Positions 1 to 64,000 of a stretch of 64,000 bases of DNA are shown in pieces. Made by a program: the position numbers and the translations under genes. The notes beneath the pieces are model-generated. The model had not been told where the DNA came from, searched no databases, and saw nothing but the letters and a program-made list of their open reading frames with translations. Origin of the DNA: Magallana gigas (Eukaryota); assembly GCF_963853765.1 (NCBI RefSeq), contig NC_088860.1, positions 40,176,001 through 40,240,000 on the forward strand, written 5' to 3'. Numbering within the stretch: position 1 is the stretch's first letter; each line of letters opens with the position of its first letter.

Positions 1-471
1 TGTAACAAAATTGATTCATAGTGTTATCATGGACACGAATAAAGACACTGGAAGATGTCTATTATTACATGAACTTACTTTATCTACATGTACATAATAT
101 TTAATTTGTTTCATTATTTACCTTGTTTTATATATGTATTTTGTAAAATAAGTGCATCAAAATGTACTTATATGTCTTGAGTGTTTTATTAGCTTTATTT
201 TACATTTCTAGGGTACAACAGCAATGATTTTGAAAGAAATTAAAATGGTCGTTTTAATAAGAATATACATTTATTTTCTAAACATTTATTAAATATGCAC
301 TATATTGACCTGAAGGTAAGATGCGGTATAATGGGATTTCACTATTATTTCCGATCCTAGTCACAAGTGTTTTGAACTTTGTGTACATATGGCGGCACAC
401 TTTTAAAAATACTCAATTTTCAAAGTGTGTTTTTAGTGTAAATCAACAATGTGTATCATTAAGACACTTAA

Positions 472-1357
472 GGTATACGTTTACTCAGAATGAAAAAAAA
501 TTCCACTGATGATAATGAAAAACCATCTATTGTGTGTTAAAGACCTATCATGGGAGTGCTATTTTTTACTTTCAAAAAAGTAGGTCAATGACCTACTTTT
601 TTAGATAATGGTCATTGAATATTTTTTCGAAATTTAAGAAAAGTCCCTAAAAATTTTACACTATGATTGAAATTTTCTTAATTGTGAAAATAATACAAAT
701 TGCTAAACACTTTTAAAAATGAAATACAGTTTATGAATGGCAGTGACACTCAACAGACACAAGCAATAAGTTTTCATTCACAATTTTTTTTAATATTCCA
801 GTCCGAATTTCCTCTATCAGTTTTCAAATTCCTACCCTTTTTTGATTTAATTTTACAAAAAACTGAATGATGATAATACTAAAACATTAATAGGATTAAA
901 CTAGGTATATTGACCTTACTCTGCAGGCATAGAAGTTATATGAGGTCAATGATCAAAATTTTGAGATATGGTGTCTTTTATTGTTTTTAGGCATTTTTCA
1001 ATATTGTTGTATTGTGTGCCATTCGAATATCTTAACGAAAAAGGGAGATAAAACCAACAGAAAATATGCAAAATTATGTAAACTTACAAATAAAATCTTA
1101 ACTTTGAATATTACAGTACTACCAAAAATATTTCAGTGAAAAACAAAATCTTTAAATTTTAGTCCGAATTTCCTCTGTTTTGCTAAAAGTCCAACTTTGC
1201 TTAAGCCTAATTCCATAATATAGTAAAAATATTGAATGGTTTGTCAATAATAATTCATTTCATAAATACTTTTAGTGGTTAGATCAAATTTTACTCACGA
1301 AATTGAATTTTATAACAATCCGAATTTGAGAACTCAAACCCTGAGTAAACAACATCC
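472..1357. mobile_element. Degenerate TTAA-flanked non-autonomous DNA transposon (Kolobok-like)
   Basis: Imperfect terminal inverted repeats ttaa-GGtatacgttttactcag (468-) and ctgagtaaacaacatCC-ttaa (1341-1361). TTAA lies on both sides and there is no internal ORF. Confidence 0.4.
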
Positions 1358-1918
1358 TTAATGCACTCAGAAAAAGTAAATGTGCATTTCTGTTTGAGTT
1401 TCTAGCAAGTCTGGAAAATATGAACGATTATTTCACATCTTCATTCATTTTAAATCAATTTTTTATTTTTTTTAAAATCAGTTAAAACAATTAGAACCAT
1501 ATGCATATTTTAATCACAAATACATATACATTTTTCATGTTGTGTCATATAACTTGAATGAATTAGGAAGGTCCCCACTCAAAGATTTTCTTCCCTACCG
1601 TCCTGTTCACTATATTAATGGTATTTCACTATTTTTATTTTATTGTTCCACATAGAATTTTATAAATACGATTTCAAAAACCATTTTTTGATAACAAACC
1701 AATCTCTAAAACTTTGAAAAACCTTAGATCCAAATGCTACGTCATCACCGACAATTTATCAAAGAAAGGTCACATGTTTTCAAAAATAATATTGCACTTT
1801 AATTAAAGTGTTACAACAATATTAGAGCTCATAACAAAGCAAAAAACGCTTTAACGATTCTTAAATATGTTAATATGCTAGAAATAAAATTAGGAGATTT
1901 TTTCTTGTTTAAGAAATA

Positions 1919-2134
1919 AAGAATCATTCTTTGACTTTATGGGGTGTCCATTACAAGAATCATTCTCTGACTTTATGGGGTGTCCATTACAAGAATCATT
2001 CTCTGACTTTATGGGGTGTTCATTACAAGAATCATTCTTTGACTTTATGGGGTGTTCATTACAAGAACCATTCTTTGACTTTATGGTGTGTTAATTACAA
2101 GAACCACTCTTTGACTTTATGGGGTGTTTATTAC
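1919..2134. repeat. 36-bp minisatellite, 6 copies
   Basis: Unit aagaatcattctttgactttatggggtgtccattac starts at 1919, 1955, 1991, 2027, 2063 and 2099. It explains the repetitive 76-aa ORF (TLWGVHYKNHSL)n. Confidence 0.97.
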
Positions 2135-2659
2135 AGACGGGAAAGTAATGAAATCCAATAAAAAACAAAAATCACAGCAATATTCAAAACATAACTGATA
2201 ACTGTGTCAGTATTTATTTCAATCATATCGACAAGATAACGCTGTGTGTCTGACAGCAAACTGACAGCAATCTTGGTTTTCGTTTGTGTGAACAGTACCC
2301 TTAATTCCTTTGTTTAACTTGAATTGATGACACTATCTAAGGCCAATCCTCACGTGATATAATCGTCCATTTCGTGCTCACAATTTAGTGTCAGTCTATT
2401 CGTTCAAAATATTTTTTTAAAAACACCAAAGTATATAAAACCTATCTCTATGGTGCTATTCTTTAAAACTGAACTGCAAATACCTTCCTATCTTGAAAAC
2501 TGAAAAAAAGTTATCTAAACAAATGATGTACAACATTTTGAAGAAAATAATGTAACCGGTAGTTTTTCTCTTACATTCATTAAAACAATAAATACAAATA
2601 ATATACATATTTTGCATGCAAGTACAATTAAACAGCAAACTAAAAAAATCTTATCTTCA

Positions 2660-3060
2660 GCAGTTGGCATTTTTTTGCGAAAATATCAAACCTTTTCAAT
2701 TCAAGCAGTATGCAAATCTATGTAAGCATGTTCGTCAATTGATATGCAAAAAAGTTACTAGCCTATCATGAAAACTCTAAGAGGAGTCATCCGAAAAAAA
2801 TCAGTGTCCTATATACAATATAATATATACAATAAAATGCCAAGTACAGTAGCTCGTACATATATTTTTTGTATAAATTAACGCAATTCAATCCAAGTAA
2901 TATGCACGTTTCATTTTTAGGTTCAATTGATTTGCAAAACAAAAAAAAACACAAAAAAACTTTCTGTCTTCAAAACTGTAGGAGAAGATATCCGGATACA
3001 CCTTAAAGGAGTAACGTAACCCGCCCGGTTAGAGTTTTTCCTCAGAAAACCAAGTTAATA
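2660..3060. repeat. Degenerate oyster satellite-like / Helentron-associated repeat remnant
   Basis: Two diverged ~200-bp units (...aaaactctaagaggagtcatccg... and ...aaaactgtaggagaagatatccgg...). They resemble Cg170-type monomers as I recall them; not verified by search. Confidence 0.35.
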
Positions 3061-3427
3061 AAATTAAAATACTATAGTGATTATTGTTTTCTTTCTGTTA
3101 AACATCTCGAATTTCTAAATTAATTTAAAACAGTTTGACGCGAGAAGTTAAATGGCAAAAAAATGCCTCAAGATTAAGCATTCTGATTATGAACATATAC
3201 TGAACATTTTTGCGATTTCGCAGAACAATGTATATATATGTTGCTCAATAAAAAAGAATAGAATTTTTATTTTAAACAATCACACTCTTTAACTACTAAA
3301 TTGCTGTCAGTAGTCTAGTTTCAATGCAAATACCAAATACTCAGTAAACCATGTTCTGCAATACTTAGTAACTCGAATTTTTTGGTAAATGGTAAATGCA
3401 TTATTGTCTTTTTAGACATAGATCCAT

Positions 3428-6400
3428 TCATGGTGGGCAAAATGTATTGATCATAAACATTCCACACCCTTCTTCCTTGAGAGCATGTACATGTTCTCGT
3501 GTCTTCAGCTCGAATAGTTTTCTGGTTTGGTTAAAACAAAGATACAAATCTGGAAGAAAAAAAAATAAAATTATCAATTACATGGATACATTTACAGACT
3601 ATGGTCATATAATCGCTTGTAGAAGTGATCTGGGTTTGTATAAGAGAACAAGACGTAATTTAATAGGCCGTGATTAATCTAACCGTTTGAAATATTGTTT
3701 TTATATCAGTAAGATACCCGTAGCATATGAATATGTTATTGATAATTTCAAAACGCTCACGCAGTTATACTTGTGTACGTACGGTTTATGAAGAAAACAA
3801 AAGTCATGATTTCACATTCTAATTTGAAACCCACATGGATTGGCAATCCAGGTAAACGGTTACTAAGTAATCAGCCAATTAAACGGTCGTAGCAACCATA
3901 GCTTTCAACAAATGCAAATGAATGAACTCACCGTCTCTCCCGCATGGTCTCAGGTAAACATCTCTCTTTATTTTCTCTTTACGAAATGTTTTAATGCTGG
4001 CCACGTCGGTATCGTTCTTAATAAAAAAACAATCCGTCGTAAATTGTTAATAACAATCATTCATAACAGTACCAAGTAATTCTTATTTTTCTAATGTTTC
4101 TTATTTTAACGTAAATAACGTATATTTTATAACATGATTTTCCATACATAATATTGCCTATCATTTTTTTGTTTCCAACAAAGCCATTTCATTCTAATTT
4201 TTATCTATGTGTAGATCAATGTCATAAAATGCTCAATTTACATTAGATACTTTAAAAACCTCAAATGCTATGAAAGGGGCAGGATATATATTGGATATCA
4301 ATAATCAAATTTCAATAACACACATAATAGTAATCTTACGACTATGTCCAGTTGGGTCCCATTAAGGCCCAGAAATTTGGATTTGTTTTTCTGCACTTGA
4401 AAACTGTACTTTAGATAATAACCACCGTCCAACCATTTTCTCACAATGAAATGGTCTAAAAAATGAGAAATAAACGCTTTTTTATAAATACATGTAACAG
4501 TTAAATACATACAATATTTTATATTAAATTTGTTTTGTGGGTGTTTGCCTTATACATGATATAAACATTTATCTAAAGCCGTCTATGCGTAACATTTTGA
4601 AAAGGCTAACTGTTATTTGAATATTGTATTTATTTTAACTTGACAGCAAAAAGTTTATCAATATGTTTGATTTGATAAGATAGCTTGGCATATATATAAA
4701 TAAGTGAGTCTGCACTTGATGGACTTTAAACTTACATGTACAGTCCGACATGACGCTTGCAGATTGACGGAGGGTTAATTCTTCATTTCGAACAGCCAAA
4801 GATGTCGAGTCTTTTTGTGCCATCAGTACTTTCACTTTTGGTTGCATAGTCATTAGCTTCACAGAATTCTCCTTAACAATGACCTCTTCCAAAGGAGGAA
4901 AAATGTAAAAAAAAAAAAAAAAAAAAAGAAGGTAAAATCAATGTATGCATCTTAAGTTTAAAAAAAGGCACATTTATCATCAGCAATTTAATTTTGTTAG
5001 TAAAACAAATGGTGTTTTGTATTAATCTTTCAATAGCATATTATCAAAGCACAAAATTTTATTTGAAGCACGAAAAATAAAAGTTATTGTTTTGCTATAC
5101 GAATTAAACATCGCATGGTATTATGTGTTATGTGGTGATAAACTCGATAAACAATTGTTTAGACTGTTCTTCCGTAATAAGAATTTGATATGGCAAGCAA
5201 AACAACTTACAATAATGGCATTGCACCATCCCAAAAAAGTAACACGGGGACAGGTCAAAATAACCGGGGGTTTTGAACTTGATTTACATTAATATCTGTT
5301 TTTTTGTGAAGAGGAGGAATAAAAAATACTATAACTAAGAAAAAATCAAGTGTTGGTGCTGTTTGAATTTTGAAAAAAAAAAATAGTAAAGAAACAAAAG
5401 ATTATATACAAAAAAGAATGATATAGAACATAATTCCAATACTTGTTTCGAGTAATCTAGGTATTGATATATGACAAATTTAAAATGTTAACTACAATTT
5501 ATAGGCGAAGTCAATTTCAAATGCATACCTTGAAAGAAAGATCATATTCGATTAAGTAATTTCTAATACGAAAAAAAGAAGAAGAAAAAAGCGGAAACTA
5601 TAGATTTTAACTAATATTAACAATAGTAGTAATCGTTTTGAAAACTAATGTAGACTTTAAATGTACATGTGAAATATTATCAATTAAAACCTCTTAAGGT
5701 ACTTCACTACACCGAGACTTAAATACGTTTTAAAACACTATGTCACAAAATGGCGATTTAAATGTTTTTAAACTGTTTGTATCAATCGATTTATAGATGT
5801 ATATCGTAATAGCTCAGTGGTTAAAGTATCAGGCTTGTGAACCGCAGGTCATGAATTCGAATCCGTCTGGGGCTTTTGTTCATGTTCATTGAATGAAATG
5901 TTTGAAAATATCATTTTTTTTTTATCTGAAAGAGCACATTTTTGCCTATTTGACACATATACTTCTTATCCATCATGTTATCTATCATAATCAAGTAGTT
6001 TTCTGCTGATTTGAGAAACTATATCAAGGTGTAGTGAGGCACCTTAAGACCGTCCAAGATCACCATCGATATCTAATAAACTTATATGTTACTAACAAAC
6101 CTTCTTTGGTTCCTTCCAGTAGAAATTCAATAGTTGTGAATGTTTCTGATTTTCTGTTGTATATCACCTTAGCGTAAAAAAAATTAATTTTAAAAATCAC
6201 GGTTAATTAATAGGAATTTGTCAAAACAGAAAAAAATGTTATAAAGAAAATCTTATAGTAAGACAGAGCTACTTAAAGATATTTAAAAAAAAATGTTTAT
6301 GACATGTTTATCACAAAATTAAAATTACCATGGATATTTTCTCTGTCATTGGTAATGTTCGAAAGAGCGCCAAAACAACCTCATGATCATACTCGAATGA

Positions 6401-8551
6401 TCCCAAAGTCTTCTTTCCGTTTAAACTCACTAAAATGTCTTTATCTCTAAAGAAGAAAATCAGTCATTTTATAAATCATAATGGTAATGTTGTCATTTCT
6501 AAATATTAAAAAAAAATATTTTAAAAGTCAAATTTCAAAAATACAATAGCATGATAACAATTTAAAATAAAAATGATTTTTTACTCAGGGAGTTGCTAAT
6601 TCTAAACAATTGTGTAAGACTATTTTGTTGAGGATGGGAGAGGGTGTATGATACCATTTCTTTTATCAAGAAACATCTTTGCTAGTTTGTCTTGCTTTTT
6701 TAAATAGCAATTTAATTCCTTTTATTATTTGACAAAATAAAGAGTCCCGGATTTCATCATGAATTTACACTTGCACCTTGGTACGTGTACATGTACATCA
6801 ATCTTCAATCATCTTTTACTACATGTAAAGATTTATGATAATGGTATAACTTTAACTATTTCTCCAATGCACTGTCTTACTTGACAGAAAAGTCTTTTGC
6901 TAAGATTCCGTCTGGTTGCAGGCTGCAGAATGCGTGAAGAAAGGTTCCGTCACTCCGTGAACCCGTACAAAGGAATCCTCCAAGAGCATCGCCCTTATCG
7001 CTGTCTTCATCAGCGTGTTTCACAAAAATTTCTGACACAAAAGGACTGTCATCCAGCTTAAGCAAAACAATACGACAAATATTTACACGTCTACGTTTTT
7101 TTGTGTCCATCAACGTTGTGTGCTGAAAATTATTTATCTTTTTTTAATGCAATTAGTTTATATCTTGCTCAGTTTGTATTCATAATTGGACACATTTTAT
7201 CATATGAATTTAATTATTGGTTGTAACAGTTTAATAATTTTGTTCGTAATTACAGAAGTGTCATTGTTATTTGAGGGTGAGGGGGAGGGTAAATTTTTTT
7301 AATCGATATGAGTGAAGGACGTCGTTATGTAAAATTTCAAACGATCTGAATTGTTGTATACAGCTTTAATGCGCAATGTTTCAGTTTTGCACAATTGCAC
7401 ACTTAGTGTATACCTCTTTTGCCAAACAGTTCATACATATATCTCAAAAAAAGGTATCTCTTTAAAAAAAATATTTAACTACCTGTATACTGTCTTGAGT
7501 TCTTAATCTTTGGTAAAGAATTCTCACATTGTTTCCGGGGGCTGCTGAACTATCCGTCTCAGAAAACTCTACATCATTATCCCCATCTCCATTCTAAAAA
7601 GAAAATCTTAATCACAATCATTTATTTAGTCATTTTCCCTTCAGATGACAAAATTTTGCAAGTTTTAAATTTACTTATCTGGATATAAGAGCAGTATATA
7701 TCTTTTTAGACAGCGATACCAATATAAAAAAGATGAAATTGGAACCATTCGTTTTGATACGTACTTTTCAAGTACGATCATTCAAACAAAATCAAAATAC
7801 AGCAGCTTAAAAAATGATAAAAAAAATGGTTATTTTATGTTTTGTGGAGGGTTGGATAAGGATTGTTGTTGTTGCTTTTATTGAAAACTATAGATCTAGT
7901 CTCTTTTTACAGCGGTTGATACATGTAGTATCATTCTTATTGTATCAGAATCGTAGTGCACGAATGCATCCCTTACTAATCTAAGAGGGTTTGATGTTTG
8001 TGACCATTTTTAGACTGTATTGATCTCCTTTGGAAGAAGAGCTAAATATAAAAATGCCAAAATTAAAAAGATAAAATGTATGGATTGTTATCTTTTTCTA
8101 ATTAATTATTTAAAGTTACACAAATTATATTTGAATTTAATAATTTTAGCTACATCTGACGGTTCATCGGTTAAGACGCATCGGTTATGATAGTTAACCG
8201 CAGAAGCAAGTAACAAAAATGTTGGTCAAAATAATACAAGTAAGCAAGAAATATTGTGGTGTCACTACACAAAGTTTCAGAGATGTAGCTTTAAATACAA
8301 ATGTATTGATGAAAAATAAATTATTGTTAAAAGAACAAAAACAAAACACACAAAAAACCCCCTAAAAAATGTCTGCCCTACATGTAGCTGCTGTGGTGGA
8401 ATGAACAATTAGTTAAATTGTGCGTAGTGGCATTAATAAGTGAGTATTAATGTTTTATGCAAACCACAGTGAATGATTTGGATTGAACATGGGGAATCAA
8501 GCCATCCGCTTCAATATCATCCATTTCTTTGTTAACTCCATTGGTATACAT
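3428..8551 (-). CDS. Uncharacterised leaderless 352-aa protein: acidic N-terminus + PDZ-like domain + predicted beta-trefoil (IL-1/FGF-like)
   Basis: Ten exons with GT-AG sites and consistent phases: 8551-8465, 7593-7528, 7122-6881, 6446-6329, 6167-6101, 4885-4736, 4455-4340, 4016-3932, 3629-3596, 3521-3428. Total 1059 nt, open to TGA at 3430-3428. PDZ-like segment: LGGFLCTGSRSDGTFLHAFCSLQPDGILAKDFSVKDKDILVSLNGKKTLGSFEYDHEVVLALFR. The C-terminal ~145 aa show three-fold beta-strand repeats. The gene model is well supported; the fold assignment is inference. Confidence 0.8.
5698..6043. mobile_element. TTAA-flanked MITE (Kolobok-like) carrying a tRNA-like segment
   Basis: TTAA at 5694-5697 and 6044-6047. 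16-bp TIR GGTACTTCACTACACC / GGTGTAGTGAGGCACC with 2 mismatches. Lies in intron 5 of the PDZ/beta-trefoil gene. Confidence 0.85.
5804..5872 (+). pseudogene. tRNA-derived (His-like) sequence inside the MITE
   Basis: A-box TAGCTCAGTGG (5810-5820), B-box-like GAATTCGAATCC, and ttGTGaaccgcag resembling the tRNA-His anticodon arm. Acceptor and anticodon stems do not pair, so this is not a functional tRNA. Confidence 0.6.
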
Positions 8552-10122
8552 CTACAATAAAAAAAAGGTATATATCATTAAATGTCTTAAGCTTGTAGAG
8601 ACAGAAAAAAAAATAAAGCTTAGCCCCAAAATTCGATTACGGTATCTTTGCCCTGAGACCATAAAACTAAGAAGGAATAGCAGTAGATTTTTGAACGAAC
8701 TCGCATTGACCACTGCACCAGGGACTTAAGTCGGGGCATTATATAATTGTACACGTACTGGAATAGAAATAAATCACTAGTTTTGAATGTTGTAATACTG
8801 TGCAAATCTAGAATTAGAAATAGGGTGGATAAGAAAGTCATACAAATACATCTAAAAACTTAGATAAATCTTCCGCACTTTAATATTGCACTGATATTAA
8901 ATGGAGTTTGTTTAAATCTGGTTATCATGACTAAACTGATGCATAATAGATGCCACTATTCCAATTATATACTTTTAAAAAATCAATTAATACTATAGTA
9001 AGTCAACTTTATATATGAACGATTACACAGATAGAAAATGCATATGGCTGATTAATATGCTTGCCTTTATGGTGAGCGGACGTTGTTTATGAAGTAATCG
9101 GCTAAAATCTTCCTTATTGCTTTCTCTCCCTCTATCTTGATCGTCGAGAAAATCAAGTCCACGTCTTCAACATTGGCCTTTATATACATTATATAAGCAT
9201 CGGTTCAAGTGGAGTACTGGTATAGGAAATAACATGCTTGCATATACTTCGACTGAGTCATAGTTTTAGTGTGCCCGTGCAGTATCCATCATGCAGCTGT
9301 TCTTCGGGGATTCTTCAAAAACTTTCTTTCCTTTCGATGCTATAGGCGCCTGACATTATATAATTTTCTCGTGATAAAAATACATACCTTCTACCTAATA
9401 CATGTAATCCACTAATAGTTAGAGGGTATATATTTTTTTATTATGAAAAAAAAAATGTAACGTAAGGTGCCTGTTTTCAATGCATAATTTTGCTTCTTGT
9501 ATCCACCTATATGAGATATTTGTATCAACTATCCCAATTATTTTCTCGGATGGATGGAAATAGAGGAATATATTTTGAATCTTAATGGTAATGATATTGA
9601 TGGTTAGAACAGTTACAAAAATGTAGTTATTCCGTGACTTAAAAATTCTTTTGAAATTTCCAATTACGATTACTTAGAATCCGCCGAGAGTTTACTACAA
9701 CACCGATTCAAGAGAATTTAGAATCCGGGTTCTCTTTTAAAAAATAGACTTGTAAAGTTGTTCCTCTACGATACGCTATAGAAGATCTAAAATAAATGAT
9801 CCCGCATTTCATACACTTGTACCCATAATCTTGTATTATAACAGCGTATCGTTAAGGAGCGGATTTACAAGTCTAATTTTAATTAGATTGGGTTTACTTC
9901 AAGATATATCTGATGGAAGTTTAAATATAGAAGACACTTTTGATAACAATGGCATATCAAATGGTCCACTGCCAAGTCTTCTTTTGATACAATCGAATTT
10001 GATTTTTTATCAAATTAGACTTGTCTTTCCGCTCATCTACGATACGTTACAGGTCTAATTCTAATTCATCACAGACGAATCTATTAACATGTAACTCAAA
10101 GAATCAATGACCAAATCGTGAC

Positions 10123-10680
10123 TGAATATGATGATATTGTATCATATGATTGTTCATTATATGATACAATAATGTACCATTTGATGTGATACAATATTGA
10201 ACCATTTAATATGATGCAAAATCGTACCATACAGTATGATATTGTTTTATATGATACAATATAATATCATACAACATTGCATCATATCAAATGATACAAT
10301 ATCATATCGTGTAATACAATAAATATATCAAATGATTGTTCATTATATGATACGATAATGTATCATTTGATGTGATACAATATTGAACCATTTAATATGA
10401 TGCAATTTTGTACCATGTAGTATGATAGTGTATTATATGATACAATATAATATCATACAAGTGAACATTGCTTCATATAAAATGATACAATATCATATCA
10501 TATAATACAATATTATATCATATGATTCAATATCATATCATTTGATATAAAACAATTATATACGATACAATATCATAATATAACATTTTACAATATCATA
10601 TAATATAATAATGTTTCATGTTATACAATATCTTTTTTAGACAAAATATCAATCATATATGATTCAATTTCATAGGAATA
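10123..10680. repeat. AT-rich degenerate minisatellite built of ATATC/ATATG/ATACA pentamers
   Basis: Repeated atatcat/atgatac/aatat modules, plus a ~186-bp higher-order duplication starting at 10147 and 10333. Confidence 0.85.
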
Positions 10681-11171
10681 AGAATCACAATATACACCAA
10701 CAATCGCATCTTTTAAGCAAGTTTGAGTGAGGTAGGAAAAGGCTTTCAAAGCATCCTGTATAATGGAGATCAGGCTCTGTATCTGAAGCTAGCCTTATCT
10801 TTTAAAATCCAAATTTAAGTTACAAGAACCATCATGAAAGTTGGTCAGGACAACATTTTTTCCAACATTCAAACCTGCAATAACCTCCTCCAACATCCAG
10901 AACTTATATGTCTCACCCAGATTCAGCATCCAAGCATGCCATGTGTATCAGTAACATGAGATGATTCATATATCAGAGATTAAACGAATAATAACGAAGA
11001 TTTGTCTATCAAAAGGCACCTGCTCCAAACATTTTAACCTGCTCCATCTAGCAGGCAAACTGAGAGAATTGTTATAAAGAGCAATGATGCTTATATTTAA
11101 TGGTGGGGGGACAGTTACATGTATCATCAGAGGACAAGATGCATGTGCAAGGTCATCGAATAAACAGTATA

Positions 11172-11345
11172 CAGTAAAACACGGTTATAGCGAACACGCT
11201 TATAATGAATTGACGCTTACAGCGAAGTGAATTTCATTCCCCAAGTCTCTATTTCATGTTGTAAACTTGACGGATATAACGAATTTCGCTTATAACGAAG
11301 TTAAATTGGCCATCCCGGGGACTTCGTTATAAGCGTGTTTTACTG
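11172..11345. mobile_element. Tc1/mariner-pogo-type MITE
   Basis: TA on both sides (11170-71, 11346-47). TIR CAGTAAAACACGGTTATAGCGAA / TTCGTTATAAGCGTGTTTTACTG. 174 bp. Confidence 0.9.
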
Positions 11346-12181
11346 TATTATTAAAAAAACACTCAGCAAAAACTCATTCCACTTTATATCAAATAAAATG
11401 ACAAGAGGTCATATACATGTTCAAACACAAAACACTGTTAATTAAACTCTCATTTATCAATACACAATATGTTTGCATTTTCAAAATATACCAGGTAAAT
11501 CAGTTAAATACCCCAAAAATTAAATAAATTTTTAAAAAATACATATACATATATATTGTATGTAATGTAAACTGCATCACAAAAGTGAAATAAATTATAA
11601 AAAAAACAAACCAATAATATAATACGTTGAACATGACATAATTCATGGCATTTTTGCTTAAATATACATTGAAAGAAATAGATAAGATGGGTCCTTTTGC
11701 TATTTTAGAAACTGATTATATCAAAAATTCTAAACATGACACAGATGACAAAAACTAAAAGTCATATTTGATATGCACTTTGCCACTGAGTGTGGCTTAA
11801 CCAAGTACATATAGTAATTCACTTTGCAACTGACCATGAACTTGACAAATGACCTTGACATTATAAGTGATTCAGCACATTTTAAAAGACATATGCAGCG
11901 CTAGCCTAGACTTACATGAATCCAAAACAATGGCACATTGGCTAACTAATGAATGAGTATTTTTATAAAAACCCTTAAAAACATAGTTATTGCGTAATCT
12001 CTTTAAAAAAAAATTTTCAAGCAAACACACACATGAAAAAAACTCATTTATACTACTGGAAAAGGGGAAGGGCAAATCATTATTAATACATTGAAATCAA
12101 TAATAAAAAAAAATATAGTAAGCTGCTCTTAAACATAGCCTTTTATCAATTTTTAAATCATTGATATCAATTTATTAAATG

Positions 12182-12452
12182 TAAGGCCTAAGAAAAAAAG
12201 TTGTGTGTTTAGGGTAACCCTACCTTACCTCAAAAAATGCCCCGATCCTACCATTTTTAAATGTCTGTTTTTATCAGATTATGATTTTTTATATTATTTC
12301 TATTAAAAACCCATTTTTAAGTATGACAAAAACAAACACTCTTAGGAATCATGCATAAAAAAATATGATAAAATAAAAAAAAATCCCTACCTACCTAACC
12401 TAATTTTTTCATCAGTGTTACCCTTAACATACACATTTTTTCATAGGCCTAA
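12182..12452. mobile_element. MITE with ~36-bp TIRs (AGGCC termini) just 3' of the PAAT stop codon
   Basis: Left end taaggcctaagaaaaaaagttgtgtgtttagggtaac versus reverse complement of the right end ttaggcctatgaaaaaatgtgtatgttaagggtaac. Confidence 0.75.
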
Positions 12453-12548
12453 TTGGGAAGAATATTGGCATTGTTCAGTTTGAATTCTTTGCTACCCTGG
12501 ATAGCTTTTACACAAATTAACATGGCACGCATGTACACCATTTCAGTG

Positions 12549-15500
12549 TCAGGACTCTGTTTCTGTCGTAGACTTTCTTGAGAGCTGGTGAAGGATATTG
12601 TCAAGTTTGGAATTGATTCGTGTTTCCATTTCACTTATCTTTAGGTCTATGTGATTTAAGAGTCTCTGCTCTAGAGCGTCTAACTTAGTGTCCAGAATGT
12701 TTGGAGGTCTAACAGAAATATCAATGTCCTCACTGCTGTAAAAAAAAAATAATTATACGTTTTATTGCAAGTTATCATTGGAGACGCCATCGTAAATATT
12801 AATGCGTCATTAATTTTTTATTTTAGATGTCAAGTGATTATAAATTATTTTGATTATTGAACAGGTGCATTCATACATGTATTTTAAGAAAATTTATGCA
12901 TTTATTATGAGACTTGATAATAAAGCATTAGTAGGTACATGTATATGTACATGCATATGCAAAATCACTATTGATCACTATTAGTTCATTCCAAATAGTG
13001 ATAATCAAAAATTAGATGTACATAATTCTTTGATTTGAAGACTTACAAATTTATAATATAATATCAGAATATCCATAGCCTCAGTCCTGGCAAGTGGCAA
13101 CAGTTTGATATTGGTGATAAATATGACCTTCAACTTTCTAAATAAAAAACCTTGATGTCACTGAAAAACCTTGACCTTTAACCTACACCTGAGATTTTTA
13201 CCATACACAGTACACTCACACTTTTAAGTACACGTACAGGTACCATAAATCAAAAAAATCTAATTAACTGCTACATACCTTATTTCTTCCACAGAATTTC
13301 CATTATTACTGTTCATCTGAGTATTGTCCAAATTAGGTTGTTCAACTGCTGTTCCATTCTCCTCCCTTCTGGCTTCATCACTCTCTTTGGCTTTTCTTTT
13401 CTCATCCTCCCTCATTCCTGAAACTTTGTCACAAATGTTATGTAACAATGAAAACACATCTGCAGCTTCTTCGCTGTTTGAACTACTTGGACGATTTCCT
13501 GTTGCTCCCTGGGACAAATTGCTGGGATTTGATTGGCTGTGTGAAGGCCGATTCGGTAACTGACTCGACTTGACTCCCATCTGAGAGAACATGGACATTA
13601 ATCCCATCATTCCAAGTGGTGACCCTGCGGACATCGGTCGCTGGCCAAGAAGATTGGACAACCCTGACATTGAGGATCTTTGATTCTGATGAGGAAAAAA
13701 AATATACATATTTAAGAAGATAATCAGCACATATACATTAAACAAAGAATAATACATGTGCATGTCAAAATCTGTATCACACCCCGTATCAACCCAGGAC
13801 TTCAATATCAGCCCGAGGGCTGAAGTCCAGAGGGCTGATATTGGGTGAGGGTTGATTCTGGTGTGATACAGATTTTGACATATGTATTTTTGTTTTTATC
13901 ATATCATAATTTAAAAAGATTTAAACTTGTTCTTATTTTCATGGGAAAATTTCTTATTTAAAAGAGCTTTATTCCAGTTTTCCCCATCTCGATACCAGCA
14001 TATTTTTGACACTCAAATGTATTGTGACGTAAATAATAAAATGTTCATGTTATGACGTCGAAGTTCAAACTGCAGTTTAGCACCAACAAATAAAAAAAGG
14101 TCAAAGGTAATCCAGCTTAAGCAAAAGTGTTCCAGAAAGCTGTAATCATAGATGTAATAATGGGTGAAATATAGGGTGATGATACAGGGGATATGATAGA
14201 GGCGCATGCCATTGTTCATATAATGGGTGCAAAAACCATGTATTCTATGCAAAGTAAATAATAAATATAAATACATGTACATGTACTTAAGATTCTTTAG
14301 TCAAGTTTAATGCAAACACAAGAAATTGATATCCATGTACGATTGCTATAAGCACTTTTCTTGAATTTTAAAATCTCAACTTTTTCATTTTTTCAACAGT
14401 TTGGAACTGTATGTATTTTTAATTCATAACAAAAGTTTGACATTCATATTTTATTCAAATTTGATACAAAACAGTGGAATCACAGAATTTTAAGTACCAA
14501 AGACTATTATTTCATGCAATATGAGACATCGTTTTCATTAATATATGTACTTAATTTACGAGTGGATGTTTGAATTTAAATTTGATATAACTTTACTTTA
14601 ATACACGTACTAAACTACTAATATTTGACTGTACACAGGAACACTGAATATATATATACCTGCTGGTACTCTTCCATTGACTGCATCAGCCCCCTGGCTC
14701 CCTCTGGGAGGTTGTCTCCAAGACTTGTGACATAACTTCTGACCTTTGACATATTTATTTGACCTATTTCACCTCCATTTCTACTGTATTCATCCTCAGG
14801 TTCTGGGTGGAGTATGAAGACAACTTTGTAAAGCTTGAAGGTACTTGTTCCCTGTAGCCTTGGAAACTGAAGTAAAAAAAAACCATTGAAATTTAATTTA
14901 AATTCAATACACTGTATATACAGAATAATCAACTGTCAAATTGTGTAATGATAATGTGTTAATATCACTACATGCCATAATAAACACAGGAATATACAAA
15001 TTCAATTAATGGAACAGGTCTAGGACACTTGTTGGAATTTATGACTATGTAAGCAGAAAATTAGGATCTGAAAGGCTAATTAAACTTGCCTTGATTCAAA
15101 CAAACAACAAAACTAATGTTTGGCCAGTTAATTTCAATACAAGTATAGCGGTAGACTGACTATTCACAAAAGTATGAAACTTTATGTGATTATTCAATAT
15201 ACCAATCAAAGTCTGCAGTTATGCAAAGAAGTTGTTGTTTGAATTATTCAGTGCATCTGCATTTGTACAAAGAAGAAAATGTCTGAATTGTTATATCATT
15301 CACCTTTATGGTCAGTCCATAACAGGTGTCCAGCGATGACCTACATCTAAACACCACTTCCGTCTCCTCTCCCCCTTCATCGTCACCCATCATCCTCACT
15401 CTCTGCCCCCGGACCGTCTTCAGATACCCCTCACTGGCATCGTAGATTTCCATCAGGCCAGCTTGACTGTACACATGCAGGCCACATATGCTGACATGGT

Positions 15501-15990
15501 ACTGAGGTTTACAGGTCAAGGTTACGGTACATGCCTCCTCCTCACCCTCCACCCTGGTCAGCGTGAGACAGTTTTTGGGGTTCAGGTCCTGACAGAACTG
15601 GGGGCCTGACTCTGCATTGTTGTCATCAGTCTGTGAGCTGATATTACAATAACAATATCGTTATAAATTAACCCCTCCTTACAACACACACACAAGAAAA
15701 ACTTAAGACTGAGATTTCTATTCGACGACAAGTTTTTGTGGTTGTCAAAAACTGGTAAAAATCATGCGACAGATGTTTTTTATGGTCATATTTACAGATC
15801 TATGTAAGCATTATTCATTTCAGGAACATGCATTGACGTTATATTAACACTGTTTCAGTATAGATCAGTTTGAAAATATATCAAGAAAGTTCTACCTTGG
15901 TTCTTGACCGAAATAGTATTCTACAACAACAGCCGGATCTTTATCAAAGTCCCAGGAGGGTAGAACTGTGCAATAGTCTATCCCTGCCAT
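12549..15990 (-). CDS. C10orf88: ATPase PAAT / C10orf88 homologue, 409 aa
   Basis: Five exons with matching phases: 15990-15896, 15637-15304, 14866-14660, 13685-13279, 12735-12549 (1230 nt). Family-like motifs YSQAGLMEIY..GYLKTVRG, MSKVRSYVTSLGDNLPEGARGLMQSMEEYQQ, and the C-terminal coiled coil LEQRLLNHIDLKISEMETRINSKLDNIL. Confidence 0.85.
13751..13888. mobile_element. Palindromic (hairpin) MITE in PAAT intron 3
   Basis: atacatgtgcatgtcaaaatctgtatcacacc...ggtgtgatacagattttgacatatgtat, with an inner aatatcagccc...gggctgatatt hairpin. Confidence 0.8.
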
Positions 15991-16686
15991 CTACAAATAA
16001 AAAACTATGGATTTAAAAAAATAACAGCATCTTTTATGCTCATAAAAATATTTCATTTAATTACAAGATGATTTTTATAACATTGATAAGTCATCATAAT
16101 GATCATGCATTTCCTGGTAAAACATGAAATTTACAAGTGAAAAAATGCAACTATAATGAAATGAAACTCTAATATTACTGGTCATTTTTACTTGAATATT
16201 ATAAGAATAGCTGAGTGAATATTTCAAAATCACTTGGTTTTAATTAACCCAAAAGCCTTCAATGAACGAAAACTTAAGTTCCTTTCTGTCTGAAAGCAAA
16301 CGCTCTCGATCAACAGCTGATTAATATAACCAGGCAGATGTTCATGTACAGGTAAAATACATTTTGTACAATAGTGCAATATAGAACAACTTGTCAACAG
16401 CCGAGTTCATAATGTCTGTCTATGAAATGACTACCCCCCCCCCCCCCAACCTTTCAACCCTTTTGCCTCAAGGGGCGTCAGGGAAGAGGGCTCTGGGTTA
16501 TACCTAAATCCCCAAATCCGACATCGCCATTACTGTAGAAAAATGTAACGGAAAAAGGTAATTAAAAAAACCCAAATACTAAGGTTTTAGTTTTCATTTG
16601 TACCACAGAAAGAAACGCGAGCCCTCATCAATGCATTGCATGGCAAATGGCAATCACAATGTCAACAAATTGTATACATTTTCTAC

Positions 16687-17547
16687 GGGTGCGTCGATTT
16701 ACCCAAATGGACCCAAATGAACCCAAATGGACCCAAATGAACCCAAATGGACCCAAATGGCGACCCAAATGGACCCAAATGGCGACCCAAATGGCGATTA
16801 AAGTGGAAAACAATTATAATAAAATCCTTATTACTAATATTATTATTTGTTTTAGTCATGTCATGGGGTCGTAGCCGTTATTAAGAAAAATAAAGACCCA
16901 AATCAGTGGCGATTTAAGCGGAAAACAATTATAATAAAATCCTCAATACTAATTCTATTACTTGTTTAGTCATTTCATTGGGTTGTTAGCCGTTATTCAG
17001 ACAAGTTAAAAATGAATCATGATTAACTTGTCTATTTAATAACGTTGCCCAGCTCTTGCCACGAGGAGGCCACCCCAATAAAGAGCCATAATTTAGGGAA
17101 ATTTGGAAAAATAAAAGCCGAAGGTCCAAAACAATAATTAAAATTATTTCAGTATATCTTTGTAATTGAAATGAGAAAACTAGTAAGATCCTCTGTAGAG
17201 TTATTGTAAACAAAATGAAAGATGCAGTGCATAAAGTTTTACGGGACGAACAGACAGGTTTTAGATCCAACAGTAGCTGTACTAACTAAATAGCAACTCT
17301 AAGAATAATTGTGAAACAATATGTCGAATGGCAGTCATCACTGAACATAAAGTAGATGGGTGAATAAGTCGTGTAAAATGCCCATATGAGGAATAAATAG
17401 ATACTGCAAAATTAAAATATGTGATAAATTTTAAAAAAAAATTAAAAACAATGCAACTATATTTAACGTAACATCGATGTTTTTTCAATAAGTATGCAAA
17501 AGGTACTAATCTTTATGGTTATGATACATACAGAGCAACCCCCTACC

Positions 17548-17625
<78 letters not shown>

Positions 17626-18469
17626 GGTGTGTAATTTCCCACTTTTAAAATTTAATGGTTTGACTATATGCAATATCTAATTTTTTTAACTGTTTATTTT
17701 TTCATTTTATTCCTTTCTATTTAGTTCAAAATGTCCTATTGTTTATTTCCTCCTAGATAGAATGTTCTATCGTTAAAATGACAGATGTCCTACGGACCCG
17801 GTTTAACGATAGAATTCGTCCCATATACTCGCTTGGTAGCAAATAAAAATATTATATCGTGCTGTATCTCGCCTTAATTTTCATATGATTGGTCTTAAAT
17901 ACCTACTATGTTGCTCTTTTATAATCCCATATTACCACATTAAATGTTTTTGCAACGAAATCACTGCCACTTTTAACATCACGTTTGAACACTGTTAATA
18001 CTATTTGTTTTATTCATCTCTTATCCTGCTAATTAAGAGAGCTATAATATTCATAATTATTTATAAAAATGTTATTAAATTGTTCCCAACAGTTACGTTC
18101 ATTTAATTCATCATGATTTATCTTTAATTCGTCTGAATAACGGCAAACAACCTCATGAAACAAGTAATAAGATTAGTAAAAATGATTTTATTGTAATTTA
18201 TATTTTTTTTGAATCGCCTTTGAATCGCCATTTGGGTCTTTATTTTTCATAATAACGGCTAACAACCCTATGAAATGACTAAAACAAGAAATAATATTAG
18301 TAATCAGGATTTTATTATAATTGTTTTCCACTTTAATCGCCATTTGGGTCGCCATTTGGGTCCATTTGGGTCGCCATTTGGGTCCATTTGGGTCGCCATT
18401 TGGGTCCATTTGGGTTCATTTGGGTCCATTTGGGTTCATTTGGGTCCATTTGGGTAAATCGACGCACCG
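16687..18469. mobile_element. Foldback-type non-autonomous DNA transposon with ~340-bp modular TIRs
   Basis: Direct repeat TTTTCTAC at 16679-16686 and 18470-18477 (8-bp TSD). Termini GGTGCGTCGATTTACCCAAATGG are inverted. Arrays of 10/13-bp GACCCAAATG units and ~120-bp subrepeats are mirrored at 16687-~17030 and ~18105-18469. No transposase. Confidence 0.9.
17551..17622. repeat. (AG)36 microsatellite
   Basis: Perfect AG run in the centre of the foldback element. Confidence 0.99.
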
Positions 18470-18931
18470 TTTTCTACCTCTAAAAGCAAGAGAGTTTGGG
18501 GGAGAAATTATTGTTAAAAACAGCTTTAACTTTAAGACGTTCTCAGAAATTAGAAAATTCAGAATCAAAATATCAGCATTTCTTAATTTAGAAATTTCTT
18601 AAATGTTTATATTTTGATATAACTTTGAAATTCAGTTTATTATTAAAGAAAAAAAAATCCGATTCAATGAATAGTCCATATTTATATCCGGTAAAATGTC
18701 TGCGCCCTTTCCGCTGAATTTCTTATTAGACGGTTTACAATTTTTCGACGAATCAACGTTGTGTCAGTTTTAATAGAATGTTAAGCCAATGAACAGTGAA
18801 TTTATTGAACCTGATTCGCCGAAAATAATCGATAATAAACACGGAAGAATTGTGAGATAAGATCCCCATGACATAACTTCGTCATAAGTGATGCATGTTT
18901 GTGCTCTATTTCGCTTTGATGGAAATCAATT

Positions 18932-21900
18932 ATGAGCAGGTTTAAGAGGAGGAAGACGTCAATGGGATCTTCCGGGCTTTCAACGATTGACATGTAAATA
19001 TAGTATATGTAACATGTTATGATGTACACACATTAGCCATGTGTATTGACATGTATTGACCAGATTGTGTTCAATTTGTTATATTATTGATACATGTATG
19101 TAAACGGATTCACAATGATAATACAGTCATGAATTTTACTCGTATATGAAGAATACTACCCCTCTGTATACAAGTTATCGATAGAAAATTTTTATATGTA
19201 CATTTTTTTTTACCTTTTTACTTGATAAAATTTCAGTTTCTTGTGGTGAGACCACAGAAATTGTCATGTGAGTTTTAAGTCCCATGAAAACTGTTTAATT
19301 TTACACTTATTGCTGAGATTAGGTATCACCTGGAACTGGTTAGGATATCCGATATAGACATGTATTTGACCCCCCCCCCCCCCCCCTTAACTTCTCCTTT
19401 GGCAAAAAGTTTATATTCCTGTTGTAAAAATCTAATGCATGGGGCCATATTTTTATTTTGAATTTTTATTTGTAGAACATCAAATTTACTTAGGTATGGA
19501 GACTGCATTCTCCATTGTAATGTCTACATCTCCAGGGGAATTCACGAACTAGACAATGATATCGTTTTGCGATATGCCTGTGCCATTGCGAACATTGGAG
19601 GTGGAATTCTCCACATGCAGAATGTGGATTACAAGAGTGGTGTATGTTCCAAAGACTTGGATACTTGGTGGAGCGGAATGGAAATCAAACTGGCCGCCAT
19701 GATCTCATCTGATGACATCTGTAACTATTTCGACATGGTGGGGAATTACGATGACGCTGATCTTTATCTTTTTGTGAAAACGTCTGAGCACATTTGTACC
19801 ATCAACTACCACTCACGGCTACCAACTGACACGGCTACTCATGAAGTCAGTTACCAGTCGGTAATAAAGTTATTACAGAAGGAAGGACCTGAAAAGCCAC
19901 TAGCTGCTCTTCCTCCTGTACCTACAGATTACTATTATGGAATTACCCATGAGTGTCTCAAGCAAGAAACAAAACAAATTCAATTCAAACAGCTTTCTGG
20001 AAGAAATTCCAGAGATGGAAAGGGCATTCCTGAAAAAATAAAATCTTTGGTATCCAAGTACGTATCTGCGTTTGCGAACCATGAAGGGGGACACATTTAT
20101 TTTGGGATTGACGATGACCAAGCTGCAGTTTATGGGGAAGATATGAGTTATCAGGACCAGGAGAGAACTGGTAGCGCTTGCATTTGCAATTTGATTATTA
20201 CATGATCCTAATGTGTTTACATGTATGTGTCAAAATTTATTTATTTGAAACTTGTATGAAATGGAAAAGATTCTACACTTAGCTTTAAATTAAAATCGAT
20301 AATCTCAAGCCAGAAGCTTAACTGAACTAAACTTAATGTAATTTCTTAGAGAGACGAACAATCATCAGGCCCTGTTACTCATTAATACACGTAGTCTATA
20401 GAACATTGTATAATATTATGTATGCATATGGTATGGATATTTGCATGAAGATATAGGATTTTTGACTTTTTGAAATATTTTGAAGCAAAACTGGTCCAGT
20501 TGAGGATGGACGTGATAATTTGGGGGAGTTCCGCATTCAGTGCCCAGAGAGGGGTACACTGGGATATCCAGTTCTTTCCTGTCCAAGATGTGCCTCCTAG
20601 AAAGGTAATCAGCTTACCATTAATAATGTGAGTATAGTCCCTCAGTATGTCATCTTTCCAGCTGGTTTTACGATTGAGATTTGGAGGGGAAAGGGGCGTA
20701 CCCCGGTAATTCTTTTTGACATCCCAAAGCCCTTCTTAAAACCAACAGAAAACTGTTGAAAATGTTATAATTTTATATGTATTCAAATCTGAAGTATTTC
20801 AAGATTTTTTAATTGATGCATGATGTTCAATAATTACATGTATTGGTACTTGTAATGTAGTATGATTTTTTTTTTTTATCTTAAAAGCACTTTATAAATG
20901 GTTAATTTTGTTTAGTATTATTTTTGTACAGTCACACTAAGTCTTCAGTAATTATGAAAGGTTTTGTTACCGTTCTTTGATTTCCAGGCTGCAAATGATG
21001 AAGAATGTATTTAAGGGCAAAAATAAAACTAGGAATTGTGAAATACTTGTGCATGGATCTGTTGGAAAAAGATACTTTTTAAGAATTGAATTTCAGCAAT
21101 GTGATACACATTGAATGTACATGTATGAACAGTAAACTCGAATGGCTTCCATAACAAATAATGTCATTGAATGTAAATTAACACAAAAATTTAATTACAA
21201 AACGTGCAAGATTTGAAACTCTTATTTCAGAATCCTAGGTTTGTGGTGGTGGTATCAGTTTGTAAGTTTCCTGGGGGTGTGTTCACTGCTACGCCAGGTA
21301 GTTACTATGTTGACACTCATAACCAGGAAGTGAAGTGCTGGTCCTTCGACCAATGGAGGAAAGCAATGCTCAATCCTTTCAGAGGTGAAATTTTATTTTC
21401 GTAACACTGAGCAACACTGATTTCAACGTCACCATAAATTAAATGTCTCAGACAAAATTCTATGTTCTATTTTTTTCTACAAGGTATTGTGTGAATAGGA
21501 AAGGCAAAAGCCATTTAATTCAGATGAGAATAATTAATAGTGTTTTATGTAAATATATTGGGAAAAACAAGCCTTGTGTTTTATTTCAAGTACCACATAT
21601 TCTCATGTAAACTTGCAAATGAGGAATCATTTTAACATATATGCATGAATGTCAGACTTCCTCATGTGCTGTGTGTATATCTTAGATATTTGCAAGACAT
21701 ATTGAATTTCTATGGATGATTTTATGATTTATTGTCAATGATGAATTTTTCAGATAAGCCAGAGCTACACGGCCGGTTTGTCAAGCTTCCCCTGATGGTG
21801 CCCCAGGCTCCGCTGGTATTCTCTTTAAAACATACCATCAACAGCATCAAATCCAAATTGTTGACCGGTTCGTTAATTCTAATTCTTTGTAAACAGTCCT

Positions 21901-24214
21901 TTTTTTTATTTTAATGATGTCAAGCTGAAGTTATAGACTTCTTAAAACTTTTTAAGTCTCAAGTTTTAACAATTCTCAGAGTATTATTGCCTGAGTTTAA
22001 CTGCAGATATCACGTTATCTTTTTAATGAACCAGTTTTCAAATCATGCACCAGACGTTTATTTGTGTTTTGGAGTGCAGTTAGTTTAAAACAATTCATTA
22101 ATAATTGCACCCATGAATTTGATGTCTTGATATTTCTTATTAGGCTTTTAAAAACATATATACATGTACATTGACTTGTAGAGAAATCGATGAAGCTACC
22201 GCAGCCGCGCCACTATCTGTCCTTCATCAACCACAAGGACACGAGGGACCTCATCTGCTCTGTGGTGGACCACTTCCCGGCGGGTCGCCATCTGTCCCTG
22301 TTTGTCAACTGCTGGGGGCTCTCGGTTCCTTCTGCCCCAATTCCCAAGGTCATCTGTGATTTGTTTGTGGTCAGTGAGTCCAGTGGGTGTCACTTAATCA
22401 CGTTCGCCAACTCAGAGTCCAGTTCTATATGGACACATGCCCAAGATGTGGCCGCACATCTCAAATACAAGATGGTGGCACTTGGGGGCTGCGTTGCAAA
22501 GTTTGGCATTGCTACACATATCATCAACGTGAAGAACTTTACAGAAGTTAAGCATGATCTGGACTGTAAATTCTATCCGTCTCATTTCGACATGACATCT
22601 GAGAAATTTGATGAGGTCATTAATTCCCTAATAGTGATAATGGCAGCATATCAACCAGTAGATTTTACAACGCTTAACTCCAAAGATATGTCAAACATTT
22701 TGTCTTGCGACACACATTTTTTTATGCTCACATGCGATCAGTTTGAGCTGCTTTTCAGGCGTCAGTTTACCAAGGAATTATGGGTACATAGTCCACCTGG
22801 TGCAGGAAAAACTGTGGCCGCAGTACAGTTTGTGCAGGAGTTAAAGCGGCGTGGATGTCAGAGTTCAGAAATTCTCTATCTGGCTGAAAACAAGCTGCTT
22901 TGTTCCTATGTTGGGTAAGGAAATGCTAATTACAGACTGGTTGAAAATCATTGACTAACATTACCATTGCAATTACTTTTTGGATTGGATTCAAGATTGG
23001 AATTAAGATTTTATGTGACTGTGCTAATTTAAGAGAGTACTTGAATTTCATTTTTACTTTAAAGTGTATAGACTGAAGATTTACTTTTTATTTTGTCAAA
23101 AACTTAAAGCAAACAGTCTTTAATAACCAATAAGTGTTTATGTTTTTGATGGTTTGATAATACATATATACATGTAGTATGGTGGTGGTTTTTTTTTTTT
23201 TCATACTCTTTTAATAGAACAATTTAAAAATATCACTAAAATTTCTTTGTATCAATAGAGTATGGCTGTATTATGTACCAGAAACCATCAAACAAAATAT
23301 ATATCAATGTACTTCTACACAACTGACATTTGTTAATCTCTTATTCCAGATCTTTCAACATCTGTCGGGTAGCAACACGTCTTGAATTCTTACAGGCCAA
23401 TAAAGATTCTTACAGCAGTGTTAGAAATGTCATTGTGGATGAGGCCCAGAATTTCAAAGACAGAGACGGTGATTGGTACAGTGCTGCCGAGCGTTTGACC
23501 AAACCACGCGAAAACTCGCAACTACAAGCATGCACAGACAAGAATCTGACAGCTATAAATTCTGATCTCAGTTTATTAGAGAGACATGGTTTCTTCTGGG
23601 TGTTCATGGACTACTCTCAGAAAGTTCACAAGTTCAATGCCGGTCTTCCATCCATCATTGGTAAAAATAACTTCATGATGAGCGAGATCACTCGTAATTC
23701 TAAAGAAATCTTTGAGTACGCCATGCATTTCATGCATGGCTCCCCAGAAGGCCAAAAAGTGCAATTACCAGATGATATGGCCGGGTTACGTGGGGATGTG
23801 GAAGTTTCACCTCACCTTGGACACAACTACAAGTCCGGACAGTCCGTCGAAATCCTGAAATGTGATAAGGAACACTTGAAAGAAAAACTCTTCCAAGTTT
23901 TGTCGGGCATTATCGATAGTGGAGTCAGTGTTGACGATTTGGCTGTTCTTGTTGGTAGCAAACAGGATAAGCCGGAAGTCACTGCTAACGTGAAACCCTT
24001 GTCGCAGAAGATAGAATGCGGCCTGGAGGTAGATACTGTGAAAGAATTCAGTGGATTGGATCGAGGAACTATTATAGGGGTGGATCCAAAAGTGAACTCT
24101 GAGCATGCTGACCTTAATAAGTTCATTCTGAGTTTAGCGACCCGTGCAAGAGATAAGCTTGTCATTATTTCTACCTCTGATGACATTCAGCAGAAATTGG
24201 CTACTAAAGTCTGA
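18932..24214 (+). CDS. Full-length Schlafen-family protein (AlbA_2 nuclease domain + linker + SF1-type helicase), 893 aa, SLFN11/13-like architecture
   Basis: Seven exons with matching phases: 18932-18993, 19536-20170, 20486-20604, 21231-21384, 21754-21867, 22182-22914, 23350-24214 (2682 nt). Motifs: RYACAIANIGGG, KYVSAFANHEGGHIYFGIDDD, VICD, Walker A HSPPGAGKT, Walker B IVDEAQNF, GDWY, DTVKEFSGLDR, LATRA. Exon 1 and the exon 2/3 junction are the least certain parts. Confidence 0.92.
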
Positions 24215-25035
24215 AAATGCCAAAGAGGATACTTCCACTTGATAAACTTGATTGTATGTATGTGTGGAATGCATATTTTATTTCCATTTACAGGATGTTT
24301 TGATATTCAAATTAAAAAACATTTTTTTGAAATAATTAGAAATCTTCTTCTAAAAATTATACGGTTATTAATATGATTATCAAAAGATGTAGTCTTATCT
24401 GAAATTGATTATCAAGTTTATACATGAATTTTTCTGCACCTTTTTATGTGTAAAATAATTTTAAAAAGAAATGATTTTTAAGTTTTCTTTAAATCAGTGT
24501 TTCTCAGGTACCAATACACCATCTTTGCAGGTAAATTAATTTTATTGGAGCAATTTATAAATCTCTTTGGTTTGTTGCTTAAGATATGCCCAAAACAACA
24601 AAAGTAAATCCCATTGATAAATCATGTTTAAAAATGGAGTGCTCTGTTACATTTTTTTGCTCTGACAGGAATACAAGTTGTTTAAATTGTTATAAATAAT
24701 TTTAATTTTTCAAGGGTTAAAATTGCAACAATGTTATATCAACTGATTATCTTGATGGCATTTTATTTATAATATTCAAATTTTGTTACTGTAATTTAAT
24801 ATAAATTTTATATTGTTTTTACATTTTTACACTGTTTACATTTATATGTGTATTTTGATGAATAAAATATTTTACAGATTAACTATATTTTTATGTATAA
24901 ATTGTTAGTTATTATTTGAAGTGAAAAAATAGTCAATTAATATTAGTTCAAGTAATTACAAAATCTTCAGTTTTTATACAAAAGTAAAATGACTGCATGC
25001 TGAAATTCCAAAGACTGATACCTATATGTAATAAA

Positions 25036-25900
25036 CAGTGGCGTCGGAAGCAAATTGAAAGTGGGGGGGGGGTATACCTATAGTTTCAATAAAAAAAAGA
25101 TCTTACCTCCCAAATTTTCTTTTTTTCAAAAATACATGTAACGAAATTCCTACTCCGGGATGGGGGGGGGGGGGGGGGGCTAGTCTGCCTTTGACTCCTA
25201 CTTCGCAATCTTTCAAACGTACATTACGGAGAGTCTTGGTAAAATGGGTAGGCAATCCCGGGCCGGGGCAAAATAAAAGCCGGGTCAGATCGATATTTTT
25301 CAATTTTCTTTGCTAATAATAAACCAATCTCATTGAAATTTTCAAGATATGTTCCCAATCGATATAACTGTGTTCGCTGTAAATATTTCTGCACAACATT
25401 GTATATTAAGAAATCCGGTTTTAGTGACCCGGTTTTTCTTAAAAACTGTTATTAATTGAAGAATTTTTACTTTCCGTTCAATAAATGACTATTTTTTATT
25501 AGTATATTATATGGTTTACCGGAATTAAACGTGAAATGTTCACTTTTTTCTTAAATAAGTCCAAAAAACCGTAAAATGTCGACCCGGGTTTGCCTACCCA
25601 TTTTACCAACTTGAAAATCAATAATCGTCGATAAATTTCTTAATATACATTGTTTTGCAGAAATATTTACAGCGAATATACTTATACTATTTGTTGACAT
25701 GTCCTGAAAATTTCAATGAGATTGGTTGAGTCTTGACAAAGAAAATTGAAAAATATCCCATTTTACCAAGACTCCATTACGGAACAATAATTATGTTTCT
25801 TGCGAAAAAAAGTGGGAGGGGGGGGGGGGGCTGAACCCTCTATTCTGCTATGTGCCTAATGGTTAGGTCTAACGTAGCAAAAAAGTGGGGGGGGGGGGCA
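25036..25900. mobile_element. G-tract-rich MITE remnant (CAGTGGCGTCGGAAGC start), interrupted by a MULE-like insertion
   Basis: Starts cagtggcgtcggaagcaaattgaaagtggggg and carries several poly-G tracts. The right TIR is not found. Confidence 0.5.
25231..25774. mobile_element. Mutator-like (MULE) non-autonomous element
   Basis: Perfect 9-bp TSD CATTACGGA (25222-25230 and 25775-25783). Perfect 18-bp outer TIR GAGTCTTGGTAAAATGGG, continuing as long imperfect inverted repeats. Confidence 0.9.
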
Positions 25901-26655
25901 GTATACATGTAGAATATGTTACTAAATCTAGTAAATGTATTGAAACTCGTTCTAGAAAAAATCAAACTAAAAATTGCACTAGGTGCACAGGGGCATCGTA
26001 TCCGCTCTACATTCTATTACATATGCCCCGTGCTAGGTGACATTTCTTTGCTTTAGAATATTCCTTGGATTATTTTTATTTATATAGTCCTTATTTCATT
26101 CAGATTGACACTCAACGTGCTCAAAATAAGTTATAGTCCAGTCAACTGGTCGATGAACGCCCAAGTTCGCAAAAACCCAAATCAAATTGCAAAAGATTTA
26201 TTTTTTTCACTGTATCTTTTGAATTACATATAAAGTGATTATTCAAAGGGAAAAAGTCTTCACGAAATAGGGTAAAGTGGTTTTTTATTTTCTCTACGCT
26301 GCACTAAAACAACTTTTATTCTTGATCCTTCGTAATTTTCGAACAAGTTAACCAACCCGAAGATTGTCAATCTTTGTACGAGTTAACTTAATCTGCAAAT
26401 CCATGTAAACAAACTCGAAAACTGTATCCAGTTTTTGAGGTATGTTTTGTATCATTTTGGTTAAAATAATTGATATTTTATGCAAAACAAACAATTATTT
26501 GATTATCATATCTCTGTGATATTCATTTTATCACTGGTCACGATTTGTCAAACTTTTCTGTAAACCGAATTTCCTCCATTTGAAATACCTTTGTATAACC
26601 AATATATTTACATTTTTCTCTATGAAGCTGATTGAAAGATATAAAATCTTGCAAG

Positions 26656-28083
26656 ATGACAGATCTACAAGATGAATTTTCCATTGACATTGATGAAACG
26701 AGAGCAAACAGTGGAGGGCCAGCCATTAATCTCTTCAATGTGGACATGAAATATCAATCTATAGACTTTACTACTACAGAAAACCCTAGCATTCAACAGG
26801 ATGAGAACACAGAGGGAGATAACATTACTAGTAATAGGAGTGTTACTCCCCCTGCCCCGTCATTAGACATATTTGATTTTGATATGAAATACACAGAAGA
26901 TCCTTCCGAGGAACACTTTAAAGTATCAGAAAATGTAGATGTTGTAGTGTCCCCAGCACCTCAACTCAAGGGCATTGATTTTACCAGCTTCTCAAATACG
27001 GAGGAAACAAAAAGGACTTCTCAATCTGAAACAAATTCAGTGTCCCAAAATGAGGGGAAAACAATGGATCAGAATTCAGTAGAGAAGACGGCTACTTCCC
27101 AAAATGCTCAGAAATCGGTGCTGATGCAGAGCGTGCTCCAGAAAATTAAGACGACGCAGACCGGTGGAGACAGTCAGGTGGTCCAGGTGGAGAAAAAGGT
27201 GACAGAGGTGAAAGTGATGCACACCGAGAAGGTAGGTGTAACATTAATGTAGCATTCACCATGATATGCATAAACATTTGACTGGGCAACATGTTTTGAA
27301 GCATAGTATTGTATTGAAAATATGATTGGTGCACATGTTGAGCATTATACAAATTTGTAAATGATAAAATGTTTTGGTTGGTCTACTCTTTTCCACCCCA
27401 CCCCAGATTTTACCCTACCCCCCTACTCACCCCCACCCCCCCCCCCCCCAATAAAAAATTAAAATAAAAAATTTGAATAAAAAAAAAATTGTGAAGACAG
27501 GAAAAAAAATAGTGTATACCTAAACCCAATAATTTAATTCCATAAAAACAAATGATATCAAGATAGAATCCTTGAAGAAAATCAGGTGGTAACAAATCTG
27601 TGTAAGCTTGACTTCAATTTTTATCATTAACTAATTTTTTTTCACTTGAAAAATATCATTTTTTTTTTGTAGAGATTACAAGAGACCACCAGCACATTGA
27701 TAATTGAAAACAGTGTTAAAATGAAGAACAATGAAGACTCTGATGAGGAATTTGATTTTGACACACCCACTACCAAAACTAGTGAGAGGTCTCAGAATTC
27801 TGATAGCCAGAAACATAAAGAAACCCAAGCATCCATGACAGCAAAGTCTAAAGCAGTCTCAGAAACCTCACCTCTTTTTGAAAATGCAGAAAAACAGCCC
27901 CCAATGACGTCAGTTACGATAGATCCAGAGATTAAAGCTAGTCCAGCAGTTGGTGTTGTACAGAAGGCACCAACATCAACCAGTGAAGGACTTACCCAGG
28001 GTTTACCGGAGAAAAGTGTGGCAGCAAAGTTCATAGGACAGTCTCAAACTGTCAGTGAAATAGGGCATGCTGTACTGAAACAG

Positions 28084-28139
<56 letters not shown>

Positions 28140-31100
28140 AAGCATGTGGGTTATAAGTTTAAAAAAATATATACTACATGATTATTAAAAGAAGATACTG
28201 GTAGACGTTTAAACAATCCCTGAGACCTAAAAATGGAACTTAGGTTCGATGCTTAGGCATGTTGATTTAGATTTTGGTACCAATGAAATGATTTTTGTTT
28301 TTTATGGTTAAATATAATTATTTTGTATTTTTGATTAAAATTCTATAAATTTTAGATTGAATTTGCCACTTGCTTTGTAAAAAAAAAAAGCAGTTGAAAC
28401 AAATTTTAAATTAAAATAAGGATTGCATACTCAATGAAATGCCATATTGAGATAACTTATAGCTTTCTTTAGGAAAAGAAATAAAAATTTATAAAATATG
28501 TTGATATTTAGACAATAATCTGCAATTCATTATTTTGTTTGTATATACATGAATATAGGTTTGTGAGAATGGAACAGTATCAGAAATGGCCCACGTCCAA
28601 AATAATGTTGAAGATGAATGGGACAAAGTCCAGACAATTGAAGCAGGTAGTCATCACACTGCAATTCCATCATATGTTAATACTATTATACTTTAAGAAT
28701 GTTAATTCTTCAATCAATTTTTGAAAAAAAATAAGCTGAGAATATACTCCTTGTTGCATGAATATGGCAAAAGTTTTCACCATATACAATTAAGATATTT
28801 ACAGTGTTACATTAGTTAATTTTGAAAGTTTTTTTTAATGTTTGTTTCCTTTTTTCTAGGGTTTGTAGATGAGAATGACACCAAAAAGAAAGGTAATCCT
28901 CTACAAATGTAGTTGGCGCTTGCTGAAAAGCTGTAAAACTTCTCCTCAACAGATCAAAATTTTAAACAGACCCGAGTTCGATCCCTATGATCGACAGTGG
29001 TTGTATGTGATAGGGTATGGTGGTCGCACGCTTGAACACATGGGTTCTCTCTGGGTACTCCGGCTTCTTCCCACACCAATGACCCCCTTGCGCTAACATC
29101 CGGGCCAGCAAGAGATATTAATTTCAGTTGTAGAACTTGCTTATCAATCGTTGTAAAATAAATAAAGTTTAGTTTAGTAAGATTTTGGGATGGTTATGAT
29201 TTGTTTAGCTATAAACTATCATTTAGCAAAGAAAAAGTCCACATTTTTCAGCTTTAAAATTTGAAATATTTTGCTATTACCTTCATATAGAATTCTTCCT
29301 CTTAAGGAAATTTAATTTATTATAGTCTGAAATTTGCCATGATCATCAAACCCTCTTGATTTTATTGATATATTTGATTACTTTGGACAGAGAGTGTTGT
29401 GACGAATGTACCATTGCTGTCGTACTACGAAATGTCAGAACATTTGGGCACACAGGATTTTTCAGGAGTAAAGGTATTATTCGATCAGTACTCCCTCCCC
29501 CCCCCCCCCCCCCCCCCATGCCAACTTAAAACAGCTTCTCTCGTCCTTTAAATTACCCTACTTAGCTATTCAACATCATGCACATTTAAAAAAAAACCAT
29601 TTAAGATACAATTATATGTCTCATAATACTGAATATGAGTTACGTAAAGTACATGTATTTTGTTTATCAGAATTTTGTTTATTTAAGGAATACAGATTGT
29701 TTTTTTTTAAAGCTAATTGTTGAAAAACAATTGAATTTAGCAGATTAAATGGAGTAGGATAAGTTTTTCTTAATGGAAACACAAATTTTCACCTCGCAGT
29801 AGTTACTGCTAATTTTATTTATTTATCGATTGAGGGACAAAACTGCACGTAGCCACGTATGCGGCAATATATTTAAAGTACATCGATATCATTATACATG
29901 TAACTTACATAATGGTTTTAATATTTATTTAATTGAAAACAGCTGATGAGTAAACATCTTAACTTCTACTTCAAGAAAATGTGCCACTTCCCTTTAAGGC
30001 TCATTACCAAGTCTTATGATTGTCTTAATCTATATGCAGATATTTCCTTATTATTTTTACATGTGAAAATACAAATGGGTTTGAGGATTTTGTGAAGATC
30101 TCCTTATGTTAAGATCTCCTTAAACATCTGTTACTTCCACATTCATAAGTATAACCACCCATAGCTTAATAAAGAAAAATTAATCTAAAAACAGATTTTT
30201 ACATGTTAGTAATAAGAATATAGGGAAGAAAGTATTCCAGCACATTTATTATTTTTTGCATCTAATATAGTATCTGTAAGTGTTAACCATTAAGTGAGCG
30301 GGCTAATTTATCACCATTGCCCATATCTATTTCCAGCATTAATGATGAATATACATGTAGCATGCTTTTGATTTCTGTAAATTTTTAAAGTGGTTATTTA
30401 CACTGGTGGTTAGGTACACGTTTTCAATGGTCAAACAATATGCGTGGGTATTAAATACGCGTATGCGTGATTGCCCACACTAACATTTTAATTTTTTCAC
30501 TATACGTGAGGGGGTATTTTACGTGGTTTTAAGCTAACCGCATAACTAAAGTGTAAATTTCCCCCACATGTAAAATAATTAACCCACTTTAATTTGCAGT
30601 ATAAACTTAATGTTGCATCAGAATATAACTAGCAATAAAACCTCAAATGAATATAATTAACTAAATATGGGTTTCAATATTAATGAGATACATGTATCTA
30701 AGTTTCAATTGTACATCTTAAAGTTATGCATTACTTGCATTATAATTATATCTTTAAATGTTGATCGAGACTGCATCAACATTCATAATGCAGCATCTCT
30801 ATGATTTTATACTGTTGATAAACTAGTACTGCCACAGACTAAGAAAGGTTTAGGGTGTTGGTGAGGAAAAAATATCCTGTAATATAACCTCAACATCTTA
30901 ACCCAAGAAATACCTCCTTTGCCTGAACACACACTTGCACACACCAGTCTCAAGGTCATTGGTAAACAAAAAATATGTACAATAATTTTCAGGATAAGAT
31001 CAGGACAACAGTGGAATATCATGGCTTCTCTAAACTCAAGCACTTCCTGTTTGGACCACCCAAGCTTCACAGAGATCTACACGATGAGAGAGACAGAATA

Positions 31101-34029
31101 TTCTGCATCGCAGCTTGTAAGAGGAAACAGATCAGATTTATCACTGAATCCTATAAAGAAATTTGAAGAGAGCTAGGTTAAATCTAATGTCATGATCAGT
31201 TCATGCTGATGTCTGAACCAATTACTTTGAAACTTAAGCTGTGTAAAGAATCACCTCACATAGAGGCAATTGACGTTTAAATTATGATAAAGAAAACATG
31301 TACATTTAATTTGTTTGGAGATGTATAAAGTAAGGAATGGGGGAGGGGGTATGATTTAACTAATATGTAAATCTTAGTTTAATGTCATTTAAAAATTGAG
31401 GTTGCTATGTAGAAATTACCTGTGATGTAGAATTCGGTAAAGAGTTAGTTACAAATTCCTTTTTAGCTTAGTAGAATGTTAGTTACTGAATTCTGTATTG
31501 TTTTATGACTATTAAGTAAACTTAAAGTTTGGTGGAGAGTTAGTTGCAGGTTTCTGTGTTATTGTTTTGTAGCTGTGCTGGAGAACTCGGACCAGATCCA
31601 CGTTCGGTCCCTACAGACAATCTACCGCAGCCTCACCGGGTCAAGGTTCGACTGCCCTCGCTATGGCAACCATTGGGAGGAAATCGGATTTCAGGGTATC
31701 AAGAGTTTCATTTATTAATTAATGAATTAATCAGGCTAGATCGAAGGAGGATCAACTTTGAGGGTGTTTGGTTACATTGAAACAGGTGTCTGCTTTTACA
31801 AATTGACCATTTTGTTTCCTTTTCAGGCAGGGATCCAGCCACTGACCTGAGGGGTGTTGGTCTGCTAGGACTGTTACACCTGGTTTACCTGTTGCGTGAT
31901 GCTAAGCGACAGGTGTTGGCCAGTGAGATCTACAAGCTCTCCCTCCATCCTACTCAGGTAATATACAAACTGTACAGTAGCTGGAACTCATAACAGAAAT
32001 ATTTACCAACGATTAAATCAATTTTTATCAGAGTTGTTTTAACTACGGTATCCTTAGTAGTTAGTTACATTGATATTGACAAACTACTTTAAAACAAAAA
32101 ATTTTTTTTATAAAACTTAATTTAGTACTTTTTTTTTCTGTATTCCAGAACTTTCCGTTTTGTGTCATGTCCATTAACCTTACAAGGATTGCTCTTCAAG
32201 CCCTGAGAGAAGGCTGTCTCAACAAGTGAGGAATAATTATAAACATTACTTTGTATAGAGGGTCACTTCTGTCCATGCTGCTTTTGCTGAATCTCTTTTT
32301 TAATGAGTCAGTGTGTATATAAATAAATTCATTGCATGTAAAGAAAGATAACTCTGTCATACCGAGAGGGAAGCAGGAAATGTTTCCGATTGGTTAATAC
32401 ATTAATATATTAATAATCATTGATCACCGGATATAAAACAATGCATATCAGTACACATAGGATTTTTGTCATGAATGCTGTAAAAACAAATAATATGCAC
32501 AGAGGCAAAACAATGAATAGCTTTTACATGTAAATTATAATATATAAATGAATTTCAAATTACCATTATTCATTAAGAGTGTATGTTGCTACTTTGAATT
32601 TAGAGAAATGAATACTAACACATTGTTCTGACTTTACCAGAGAGAAATGAATACTTACACATTGTTCTGATTTTACCAGAGAGTGCAATAAACAGAGGGA
32701 CGTCCTGGCCCTGATGTGTGACTTCTACACCGGCCTCTACCTACAGATGTACCAGGTGTGGAAGTCCCAGGGGAAGACCATCACAGACTCAGGGTTTGTC
32801 CTACAGCGTAAGTACTAGTACTAATATCTTATATATACATGTAGAACATGTAGAGTCAGGAATATGGCATTTATTCTAGGTCTGAAATGTGGGTTAATTA
32901 ATCTGTCAGCTTGATTAGAAAGTGCTGGATTCATGTGCAAGAGTTGCTGGGTTCAAACCCCAGCAAAGGCAATAACTGTCTCTGTTACATACAGTGCCCC
33001 ACATTAAGACTTGGGTATTCTCTTGTGGGTGAGACAGGTTGTCACTTATGCATTGCCTCACAGGTTTTGGCAGCCCGAAAGAGTCGCGAGTAGAACTCTT
33101 TCACAGGAAGGCGGACAATGTGGCAGAGTCAGGTATATAGCATTCCTACTAGATCTGATTAGTGGGTTAATCCTTTAGCTTGATCAGAGAGTGCTGGTTT
33201 TGTGTGCCAGAGGACCTGGGTTCATGCACCAGCAGTGACATTAACATTACTACATGTACATGTAATATTTAGGGATGTCAATGAGTACTCGACTATCGCT
33301 CGATCACACCGAACATTGACTAAAATTTTCTTAGCCGATTATTCGTAATAAAGTAAACAAAATTAAAAAAAGAATATCATTTATTTTTTCTTAACGGGGC
33401 AGTTTTTGAGCTAAAAAAAATAGTTTTTTCTCTCTCTTCGATCTGTAAGGTACATTCTCTTCCATTGGTTTCCCTGTTGTATTCTTGAAGCGGCTAATGA
33501 TTTATCTCTTTTGAATGACTTACGCAGACATATACTTGAGAACAATTTGTGTTATTTAGTTATTTATTAGATTAGATGTTTGCATAATCAAAAATTCAAT
33601 CATATCAATAATTATCTCAAGGCGTTTGTTTTTATAAGCATTAATCTTTCATTATTGATTAAACACGTATTAAGTTATTTAATTAAAATGAAGCAGGTCA
33701 CATTTGATTTGCCAAGTAAGAATAAATCATACCAGCCATAAGTTGTATCGTGTAAATAAACACAGAAACATTACATGATTCAAGCCATTTAAATAATTCT
33801 CAGCAAATGTGTGTATTTTTGTGAGGATCTTTAAATGTGTCCTATATTTGTCATCTTTTCGTGCATGGCAGACATAGAAACTCATGGCAAGAAGCATCCT
33901 CATGCAGTACTGAAAAATCTAGAGGAGTACCTGGCCAAGAAGAAATCGGCAGCCAACCTGGAGAATGTCAACCTCGGAGAGGAACAGTTTATGAGTGTTG
34001 TAGACTCAGAAACAGCCGGACATTACTGA
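26656..34029 (+). CDS. ELMOD3: ELMO domain-containing protein 3 (ARL2-GAP family), 643 aa with a long low-complexity N-terminus
   Basis: Eleven exons with matching phases: 26656-27231, 27673-28083, 28559-28646, 28860-28892, 29391-29473, 30993-31116, 31573-31695, 31827-31957, 32149-32225, 32680-32807, 33872-34029 (1932 nt). Motifs [60 protein letters not shown] and [10 protein letters not shown] match ELMOD3. Confidence 0.95.
28087..28136. repeat. (AG)n microsatellite
   Basis: Starts within the GTAAGAG donor of ELMOD3 coding exon 2. Confidence 0.99.
28971..29178 (+). mobile_element. tRNA-derived SINE with a V-domain-like core (5' head eroded)
   Basis: B-box CCGAGTTCGATCCC, core gggttctctctgggtactccggcttcttcccacacc typical of V-SINEs, and tail aataaataaagtttagtttagt. 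Confidence 0.7.
32849..33254 (+). mobile_element. TRIM-like miniature LTR element with tRNA-like sequence inside both terminal repeats
   Basis: Diverged direct repeats 32849-32989 and 33119-33254, both TG...CA. Each has an A-box-like agcttgatt/cag and a B-box-like gggttca. The 129-bp internal region ends in a purine-rich tract (aggaaggcggacaa). No clear TSD. Confidence 0.6.
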
Positions 34030-34932
34030 GGCCCCAGAAGGAGGGGGGAGTTTTATTTTTATATGGGGGGGGGGGGGGGTGGGGGGTGGTTTATTTTTAC
34101 ATATGGGGGGGGGGGGGGGGTTAGGGTTGTTATAGCGTTCCATGTATCATACTCCTTTAATTAAATGAGTGATCTGTTGCTTACACAGCATGATTTCATA
34201 GAATAGTCCACAGTTGAATGTTTCATTGAATGTATTTGAAGTGTTTTCAATTTATTAGTATTTTGTATATGTACTCTTGTGCAGTTCATGTAATATTTAT
34301 AAAACTTTTGTTATTTAAGTTATATTTAGCTTAATTAGTCATGGTGCAATATTGTGATTTAATCTACAAACATGACATTTATCAAACAGTAGAAGAGTTG
34401 CATTAGCTAATGAATGGACCATTTACAGTATACGTGATAGCTAGGATAAGCTTAGGAGGAGATAATTGAATAATGAACAAAGGGAACAGCTGATGTAGTT
34501 TTGTACACTCTACAAGTGATAAGCATAAAATCACAAGTCATTTTAAATTACATGACTTTTTGTAATTTTTTTGTAAATAAAATTAACTTTAAGGTTGAGG
34601 TAGCTCATGTTTTTGACAAAATTTATTCCTGCAAAACATGCCAGTGGCCAATATGTGCACATGGAATTAAGAGCCCATATACTTCCGGAAAATAGGGTAA
34701 ATGATGTTACATCAACCTAAATAATATGAAAGACTTTGTACTGATATATGAAATGGTACATATATAGTAAGTAAATCAAAATATGACAGGGTACATATTG
34801 TACATGTACCAAAAATATGAAATGGTATATACATTGGTGTACGTATATATACTGATAAATGAGATTTCTTTAACTGCATGGGTTGTTATTTTGAAATATG
34901 ATTGTACATGTAATTGTGAATGTACAATTTAT

Positions 34933-34935
<3 letters not shown>

Positions 34936-34977
<42 letters not shown>
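34936..34977. repeat. (AG)n microsatellite downstream of the ELMOD3 stop codon
   Basis: Perfect AG run. Confidence 0.99.
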
Positions 34978-34980
<3 letters not shown>

Positions 34981-36046
34981 TTAGATTTAAAAAAAAATCA
35001 TATTGTTATATTTCCTTTACATATTTATCAGTGATCGTTTTTTTGAACATGTTCTATGGAGCTAGCAAATATTCTTCCAGATGAGAGAATTCAGATGTAA
35101 TTTTAATTTTATTTCACCTGATGATATGTATGAATTTTTTTTTTAGAACTTGTATCGTCAATGGATATATTTTCTTTAACCATTGTTTTTTTGGTTTCAT
35201 TAAGTATTCCGTCCATGGTTTCTGTGTTGTATTTTATTTTAATCGATCTTGTGCCTGACTCTTACATGTTTAGGTTCATAAAAGGTCAGCTTACTTTAAT
35301 TATTTATTACTGTGACTGTGTTTTTATTGTATCTGTTTAAAACATTAAATTAAAACATAAGCAAACTTAATAATTCTTTGTGTTGTTTTTTTCCCTCTAA
35401 TTGAAGTGGCATTTTAGCAAATAATTTTTTGTTTAATTGAATTTGACATTTTAGCAAGGAATTTTTTATTTAATTTAATTTGGCATTTTAGCAAAGAATT
35501 TTTTATTTAATTTGATTTTTTGGAGGAGGATGGGCCGGTGTGCTGATCGATCTTCTAAACCATGGACAATAAATGTGTGGATAGAATTCAGTTGGGGGTA
35601 TAATGTTTTTCTTTGTGTATGTGTATGTGTGTGTGTGGGGGGGGGGGTGAGTGTTGCAAATAACCATATTTATTAATAATGAATGACAGAAGGTAAATTC
35701 TTATTTTTCTTGGGAAGGGGGGGGGGGGGGGGCGGTTAGGGTGTATTTTCTTCCGTCTTGATACAAAAACAAAGTCAATGACCCTCCAGGAGACGTCAAG
35801 TCCGGACTTCCTCTGCTCTTATTCCTCCTTCTCCAGGAAGTACAGCTAGAGTATTTCTGGTTGTCTGGAGTGTTTTCCGGACGTTCACTCCTAACAGCGA
35901 CCCAAAGTATAGTCAACGTCTCCTTGAGCATTTAAAACGTGGCAACACACACATAAATAGATTTGACCGATTTGGATAACTTTTTAATTTTGTTTAGAAT
36001 ATAATTTATTGATTGAAGAGTAATTCAATATGCAGTGTATACTTAA

Positions 36047-36286
36047 GGTCTCCGATCCTTGGACTCGAAGTACGCGATTCTTTTGGCACAGATTGTGCAA
36101 AAACCCTGTGTACCAATTAAACTACATGTACTAATTTTGGATAATTAAGAGTTATCAAACATTGTTGAGCATCGGAGAATCTCCGATCCCTAGACTCGAA
36201 GTACGATTCTTTTGGCACAGATTGTGTTAAAACTCTGTGTACCAAATAATTAAGAGTTATCGAACATTGTTGAGCATCGGAGAACG
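36047..36286. mobile_element. TTAA-flanked MITE composed of two tandem units
   Basis: TTAA at 36043-46 and 36287-90. Each unit begins tctccgat and ends atcggaga. The junction at 36171-36187 is the palindrome atcggaga-a-tctccgat. Confidence 0.7.
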
Positions 36287-37537
36287 TTAATCACACGGAC
36301 AGCATCTTAATGGTTTTAAAATCCAATTTAAAATTCATCACTGAAATCTGAGAGCTGAAACTTTTATGTTTGTTCACTCCCCTTTTGATAGTTTTATTAT
36401 CATGATTGTATAATTGAATACACCTCTGGTGATTTAAAACCTGCTTAAAATAAAATTGTTGTTGAATAAATGAATCTGATGTCAATCTCTGAACCTCTGC
36501 ATGTATATAATGAAAACTAATTATACACACAGAGTATTGCACGTTTCTTCAGTTTATATTTTGTAATAATATTCGACTTTGAAAAACGTTGAATGCATGT
36601 TCAAACAAAATCCTACGCTGAACATTAAATTCATGAAAATAAAAGAAGTGCACAAGCATTGTAAAAAAGTTAGTTTTTTTCATTGGTGCAAAATAAATTA
36701 TACTATGGACAATAATTTATTGATTAAATATTTCCTTTTTCTTACAAAACAAATTGATTTTAAAAACTATGACAAAGTGCCAAAATAAATATTGATATGC
36801 ATTGAATAATTTTAAGGATCTATAATTGCATGATTCATTAAGTACATCTTAGTACATCATGTCTGAGCAAAGAGGGGTAACTCAACACTGCTATAAACAA
36901 TACTATCTCACAAGAGTATTGAGTTATCTTTTTTTCAAGAATTATTTATGATAAAAACCTACTCACTGCCATATATTTTGTGATATAGTAGAATGTTTTC
37001 TTGTACTGTACAAACACATGTAACTAAGGGATGTCATAGACTTTATACACGTTTTAGAATGATCATTTTAAAACCATTTCATTTTTAAATACTTTTAGCT
37101 ATAAACACATCTAGGATAGGTGAAAGCTGCCTATTTCCAGTAATTTTTACGTTGGAAATTACTAGTTAATGTTTAAATTCCTAAGACCTCCCTTCCCTTC
37201 CCCGAACCCCTATAGATCCACGCATCTCGACACCCTGCATTTCGATTTATTAAATACCGCAATTTTACAATAGGGTTAAACTCATGCAGGAGACATTTAA
37301 AAGTCCGGTAAACTGCCGTGTTTTGAAGGCGGAACATTTATGCACTGTATTATTTGAAAAGGTTAATGAATATTACAGCAAACCTGAATAAAGTCGGATA
37401 ATCTTTGTATATATCTAAACCCATATCGATTTATTTACCTTCCTTTATAGGTAGATATTGAACAAACATGCTTGTAACCTGCATGAATAAGATAAGCCTT
37501 GCCCATTTAAATGAAAAAAAAAACAGGACAGGTTAAA

Positions 37538-39238
37538 ATGGCGGATATTGCCTTTGCACAACATTTCGTTGAGTGTTCTATATGTCAAAAAAATGCCGAA
37601 TTCTTTTGCAAAACGTGCAAGAAAGATCTTTGCCAGCAATGCAAGGAGTCACACCAAAAGGAAAAACTAGAAACGACCCACGATATCGTGCTGTTTCAGG
37701 AGAAGTTCGGATCCGTAATTCTCGAGGAGCCATGTCGGGAGCACAAGGGTCAGAAATATTGTCTGTGCTGTCAACAGTGCTTACTTCCTGTGTGTGCTGA
37801 ATGCACAAAGGACGCACAGCACAAGAGGCACAGCTTTGTGAATCTTGAAAACGTTTATCACTCGCACAGAGAAAAACACGAGCCTAGGATCTTGAAAATA
37901 AGAAGAGAAATACTGCCATCTTGCCAGTCTTTACAAGAAGATGTACAGGATGATCTGTCCCTCCGTAAAAAAGAAACGGCTGAAATTTTGTCGATCATGA
38001 AGACACGAGCCGCTAGAATAAAGATTCTCATTGATGATGTTGTGGAGGACTACTCTAAATTATTGGCAGATATTTGCAAAACACAGAAGAGCGAATTACA
38101 AGAGCAGAACCGAGAAATAACAGATCGTATAACTCATCTAAACACAGTCTTAGATGGATATGAACGTACGAGGAACAAACCTGCTGCATTTCTCTTCTAC
38201 CTCAAGGAGCACCCTAGTTCTCACGCGGACCTTATGCCTCATTTGCTTGAAATGCCCTACCCAGTATTAACCAAGGAAAACTTCATAAGAGATGACGTCG
38301 TTAAAATGCTCGGGCACGTAGAAAGCCCAAAAGCAGAGACACCAAGAAAGGTAAAAGATATTGCCCAACAAACATACCAAATTCCTCCATTGGTGATAAG
38401 TGACACAGTTATGAAAATCAAGTCTTTCAGAGTGACAGGTATCAAGGATTGCTATCAGATATCTGCTGCCCCTAACGGGCAGTTCTGGCTCCGAGATGAA
38501 GATCTAAGATTGACAGACCTAACCGGCGCTACCATTCATAAAGTCTCCGACGTTTTGGCCGACTGGGCCATACAATCCGTGACGAAGGAAGGAGAGTTGA
38601 TTTATCTCGACAGCAAGAGTAACATCTGTAAACTTTCTCTGGATAACAAGAAGAGGAAATCTCTAGTCCAGGTCAAAGACCCGTGGAAACCTTCATGCAT
38701 ATTTTGTTCTTCGTACAATGGAGATATTCTGGTAGGCATGATCAGATACGAACAAGCCAAGGTAACGGAATCAGATGTAGTGGAAGCAAAAGTAGTGCGG
38801 TTAAGCGATTCGGGAAAGGAAATCCAGACCATTACTCATGATGTCACTGGACAACCATTATACAGTTACCCTCGTTACATTACAGAGAACCACAATGGCG
38901 ATGTAGTGGTGTCTGACCACACCAAAAACGCAGTGGTAGCTGTGGACCACCGGAAGAAACCACGATTTTGCTATACCGGAACATCGTCTAACTCGGAGTT
39001 CTGGCCTCGGGGAATTTCTGTTGACGCCCTAATGAACATCATAATATGTGATTACAATACCGACACTGTCCAGTTGATCGACAAAAATGGCCATTTTCTT
39101 CGAATGCTGCTCACCGAGAAAGACAAGCTGGACGAACCGAGCTGTCTGACGTGTGTTGGAGAAGACCAATTTCTGTGGGTGGGGTGCAGAGGCAGTAGGC
39201 GTATTTCTGCATTCAGCTACTTACACAAACCAGTTTAA
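37538..39238 (+). CDS. RING-less TRIM-like protein: 2 B-boxes, coiled coil, NHL repeats (mollusc-expanded TRIM2/3/71-like family)
   Basis: Single-exon ORF, likely ATG at 37538 (MADIAF). B-boxes CSICQKNAEFFCKTCKKDLCQQC..H and CREH..CLCCQQCLLPVCAEC..QH..H. NHL repeats YPRYITENHNGDVVVSD and FWPRGISVDALMNIIICD. Confidence 0.93.
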   Translation: MADIAFAQHFVECSICQKNAEFFCKTCKKDLCQQCKESHQKEKLETTHDIVLFQEKFGSVILEEPCREHKGQKYCLCCQQCLLPVCAECTKDAQHKRHSFVNLENVYHSHREKHEPRILKIRREILPSCQSLQEDVQDDLSLRKKETAEILSIMKTRAARIKILIDDVVEDYSKLLADICKTQKSELQEQNREITDRITHLNTVLDGYERTRNKPAAFLFYLKEHPSSHADLMPHLLEMPYPVLTKENFIRDDVVKMLGHVESPKAETPRKVKDIAQQTYQIPPLVISDTVMKIKSFRVTGIKDCYQISAAPNGQFWLRDEDLRLTDLTGATIHKVSDVLADWAIQSVTKEGELIYLDSKSNICKLSLDNKKRKSLVQVKDPWKPSCIFCSSYNGDILVGMIRYEQAKVTESDVVEAKVVRLSDSGKEIQTITHDVTGQPLYSYPRYITENHNGDVVVSDHTKNAVVAVDHRKKPRFCYTGTSSNSEFWPRGISVDALMNIIICDYNTDTVQLIDKNGHFLRMLLTEKDKLDEPSCLTCVGEDQFLWVGCRGSRRISAFSYLHKPV

Positions 39239-40709
39239 TGAATTCAATCATGGACAAGTATATAGTAGGAAAACCACGTTTTGAGTCCACAAGCCCCGAT
39301 GATAGAGAGAATCAATGCAAGCCAGACGTGGGTTACCGACGATGGGACAGATATATCGTACTATGTTCTTAAGGTAGTCTCTCCATAACTATCATATTTT
39401 ATATCTAAAAGATTGCGAGGTCAATCACTAAAATCTTCGTGCGATTTTAAGGGGTTAATTGAATTATAATGATCCCCCTCTGAAATAAAAAAAATTAATC
39501 AATATTAACAAATTCAATTATCATTTGTTAAAGTTTACATTAAAGTCTATGAGAAATGCATTTTGATATTTATATTTTTAGTACAAGTAATTTCCTCACA
39601 TTTTGCTTTCTTCTAATCTTCTAATATGCTAAAATAATTCATATTTTACCATACATATTTTCAGAAAGTGAATTTTTAAAATTTTCGTAAAGGGCAAATA
39701 ACTCCTGAAAAAAGTTTTAAGTGCAAAAAGTTCATTAAATAGACTACATACATACTCCCGAGTTTGGTTGATGTCAGCCTCATGATACATGTAACTTTCA
39801 AATACGTATTTGATGTATATAGATCAATCAACATTGTTATGTTTGGCTTAGTTATGGATGGATTACCTTAAAACAAACTTTAAAAATGAATATTCATGGG
39901 TCATCGAACAGCCTGTTTGCTGCTCATATGCATACCATATCATACAGGATTTGATAGCCTAGCACTATTGAATCATGCACACGAAGATGCTATGACATCT
40001 GGTCCTAAAATGTTGTAAAGGACTTTGACTTTTTGTCACTATTTGAATCATCAATGGACATTCAGTTGGCAGAATATGTATGTAATCGGAAATAATAACG
40101 TTTGCATCTTTGATGAAATATCTAGTTTTTAGCATAGAATTAACATTGTACATGTATCACTACCTCGTCATCTGCTTGGGCATTTGTACATGTATAATTT
40201 ATCCTGCATAAGTTTTCAGGACAAAAAACGGATCAATGTCCTTTGTTTAAACTAATTTTCATCCCATTAGTATCCATTTTATGGCGATAATTGTTTGGCA
40301 TATCATTTTCTTGTTACTACCGTATTTGTTTTCAAAAAGTAAAATCGTTACTGTGTAAAGTATTTTCTTCTGAGGCAAATCTGTCACTGTTGTAAAGCTA
40401 TCAATTTTGAAGAGCTGCGAGTTTAAATTGTTGATACTAATTTTACATTGAAAAACTATTTTTGATAGCACAGTCTATATGTTCACATTTTATTGAAAAT
40501 TGATGTTTTAAAAATCTATATCACTATAAGAATAAAAAATGAGATGTAAGTATGTTATTCATGATCTAATGTTTTGTTTATAATATTTGTTGCTATTTTT
40601 AGTATCAATCTAGTCGGTGGTTTGTCATGTTAGATGTGTTCGTTATAAATGAATGAATATATGATGTATATAATGATACATACTACATATCACGGTTTTC
40701 ATTACATGC

Positions 40710-41200
40710 AAGGCGGTACTCATAAAAAGTTGAGACTTTTGCTATAAACTGAAAAAATGAACTTTTTTGCTGTTTTATTTTATTTACATTCCTTTAAACT
40801 TGTCTTAACTTAATTTCAACAATTTAATGAAGTCCTTTTATCCAGCTTAAGAATGCGCCTCTGTACTCCGAAAGAGGTAGATACTTCTCAGACACCAATA
40901 CAACACTGAATCTCGTGCAAAACGGGAGTGAAAACGGCGTCAAGTTAACAATTTGTTTAATGTAGGATATAGAAAAAAGTCACATGGTGATACATCTGAT
41001 GAATACAGAGGATGGTCCAGGTGGTCCAGGTGAACTTCCATTTTCAAGCAAAAGGTCGCGTGTATTTCGCATAAACAGTAGGGAATTTCCGTGTATGTAA
41101 TGCGTTATCGAATAGTCGGACACTCACCTTTGGTCAATTTGTGGAGGCTTATTCCTTATCAGCAACGTTCTAGCTTTTATTGCTACAAAAATCGATAAAA
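40710..41200 (-). mobile_element. Decayed mariner transposase, 3' part
   Basis: Minus strand encodes RLFDNALHT (cf. LLHDNAPAH), HPLYSSDVSPCDFFLYPTLN (cf. HPPYSPDLAPCDFFLF) and EYRGAFLSWIKGL, with stops and frameshifts. Confidence 0.8.
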
Positions 41201-41629
41201 TATTTGAGATATATTCATATCAGGACTTTTGTCCATTTATTTTGTTAATTACTATCCAAGCAATGACAATGACATTTGTGTAAGCCTGTGGAATGTTATA
41301 GTGAAAAACATTGCATCTTCATCTTTGTTACAAGTTAACTATAATAAGAGTTTCTGGTCTAGCTAGGCATCCTCTCATACCCTTTTAAGAGATTTTGAAT
41401 TCATTGTGTATGCCTGATAACAGTTGAAGTAAGATAACCCAAATCATTTTAATTTATGACATCTTTATGCAATTTTGATAACATTGCATGTTGAACATGC
41501 TTTTTTTTTTAATATTTAATTCATTTTCACGTATGATACATAAATCTCTGCCAAATCATTTTTGACTAACATCCAGGACATTCACAATTTGAATAATTAA
41601 ACATGTAGTCTTATGATTACCGTTTTCTT

Positions 41630-42060
41630 ATTTTAGCGTTAGCGTTAGCGGGTTATGTAAATTTTTTCTGCATTGATCGCTACCTTCATAACCCGAATGA
41701 ATCATCAAAGAAAGCATTTTACTATTAACATCTTTTTTTTAGCTAATTGATAAATTGATTATGAAAAGTAAGTAAAATTCACTAAATTACTGTCAATGTA
41801 CGTAAGTACGTTAGCTAAAAGAAACAGCCAAATCGCCTCCTGTGAGACTTTGAGTCTGACATCGTCATGATTATTTCGTGCAGTCCGTGACTTTTTCTAG
41901 GTCGCTATAGGTTTGGACCAATCGATAAACAGGGCGTGTCTATATCTGTGTTGTCAGTTTCTTATCAGTTTCAGCAGCTGTAGATTTCGACCAATCGATA
42001 AACGGGGCGTGTAGATTTCAGTCTGGCTGTTTCTATAGAGCTATGAATTAACTATAGGTT
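41630..42060. repeat. Half copy of a common oyster interspersed repeat
   Basis: Starts (ttagcg)3-ggttatgtaa. Contains two copies of gaccaatcgataaac(a/g)gggcgtgt at ~41926 and ~41988. Family recognised from memory only. Confidence 0.45.
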
Positions 42061-42328
42061 TCCGTAAGAAATAGAGGGAATAATACTTTGTAGATGTAAA
42101 TATATAATAATTAAATCGTTCTACGGAGGGAAGGTTAACAACGGAAAAAAGTGTGCTCTATATATATATAAACATAAAATACCATATATTTCCGAAAAGA
42201 AGAAAAAACTTTATTATGATGTTTAGACGATGTAATATTGATTTTTTTTTTCGATTTTAAGGAAATGAAATTTACACAGGTAACATTCTTATCTAATCAA
42301 TGGGCGCAGTTCACGGAGTCCACCACAC

Positions 42329-42334
42329 TATAAA
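42329..42334 (+). promoter_or_regulatory. Candidate TATA box of the lipocalin gene
   Basis: TATAAA 52 nt upstream of ATG 42381. A second TATAAA at 42361 is too close to the ATG. Confidence 0.4.
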
Positions 42335-42380
42335 GCCTGAACACCGGCAGTAGTTCCTGGTATAAAGAAATCTCCCAGCC

Positions 42381-45300
42381 ATGTATTTCATGTTTTCTGC
42401 AGTAGTTTATTTTGCATTTTGCTCGAAATTTTCCGTGGCGATAAGTTGTGACTTTGATGGGACAAATACTGTTGCTGATTTTAACGACACTAAAGTAAGT
42501 ATAACAAAGTTATTCCAGTGAAGAATTGGCGTTTATTCGCACCAATTATTGCAATTCATCGCAAATTTTTATTTAGATTAAACGCAATAATTTATGCATT
42601 TTAACGCAATTTTCTTTGCATTAAACACAAAGGACTTTGCGATTTAACTCTAAAGATTAGTTTTTTTTTATTCATGGAACTATTGGTAAATATTTTATGT
42701 AACGAACTTATCGACAATGACGATATATTTTGATTTTTACCCCCTATAGCTAATAATCACTTTATGAGAGCGAGATTGACAATGAGAAAAAAAAAGATGA
42801 CAATATTTACAACAAACTACTTTTTAGGAGTCTTTGTGGTTTTTATTCTTGCAGAGACTATAAACAGCCCAGTAATGTAGGTTAGGTATTTCTCTGCAAT
42901 ACTCACTACAATCACACCAACATGAACCAACAAAGAATTTTAAAACATTTCAATGTATAGGCGTAAAAAAGAGTTTTCACCCATCACCACATCTAAAGAC
43001 ATCTTTTAAATACTCGCGTGTATATGTCAATGACATAACATTCAGAATCCTATTATTACAAACAAAAGTTGTTTCAAAGTGTATAGCTGCTTATCATAAA
43101 TTAATGAAATATTTGAATCAGCTTTAAATTAGAAATTTACAGCCATATTTTTTTTTAAAATGAATAATATTCCATTATCAAGAGTATAATGAAATAAAAA
43201 GACATTATGAATAAAGGAAAGTCGTTAAAAATCAGTAGTTATTATATAAATATTAATCACTTTTTAAAGAAACTATAATTTTTTAAATATTCTAATTTGT
43301 TTACATTAATTTTTTTGTAGTTCCTTGGAACATGGCATGAACTAGAAAGAACAACATTTCAATGGGGAGAAAACACGTGGCATTCTCAGGTCTGGGTTTT
43401 CAAACGAGGAGCCGACGGCCATCTTTATATGGCATATACAGGATATTCGTGAGTAAAATGGTGTCAATAATCATGCGTTTGCTAAATTGTTTTTTTTTTT
43501 TTCATTTTCCATCATTTAAATTTACACACTACGAACTGTTATGATTATACAGTGCAAACAACTTGGTTGTAGAGCACAAAGGAAGTCATGTAGCAGCCCC
43601 CAGACTGGACTTCTGACGCATTCAGGTTCTGGGGCATCTTATACCTTGACGTCAGAGGGTCGGTATGAAGGTAAAAAATTACTTTTATCAGTATCTGATT
43701 TTGGACAAACTGATAGAGTCAAATTTGTTATGTTGACTCTTTAGAACAGAATACATGCATGAACTAAAAAAAATGCTCATTTCTGTCGTATGGAAAAAAC
43801 ATTAACCGCCCCAGTGATTATTGTAAATTTTGTCTATTTTCAGTATCAATCACCCATATTTCTACTGATAGTTACACAAACTAATGTTACCAAAAACAGG
43901 TTTACATGATATTTTATTGATGTGAAACCAATCATATTGGTTTCGTTGAATAACATACATGTAATAAATACAAATGAATAGTATACTCTTTAAATAACAG
44001 CTGCATTGCGAGTGGCTTACACAGACTACTCAAACGTTGCTCTAGTATACATGTGTTATGCGCCGGAAGTGCTTGGAACTTGTGACAGAAATCGTGTGCA
44101 CGTGTCTTTATTTTCCCGTTCGCCCTCCATGTCCAAAGCTCAGAGGACAATCTTAATGAGTCACATAGATCTAGACTGTGTGGAAAACGGACACCTTCAC
44201 CAAGCCACAGCTGGTAAAGAGTTACTTAAACAATGATTAAATTATATAAATTTAACAAATAAAATTCGTTTTTGGATGTTTTTGCAAATATAAAGATACA
44301 CGAGAAGCTATCATTTCTGAAATAAGAATTTCCTATGTAAGTCCAATAAACCCGAGGTTGCTGAAAAAAAGAAATGTTACTTTCAACCAATGCCCCCCCC
44401 CCCTTCCTAAAATTTGTGAAAATAAATATGTTATTGGTTCGTAGAACTATGATTTCGTGGAAAGTTTTTTTTAATTTCATTGAATAACGAATATGTCTTA
44501 TTATATAACTCTTTGAGGAAATAAACCCATGGTCGAGAATTACCTGACAAAAGTTCAACAAAGTATTATCTACTTCGAATTATAATGATTCCGCCATTAA
44601 TACACAGATTAAAACGTTTTGTTAACTAAACTGTTTTCAATAATGTGAACATTTACACTAAGGATATGTATTTCTTCATCCAAGAAAGTATTCTACAAAT
44701 ACGGTAAAAGATTAAAATACATCTTCCCTTTTGAGTTTATGATTTATATTTCAGGACTATGCCAGGAACCTATTCCATCGAGTAAGTCTTTTTCTCTGTT
44801 TCCTGGCGTTATAAAAATGATAGTTACATGTAATAATATCATAATTATATAAAAATGATAGTTACATGTAATGATAACATATATAAAAATGATAATATCA
44901 TGAGATGATATCATTATTAATAGATCTGTTTGAGGTAAACTTGAACATATACATGTTTTAAATGGAAATTTACAATCGACAAAAGACACTGGAGTAGGCT
45001 TGTTCTCTTCATTATATTTATTGCAAATTGTCTAACATGTATATGCATTTCTAAAAAAAAAATTAATGTTCGATGAATGTTAGTTGTGTAAAAGGTGTTC
45101 TTTTGCAGAAAGTTTAAAATGTATATATGTTATTAATATAAAAGGGCCGTTCAAAATTTTGCCGACCACAAACCTTGACGAAATATTGACAAAATAACAA
45201 GCTTAAGAGTCTTTACTTTGAACAACAAGAGTTTTTATATCTTAAGATGATCTACATATTTCTTTATTAATCTGGTTATTTTGCACTCTTTGGAAGTATA

Positions 45301-45671
45301 TGAAGTTAGATGTGTCGCGTTTTAAGTAATTCAGTGCAAAAATGACGGGAAATGACTAACGTTTCTAAATTAAGACCATTTTTTACAATTTATACCTTTG
45401 TATTATCAACGAAGAATGTTTCTTAACAAATAAATGCATTGGCTTGGGAATTTGTGAACGGCTCTTGATTTTTGACGATAGCTGATAATGCTACCGTAAT
45501 GTTTTGGTTCTAATTGTGAACATTGTTTGACCAGCATTTATAATTATGTAAAAAACTTTATGAACTCTCACATAGTGTTCGTACGTTAATATAGTTTTCC
45601 ATTCAATCAGGAAAACTACATTTTCTAACAAACCTGGTTGCATTTATTTTTCAGTTCCACTTGGAAAGTAA
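42381..45671 (+). CDS. Secreted lipocalin, apolipoprotein D-like, ~198 aa
   Basis: Exons 42381-42494 (signal peptide MYFMFSAVVYFAFCSKFSVA), 43321-43448, 43573-43670, 44001-44213, 44755-44781, and tentatively 45655-45671. Lipocalin motifs: SCR1 DFNDTKFLGTWHELER, SCR2 YTDY, SCR3 LFSR. The last exon is uncertain. Confidence 0.85.
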
Positions 45672-46365
45672 ATGAAACTCATGTACGCTTAATATTCAAA
45701 CACTTGCTATGATTCATCAACAAGTTATGCAACTGTTATATGGGCTATTTTTTTACGAATAAAAGAAAAATTTGTACGATATATTCTTGAAAACTTGCTT
45801 CTCTGTTCACACTTTCATATTTGCATACATTTTACAAACTGAATCGTTAGGACAGACAGTTGAAAAATTGCATGAATTGCAGAATTGAAAATCGGTGAAA
45901 AGCAATTGTTCCGACTGATTAACAGGTTAATCGTATCATAATAAACACAAATTTTGACATTAATCGTTTGTTCTTTTTTATAAAACGTAAAAAGTACTAA
46001 TAATTTTCCTGAAAAGATAAGATATCAATTTCTTGATTTATTTAAAATAAATTTTTTTTGGACTTGGAAATTACGATAAAAATGAAATGTTCTTTCATTT
46101 TCAATGACTAGCCGACTTATGATTTGCAACGGGTTTTTGTCGATCAGACCAATTAATTGGTAGACATTGCCGCTACTATTTATCTGTACACTCTGAAAAG
46201 GATTTTAGACTTCATTCTATTTACTTCTTTGATTAAAAAAACAAAACAAATTATAAACATTTGATAAAAAAAAAAATGCAGCATTATTTTTTGACGTATA
46301 ATGATTACGATAAAGGCACATATTCTAATTAATTTTTCATTTCTATTCGTGCATCTATTCCTGTC

Positions 46366-47664
46366 TCACTGATTCACTGAATGTTGACATCTCACAAAAC
46401 CTTTTAAAGCTGCTTGAAACTTTTTGTCAAAGAGACTGTAGATGTATGGATTTGCTGCACTGCTTATCAAATACGTCGTCTTGAGCAAAAGGAACATGTT
46501 GACTTTAAGGTCACTCTCCTCTTTATGAACCCACCAGGAGTTGTCTTGAAGGTTGTTGTATACAATTATAGCTACGACAAGTGAAGGAATGTACGCAAGA
46601 ACCATGATAAGAAACATCACAATGAACATCACGTGAATGGAGATTGACTGGTGCCTTGTAACAGCTAATGGTAGGACCTCCTGGTGAGGGTTGTCATTTC
46701 TATTAAACCGAGATCTGCTTGTCAACATAAGTGTATTTTGAGGTTGTTCTTTCTGTTCGATTTCAGAGCTAGAGTCTAAGTTTCGTTTCTCGATACAATC
46801 CTTTTTACTATCAATACCCGTATTTTGAAACCCAATGTTGAATGACATGTGTTCGTTGCCCTTTATTTCTTCAGCAGTAGGATTTGTTCGTTCTGTACGT
46901 GTATGCTGTTTCAAATGGCTACCTAATTTAACAGCGCAGTTGATATCTTCGCTTGAATGATTTTCCTTGATTCTAGCTTGTTTAGAAGGATGCACAAACT
47001 TTGCAGAACGTCGAATTTTCGTGCAAATAACGTATGATATTTTCAAGTTAACGTACATCACATAAACAAATATACCTATAGTACCACAACCCACAATAAG
47101 GGAATGAATAACGTCAAATGTTGGGCTTGAATGTTTTGAAAATACGCAAACAGATCCTTGAATTGTACTGTTATATGTTGAAGGTTTTTGTAATAGAACA
47201 ACCCCGCTTGTCGCAAATACGGGACAGTTTAAAATGGCTGTGATCATAACAATGGTCTTCACGATGATCCATCTTTGTCTCTCTGTCAATGGTGTTTTTT
47301 CTATCTGACAAACCATTCGATACCTATCAAAGGCAATTGCAAACACTATAAAAATGGATACACTTACAATCCAACAAATTGTGAAGTATAGACCTTTGCA
47401 TATTATATCTGAAAAGAAAATGACATTTAGGCAGAGACGAATGAGTATACAGGCAGATAAAACAAGACTGGCAAGAAAATCCACAAAGGCTAGGATCGGA
47501 ATGAAGAACCGCCCTTTTCCAGAAATCATCTTTTTCCAGTAAATTACGAGAACAGTCGCATTGCCTATAACTCCAGTTATACAATACACTGAAATAATTG
47601 CAATAGTTGGTGTTAGAGTCCGGATTATTGATAGATTCCACGTTTCCAATCCAGCTGCCGCCAT
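46366..47664 (-). CDS. Intronless rhodopsin-family (class A) GPCR, peptide/CCK-receptor-like orphan
   Basis: Seven hydrophobic segments with GN in TM1, LAFVD in TM2, DRY, and NPYIY. ATG at 47664 follows an acceptor-like ttccag. Confidence 0.93.
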   Translation of the reverse strand: MAAAGLETWNLSIIRTLTPTIAIISVYCITGVIGNATVLVIYWKKMISGKGRFFIPILAFVDFLASLVLSACILIRLCLNVIFFSDIICKGLYFTICWIVSVSIFIVFAIAFDRYRMVCQIEKTPLTERQRWIIVKTIVMITAILNCPVFATSGVVLLQKPSTYNSTIQGSVCVFSKHSSPTFDVIHSLIVGCGTIGIFVYVMYVNLKISYVICTKIRRSAKFVHPSKQARIKENHSSEDINCAVKLGSHLKQHTRTERTNPTAEEIKGNEHMSFNIGFQNTGIDSKKDCIEKRNLDSSSEIEQKEQPQNTLMLTSRSRFNRNDNPHQEVLPLAVTRHQSISIHVMFIVMFLIMVLAYIPSLVVAIIVYNNLQDNSWWVHKEESDLKVNMFLLLKTTYLISSAANPYIYSLFDKKFQAALKGFVRCQHSVNQ

Positions 47665-49417
47665 CCTCTGGAAATTCAAAAGTAAAGCTTCAACACAAAA
47701 TAATTAAGCTTTAAATCGAAATCAATTTCCTTTTATTAAGTTTGTTGCAAATTAACACAGCACTTTATAGTAATTATGTTTTATTAAGTCATTTGTTTTA
47801 TCCTGTCTGTGCTCAGCACTAGAATTTAGACGATGGCACTGGCTTGGACATATATAACCAAATGGTAAAAGAACCCTCATAAAAATGACGCCTTATTCCC
47901 GCTATGGCAGAATGTCCGAAAATTTTTCTTTTTCATTTAAGGAAAACGAACAGCGTATTATTTCTTTATAAAGGAAACGGAGACCAACTGTCAACGTATA
48001 TTAACGGAAATCGACTGGTTTAAATTTCCCCTTAAAAAATTCAAACGTGAAAAATATTAAAATACAATTATTCTTTATTGATAATCAATTGGGATATTTA
48101 TAATATATGTTTACATTTTTACATGAAGCATGTAACTAGAGGAAATTCCAAGTCATATGCATGTCTTAAGATTTCTTAAGAATTCATAATAGAAAACCTA
48201 ATTTTACATACAATATTGAAAACAAAATAAGAACATTAATGTATATGTATATTCACTTCTCATTTAAGAAAATCATTTAATTTTATCATAAACATATTTG
48301 TGAGAAAAAAAATTAACTGTGATAGTAAAAAAAACCCCTTTTATTTCAGCAGTGCATAGAATGTTTATTTGCACACGGGTGTTTATCAGGATGAAACATA
48401 AATTGAGCTGTATCAATGTTAAGTGTACTAGAATCAAGGCACATACAAACAAGTTAATGACCTCCAGTGTAATTAATTCACAAGTTCACTACTGCTTAAG
48501 TTTTTCTTGCACACAAGCTTGGAAATATTCCATTTTTACCTAGTAACTTCCATTATCCAAGGAATATAGAAAACATACATGAAATTATTTTAACATGTTA
48601 TTTAGTTAGCTTCCGCGACAAAATATATAGTGCCCGAAACTGTGTGGAGTAAATTAATTTTTGTTAAGGAATAGATATATATATATAAGTTATTGTTTTT
48701 CAAAAGTACACATCAAATTGGTTATGTAAGATTGAAAGTTTTATTTAATCGTACAAAATATATATATATACTCAAAACAGGTGAAAACGTTTATTTTTGT
48801 GCTCATGGCGCATGGATTAGCAAAGTGTATTAATAGAACTTGAACGTCGCAGATTTCCAATGTAAACATAAGGTAAATATACACTGAATGTAAATATACA
48901 GAGGTGGAATAAATATCAGGGGTGGTTGGTGGGAAAGAAAATGGCAAAACTCAACTGTCTGCGATCAAATCCAAACAAACGACAAAGAAAATAGTCTGGA
49001 CACATTCGCAGGGGTGAATAAGTGTACATTGATCTTTTTCTGCATTAATATTAATATTCTTTTTTATCTTATCATTATTATAAGTTTAAGATAATAACTT
49101 GAATAGGCACCCTATATTTTCATTTAATGATTTTCCGTGCATATATATTAAAGAATTTGGTAGCTTTATAATAATCTTTTATGAGAATAAACAAGAAATT
49201 TTAACTTTATGTAACATTACCAACCGGTATATCTTTTTTATCACTATTTTATAGCCAAGCACAAATTAATGTCAAAAAAGTAATTAAATTGTACATGGTT
49301 GATACAAATGACATCATATCATAAAGTGACAATATATGTAGAGTTTATGTCATTTATTATACAAATAACACTTCAATCTTTATTATTTTTCTCTTTTTCT
49401 GAAGTTTGAGTTCATAC

Positions 49418-50599
49418 CTAACGTTTTAAACATCCGATCACGATAGCACGAAACTCTTTGTCAAAGAGACTATATATATAAGGATTTGCTGCACTGCTGA
49501 TTAGATACGATACTTGGAACGAAAAGAAAAGATTAATATCCATAGTATGTTCTTCAACATCGAACACCGAAAAGTTTTGTGTGTGGTCGTTGTATATCAT
49601 TAGAACAATTGTCAAGGAGGGAATATATGAAAGAAGCATGATGACAAACATCACGAAGAACATGACATGGATATAGAGTGACTGGTGTGTCCTTACAGTT
49701 TGTAGTAAATACTTTGGATAACACGTTTTATCCTTGTTTACTTGCAATCTACTCACAGATATATCAATGGGTTCAAGTTGCTCGATTGATTCATCTTCTG
49801 GGCGAGATTCCATTTGATGAGGGATGTCTCTTTCTAGATTATCATTTTCAGAGTTTCTGTCTGCAAATGGGCATTTCATGCATGCAGTAAAAAAATGTTT
49901 ATTTTTTGTTTTATTGTAACTGATAATGATATTATTTTCAGATCGTCGAAGCTTTGTGCAAATGACGTAAGCTATTCTTACATTGAAAAACAACACACAG
50001 ACAAACATACTAACGATTCCAATGATTACAACAAACGAGTGGATCACTTCAAATGTCGGATCTAGATGTTTTGAAATGGTACAGATGGATCCCTTTATTG
50101 AATTGTTGTATTTAGAAGGCAAAGGAACAAAAACAGTTCCACTTGTAACAAGAACTGGAATGTTTAAAATTCCGCTGAGAATAAGTATAGTCCACACAAT
50201 AGTCCATTTTTGTCTCTCTGATAGTGGTTGTCTATTTATTTGACAAATTATCCGATACCTATAATAAGCGATTGCAAACACCAAGAAAACTGAGGCATTA
50301 AAAATCCAACAAATGATGTGAAAGTAAATTTTGCACAGAACGTCTGAAAAGAAAACAACATTTCGGCATAGGTTTAGGAGGACACCAAAGGAACACACTA
50401 AACTGGCAAGAAGATCCACAAAGGCAAGGATCGGAATGAAAAAGCGCCCTTTTCCTGAAATTTTCTTCGTCTTGTAAACTATAAGCACCGTTGTATTTCC
50501 AATGGCACCGGTCATACAACAAATACTTATGAATACAATTGTGGGTATTAGAGTTTGAATCACTGACCAATGCCACCTGTTTAGGTCAATGCTATTCAT
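49418..50599 (-). CDS. Tandem paralogue of the class A GPCR
   Basis: Shares SGKGRFFIPILAFVD and YLISSAANPYIYSLFDK with the neighbouring receptor. The DRY motif reads YRY. Likely ATG at 50599; an upstream in-frame ATG exists at 50650. Confidence 0.92.
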   Translation of the reverse strand: MNSIDLNRWHWSVIQTLIPTIVFISICCMTGAIGNTTVLIVYKTKKISGKGRFFIPILAFVDLLASLVCSFGVLLNLCRNVVFFSDVLCKIYFHIICWIFNASVFLVFAIAYYRYRIICQINRQPLSERQKWTIVWTILILSGILNIPVLVTSGTVFVPLPSKYNNSIKGSICTISKHLDPTFEVIHSFVVIIGIVSMFVCVLFFNVRIAYVICTKLRRSENNIIISYNKTKNKHFFTACMKCPFADRNSENDNLERDIPHQMESRPEDESIEQLEPIDISVSRLQVNKDKTCYPKYLLQTVRTHQSLYIHVMFFVMFVIMLLSYIPSLTIVLMIYNDHTQNFSVFDVEEHTMDINLFFSFQVSYLISSAANPYIYSLFDKEFRAIVIGCLKR

Positions 50600-53176
50600 C
50601 TTGATTAACACAAAGCGTATGGCTGTAGTAGGAAGTTTTGTAGAGAACATGAAATATTCTGGAAAGGCCTCTCAATTTATATACTGAATTGAATGTAAAG
50701 TTTAAATTCCTATCATAAATATGCACTTGGACTTTAACTATAAGATATGTATTGTATTGGTATTGGTATTGTATTGATTTGAACATTGAAACCAAACTTT
50801 TAAGTTTTTTATGATAAGGTCTTCCTCAAAACCTTCAACCTCCTTTATAAAATCTTAATTTGAACAGGTTTATGAATTTTCCAAATTTGAAGTTCATGTG
50901 CGTTTTCACGTACCAAATTCCATAAGTATAATGCATGAATAATCGTAAAACAAATAAGTAATTAATATGAACAAATTTATTGTTATTATTTATATAATAC
51001 TCGTTTCTTGTTTGGCAAAAATGTCCGCTATATCCATTGTGCGGGCTCTATACAATTTTGAATGATTTAAAAATGCCGGAATGACCAGACATATAACATT
51101 AAAAAAACTGATAATAAAAATATAAATGTATATCTGAACGTTTTGTCTTCTTTTTTATGTCAGCAAGACTAAGGTTTTGTATGAGTTAATATAAAATTAA
51201 ACAAATAACTTGAGATCTGTATTCCAGAAATATTTTTTTAAATAAAGATTACTTCGAAAACTAGATTGCATGGTAAGTATTTTTTCACATATAACACACC
51301 TTTTTGGATTTTTGAAAAGGTAAATGTAGCTACTGATATGTATCGCATTATTTAGGTATAAAAAGGAATCATCTCATAAATTATCGATGGCTGTCCCAAA
51401 ATAAAATCGCAGCATAATGCAGCATTATAAGTCAATAGGATTGTTAACATCTACTTGCTACTGATAACACGCCGAAATATTGACATACACCTGTCCCAAT
51501 GGCACCTATTTGCATGTCACTATTTCCTTAATTTACGATTTTTATGTTGTATATGTATATTGATTTATAACATTATAAATGAATTATGTGACCTTAGTTA
51601 CTACAATTACACTGTAAAAGGTATATTATCCACATATTGAAAAAAAAGGATTTATAAATGTTAAAATACAAATTTTAAAAGCACACAAGGAAACATGGAC
51701 AATATAGACACGGGAAGAAGGAAATATTAACCAAGCAGATGACTTAGAAATTAACCTTTACTCCAAACTTGTTGAATTTAGGATAAATCATATCTGTCGT
51801 CAAGTAAAAGCGTTTAAAATTACGTTTTCTGAAAATTAAAAAATGTAGTACGGGCTTGGGATCAGAAAAAAACTTCCGTATGTTTGGTAAAAATTGCGGA
51901 CGGTGATATATATAATAGGTGTTTTTTTGAAATTATAGAGCTTTGATCCATATTCTGTAAGCGTATTTAATTTACATTTGGTTTTGGATTTTATTCAGCG
52001 TGTTTGGTGGCAGGTGGATTCCGCATAGCTACTAGTATATAACAAAATGTACATTGCTATATATAAATCCAATATATTTGTATTTAATACATTTGTTAGG
52101 TCCAATATCATGTTTGCTTAATATTGAACGTTTGCCATATTTTACATTTTAAAATTCTTGTTTAGTTGAAATATCTTTTAGTTATAACTTAATGTAAGAA
52201 ATATAAACTTTTATTAAGATGCAACACTTAAGAAAAAAGGAATACAAAACTACTTGCAGGAATCAATAACAATAACACAAAACTTTAATCATAAAATCAT
52301 CAGAAATTGTCAGGGCATTGTATAATGAAACAAAAACAATACCATAAAATGAAAACAGTCAGACACAAACTAAAATGGCAATGTATTAAAATATGAAATT
52401 ATAATTATAACATAATTGTCTGTAAATGATAGTTATATTTATTTTCCAATTTCTATTTCTTTGATGAGAATCAAAATTCATAAAATGATAAATGGTTATG
52501 AAATTTTCTTTTTCATTAAAGCGTACAAGTCAGATAAGATATGTCTTCGAAACTGCTTAACCAACAAATTAGTTTAGCATTAGTTATTTGGATATCTCCT
52601 GCATGATGATAACGTTTGAAATAACACAATTCACGAATTACCACAAATCAACAAAATTACGCACAAAAAAGTTTCGAAGCAAAATAGTAAACAATCAAAC
52701 ATTATGTTTTTTGTTTTATCATTTATGTAATAAATCAATGAATGTAAGCTTAAAAAACACAGCAAATCGTGGGGTTTTTTCAATCAGAAATCAAAGTTTT
52801 AAAAACATCCACAATTTTTTAATTAGGATTACGTGTTAGTCGCAAAATCCATTTTTTCTTGGGTTTATCTATGACGTTACTTGGAATTTGAATACAGTGT
52901 CACATCTTCATTTTTACATTAAATTTATGCTTTATTATTTCCACAGGAAACATAAATTTACATGCGAAACCGGTGATAACAATATTCAAAGCAGCTATTC
53001 TAAATTTTCACATTTTTCATATTTGCAATGAGGCATTTGATAAACATAGAATACTGATACATATTATTGTTTGTTTTTTCTTTATCAGTATTACACGTGC
53101 CGTCACAATCTGTTCCCGTTTTAATGTTCACACTATAAACATATAACATTTTGAGATGATGTAAGAAACATTAGTT

Positions 53177-53590
53177 CAAGAGGCTCAAAGACCACATTGT
53201 CCACTTTTAAAGAAATAATAGCCAAAACTCGGATTAAATCATATCCATGTTATCGAATACAACATAGTTATACAATAAAGTATGATAGGTCTTGTTCAGA
53301 ATTTTTTTCTCTCAATATCTTTTTATGTTAATTATTTTTTCTTTTCGAATTTAGTTTTTTGAAAGGAAGCTTTTTACCGATTATTTTTCTGTTTATTTTT
53401 AGAATGATAGATTCAACCCTCTCCTACAGTGTATCAACCCCTATCCCGGGGATTCATTTATAACAACAAGCTTAAATCAACACTACATAATGTATGTATC
53501 ATCATAATTTCAGAACTTTTCATGCCCAATGTTTTTTTTTTCTCTTTTTATCTCTATGAAAATATTTGATTCGCTATCCTTATCTGGTAC
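53177..53590 (+). mobile_element. Remnant of a Helentron/CvA(pearl)-like non-autonomous element with a satellite-like core
   Basis: Starts caagaggctcaaagaccacattg. Contains a degenerate monomer (ccctatcccggggattcat...aacaagcttaaatcaacactac). Family recognised from memory. Confidence 0.5.
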
Positions 53591-53599
53591 AATGACGAA

Positions 53600-53947
53600 G
53601 TGAAGTTTTGGCTCTTTATTTGAAGAAATCTAAATTCCGTGTACAAAGTGCACTCTTTCTATGCTTGGTTGAAATTTGTTTTTACAATATTTGGAACAGT
53701 ACGCAACAAGCTGGCAGCGATCACATCTTTTGAGGTTTTCGAAACTTCCGCAAGAAGCACAAGAATAAGGTGACTATTTTTGATTGTGAAGTTCTTCAGG
53801 AAAGCTCAAATAGACATTACATCGTCTTTTCGTTCATTGTTTCCGAGCTTTTGCACAGTTTTTCATGTGACTTTTGCTAATCTTTCATCTGACTTTTTAA
53901 GCTACAGTAGCTCACGATGTGACATTTTGAACATCTCGACATTTTTA
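53600..53947 (-). pseudogene. Decayed fragment with two MYND-type zinc fingers
   Basis: KMSRCSKCHIVSYCSLKSQMKD*QKSHEKLCK, with TAG at 53879-53877 at the conserved Trp. After a frameshift: YSCASCGSFENLKRCDRCQLVAYCSKYCK...(KH.KEC). Confidence 0.8.
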
Positions 53948-54502
53948 TGTAACGTGCAAGGGGGTCACTGCCTGTGATCCCCGCGGGCCCGTACCCGAGA
54001 TAGAATCGGATAGCCCTGATTGCTGCCAATATTTACAAGTGCAGGCTTCTATCACCGCTCCTGCACATATATAGGGACTCAACGTTACGCAGGCAGGGAT
54101 GACCGCACACCTACGCAACTCAACAGGTACCAACGTTAACGCAAGCAGGGATGACCGCACACTTGCACCAACAGCTCAACCTAACGCAAGCAGGGAGTGC
54201 CGCACACTTGCGCTAGAAAGGCCAGAACACCAGCAGGGATGACCACACACTAGTGCTCCGCCGCAACCACCACCAATACAAGCAGGGATGACCGCACACT
54301 TATATTAATGCGATACAGAGCAGGGATGACCGCACACTCTGTATCGTAGGTTATTTCACACGAAGATTAGAAAGAGCAGGGATGTCCACACTCAATCTAT
54401 ACGTACCTGTTCAAGTTTAACCCCAAACAGTCGTTTTTTGATCCGCAATTGACACTGTCCCTATATATGTGCCGGCCTAAAATAATTCATAGTATCTTAA
54501 CA
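53948..54502. mobile_element. 555-bp LTR-like element (TGTAAC...TTAACA) with an internal stem-loop array
   Basis: TG...CA ends and a GC-rich interior relative to the flanks. No TSD could be identified. Confidence 0.55.
54088..54399. repeat. Array of 7 interspaced repeats CAGGGATGACCGCACA, each closed by its own stem
   Basis: Loop copies at 54094, 54146, 54191, 54234, 54283, 54321 and 54377 (last copy 14 nt). Spacers are unique and the period is 38-56 bp. Confidence 0.95.
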
Positions 54503-57427
54503 CAGGAAATCAAAAATAAACAAACTAACTTAACATAACCCAAAAATACTTATACATAACAACTTATTTACATAAAATATTTATTATTGTACAAAAAGTA
54601 ATTAGCAAACTCATTGGTCATTATTGGGAACATTAATTAAATTATCAAAAAAATCAATAAATCAAAGGGGAATAACTCTAACCAAAAAAATACATGAATA
54701 AGCTGCCCGCTTCATTTACTTTTCCAACTCCACACGTTTTGCACTTTGTTGTCATTTTACCCTGAATAAAAAAAAGAAGGTTGGAATTATCTTTAAGTCC
54801 ATTAACTTAATATTTATTTGATGATTGCCATACCGAATTTGATTTTCTCTGGAATTGAGTGGACATGGTGCTACAAAAAATCTGAAAGGATCAGTTTTTA
54901 GATTTATGATCACAACAAAAAAAAAAAAGGACAAAAAATGAAATTCTGAGGATAAGAAAAAAGAGGTGTACATTTTACTTGTTTGCATTGTGACAATATC
55001 GTAATCGTATCTGCTATTTAAGGACAGTACAATATATATATAAATGATAAAGTTTTAATTTATTCTATCTATTCATATAAGGAACCAAACACAAAATAAG
55101 AATATTCTTGTCATAGATTTATTTACAAAAGCGTCATATTTTTAAGAATTTTTGAAAGGAAAATTTTAAAAAATTTCAATCAAATTAGCTAAAAAAGTTA
55201 ATCTATCACTGTATATTTAGGAACTATCTAAAATTTAAAACGGAAAAAGATAAATCACATAGCATCGCCAAACTTTGTGAAATGCAAGATAATAAAGGAG
55301 AAATAACGTAAGTAAGTAAGATTTCAAGAAAATTGGTATAATCCCAAAGTATATTAAAACTTAGATTGAGTATTGTAATGATATCATATTTACTAAATAA
55401 TGACCGGATATGTTGTTTACCAAACCAGTTCGTGCCAAGTGCTTAAAGCAGACATGAATTTATAAAAGCATTTGCAATTGGTCGCAATAATAGTTTCGAT
55501 CGCTTCTCTACTGCCACTGTGGTATATATACCGGTTGAGAAAGTTACGGTCGGTTGCTTTCCGACGAGGCATTTACGTTGCACGTACTTCTAAATGCATG
55601 AACCACTCATTTTTGTAAAATGTAGTACTAGAGAATAAATGAAATACAAAATATATAATTATTCTTTGAAAGGAATCTAAGGTATCCGTATTTTTTTGCA
55701 TAGACAGTTTTGTCTTACTTTGCATGCACATCGAACACGTGTGTCATTCATACAGAGTTCATAAGGTCTGCATCTTGTATTCTTTTAATACTAATCTAAT
55801 TCTTATATCAGATAGTTATATTTAAACAAACATAACAAGCATAATATCTTGAATTACTTTATTAACATGAAAGCATGTCATGTGTGATCTGGTTTGATTT
55901 AAATTGTTATATATCTCTCGTCAGCCTCTACACTCATAATATTGTTTCCACTTGGTACATGTACTCTGCTGCACACTCTGTACCTTTTATATACCATCTG
56001 TAAAATCTGAGTTTAAACAACTTCTGTACGTTAATCTAAACGTGTAATTTAAATATGTCGTCGATCTTTCGGAAACAACAACTGTTAGAAAAAGCTTCAT
56101 CGGATATTATAAACGTGAAATGGTTGCTTCGTATAATAGGACTCATAAGATACATGTACTAGTTGGTAGGTGTTTAGCATATCATTACGGTATACCACAC
56201 ATACGTAGGTCAAATGTTCATATATGTAACAAACTAAGTATTTTTTTTTTAATTAAAGAAATAAGTTATAATATCATGATAGTAACTATATCAATTGCAA
56301 TCCAAAGTATTATATACTACATTAATACTCTCGAAGCCGGAAAGCTGAGGCAGGTAAAATGGCCGGTTTGTATATGTATATAACATTGTATATCTTTACA
56401 ATTGGGAAGATTAAGTTTTATAACTAAAACAAAGCCTGATCTAGATTCTGAACTGAACAACGAGCATTATATCTGTCAAGATTTATGTAAACGTTCGCAC
56501 CTGGTATTTAAATAACCACGTGATCGTGACACGGGTAGAAACTGACTAGAAACAGTAAACAAATGGAATCCATAATATTGGATTGTGACATTTACAAGTC
56601 TGACAGTGACTCTTAGGTAAGCAGAAAATACTCACAATTTAGCTTAATGTTACAACAACTCTCTCCCAATGCAAACGTTTTGTACTGTTTGCTCATTGCT
56701 GACGATTTCAGCTCTTTGTAACAAACTTCTAAACCAAATTTTCAATAGTGTCGAAGTCGAATATAATAGTTCATTATACTTAACATATACTTTGTACATT
56801 TTAGCAACAAAACTAACTCTGAATTAAATTAAGAAAAATAAAACACATTACAGAACAACTGCTAACCTTAATTTCAGAAGATAGGTAGATTATCAATGAA
56901 TATGAAATGTGTATATTCTTCAACTATTCCCAAAAAAATCACGCTTAAAATAAAACAATGTAACAGATTTTAAATGATCCGGGTGTTTCAGTTTTGTGGT
57001 AATTGTATAGCTGTCTGACAAACTGTTCCTTACTGTAAGTGTTTTTCCTAAGTGTTCAGGAAGTAAAAAATGTTTATTTATAAATACAGAATGAGAACTG
57101 TTTACTTGAGTATGCCGTAAAATAATTCCGTATGAATTGTCTGGTCATTCTTAGATAGAGGAGGGGTAGGCAAAGGAGAGAAATAGGTACCGACAACACA
57201 TACCTATGTATAGATTGGTACAAAAGAATGGTTTTGATAAACTATGTAAACTTCAAAGCGAGCCGCTAGGGTGATTTTAAACAATTGTTTTTACTCATCT
57301 ACGTCAGAAATGCTACAACAATTGAATTGGATGCCTCTTGCAGATTACTTTATGTACAGAACAATTATTCATGTTTTTAAAGTTTTACATGATTTAACTT
57401 CAAATTATCTGGACTTTTTAAAAAATA

Positions 57428-57640
57428 CTGTATATTCCTAATTTAACGCGAGGAGTTTTTTTTCGCGTAAAATCGCGAGATGCACCCTTCGCGGATTTAA
57501 AAATCTCGCCTTTATTTTCTGAGAGTTGAGAACTATAAGTAATAGCAAAGTTCCACGTTCGCGATTTTATATTCTCGCGATTTGATACAAACCAGCGGGG
57601 TCGCGGAATTAAGTACTCGCGTAATATAAGGAATTTACAG
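57428..57640. mobile_element. TA-flanked Tc1/mariner-type MITE (CTGTA termini)
   Basis: TA at 57426-27 and 57641-42. TIR ctgtatattcctaatttaacgcgag versus ctgtaaattccttatattacgcgag. Confidence 0.85.
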
Positions 57641-58059
57641 TATGTAGATGAAATAAATACAAGATCCACCAGATTAAGCCAATGTAATGCATTATACATT
57701 CAAAGGGCAAAGACAAACTATTTTAGAAGATTTTTTACAGTTTACAGTGCTCTTTTAATTTATCTCCTTTTTAACATGTCACCAAACTTTAGAATCTCTT
57801 AAATATGCTTACATCAGAGACTATTTTCCTTTGGCGTTACAGTGATAGCCTGTATTTTATTTTCATCGAAGGTTTTTATAATATGTGGCTCTATTTTAGG
57901 AAATTACATGCAGTTTACATCACATATAATTTATGTTTATTTATCTCTCAGAAATACATTTAATTTTACGGCCGAATTGGACCCAAGTTTTTCCTGTTTT
58001 GCTAATAATGTTTTTTTTATTTGCAGTTAATTTAAAGCTTGTAAAAGGGGAAACACGTC

Positions 58060-59751
58060 ATGGAACAGCAGTATTTTGCCCGTGTTGTTGTTCGATGCAC
58101 CCTTTGTAAAACGTGTGTAGCCCCAATGTACTGTGAACAATGTCATTCAAATCTATGTGAAGATTGTGGGAAAAAGCATTCTTGTAAAATACATAATATT
58201 GTGCCACTAAAACAGTATTTAACCAGTCCGAACCAACTGAAGTGTAAACAACACTCAGATAAACAATGTCAAAATTACTGTGAACAATGTGATGTACCTA
58301 TGTGTGCACAGTGTGAATTGTCGAAAGAACATTTAGGACATAAGCAGGTTGGCTTCCTCAAAAAGTCTGAAACCAAAAAAGAAATTTTAGAGAGAGACTT
58401 GAAAGAGCTAGAACACATCATATATCCTAGATATCAGCATATCGTATCTGATATTAAAAGTCAGAAAGCAGATCTTTGTATTAATTCACAGAGGTTAATA
58501 ACGGATTTAGATAATCGAGGAAAAGTTTGGCACAAAGAAATAGACAGCATTATCAGTAATCTTAAATCTGAAATTTCGGAAACAAATTCGAAGCACATGG
58601 CTTTTCTTGATACACATGAAAATAAAACAACACCTACACTTGTTCAAATCAAGCAGGTAATTGCTGACATCAAGAAAATCCTCGATTCAAAAGATGTTAG
58701 TCTTTTCTCTGAGTACAAATCAAGGAATGCCGAATTCATCAGTTTGCCACATAAGGTCAACATGTCTTTACCATGCTTTACTTTTCCAAAAATAAACAGA
58801 GATCGGCTGGTTGAACAGTTTGGTTTTCTGTCAGCATTATCTTTTACAACGGAGGAACAAGACAACAGCATACCGACCCAGGGAGCCGAATCAATTCCCA
58901 AAGACGGGTCGCTGATAGGTGTACCCCAGGTCATTTCAGATATAGACACAAAAATAGGAAGTATATACAGCATGGCCTGTTTAAATGATTCGGAAATATG
59001 GACTCGTGGATTCGGCAACATAATGCATTTATACAATATAAACGGGGAACTAGTAAAAGAAATTCAAACAAAATCAGGAAAACATCCAAAAGACTTATCA
59101 CTGACAAGGTGTGGCAATTTAGTTTATACAGATGTTGATGATAGAAGTGTAAACATAGTGGAAAATGCACAGATACAGACAGTAATAAAACTGAGTGGCT
59201 GGATACCTTGCTGTGTTTGTTGTACCTCCTCTGATGACCTTTTGGTTTCCATGGAAATCGATGATGAAGATGAAGAAGATTTTGATTATGATGACGAATA
59301 TAACGACACGATAACAAAAGTTGTTCGTTACACAGGCTCCATTGAGAAACAAAGTATTCAGTTCAATGAAAAGGGAAAGCCCCTTTATTCATCTGGTGGT
59401 TCAATCGTGGAAAACAAGAACCTAGATATCTGTGTTGCTGATAATGTAGCCGGTGCAGTGGTAGTGGTTAATCAGGATGGGAAACTTCGGTTTTCGTACA
59501 AAGGCCCTCCCTCAACGGCCGAGAAATCATTCTATCCAAGCGGCATCGCCACAGACAGCCAAAGTCGTATCCTGACAGCAGACCCTTGGAACCACAATAT
59601 CCACATCCTGGATCAGGACGGACAGTTCCTCTGCTACATTACTAACTGTGGTTTAGAAGATCCATCTAGTTTATGTGTGGACACAAGCGACCATGTCTTT
59701 GTGGCTGGAATTTTCACACGTAAAGTGAAAAAAATCAGATATTACAACTAA
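58060..59751 (+). CDS. Second RING-less B-box/coiled-coil/NHL protein, 563 aa
   Basis: Single-exon ORF. B-boxes CTLCKTCVAPMYCEQCHSNLCEDC..H and CKQH..C..YCEQCDVPMCAQC..EH..H. NHL repeats FYPSGIATDSQSRILTAD. Probable 5'UTR intron 56617-58026. Confidence 0.93.
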   Translation: MEQQYFARVVVRCTLCKTCVAPMYCEQCHSNLCEDCGKKHSCKIHNIVPLKQYLTSPNQLKCKQHSDKQCQNYCEQCDVPMCAQCELSKEHLGHKQVGFLKKSETKKEILERDLKELEHIIYPRYQHIVSDIKSQKADLCINSQRLITDLDNRGKVWHKEIDSIISNLKSEISETNSKHMAFLDTHENKTTPTLVQIKQVIADIKKILDSKDVSLFSEYKSRNAEFISLPHKVNMSLPCFTFPKINRDRLVEQFGFLSALSFTTEEQDNSIPTQGAESIPKDGSLIGVPQVISDIDTKIGSIYSMACLNDSEIWTRGFGNIMHLYNINGELVKEIQTKSGKHPKDLSLTRCGNLVYTDVDDRSVNIVENAQIQTVIKLSGWIPCCVCCTSSDDLLVSMEIDDEDEEDFDYDDEYNDTITKVVRYTGSIEKQSIQFNEKGKPLYSSGGSIVENKNLDICVADNVAGAVVVVNQDGKLRFSYKGPPSTAEKSFYPSGIATDSQSRILTADPWNHNIHILDQDGQFLCYITNCGLEDPSSLCVDTSDHVFVAGIFTRKVKKIRYYN

Positions 59752-60002
59752 ATAACTAAATGCATGAAATATGCAACACATGTTATATAAAAAAAACATG
59801 ATCATGTTGGAAGCAAACATAATTTATGAGCTTTTACAAATATATTTTTATCAACTAATGCATCGAGATGGGATTTGTCATAGGGAAAAATGCTTACAAT
59901 AAAGCTTACAATAAGTTCATATTTGGGTTTGTTTAGTTCTTTTAATACACGATCACGATAGCAAACTACAGTAGTTTTTGTGGAAAAAAGTCTACACTTA
60001 CG

Positions 60003-60095
60003 ATAGATACATACATAGATGGATATTGATAGATGAATGGATGAATGGATGGATGGATGGATGGATAGATAGATAGATAGATTGATTGATTGATT
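60003..60095. repeat. Compound tetranucleotide microsatellite (ATAG/ATGG/ATTG)
   Basis: gatgaatggatggatggatggatggatagatagatagatagattgattgattgatt. Confidence 0.95.
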
Positions 60096-60650
60096 TGTTA
60101 TATTCTGTAGTATATTCTCAGTATATTACTCTATGTAAACAAATAGTCATTAATTGTAATATTGACCAGTCAATAAGTTTTTTTTTTAATATTGACCGGC
60201 TAGGAATAATATCTAGAGAATATTCACTCTAATTAAACTAATTGCATCTGATTTGTTGATTCGTAAACGGAGACGTGAATAAATCTTTGCGACTCCAAAA
60301 CAAGGTGACGTCATAACAGGCAATCAGTCAAGACAAGTAAACAACGTACGCGCAATTATTGTGAAGTAAAATCAGGTAAAACATCTTTAGCTTACCTCCT
60401 ACGGACGGTAGAGTATCACCAGTGACCTTTTAATGCCGACGATATTTTGGAAATGAACTTTGCGAAAAATTGAATGTTGAACCGAGAAAATAACGGCGAT
60501 CTATTTTCAAAGCATTTTTTTGGGTTAGTTTCTTCATATAATAAAACAAATGTTGACTGTGTTTTCGGGCAACATTGATTATATTAGCCCCATTGGGACA
60601 AATAAATTGCCCTCCGGTTAGCGTTGGGCAATTTTTTGTCCCTCGGGGGC

Positions 60651-60808
60651 NNNNNNNNNNNNNNNNNNNNNNNNNNNNNNNNNNNNNNNNNNNNNNNNNN
60701 NNNNNNNNNNNNNNNNNNNNNNNNNNNNNNNNNNNNNNNNNNNNNNNNNNNNNNNNNNNNNNNNNNNNNNNNNNNNNNNNNNNNNNNNNNNNNNNNNNNN
60801 NNNNNNNN
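60651..60808. other. Assembly gap (158 N) adjacent to a hairpin repeat
   Basis: The N run directly follows the inverted repeat gggacaaataaattgccc...gggcaattttttgtccc (60594-60642). Confidence 0.99.
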
Positions 60809-60884
60809 CAAATTGACATATACCTGCCAATAGTGAATGATATATAGATATATATAAAGCACATGGAAATTCACTTTTTATTGG

Positions 60885-60960
60885 AGCTCCACCGCGCCCC
60901 GACCGAGGCTTGAACTCATGACCTCTGGAACCCATTCTCCTAGCAGTGAGCGGCCACTGC
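60885..60960 (-). mobile_element. tRNA-derived repeat head (SINE-like)
   Basis: Minus strand reads gcagtggccgctcactgctaggagaatgggttccagaggtcatGAGTTCAAGCCtcggtcgggg, with a B-box. Confidence 0.5.
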
Positions 60961-61989
60961 TCATATATTTTCTTACCTACCTATGATATTTTTTTTAAAG
61001 AAAACCAGTCCTACAGACGAATTTTAACTTCTTTATATAACAAAAGGCACCTAAACATATATTACAGTATTGATCAGATCAAACAGAAAGTACACCCCAA
61101 CTGAAGCTCGGGGTTTACTCCACGTTTTAAAGGAGCCTACTCCATCCCTGCGAATGTGTTCGGAATGTTTTCTTTATCCTTGCTAAGTATATAATAAATC
61201 CAGAAGTGCCCGAATGAAAGTTCACGAGACTTCGCCGAGATTTGTCAAGTTCCTGTTAAATTTCGAGCGGAAGTATAAGTGTTCGGATAATATTCTCAAA
61301 ATACAAATGTACTGGTCGTTTTTCACATCATATCCTACTTAGATTTTTGAGATGTATGTCTTATTCCACTATCTAGCGGTTATTTATATTAAACGATAAT
61401 ATTCAGAACAGAGTTATCGTTCGTGTTCAACCAGAATGGTTGAAAATGTAAACATTGGGTTGCTTAATAAAATCATAGCCATGTTTGATGCTTGTGGTGT
61501 GCAATACCATGTTTTAAAAAAAATAATGAGTGTCTGTTTTGCATAGAAACTTAGTATATCGATCCATTTTCAAAGAACATTTTGCATGAAATAGTATAGT
61601 CCGTTTCACTATTTATGCTATTACTAGGTCAGGCGCGGATCGAAAATTAATCCTCAGGGGGGATCTCCACAAGCATGTTAACTGTTGCAACAGCAGAGAA
61701 AAACACATTTTATCCATCAATTAATGAAGATAAAGTTTAAAATCAATAAACCTCTACATTTCATATTTGACTACAAAGTACCTAGATTCTATGAAATAGA
61801 ATATAAACACGAGGCATGATTTTTACTGCGAAACTGAAAGGGTCAAATAAAATCACGTAGTCTAAAATTTAAATGACAATAACATTCGCAGGGGTGTACT
61901 CGAAGTAAAGGCCGAGTGGAATATTTAAACAATTATTTCAATAGGGACTGTATTTTATTAGTGATTGCAAAGATATTCTTATGATGAGA

Positions 61990-63817
61990 TACATTTCCAA
62001 CCGCTATTGAAATACTTCACATATTTTACATTTTTTATGACCATATTGACCCCTTACCCAGGTGCTATAATTTTCACATTTGTGGAAAAGATCTTCATGG
62101 ACATCATAAAAATGCATTCGCTTTTTTCCTCAGATGTGTGGGAGAAAAGAAGAAGATTTTCTATATAAGATTTAATGCATATTTACTACGAGGGTTGTCC
62201 CAAAATAATGTAGACAGGACACATAATTTATAATCTGTTCATTGCAATTTCATTGGACTTTTATGTTTTCTTCAATGACCCTTTTGCAAACAATGCTGAA
62301 AAGTTCAAATCTGTACTCTATTTATTTCTTGAGAAATTGAATAATTAGTAAGATCAAGTTTTGACAGGCGGCGCAATGTGCGACGTCGAAAATATTTCCA
62401 GTTTTACGTTGTTGCTAAACCCTCCACATCGTTCACGATTACATTTACGTTTTATTTCCGAAAATTTCTTAGAAAAAATACTATCTTTGAACATGTACCC
62501 TGAGTGCACATTCAACATAAACTTCTGGTTTTTTGAAAAAATATTTATAAGTACAAACGATCTGTCGGCTCCAAACTTGCCCTGCATTACTTGTTGTCTA
62601 ACGTCCGTCTTGCCCAAATGTGTCGTTTGAACATTTTGACGTCCATTGATATCGTTCGGAGTTTCTTTTTTCCACTTATTGTCATCATACTTGTTCAAAT
62701 ATTTTCAATGTTGTTTAACTACTTATTCACAAAACGCATTTCTCATCGATTTTGTTAATTTATTTTACTTCCAAAGCTGCTTAGGATTTATTTCATGGTC
62801 TTTACAAAATTGTATCAGTTACTGCTGCGCCGCCTTAAACGCTGACATCGTCATTTTATTACGAGTTAACTTTTCAACTTGTCACAAAACGCGCTATAAA
62901 ATATTTAAAAGTTTTGTTATAGCCAAAACATTTTCTGAGTAAATAATAGAATTATTATCAAATATCAATGTATGTTTTATTTGAATTTTTCATTCGAAAA
63001 GTACTTTTCCTCGCAATTTTCATTTCACTATGTTGATTTTATCTTTTTGCTATTAACACTGCGCCGCATGTCGAATTTCTGATCTAACATGCTTTCATTT
63101 CACTTATTCAATCTCAAACAATGTTTGATTTTAAAACATTATTTGAATGCAAATTTCTTAAACCCTTTGTGGCACAAATTTCATCTTTCTTTGTCTTCGA
63201 TTAACTAAATAACGCCACTTGTCTACGCTATTTTGGGACAACCCTCGTATATGGCTATATTGGCCACGTCTTAAGGTCTAACCCCTGTTCTTGGAGTAGG
63301 TAATTTTACAATTAAGGTAGAGGACTTCGTGAACATTATAACAATGCATTCAGTTTTAAACAAATAAATATGAGAGTAGAGAAGATTTTCCAAAATTTCA
63401 CACATTTATTTTATTGCCATTATGGCCCATCAAGGGCCTTAACCCCTGACCCAGGATCCATAAATTTCATAATTTTGGAATAAAGAGCTTCATGGGCATC
63501 ATAACCAGGCGTGCATTTTTTTCCTCACATGTGTGGGAGTAGAAAAACAGATTTTGGAGATGTTCGCTCTTTTTCATATTTTGCCCCGCCTATGACGCCT
63601 AGGGGGTGGTAGAGCCATTAATTTTACAATTTAGATTCATCTTACCATAAGATGTTTCACACTAAAAATGGCTACAATTGTTTTTTGTATTCTTAATAAG
63701 TAAAATTTTATAATAAAAAAATTCATAGTTACTAATGTTAAATTGTTAACGAACGACGCACGACAACGGACGAAAGCCAATAGAAATAGGTCACTTTAGG
63801 GACTCAGAAGAACTAAA
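61990..63817 (+). mobile_element. Helentron-associated non-autonomous element with a Cg170-like satellite array, split by a mariner insertion
   Basis: Repeated ~170-bp monomers (aacccctgacccagg...cttcatgggcatcataacc...tgtgggagtagaaaa). 3' end gacgcacgacaacggacg...taggtcac..., as typical for oyster HINEs (recalled, not searched). Confidence 0.75.
62189..63247 (-). mobile_element. Non-autonomous mariner element
   Basis: TA TSD (62187-88, 63248-49). 28-bp TIR CGAGGGTTGTCCCAAAATA(AT/GC)GTAGACA. The minus strand has a decayed mariner-like N-terminal HTH (SAFKAAQQ*LIQFCKDHEINPKQLWK). Confidence 0.88.
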
Positions 63818-64000
63818 TATTATACGAATTACAAATCCATCAGTCCTCATAATTTGAGAATTACTATGGTTTGTGTATATTGACTTGCTAGTAGAAACTG
63901 CCCAATATCTAGAATACTTTAATTTGAAGCCTATATTTTGTGGGTGTCGCATTGCCCTCTGCCAGATTGAAATACTGATAATTGAAACTCTATGTTTGGA

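What the first reader, a model, noticed from the sequence alone, without database searches (positions are those of the whole stretch)
54088..54399. Array of seven stem-loops with an invariant 16-nt loop on co-varying stems (CRISPR-like spacing, but an RNA/ssDNA structure array)
Seen: CAGGGATGACCGCACA recurs at 54094, 54146, 54191 (variant), 54234 (variant), 54283, 54321 and 54377 (14-nt variant). The flanks differ between copies, yet in every copy the left flank is complementary to the right: cgcagg/cctacg (5 of 6), gcaag/cttgc (5 of 5), ctaacgcaag/cttgcgctag (9 of 10), gaacaccag/ctagtgctc (7 of 9), aatacaag/cttatatt (7 of 8), cgatacagag/ctctgtatcg (10 of 10), tagaaagag/ctcaatcta (7 of 9). Simple tandem duplication does not produce different-but-paired stems, so this points to selection on structure. 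Inference: a multivalent protein-binding or packaging signal (MS2/psi-like), a processing signal or a ribozyme-like module of a non-autonomous mobile RNA. I do not recognise the loop as hammerhead, IRE or K-turn.
Basis: partly seen in the sequence, partly recalled or inferred. Interest (0 to 1): 0.9.

Follow-up and report, generated by a model that had tools for sequence, protein, structure and literature searches.

The report
RNA hairpin array in oyster solo LTR
The seven stem-loops are real and co-vary, but they belong to a stranded long terminal repeat (solo LTR) of an oyster retrotransposon.

Summary
Seven copies of the 16-nt core lie at 54094-54392, each between complementary arms. Covariation is strong: 95% of cells pair, 11 of 17 pairs carry double changes, and 0 of 500 shuffles do as well.

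The reading needs correcting:
- **Strand.** The structure belongs to the minus strand. There the "16-nt loop" is a bulged helix (tandem U.G/G.U, two bulges, three G-C pairs) under a 4-nt loop. Wobble-only cells number 30 on minus and 2 on plus. Stranded RNA reads are about 10:1 on one strand.
- **Context.** The array sits in a 767-bp solo LTR (53948-54714, minus). It has TG...CA ends and a 4-bp duplication (TTTA), and an empty-site allele exists. Elsewhere the same LTR is followed by a tRNA-primer-site-like stretch and a zinc-knuckle Gag gene.
- **Conservation.** A relative whose Gag is only 60% identical keeps the array and the long-range helix that closes it. Its lower stems and loops differ.
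- **Decay.** Old genomic copies decay neutrally.

Best reading: a multivalent cis-acting RNA module of an LTR retrotransposon. Its exact role (packaging, export or stability) is inferred, not shown.

This scan had already found the same array on other DNA of this genome (s1-361629, s1-382356). Rfam and the searched papers hold nothing like it.

The parts
53944..53947 (.). Target-site duplication TTTA (left copy)
   Evidence: The same 4 letters stand at 54715-54718. The empty-site allele joins 53943 to 54715 and keeps one TTTA.
53948..54714 (-). Solo LTR, 767 bp. On the minus (sense) strand it reads 5'-TGAAGCGG...GCACGTTACA-3'.
   Evidence: The ends are TG...CA. The same ends, with different flanks, occur in L006, L010, L011, L015/L017 and L016. 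In L006, L010 and L016 the element is followed by a PBS-like TGGTGGCAGCGGTG and a gag ORF. There is no second copy in the window.
54715..54718 (.). Target-site duplication TTTA (right copy)
54699..54711 (-). Small terminal hairpin AAGC-N5-GCTT at the sense 5' end of the LTR
   Evidence: Read directly. Kept in L016 as AAGCGGAAAGCTT.
54476..54698 (-). AT-rich 5' part of the LTR, the most variable segment
   Evidence: 87% identity to L006, against 96-100% elsewhere. GC is 27-30%.
54457..54475 (-). 5' arm (sense) of the long-range helix that closes the array
   Evidence: A 19-nt inverted repeat, 95% complementary, with 54060-54078. It is identical in L006. L016 has the equivalent helix, 25 nt and 84% complementary, with different outer and inner letters.
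54080..54404 (-). Array of seven RNA hairpins. Units in sense order 7 to 1: 54363-54404, 54307-54350, 54269-54312, 54220-54263, 54177-54220, 54132-54175, 54080-54123.
   Evidence: Per-unit RNA folds sum to -114.8 kcal/mol on minus and -64.2 on plus. Covariation is shown. The covariance model finds hits only here in the window.
54403..54411 (-). 5' arm (sense) of a nested 9-bp helix (GTACCTGTT / AACAGGTAC); its partner is 54122-54130. The helix encloses units 7-2.
   Evidence: Perfect inverted repeat I10. It is used in the minus-strand minimum-energy fold.
54122..54130 (-). 3' arm (sense) of the nested 9-bp helix
54060..54078 (-). 3' arm (sense) of the closing helix. It carries TATATA and is a likely promoter TATA box.
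   Evidence: In L016 only this arm keeps TATATA.
53948..54059 (-). Conserved 3' segment of the LTR (R/U5-like), including the hairpin GGGGTCAC-N5-GTGATCCCC at 53960-53982
   Evidence: About 82% DNA identity to L016 over window 54075-53943 (which also takes in the TATA-bearing arm and TSD letters), although Gag is only 60% identical. 97-100% identity to L006.

Best explanation
The region is a solo long terminal repeat of an oyster LTR retrotransposon, oriented on the minus strand (767 bp, 53948-54714), with a 4-bp target duplication. About half of the LTR is a structured RNA domain on the element's sense strand. The domain has seven tandem hairpins, and about ten in a distant relative.

Each hairpin has:
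- a lower stem of 9-12 base pairs that is free to change as long as it pairs;
- a conserved apical helix, 5'-AGUGUGCGG-loop-CCCUGCU-3' (A-U, G-C, tandem U.G/G.U, bulged U, G-C, bulged C/U, two G-C);
- a 4-5-nt loop of variable sequence.

A long-range helix of 19-25 bp closes the whole array.

Shown: the anatomy, the strand, the covariation, conservation of the array across a deep split in the family, and neutral decay of dead copies.

Inferred: the repeated apical helix is a docking site presented many times to one protein, most likely the element's own zinc-knuckle Gag (selective packaging) or a host export or stability factor. The downstream helix arm carries the TATA box, so the array probably lies in U3. 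It would then reach the genomic RNA through the 3' LTR.

The copy in this window is a dead relic with no evident host function.
For: - **LTR identity.** TG...CA ends, a TTTA duplication and an empty-site allele. The same element with the same ends sits next to TGGTGGCAGCGGTG and a gag ORF in L006, L010 and L016. The Gag homologues are from Magallana gigas and carry zf-CCHC at 26 bits, above the 20.8 cut-off.
- **Strand.** The whole-domain RNA fold is -167.7 kcal/mol (z -5.4) on minus and -116.4 (z -2.7) on plus. Per-unit folds sum to -114.8 against -64.2. The same mirror structure pairs 95.0% of cells on minus and 71.4% on plus. In lower stems, G.U against A.C counts are 11:2 in L006 and 13:3 in L016. 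Hairpin sense equals gag sense. Stranded polyA RNA has the first mate on + at 67-140 against 8-12 on -.
- **Selection in the element lineage.** The window and L006 differ at 14 places in the array. Eight are in spacers, four in unit 7 and two in the stems of units 1-6, and both of those stem changes are G.U to G-C switches. L016 keeps the apical helix, the array and the closing helix with compensatory changes.
- **Loop and bulge letters are the ones that vary**.
Against: - No experiment or read data fix the transcript's start and end, so the U3, R or U5 placement is inferred only from the TATA arm.
- The RNA library type could not be calibrated on a control gene.
- Most RNA reads come from other, chimeric family copies, not from intact elements.
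- No protein partner is identified.
- The loop has no G, which retroviral zinc knuckles usually prefer.
- The whole-array fold of L016 is no better than shuffles (z 0.0), although its individual hairpins fold.
- An array upstream of a TATA box is also the classical place for DNA enhancer repeats.
- No full-length element with two LTRs and a reverse transcriptase could be fetched.
Confidence: 0.6

Rival explanations
1. DNA-level enhancer. The conserved 18-20-bp core is a transcription-factor site repeated seven times in U3, upstream of the LTR's TATA box, like the tandem enhancer repeats of retroviral LTRs. The RNA structure would be incidental.
For: The array lies directly upstream of the conserved TATA-bearing arm. 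Tandem U3 repeats with a transcriptional role are well known (PMC3601003). The core sequence itself is conserved, not only its pairing.
Against: A factor site needs no complementary flanks, yet every unit has its own paired arms with double changes. The wobble asymmetry of 30 to 2 has no meaning in duplex DNA. The upstream arm of the closing helix co-varies with the TATA arm in L016. The two roles are not exclusive.
Confidence: 0.15
2. Small-RNA source or silencing trigger. The 15-17-bp hairpins are cut into small RNAs, or they act as a decoy for the host's RNA-silencing machinery.
For: Structured LTR regions correlate with small RNAs in other genomes (abstract of PMC10760457). The transcripts exist and are strand-biased.
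Against: The stems are shorter than animal Dicer or Drosha substrates usually are. The conserved part is the apex, not an arm that could give a mature small RNA. Selection within the element lineage for a self-silencing trigger is unlikely. No small-RNA data were available.
Confidence: 0.08
3. Single-stranded DNA structure.
For: G.T is the least harmful DNA mismatch, so a sense-strand bias could also arise in single-stranded DNA. Most genomic copies sit in a chimeric, non-LTR context.
Against: With DNA energy parameters the hairpins are weak on both strands (sums -37.3 and -28.0 kcal/mol). The invariant tandem G.U is a stable RNA motif but a poor DNA one. The array is conserved in true LTR contexts next to gag in a distant relative, where no rolling-circle carrier is involved.
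Confidence: 0.07
4. No function. Tandem duplication plus palindrome-correcting template switching made paired arms without selection.
For: Units 1-3 are plain tandem duplicates. Copy number varies between family members by unit-sized deletions (joints). Dead copies decay neutrally.
Against: Template switching makes perfect Watson-Crick palindromes, not a 24:5 excess of sense-strand wobbles in two lineages. It does not explain why the apical helix and the closing helix persist at 60% Gag identity. It does not explain why differences between young copies avoid the stems.
Confidence: 0.05

Closest known systems
Repetitive structural motifs that act as packaging signals in RNA viruses (coronavirus RSMs, abstract of PMC8206606; MS2-type coat-protein hairpins)
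   Same: Short structured RNA units are repeated in tandem. Each presents the same small bulged helix while the supporting stems vary, which suggests multivalent binding of a capsid or nucleocapsid protein.
   Different: The sequence motif is different. The bulged A and loop adenines that define the MS2 operator are absent. The host is an LTR retrotransposon, not an RNA virus. The likely location is U3, not the 5' leader. No binding has been shown.
Structured export or processing elements in or near retroviral 3' LTRs (HTLV RxRE, HERV-K RcRE, HIV RRE, MPMV CTE, MusD transport element); comparison from my own knowledge
   Same: A domain of several hundred nucleotides, closed by a long-range helix, with several stem-loops radiating from it. 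It lies in or next to the 3' LTR part of the genomic RNA and would bind several copies of one protein.
   Different: Those domains consist of unlike stem-loops, not seven near-identical apical motifs. There is no sequence or Rfam similarity. No Rev/Rex-like gene was seen.
Tandem enhancer repeats in U3 of retroviral and retrotransposon LTRs (PMC3601003)
   Same: Tandem repeats of about 45 bp, upstream of the LTR TATA box, variable in number between copies.
   Different: Enhancer repeats are direct repeats of whole units. Here only the core is repeated and each unit has its own complementary arms with strand-specific wobble pairs.
Central tandem repeats of oyster Helentron-derived elements (Cg_HINE, PMC7492417)
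   Same: A high-copy, dispersed oyster repeat with an internal tandem array bracketed by inverted repeats. The insertion site is T-rich.
   Different: Cg_HINE monomers are 140-180 bp, and those elements have no target duplication. This copy has TG...CA ends and a TTTA duplication. None of its terminal or inverted-repeat strings occur in that paper's supplementary files.

Membership tests
LTR of an LTR retrotransposon (solo LTR) | Short inverted termini 5'-TG...CA-3' | tested here: met
   Sense strand TGAAGCGG...CGTTACA. The 3' end fits YNYAACA at 6 of 7 positions (consensus from PMC3601003). The same ends occur in six other copies.
LTR of an LTR retrotransposon (solo LTR) | Target-site duplication of 4-6 bp and a matching empty site | tested here: met
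   TTTA at 53944-53947 and 54715-54718. Contigs of two runs join 53943 to 54715 and skip 771 nt.
LTR of an LTR retrotransposon (solo LTR) | In full elements the LTR is followed by a tRNA primer-binding site and gag | tested here: met
   L006, L010 and L016 read ...GTTACA TAAAATT TGGTGGCAGCGGTG, then ATG and a Gag-like ORF. Homologues carry zf-CCHC. The matching tRNA was not identified; there is no tRNA gene in the window.
LTR of an LTR retrotransposon (solo LTR) | Two LTRs flanking gag-pol with reverse transcriptase and integrase | not testable with these tools
   All fetched contigs are 4.4 kb or shorter and stop within or just after gag.
Ty3/gypsy (Metaviridae) superfamily | Ty3-type capsid and the pol domain order PR-RT-RH-IN | tested here: inconclusive
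   Only sub-threshold Ty3_capsid (15.2 bits) and Retrotrans_gag (15.1 bits) hits on P0049. No PDB sequence match. No pol was seen.
Helentron-derived non-autonomous element (HINE) | Insertion at TT without target duplication | tested here: not met
   The T-rich site is explained by a 4-bp TTTA duplication. The L006 copy is flanked by G and T, not T and T.
Helentron-derived non-autonomous element (HINE) | Subterminal inverted repeats of 11-15 bp, 2-4 nt from the 5' end and 38-60 nt from the 3' end, plus a 3' palindrome | tested here: not met
   The only long inverted repeat lies 112 and 239 nt from the ends. The terminal 9-mer match lies 138 nt from the other end. Criteria are from PMC4067079. 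This concerns the window's copy only. The chimeric majority subfamily (L008, L009) was not testable.
Any Rfam family (hammerhead and other ribozymes, IRE, K-turn snoRNAs, miRNA precursors) | Covariance-model match | tested here: not met
   Nothing at E up to 10 except two chance-level hits (E 4.1 and 8.7), neither within the seven core motifs.
MS2/PP7-type coat-protein operator | Bulged adenine and the fixed loop adenines required for coat binding (from my own knowledge) | tested here: not met
   The bulges are U and C/U. The loop is UCAU and varies (CACU, CGCU, UAUAU, AUAU). Only the overall shape is similar.
CRISPR array | Identical repeats separated by unique spacers of similar length, in a prokaryote | tested here: not met
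   The repeats differ in their arms, the spacers are 0-12 nt, and the host is an oyster genome.

The most novel reading that the evidence does not exclude
The apical helix (invariant tandem U.G/G.U plus two bulges on a G-C clamp), presented 7-10 times inside a domain closed by a helix, could be a previously undescribed kind of multivalent recognition module. A mollusc LTR retrotransposon family would use it to select its own RNA for packaging or export. The module was later scattered in thousands of copies through oyster genomes, where some copies lie inside host transcripts and gene models and could have been put to host use.
Probability: 0.3. Interest if true: 0.7.

Novelty: new variant of a known kind. 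Interest (0 to 1): 0.5.

Why it matters
Cis-acting RNA signals of LTR retrotransposons are known in detail only for a few yeast, fly and vertebrate elements. Almost nothing is known for molluscs, whose genomes are full of active transposons. Here one short RNA motif is repeated many times, with clear covariation, strand-specific wobble pairs and conservation across a deep split in the family. That makes it a ready-made system for asking how a retrotransposon marks its own RNA. It also gives an annotation rule: this very abundant oyster repeat is LTR-derived and should be read on the gag-sense strand. For the host locus itself nothing special follows. The copy is a polymorphic dead solo LTR between receptor genes.

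Tried and rejected
- **MITE bounded by the 19-nt inverted repeat.** Rejected: the true insertion is 771 bp including its duplication, and the repeat is internal.
- **HINE/Helentron for this copy.** I held this for a while because of the T-rich site and the terminal hairpins. Rejected once the TG...CA ends, the TTTA duplication and the adjacent PBS and gag were seen.
- **DNA pattern scans.** Scans of viral and metagenome contigs for the core gave nothing or only single chance hits in GC-rich bacterial contigs, L001-L005.
- **What worked instead.** I searched the protein collections with spurious ORFs translated across the array, then fetched their contigs.
- **Literature search for the core sequence.** No paper holds it.
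- **Cg_HINE supplementary files.** None of our strings occur there.
- **Pfam on Gag fragments of L006 and L010.** No hits, because the fragments are too short or broken.
- **P0005.** The best representative hit is a receptor tyrosine-phosphatase gene model that merely contains a piece of the array. It and P0041 are not on record for contigs.
- **ADAR editing as the cause of the wobbles.** The RNA reads show no A>G excess.
- **tRNA matching the primer site.** There is none in the window.

Full report
**1. The observation**

The 16-nt core occurs seven times between 54094 and 54392 and nowhere else in the window. The chance expectation is 0.12 matches, and no shuffle reaches seven. Tandem Repeats Finder sees only the first three units as a 45-bp repeat. 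The other units share just the core. The region is a GC island of 52-54% in DNA of 27-30% GC.

**2. The strand**

- Folded as RNA, the domain 54060-54480 gives -116.4 kcal/mol (z -2.7) on the plus strand and -167.7 (z -5.4) on the minus strand. All seven hairpins and a closing helix form on the minus strand.
- Unit by unit, the RNA energies sum to -64.2 (plus) and -114.8 (minus). With DNA parameters both strands are weak, at -28.0 and -37.3.
It pairs as A-U, G-C, U.G, G.U, bulged U, G-C, bulged C, G-C, G-C around the loop UCAU. The lower stems extend to 9-12 pairs through G.U pairs, which are C.A mismatches on the plus strand.
- Counted on an alignment of the seven units, the minus-strand structure pairs 95.0% of cells. 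Eleven of 17 pairs change on both sides, and the covariation score is 0.675 against 0.208 for shuffles (0 of 500). Slid partners pair 41-52%.
- The mirror structure on the plus strand pairs only 71.4%. Thirty cells pair only on minus and two pair only on plus.
- All core differences among the seven units fall in the four loop letters or the bulged C.

**3. The element**

- Laying public reads on 53300-55300 showed three things.
  - Contigs from two runs join 53943 directly to 54715, so an allele lacks 771 nt.
  - The stretch from about 53950 to 54700 is extremely abundant. 3,926 contigs of one run were laid, and the summed depth is thousands of times that of the flanks.
  - Raw stranded polyA RNA has the first mate on the + strand about ten times more often than on the - strand. 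In the usual library type that means minus-strand RNA.
- The stretch is held by many oyster runs and by RNA of a second species label.
- The collections have no oyster DNA search, so I translated spurious ORFs across the array and searched the protein collections. I then fetched the contigs that encode the hits.
- L006 carries the whole element at 93% identity, with exactly the same ends and unrelated upstream DNA.
- L010, L011, L015/L017 and L016 share the end ...TTGCACGTTACA, mostly with different flanks.
- Read on the minus strand, the element is 5'-TG...CA-3' and 767 bp long, with TTTA on both sides. The empty allele keeps one TTTA.
- In L006, L010 and L016 the element is followed by TAAAATT, then TGGTGGCAGCGGTG (starting with the TGG expected of a tRNA primer site), then an ORF. 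The ORF's homologues from Magallana gigas are 95% identical and carry a CCHC zinc knuckle above Pfam's cut-off.
- A more complete relative, P0049, shows the usual Gag capsid pattern, with only sub-threshold Ty3_capsid and Retrotrans_gag hits.
- The window has neither a PBS, nor gag, nor a second LTR copy. The window's copy is therefore a solo LTR. The hairpin sense strand is the gag sense strand.
- The features that define a Helentron-derived element (no duplication; subterminal repeats at set distances) are not met by this copy.

**4. Conservation and selection**

- L016 comes from a different sample, and its Gag is only 60% identical. Even so, its LTR (620-1585) begins TGAAGCGGAAAGCTT and ends GCACGTTACA.
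- The covariance model built from the window's seven units finds nine matches (E below 0.05) between 981 and 1360, all on the gag-sense strand.
- The L016 units keep GUGUGCGG...CCCUGC. Their loops differ (CGCU, UAUAU, CGUU, AUAU; also CACU in a further unit at 1186-1225, read directly), and so do their lower stems.
- Seven L006 units plus seven L016 units pair at 92.3%, with 48 double-change cells.
- In lower stems, G.U outnumbers A.C by 11:2 in L006 and 13:3 in L016.
- L016 also has a 25-nt, 84% complementary helix bracketing its array. It is homologous to the window's 19-nt inverted repeat, but its outer and inner letters differ (for example CAC/GTG against CGC/GCG).
- Only the downstream arm keeps TATATA in L016. 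The stretch from that arm to the LTR end (window 54075-53943) is about 82% identical between the two.
- Between the young copies (window and L006), the array differs at 14 places. Eight are in spacers, four in unit 7 and two in the stems of units 1-6. Both stem changes are G.U to G-C switches. The AT-rich part is only 87% identical.
- Older copies (72-83% identity) change at similar rates in stems, cores and spacers, and most single stem changes break pairs.
- The constraint therefore acted in the propagating element lineage, not on inserted copies.

**5. Family structure**

- Depth over the LTR-specific ends is about a twentieth of that over the array.
- Most reads, and the contigs L008 and L009, leave the LTR at window 54006. 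They continue into a common unrelated sequence (GTTCCAAGG...GGATTTT...).
- The bulk of the copies are therefore a chimeric unit that carries part of the LTR.
I could confirm the LTR origin but could not test the carrier.
- Unit-sized deletions and duplications are common among copies (joints).

**6. Mechanism**

Shown:
- a sense-strand RNA domain of repeated hairpins, closed by a long-range helix;
- conservation with covariation in an LTR retrotransposon family;
- transcription with a strong strand bias.

Inferred:
- The invariant tandem G.U with its two bulges is a sequence- and shape-specific docking site, presented many times. The lower stems serve only as a scaffold.
- The likeliest partner is the element's zinc-knuckle Gag, for selective packaging. 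The next likeliest is an export or stability factor.
- Because the TATA-bearing arm lies downstream of the array, the array is probably in U3. It would then be present once per genomic RNA, near its 3' end. In retroviruses, structured export and processing elements sit in that region.

Rivals are a DNA enhancer, a small-RNA source, a single-stranded DNA structure, and a mutational by-product. They are set out with their evidence in the Rival explanations section. None explains the strand-specific wobbles together with the conserved closing helix.

**7. Comparison and novelty**

- Rfam has no match, and no searched paper contains the core sequence.
- The nearest concepts are repeated structural packaging motifs of RNA viruses (abstract of PMC8206606), multi-stem-loop response elements of retroviral 3' LTRs (from my own knowledge), and U3 tandem enhancer repeats (PMC3601003). 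The thing resembles each in part and is a member of none.
- I rate it a new variant of a known kind: a cis-acting structured RNA of a retroelement.
- The same array had already been noted twice by this scan on other DNA of this genome, which neither raises nor lowers the score.
- For this locus the finding is ordinary: a polymorphic solo LTR in an intergenic stretch between receptor genes and a TRIM-like gene.

**Constraints observed**

- The 158 N in the window were left untouched.

Noticed in passing
window 46366-47679 (-) and 49418-50650 (-): Two intronless ORFs of 437 and 410 aa, both rhodopsin-family 7TM receptors (7tm_1, E 4e-18 and 1e-16). They look like a tandem pair of GPCR genes.
   Followed up: partly
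window 58060-59751 (+): A 563-aa ORF with B-box zinc finger and NHL repeat hits: a TRIM-NHL-like gene in a single exon.
   Followed up: partly
window 53943/54715: Presence/absence polymorphism. Contigs of two public runs carry the empty site, so the solo LTR is not fixed in oysters.
   Followed up: yes
P0005 (989 aa): A receptor-type protein tyrosine phosphatase gene model contains 38 residues translated from the hairpin array at 89% identity. This is either an exonised copy or an annotation artefact.
   Followed up: partly
L008:205-470: The majority subfamily continues, after the LTR piece, into a foldback of about 265 bp with arms of about 45 bp (CCAAGG...GGATCTACATGTA and its complement). 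This looks like a MITE or part of the carrier element.
   Followed up: no
L016:1348-1440: A second, unrelated tandem repeat (about 3 copies of GTTCTTGTGGAAGTGCG...) lies between the hairpin array and the TATA arm in the distant relative. It is absent from the window's LTR.
   Followed up: no
L016:430-500: A tRNA-like stretch (GGATTCGAACC...) just upstream of that LTR, probably a tRNA-derived SINE. There is also a direct repeat, 4-106 against 322-424.
   Followed up: no
L012-L014, L015, L017-L019: Identical contigs with old array fragments recur in many runs of one study (SRR148650xx). L017 continues into what looks like a lectin-type coding exon. Old copies are therefore embedded in host transcripts or introns.
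   Followed up: no
window, whole: The window holds 158 N. I did not locate or touch them. There is no tRNA gene in the 64 kb.
   Followed up: no
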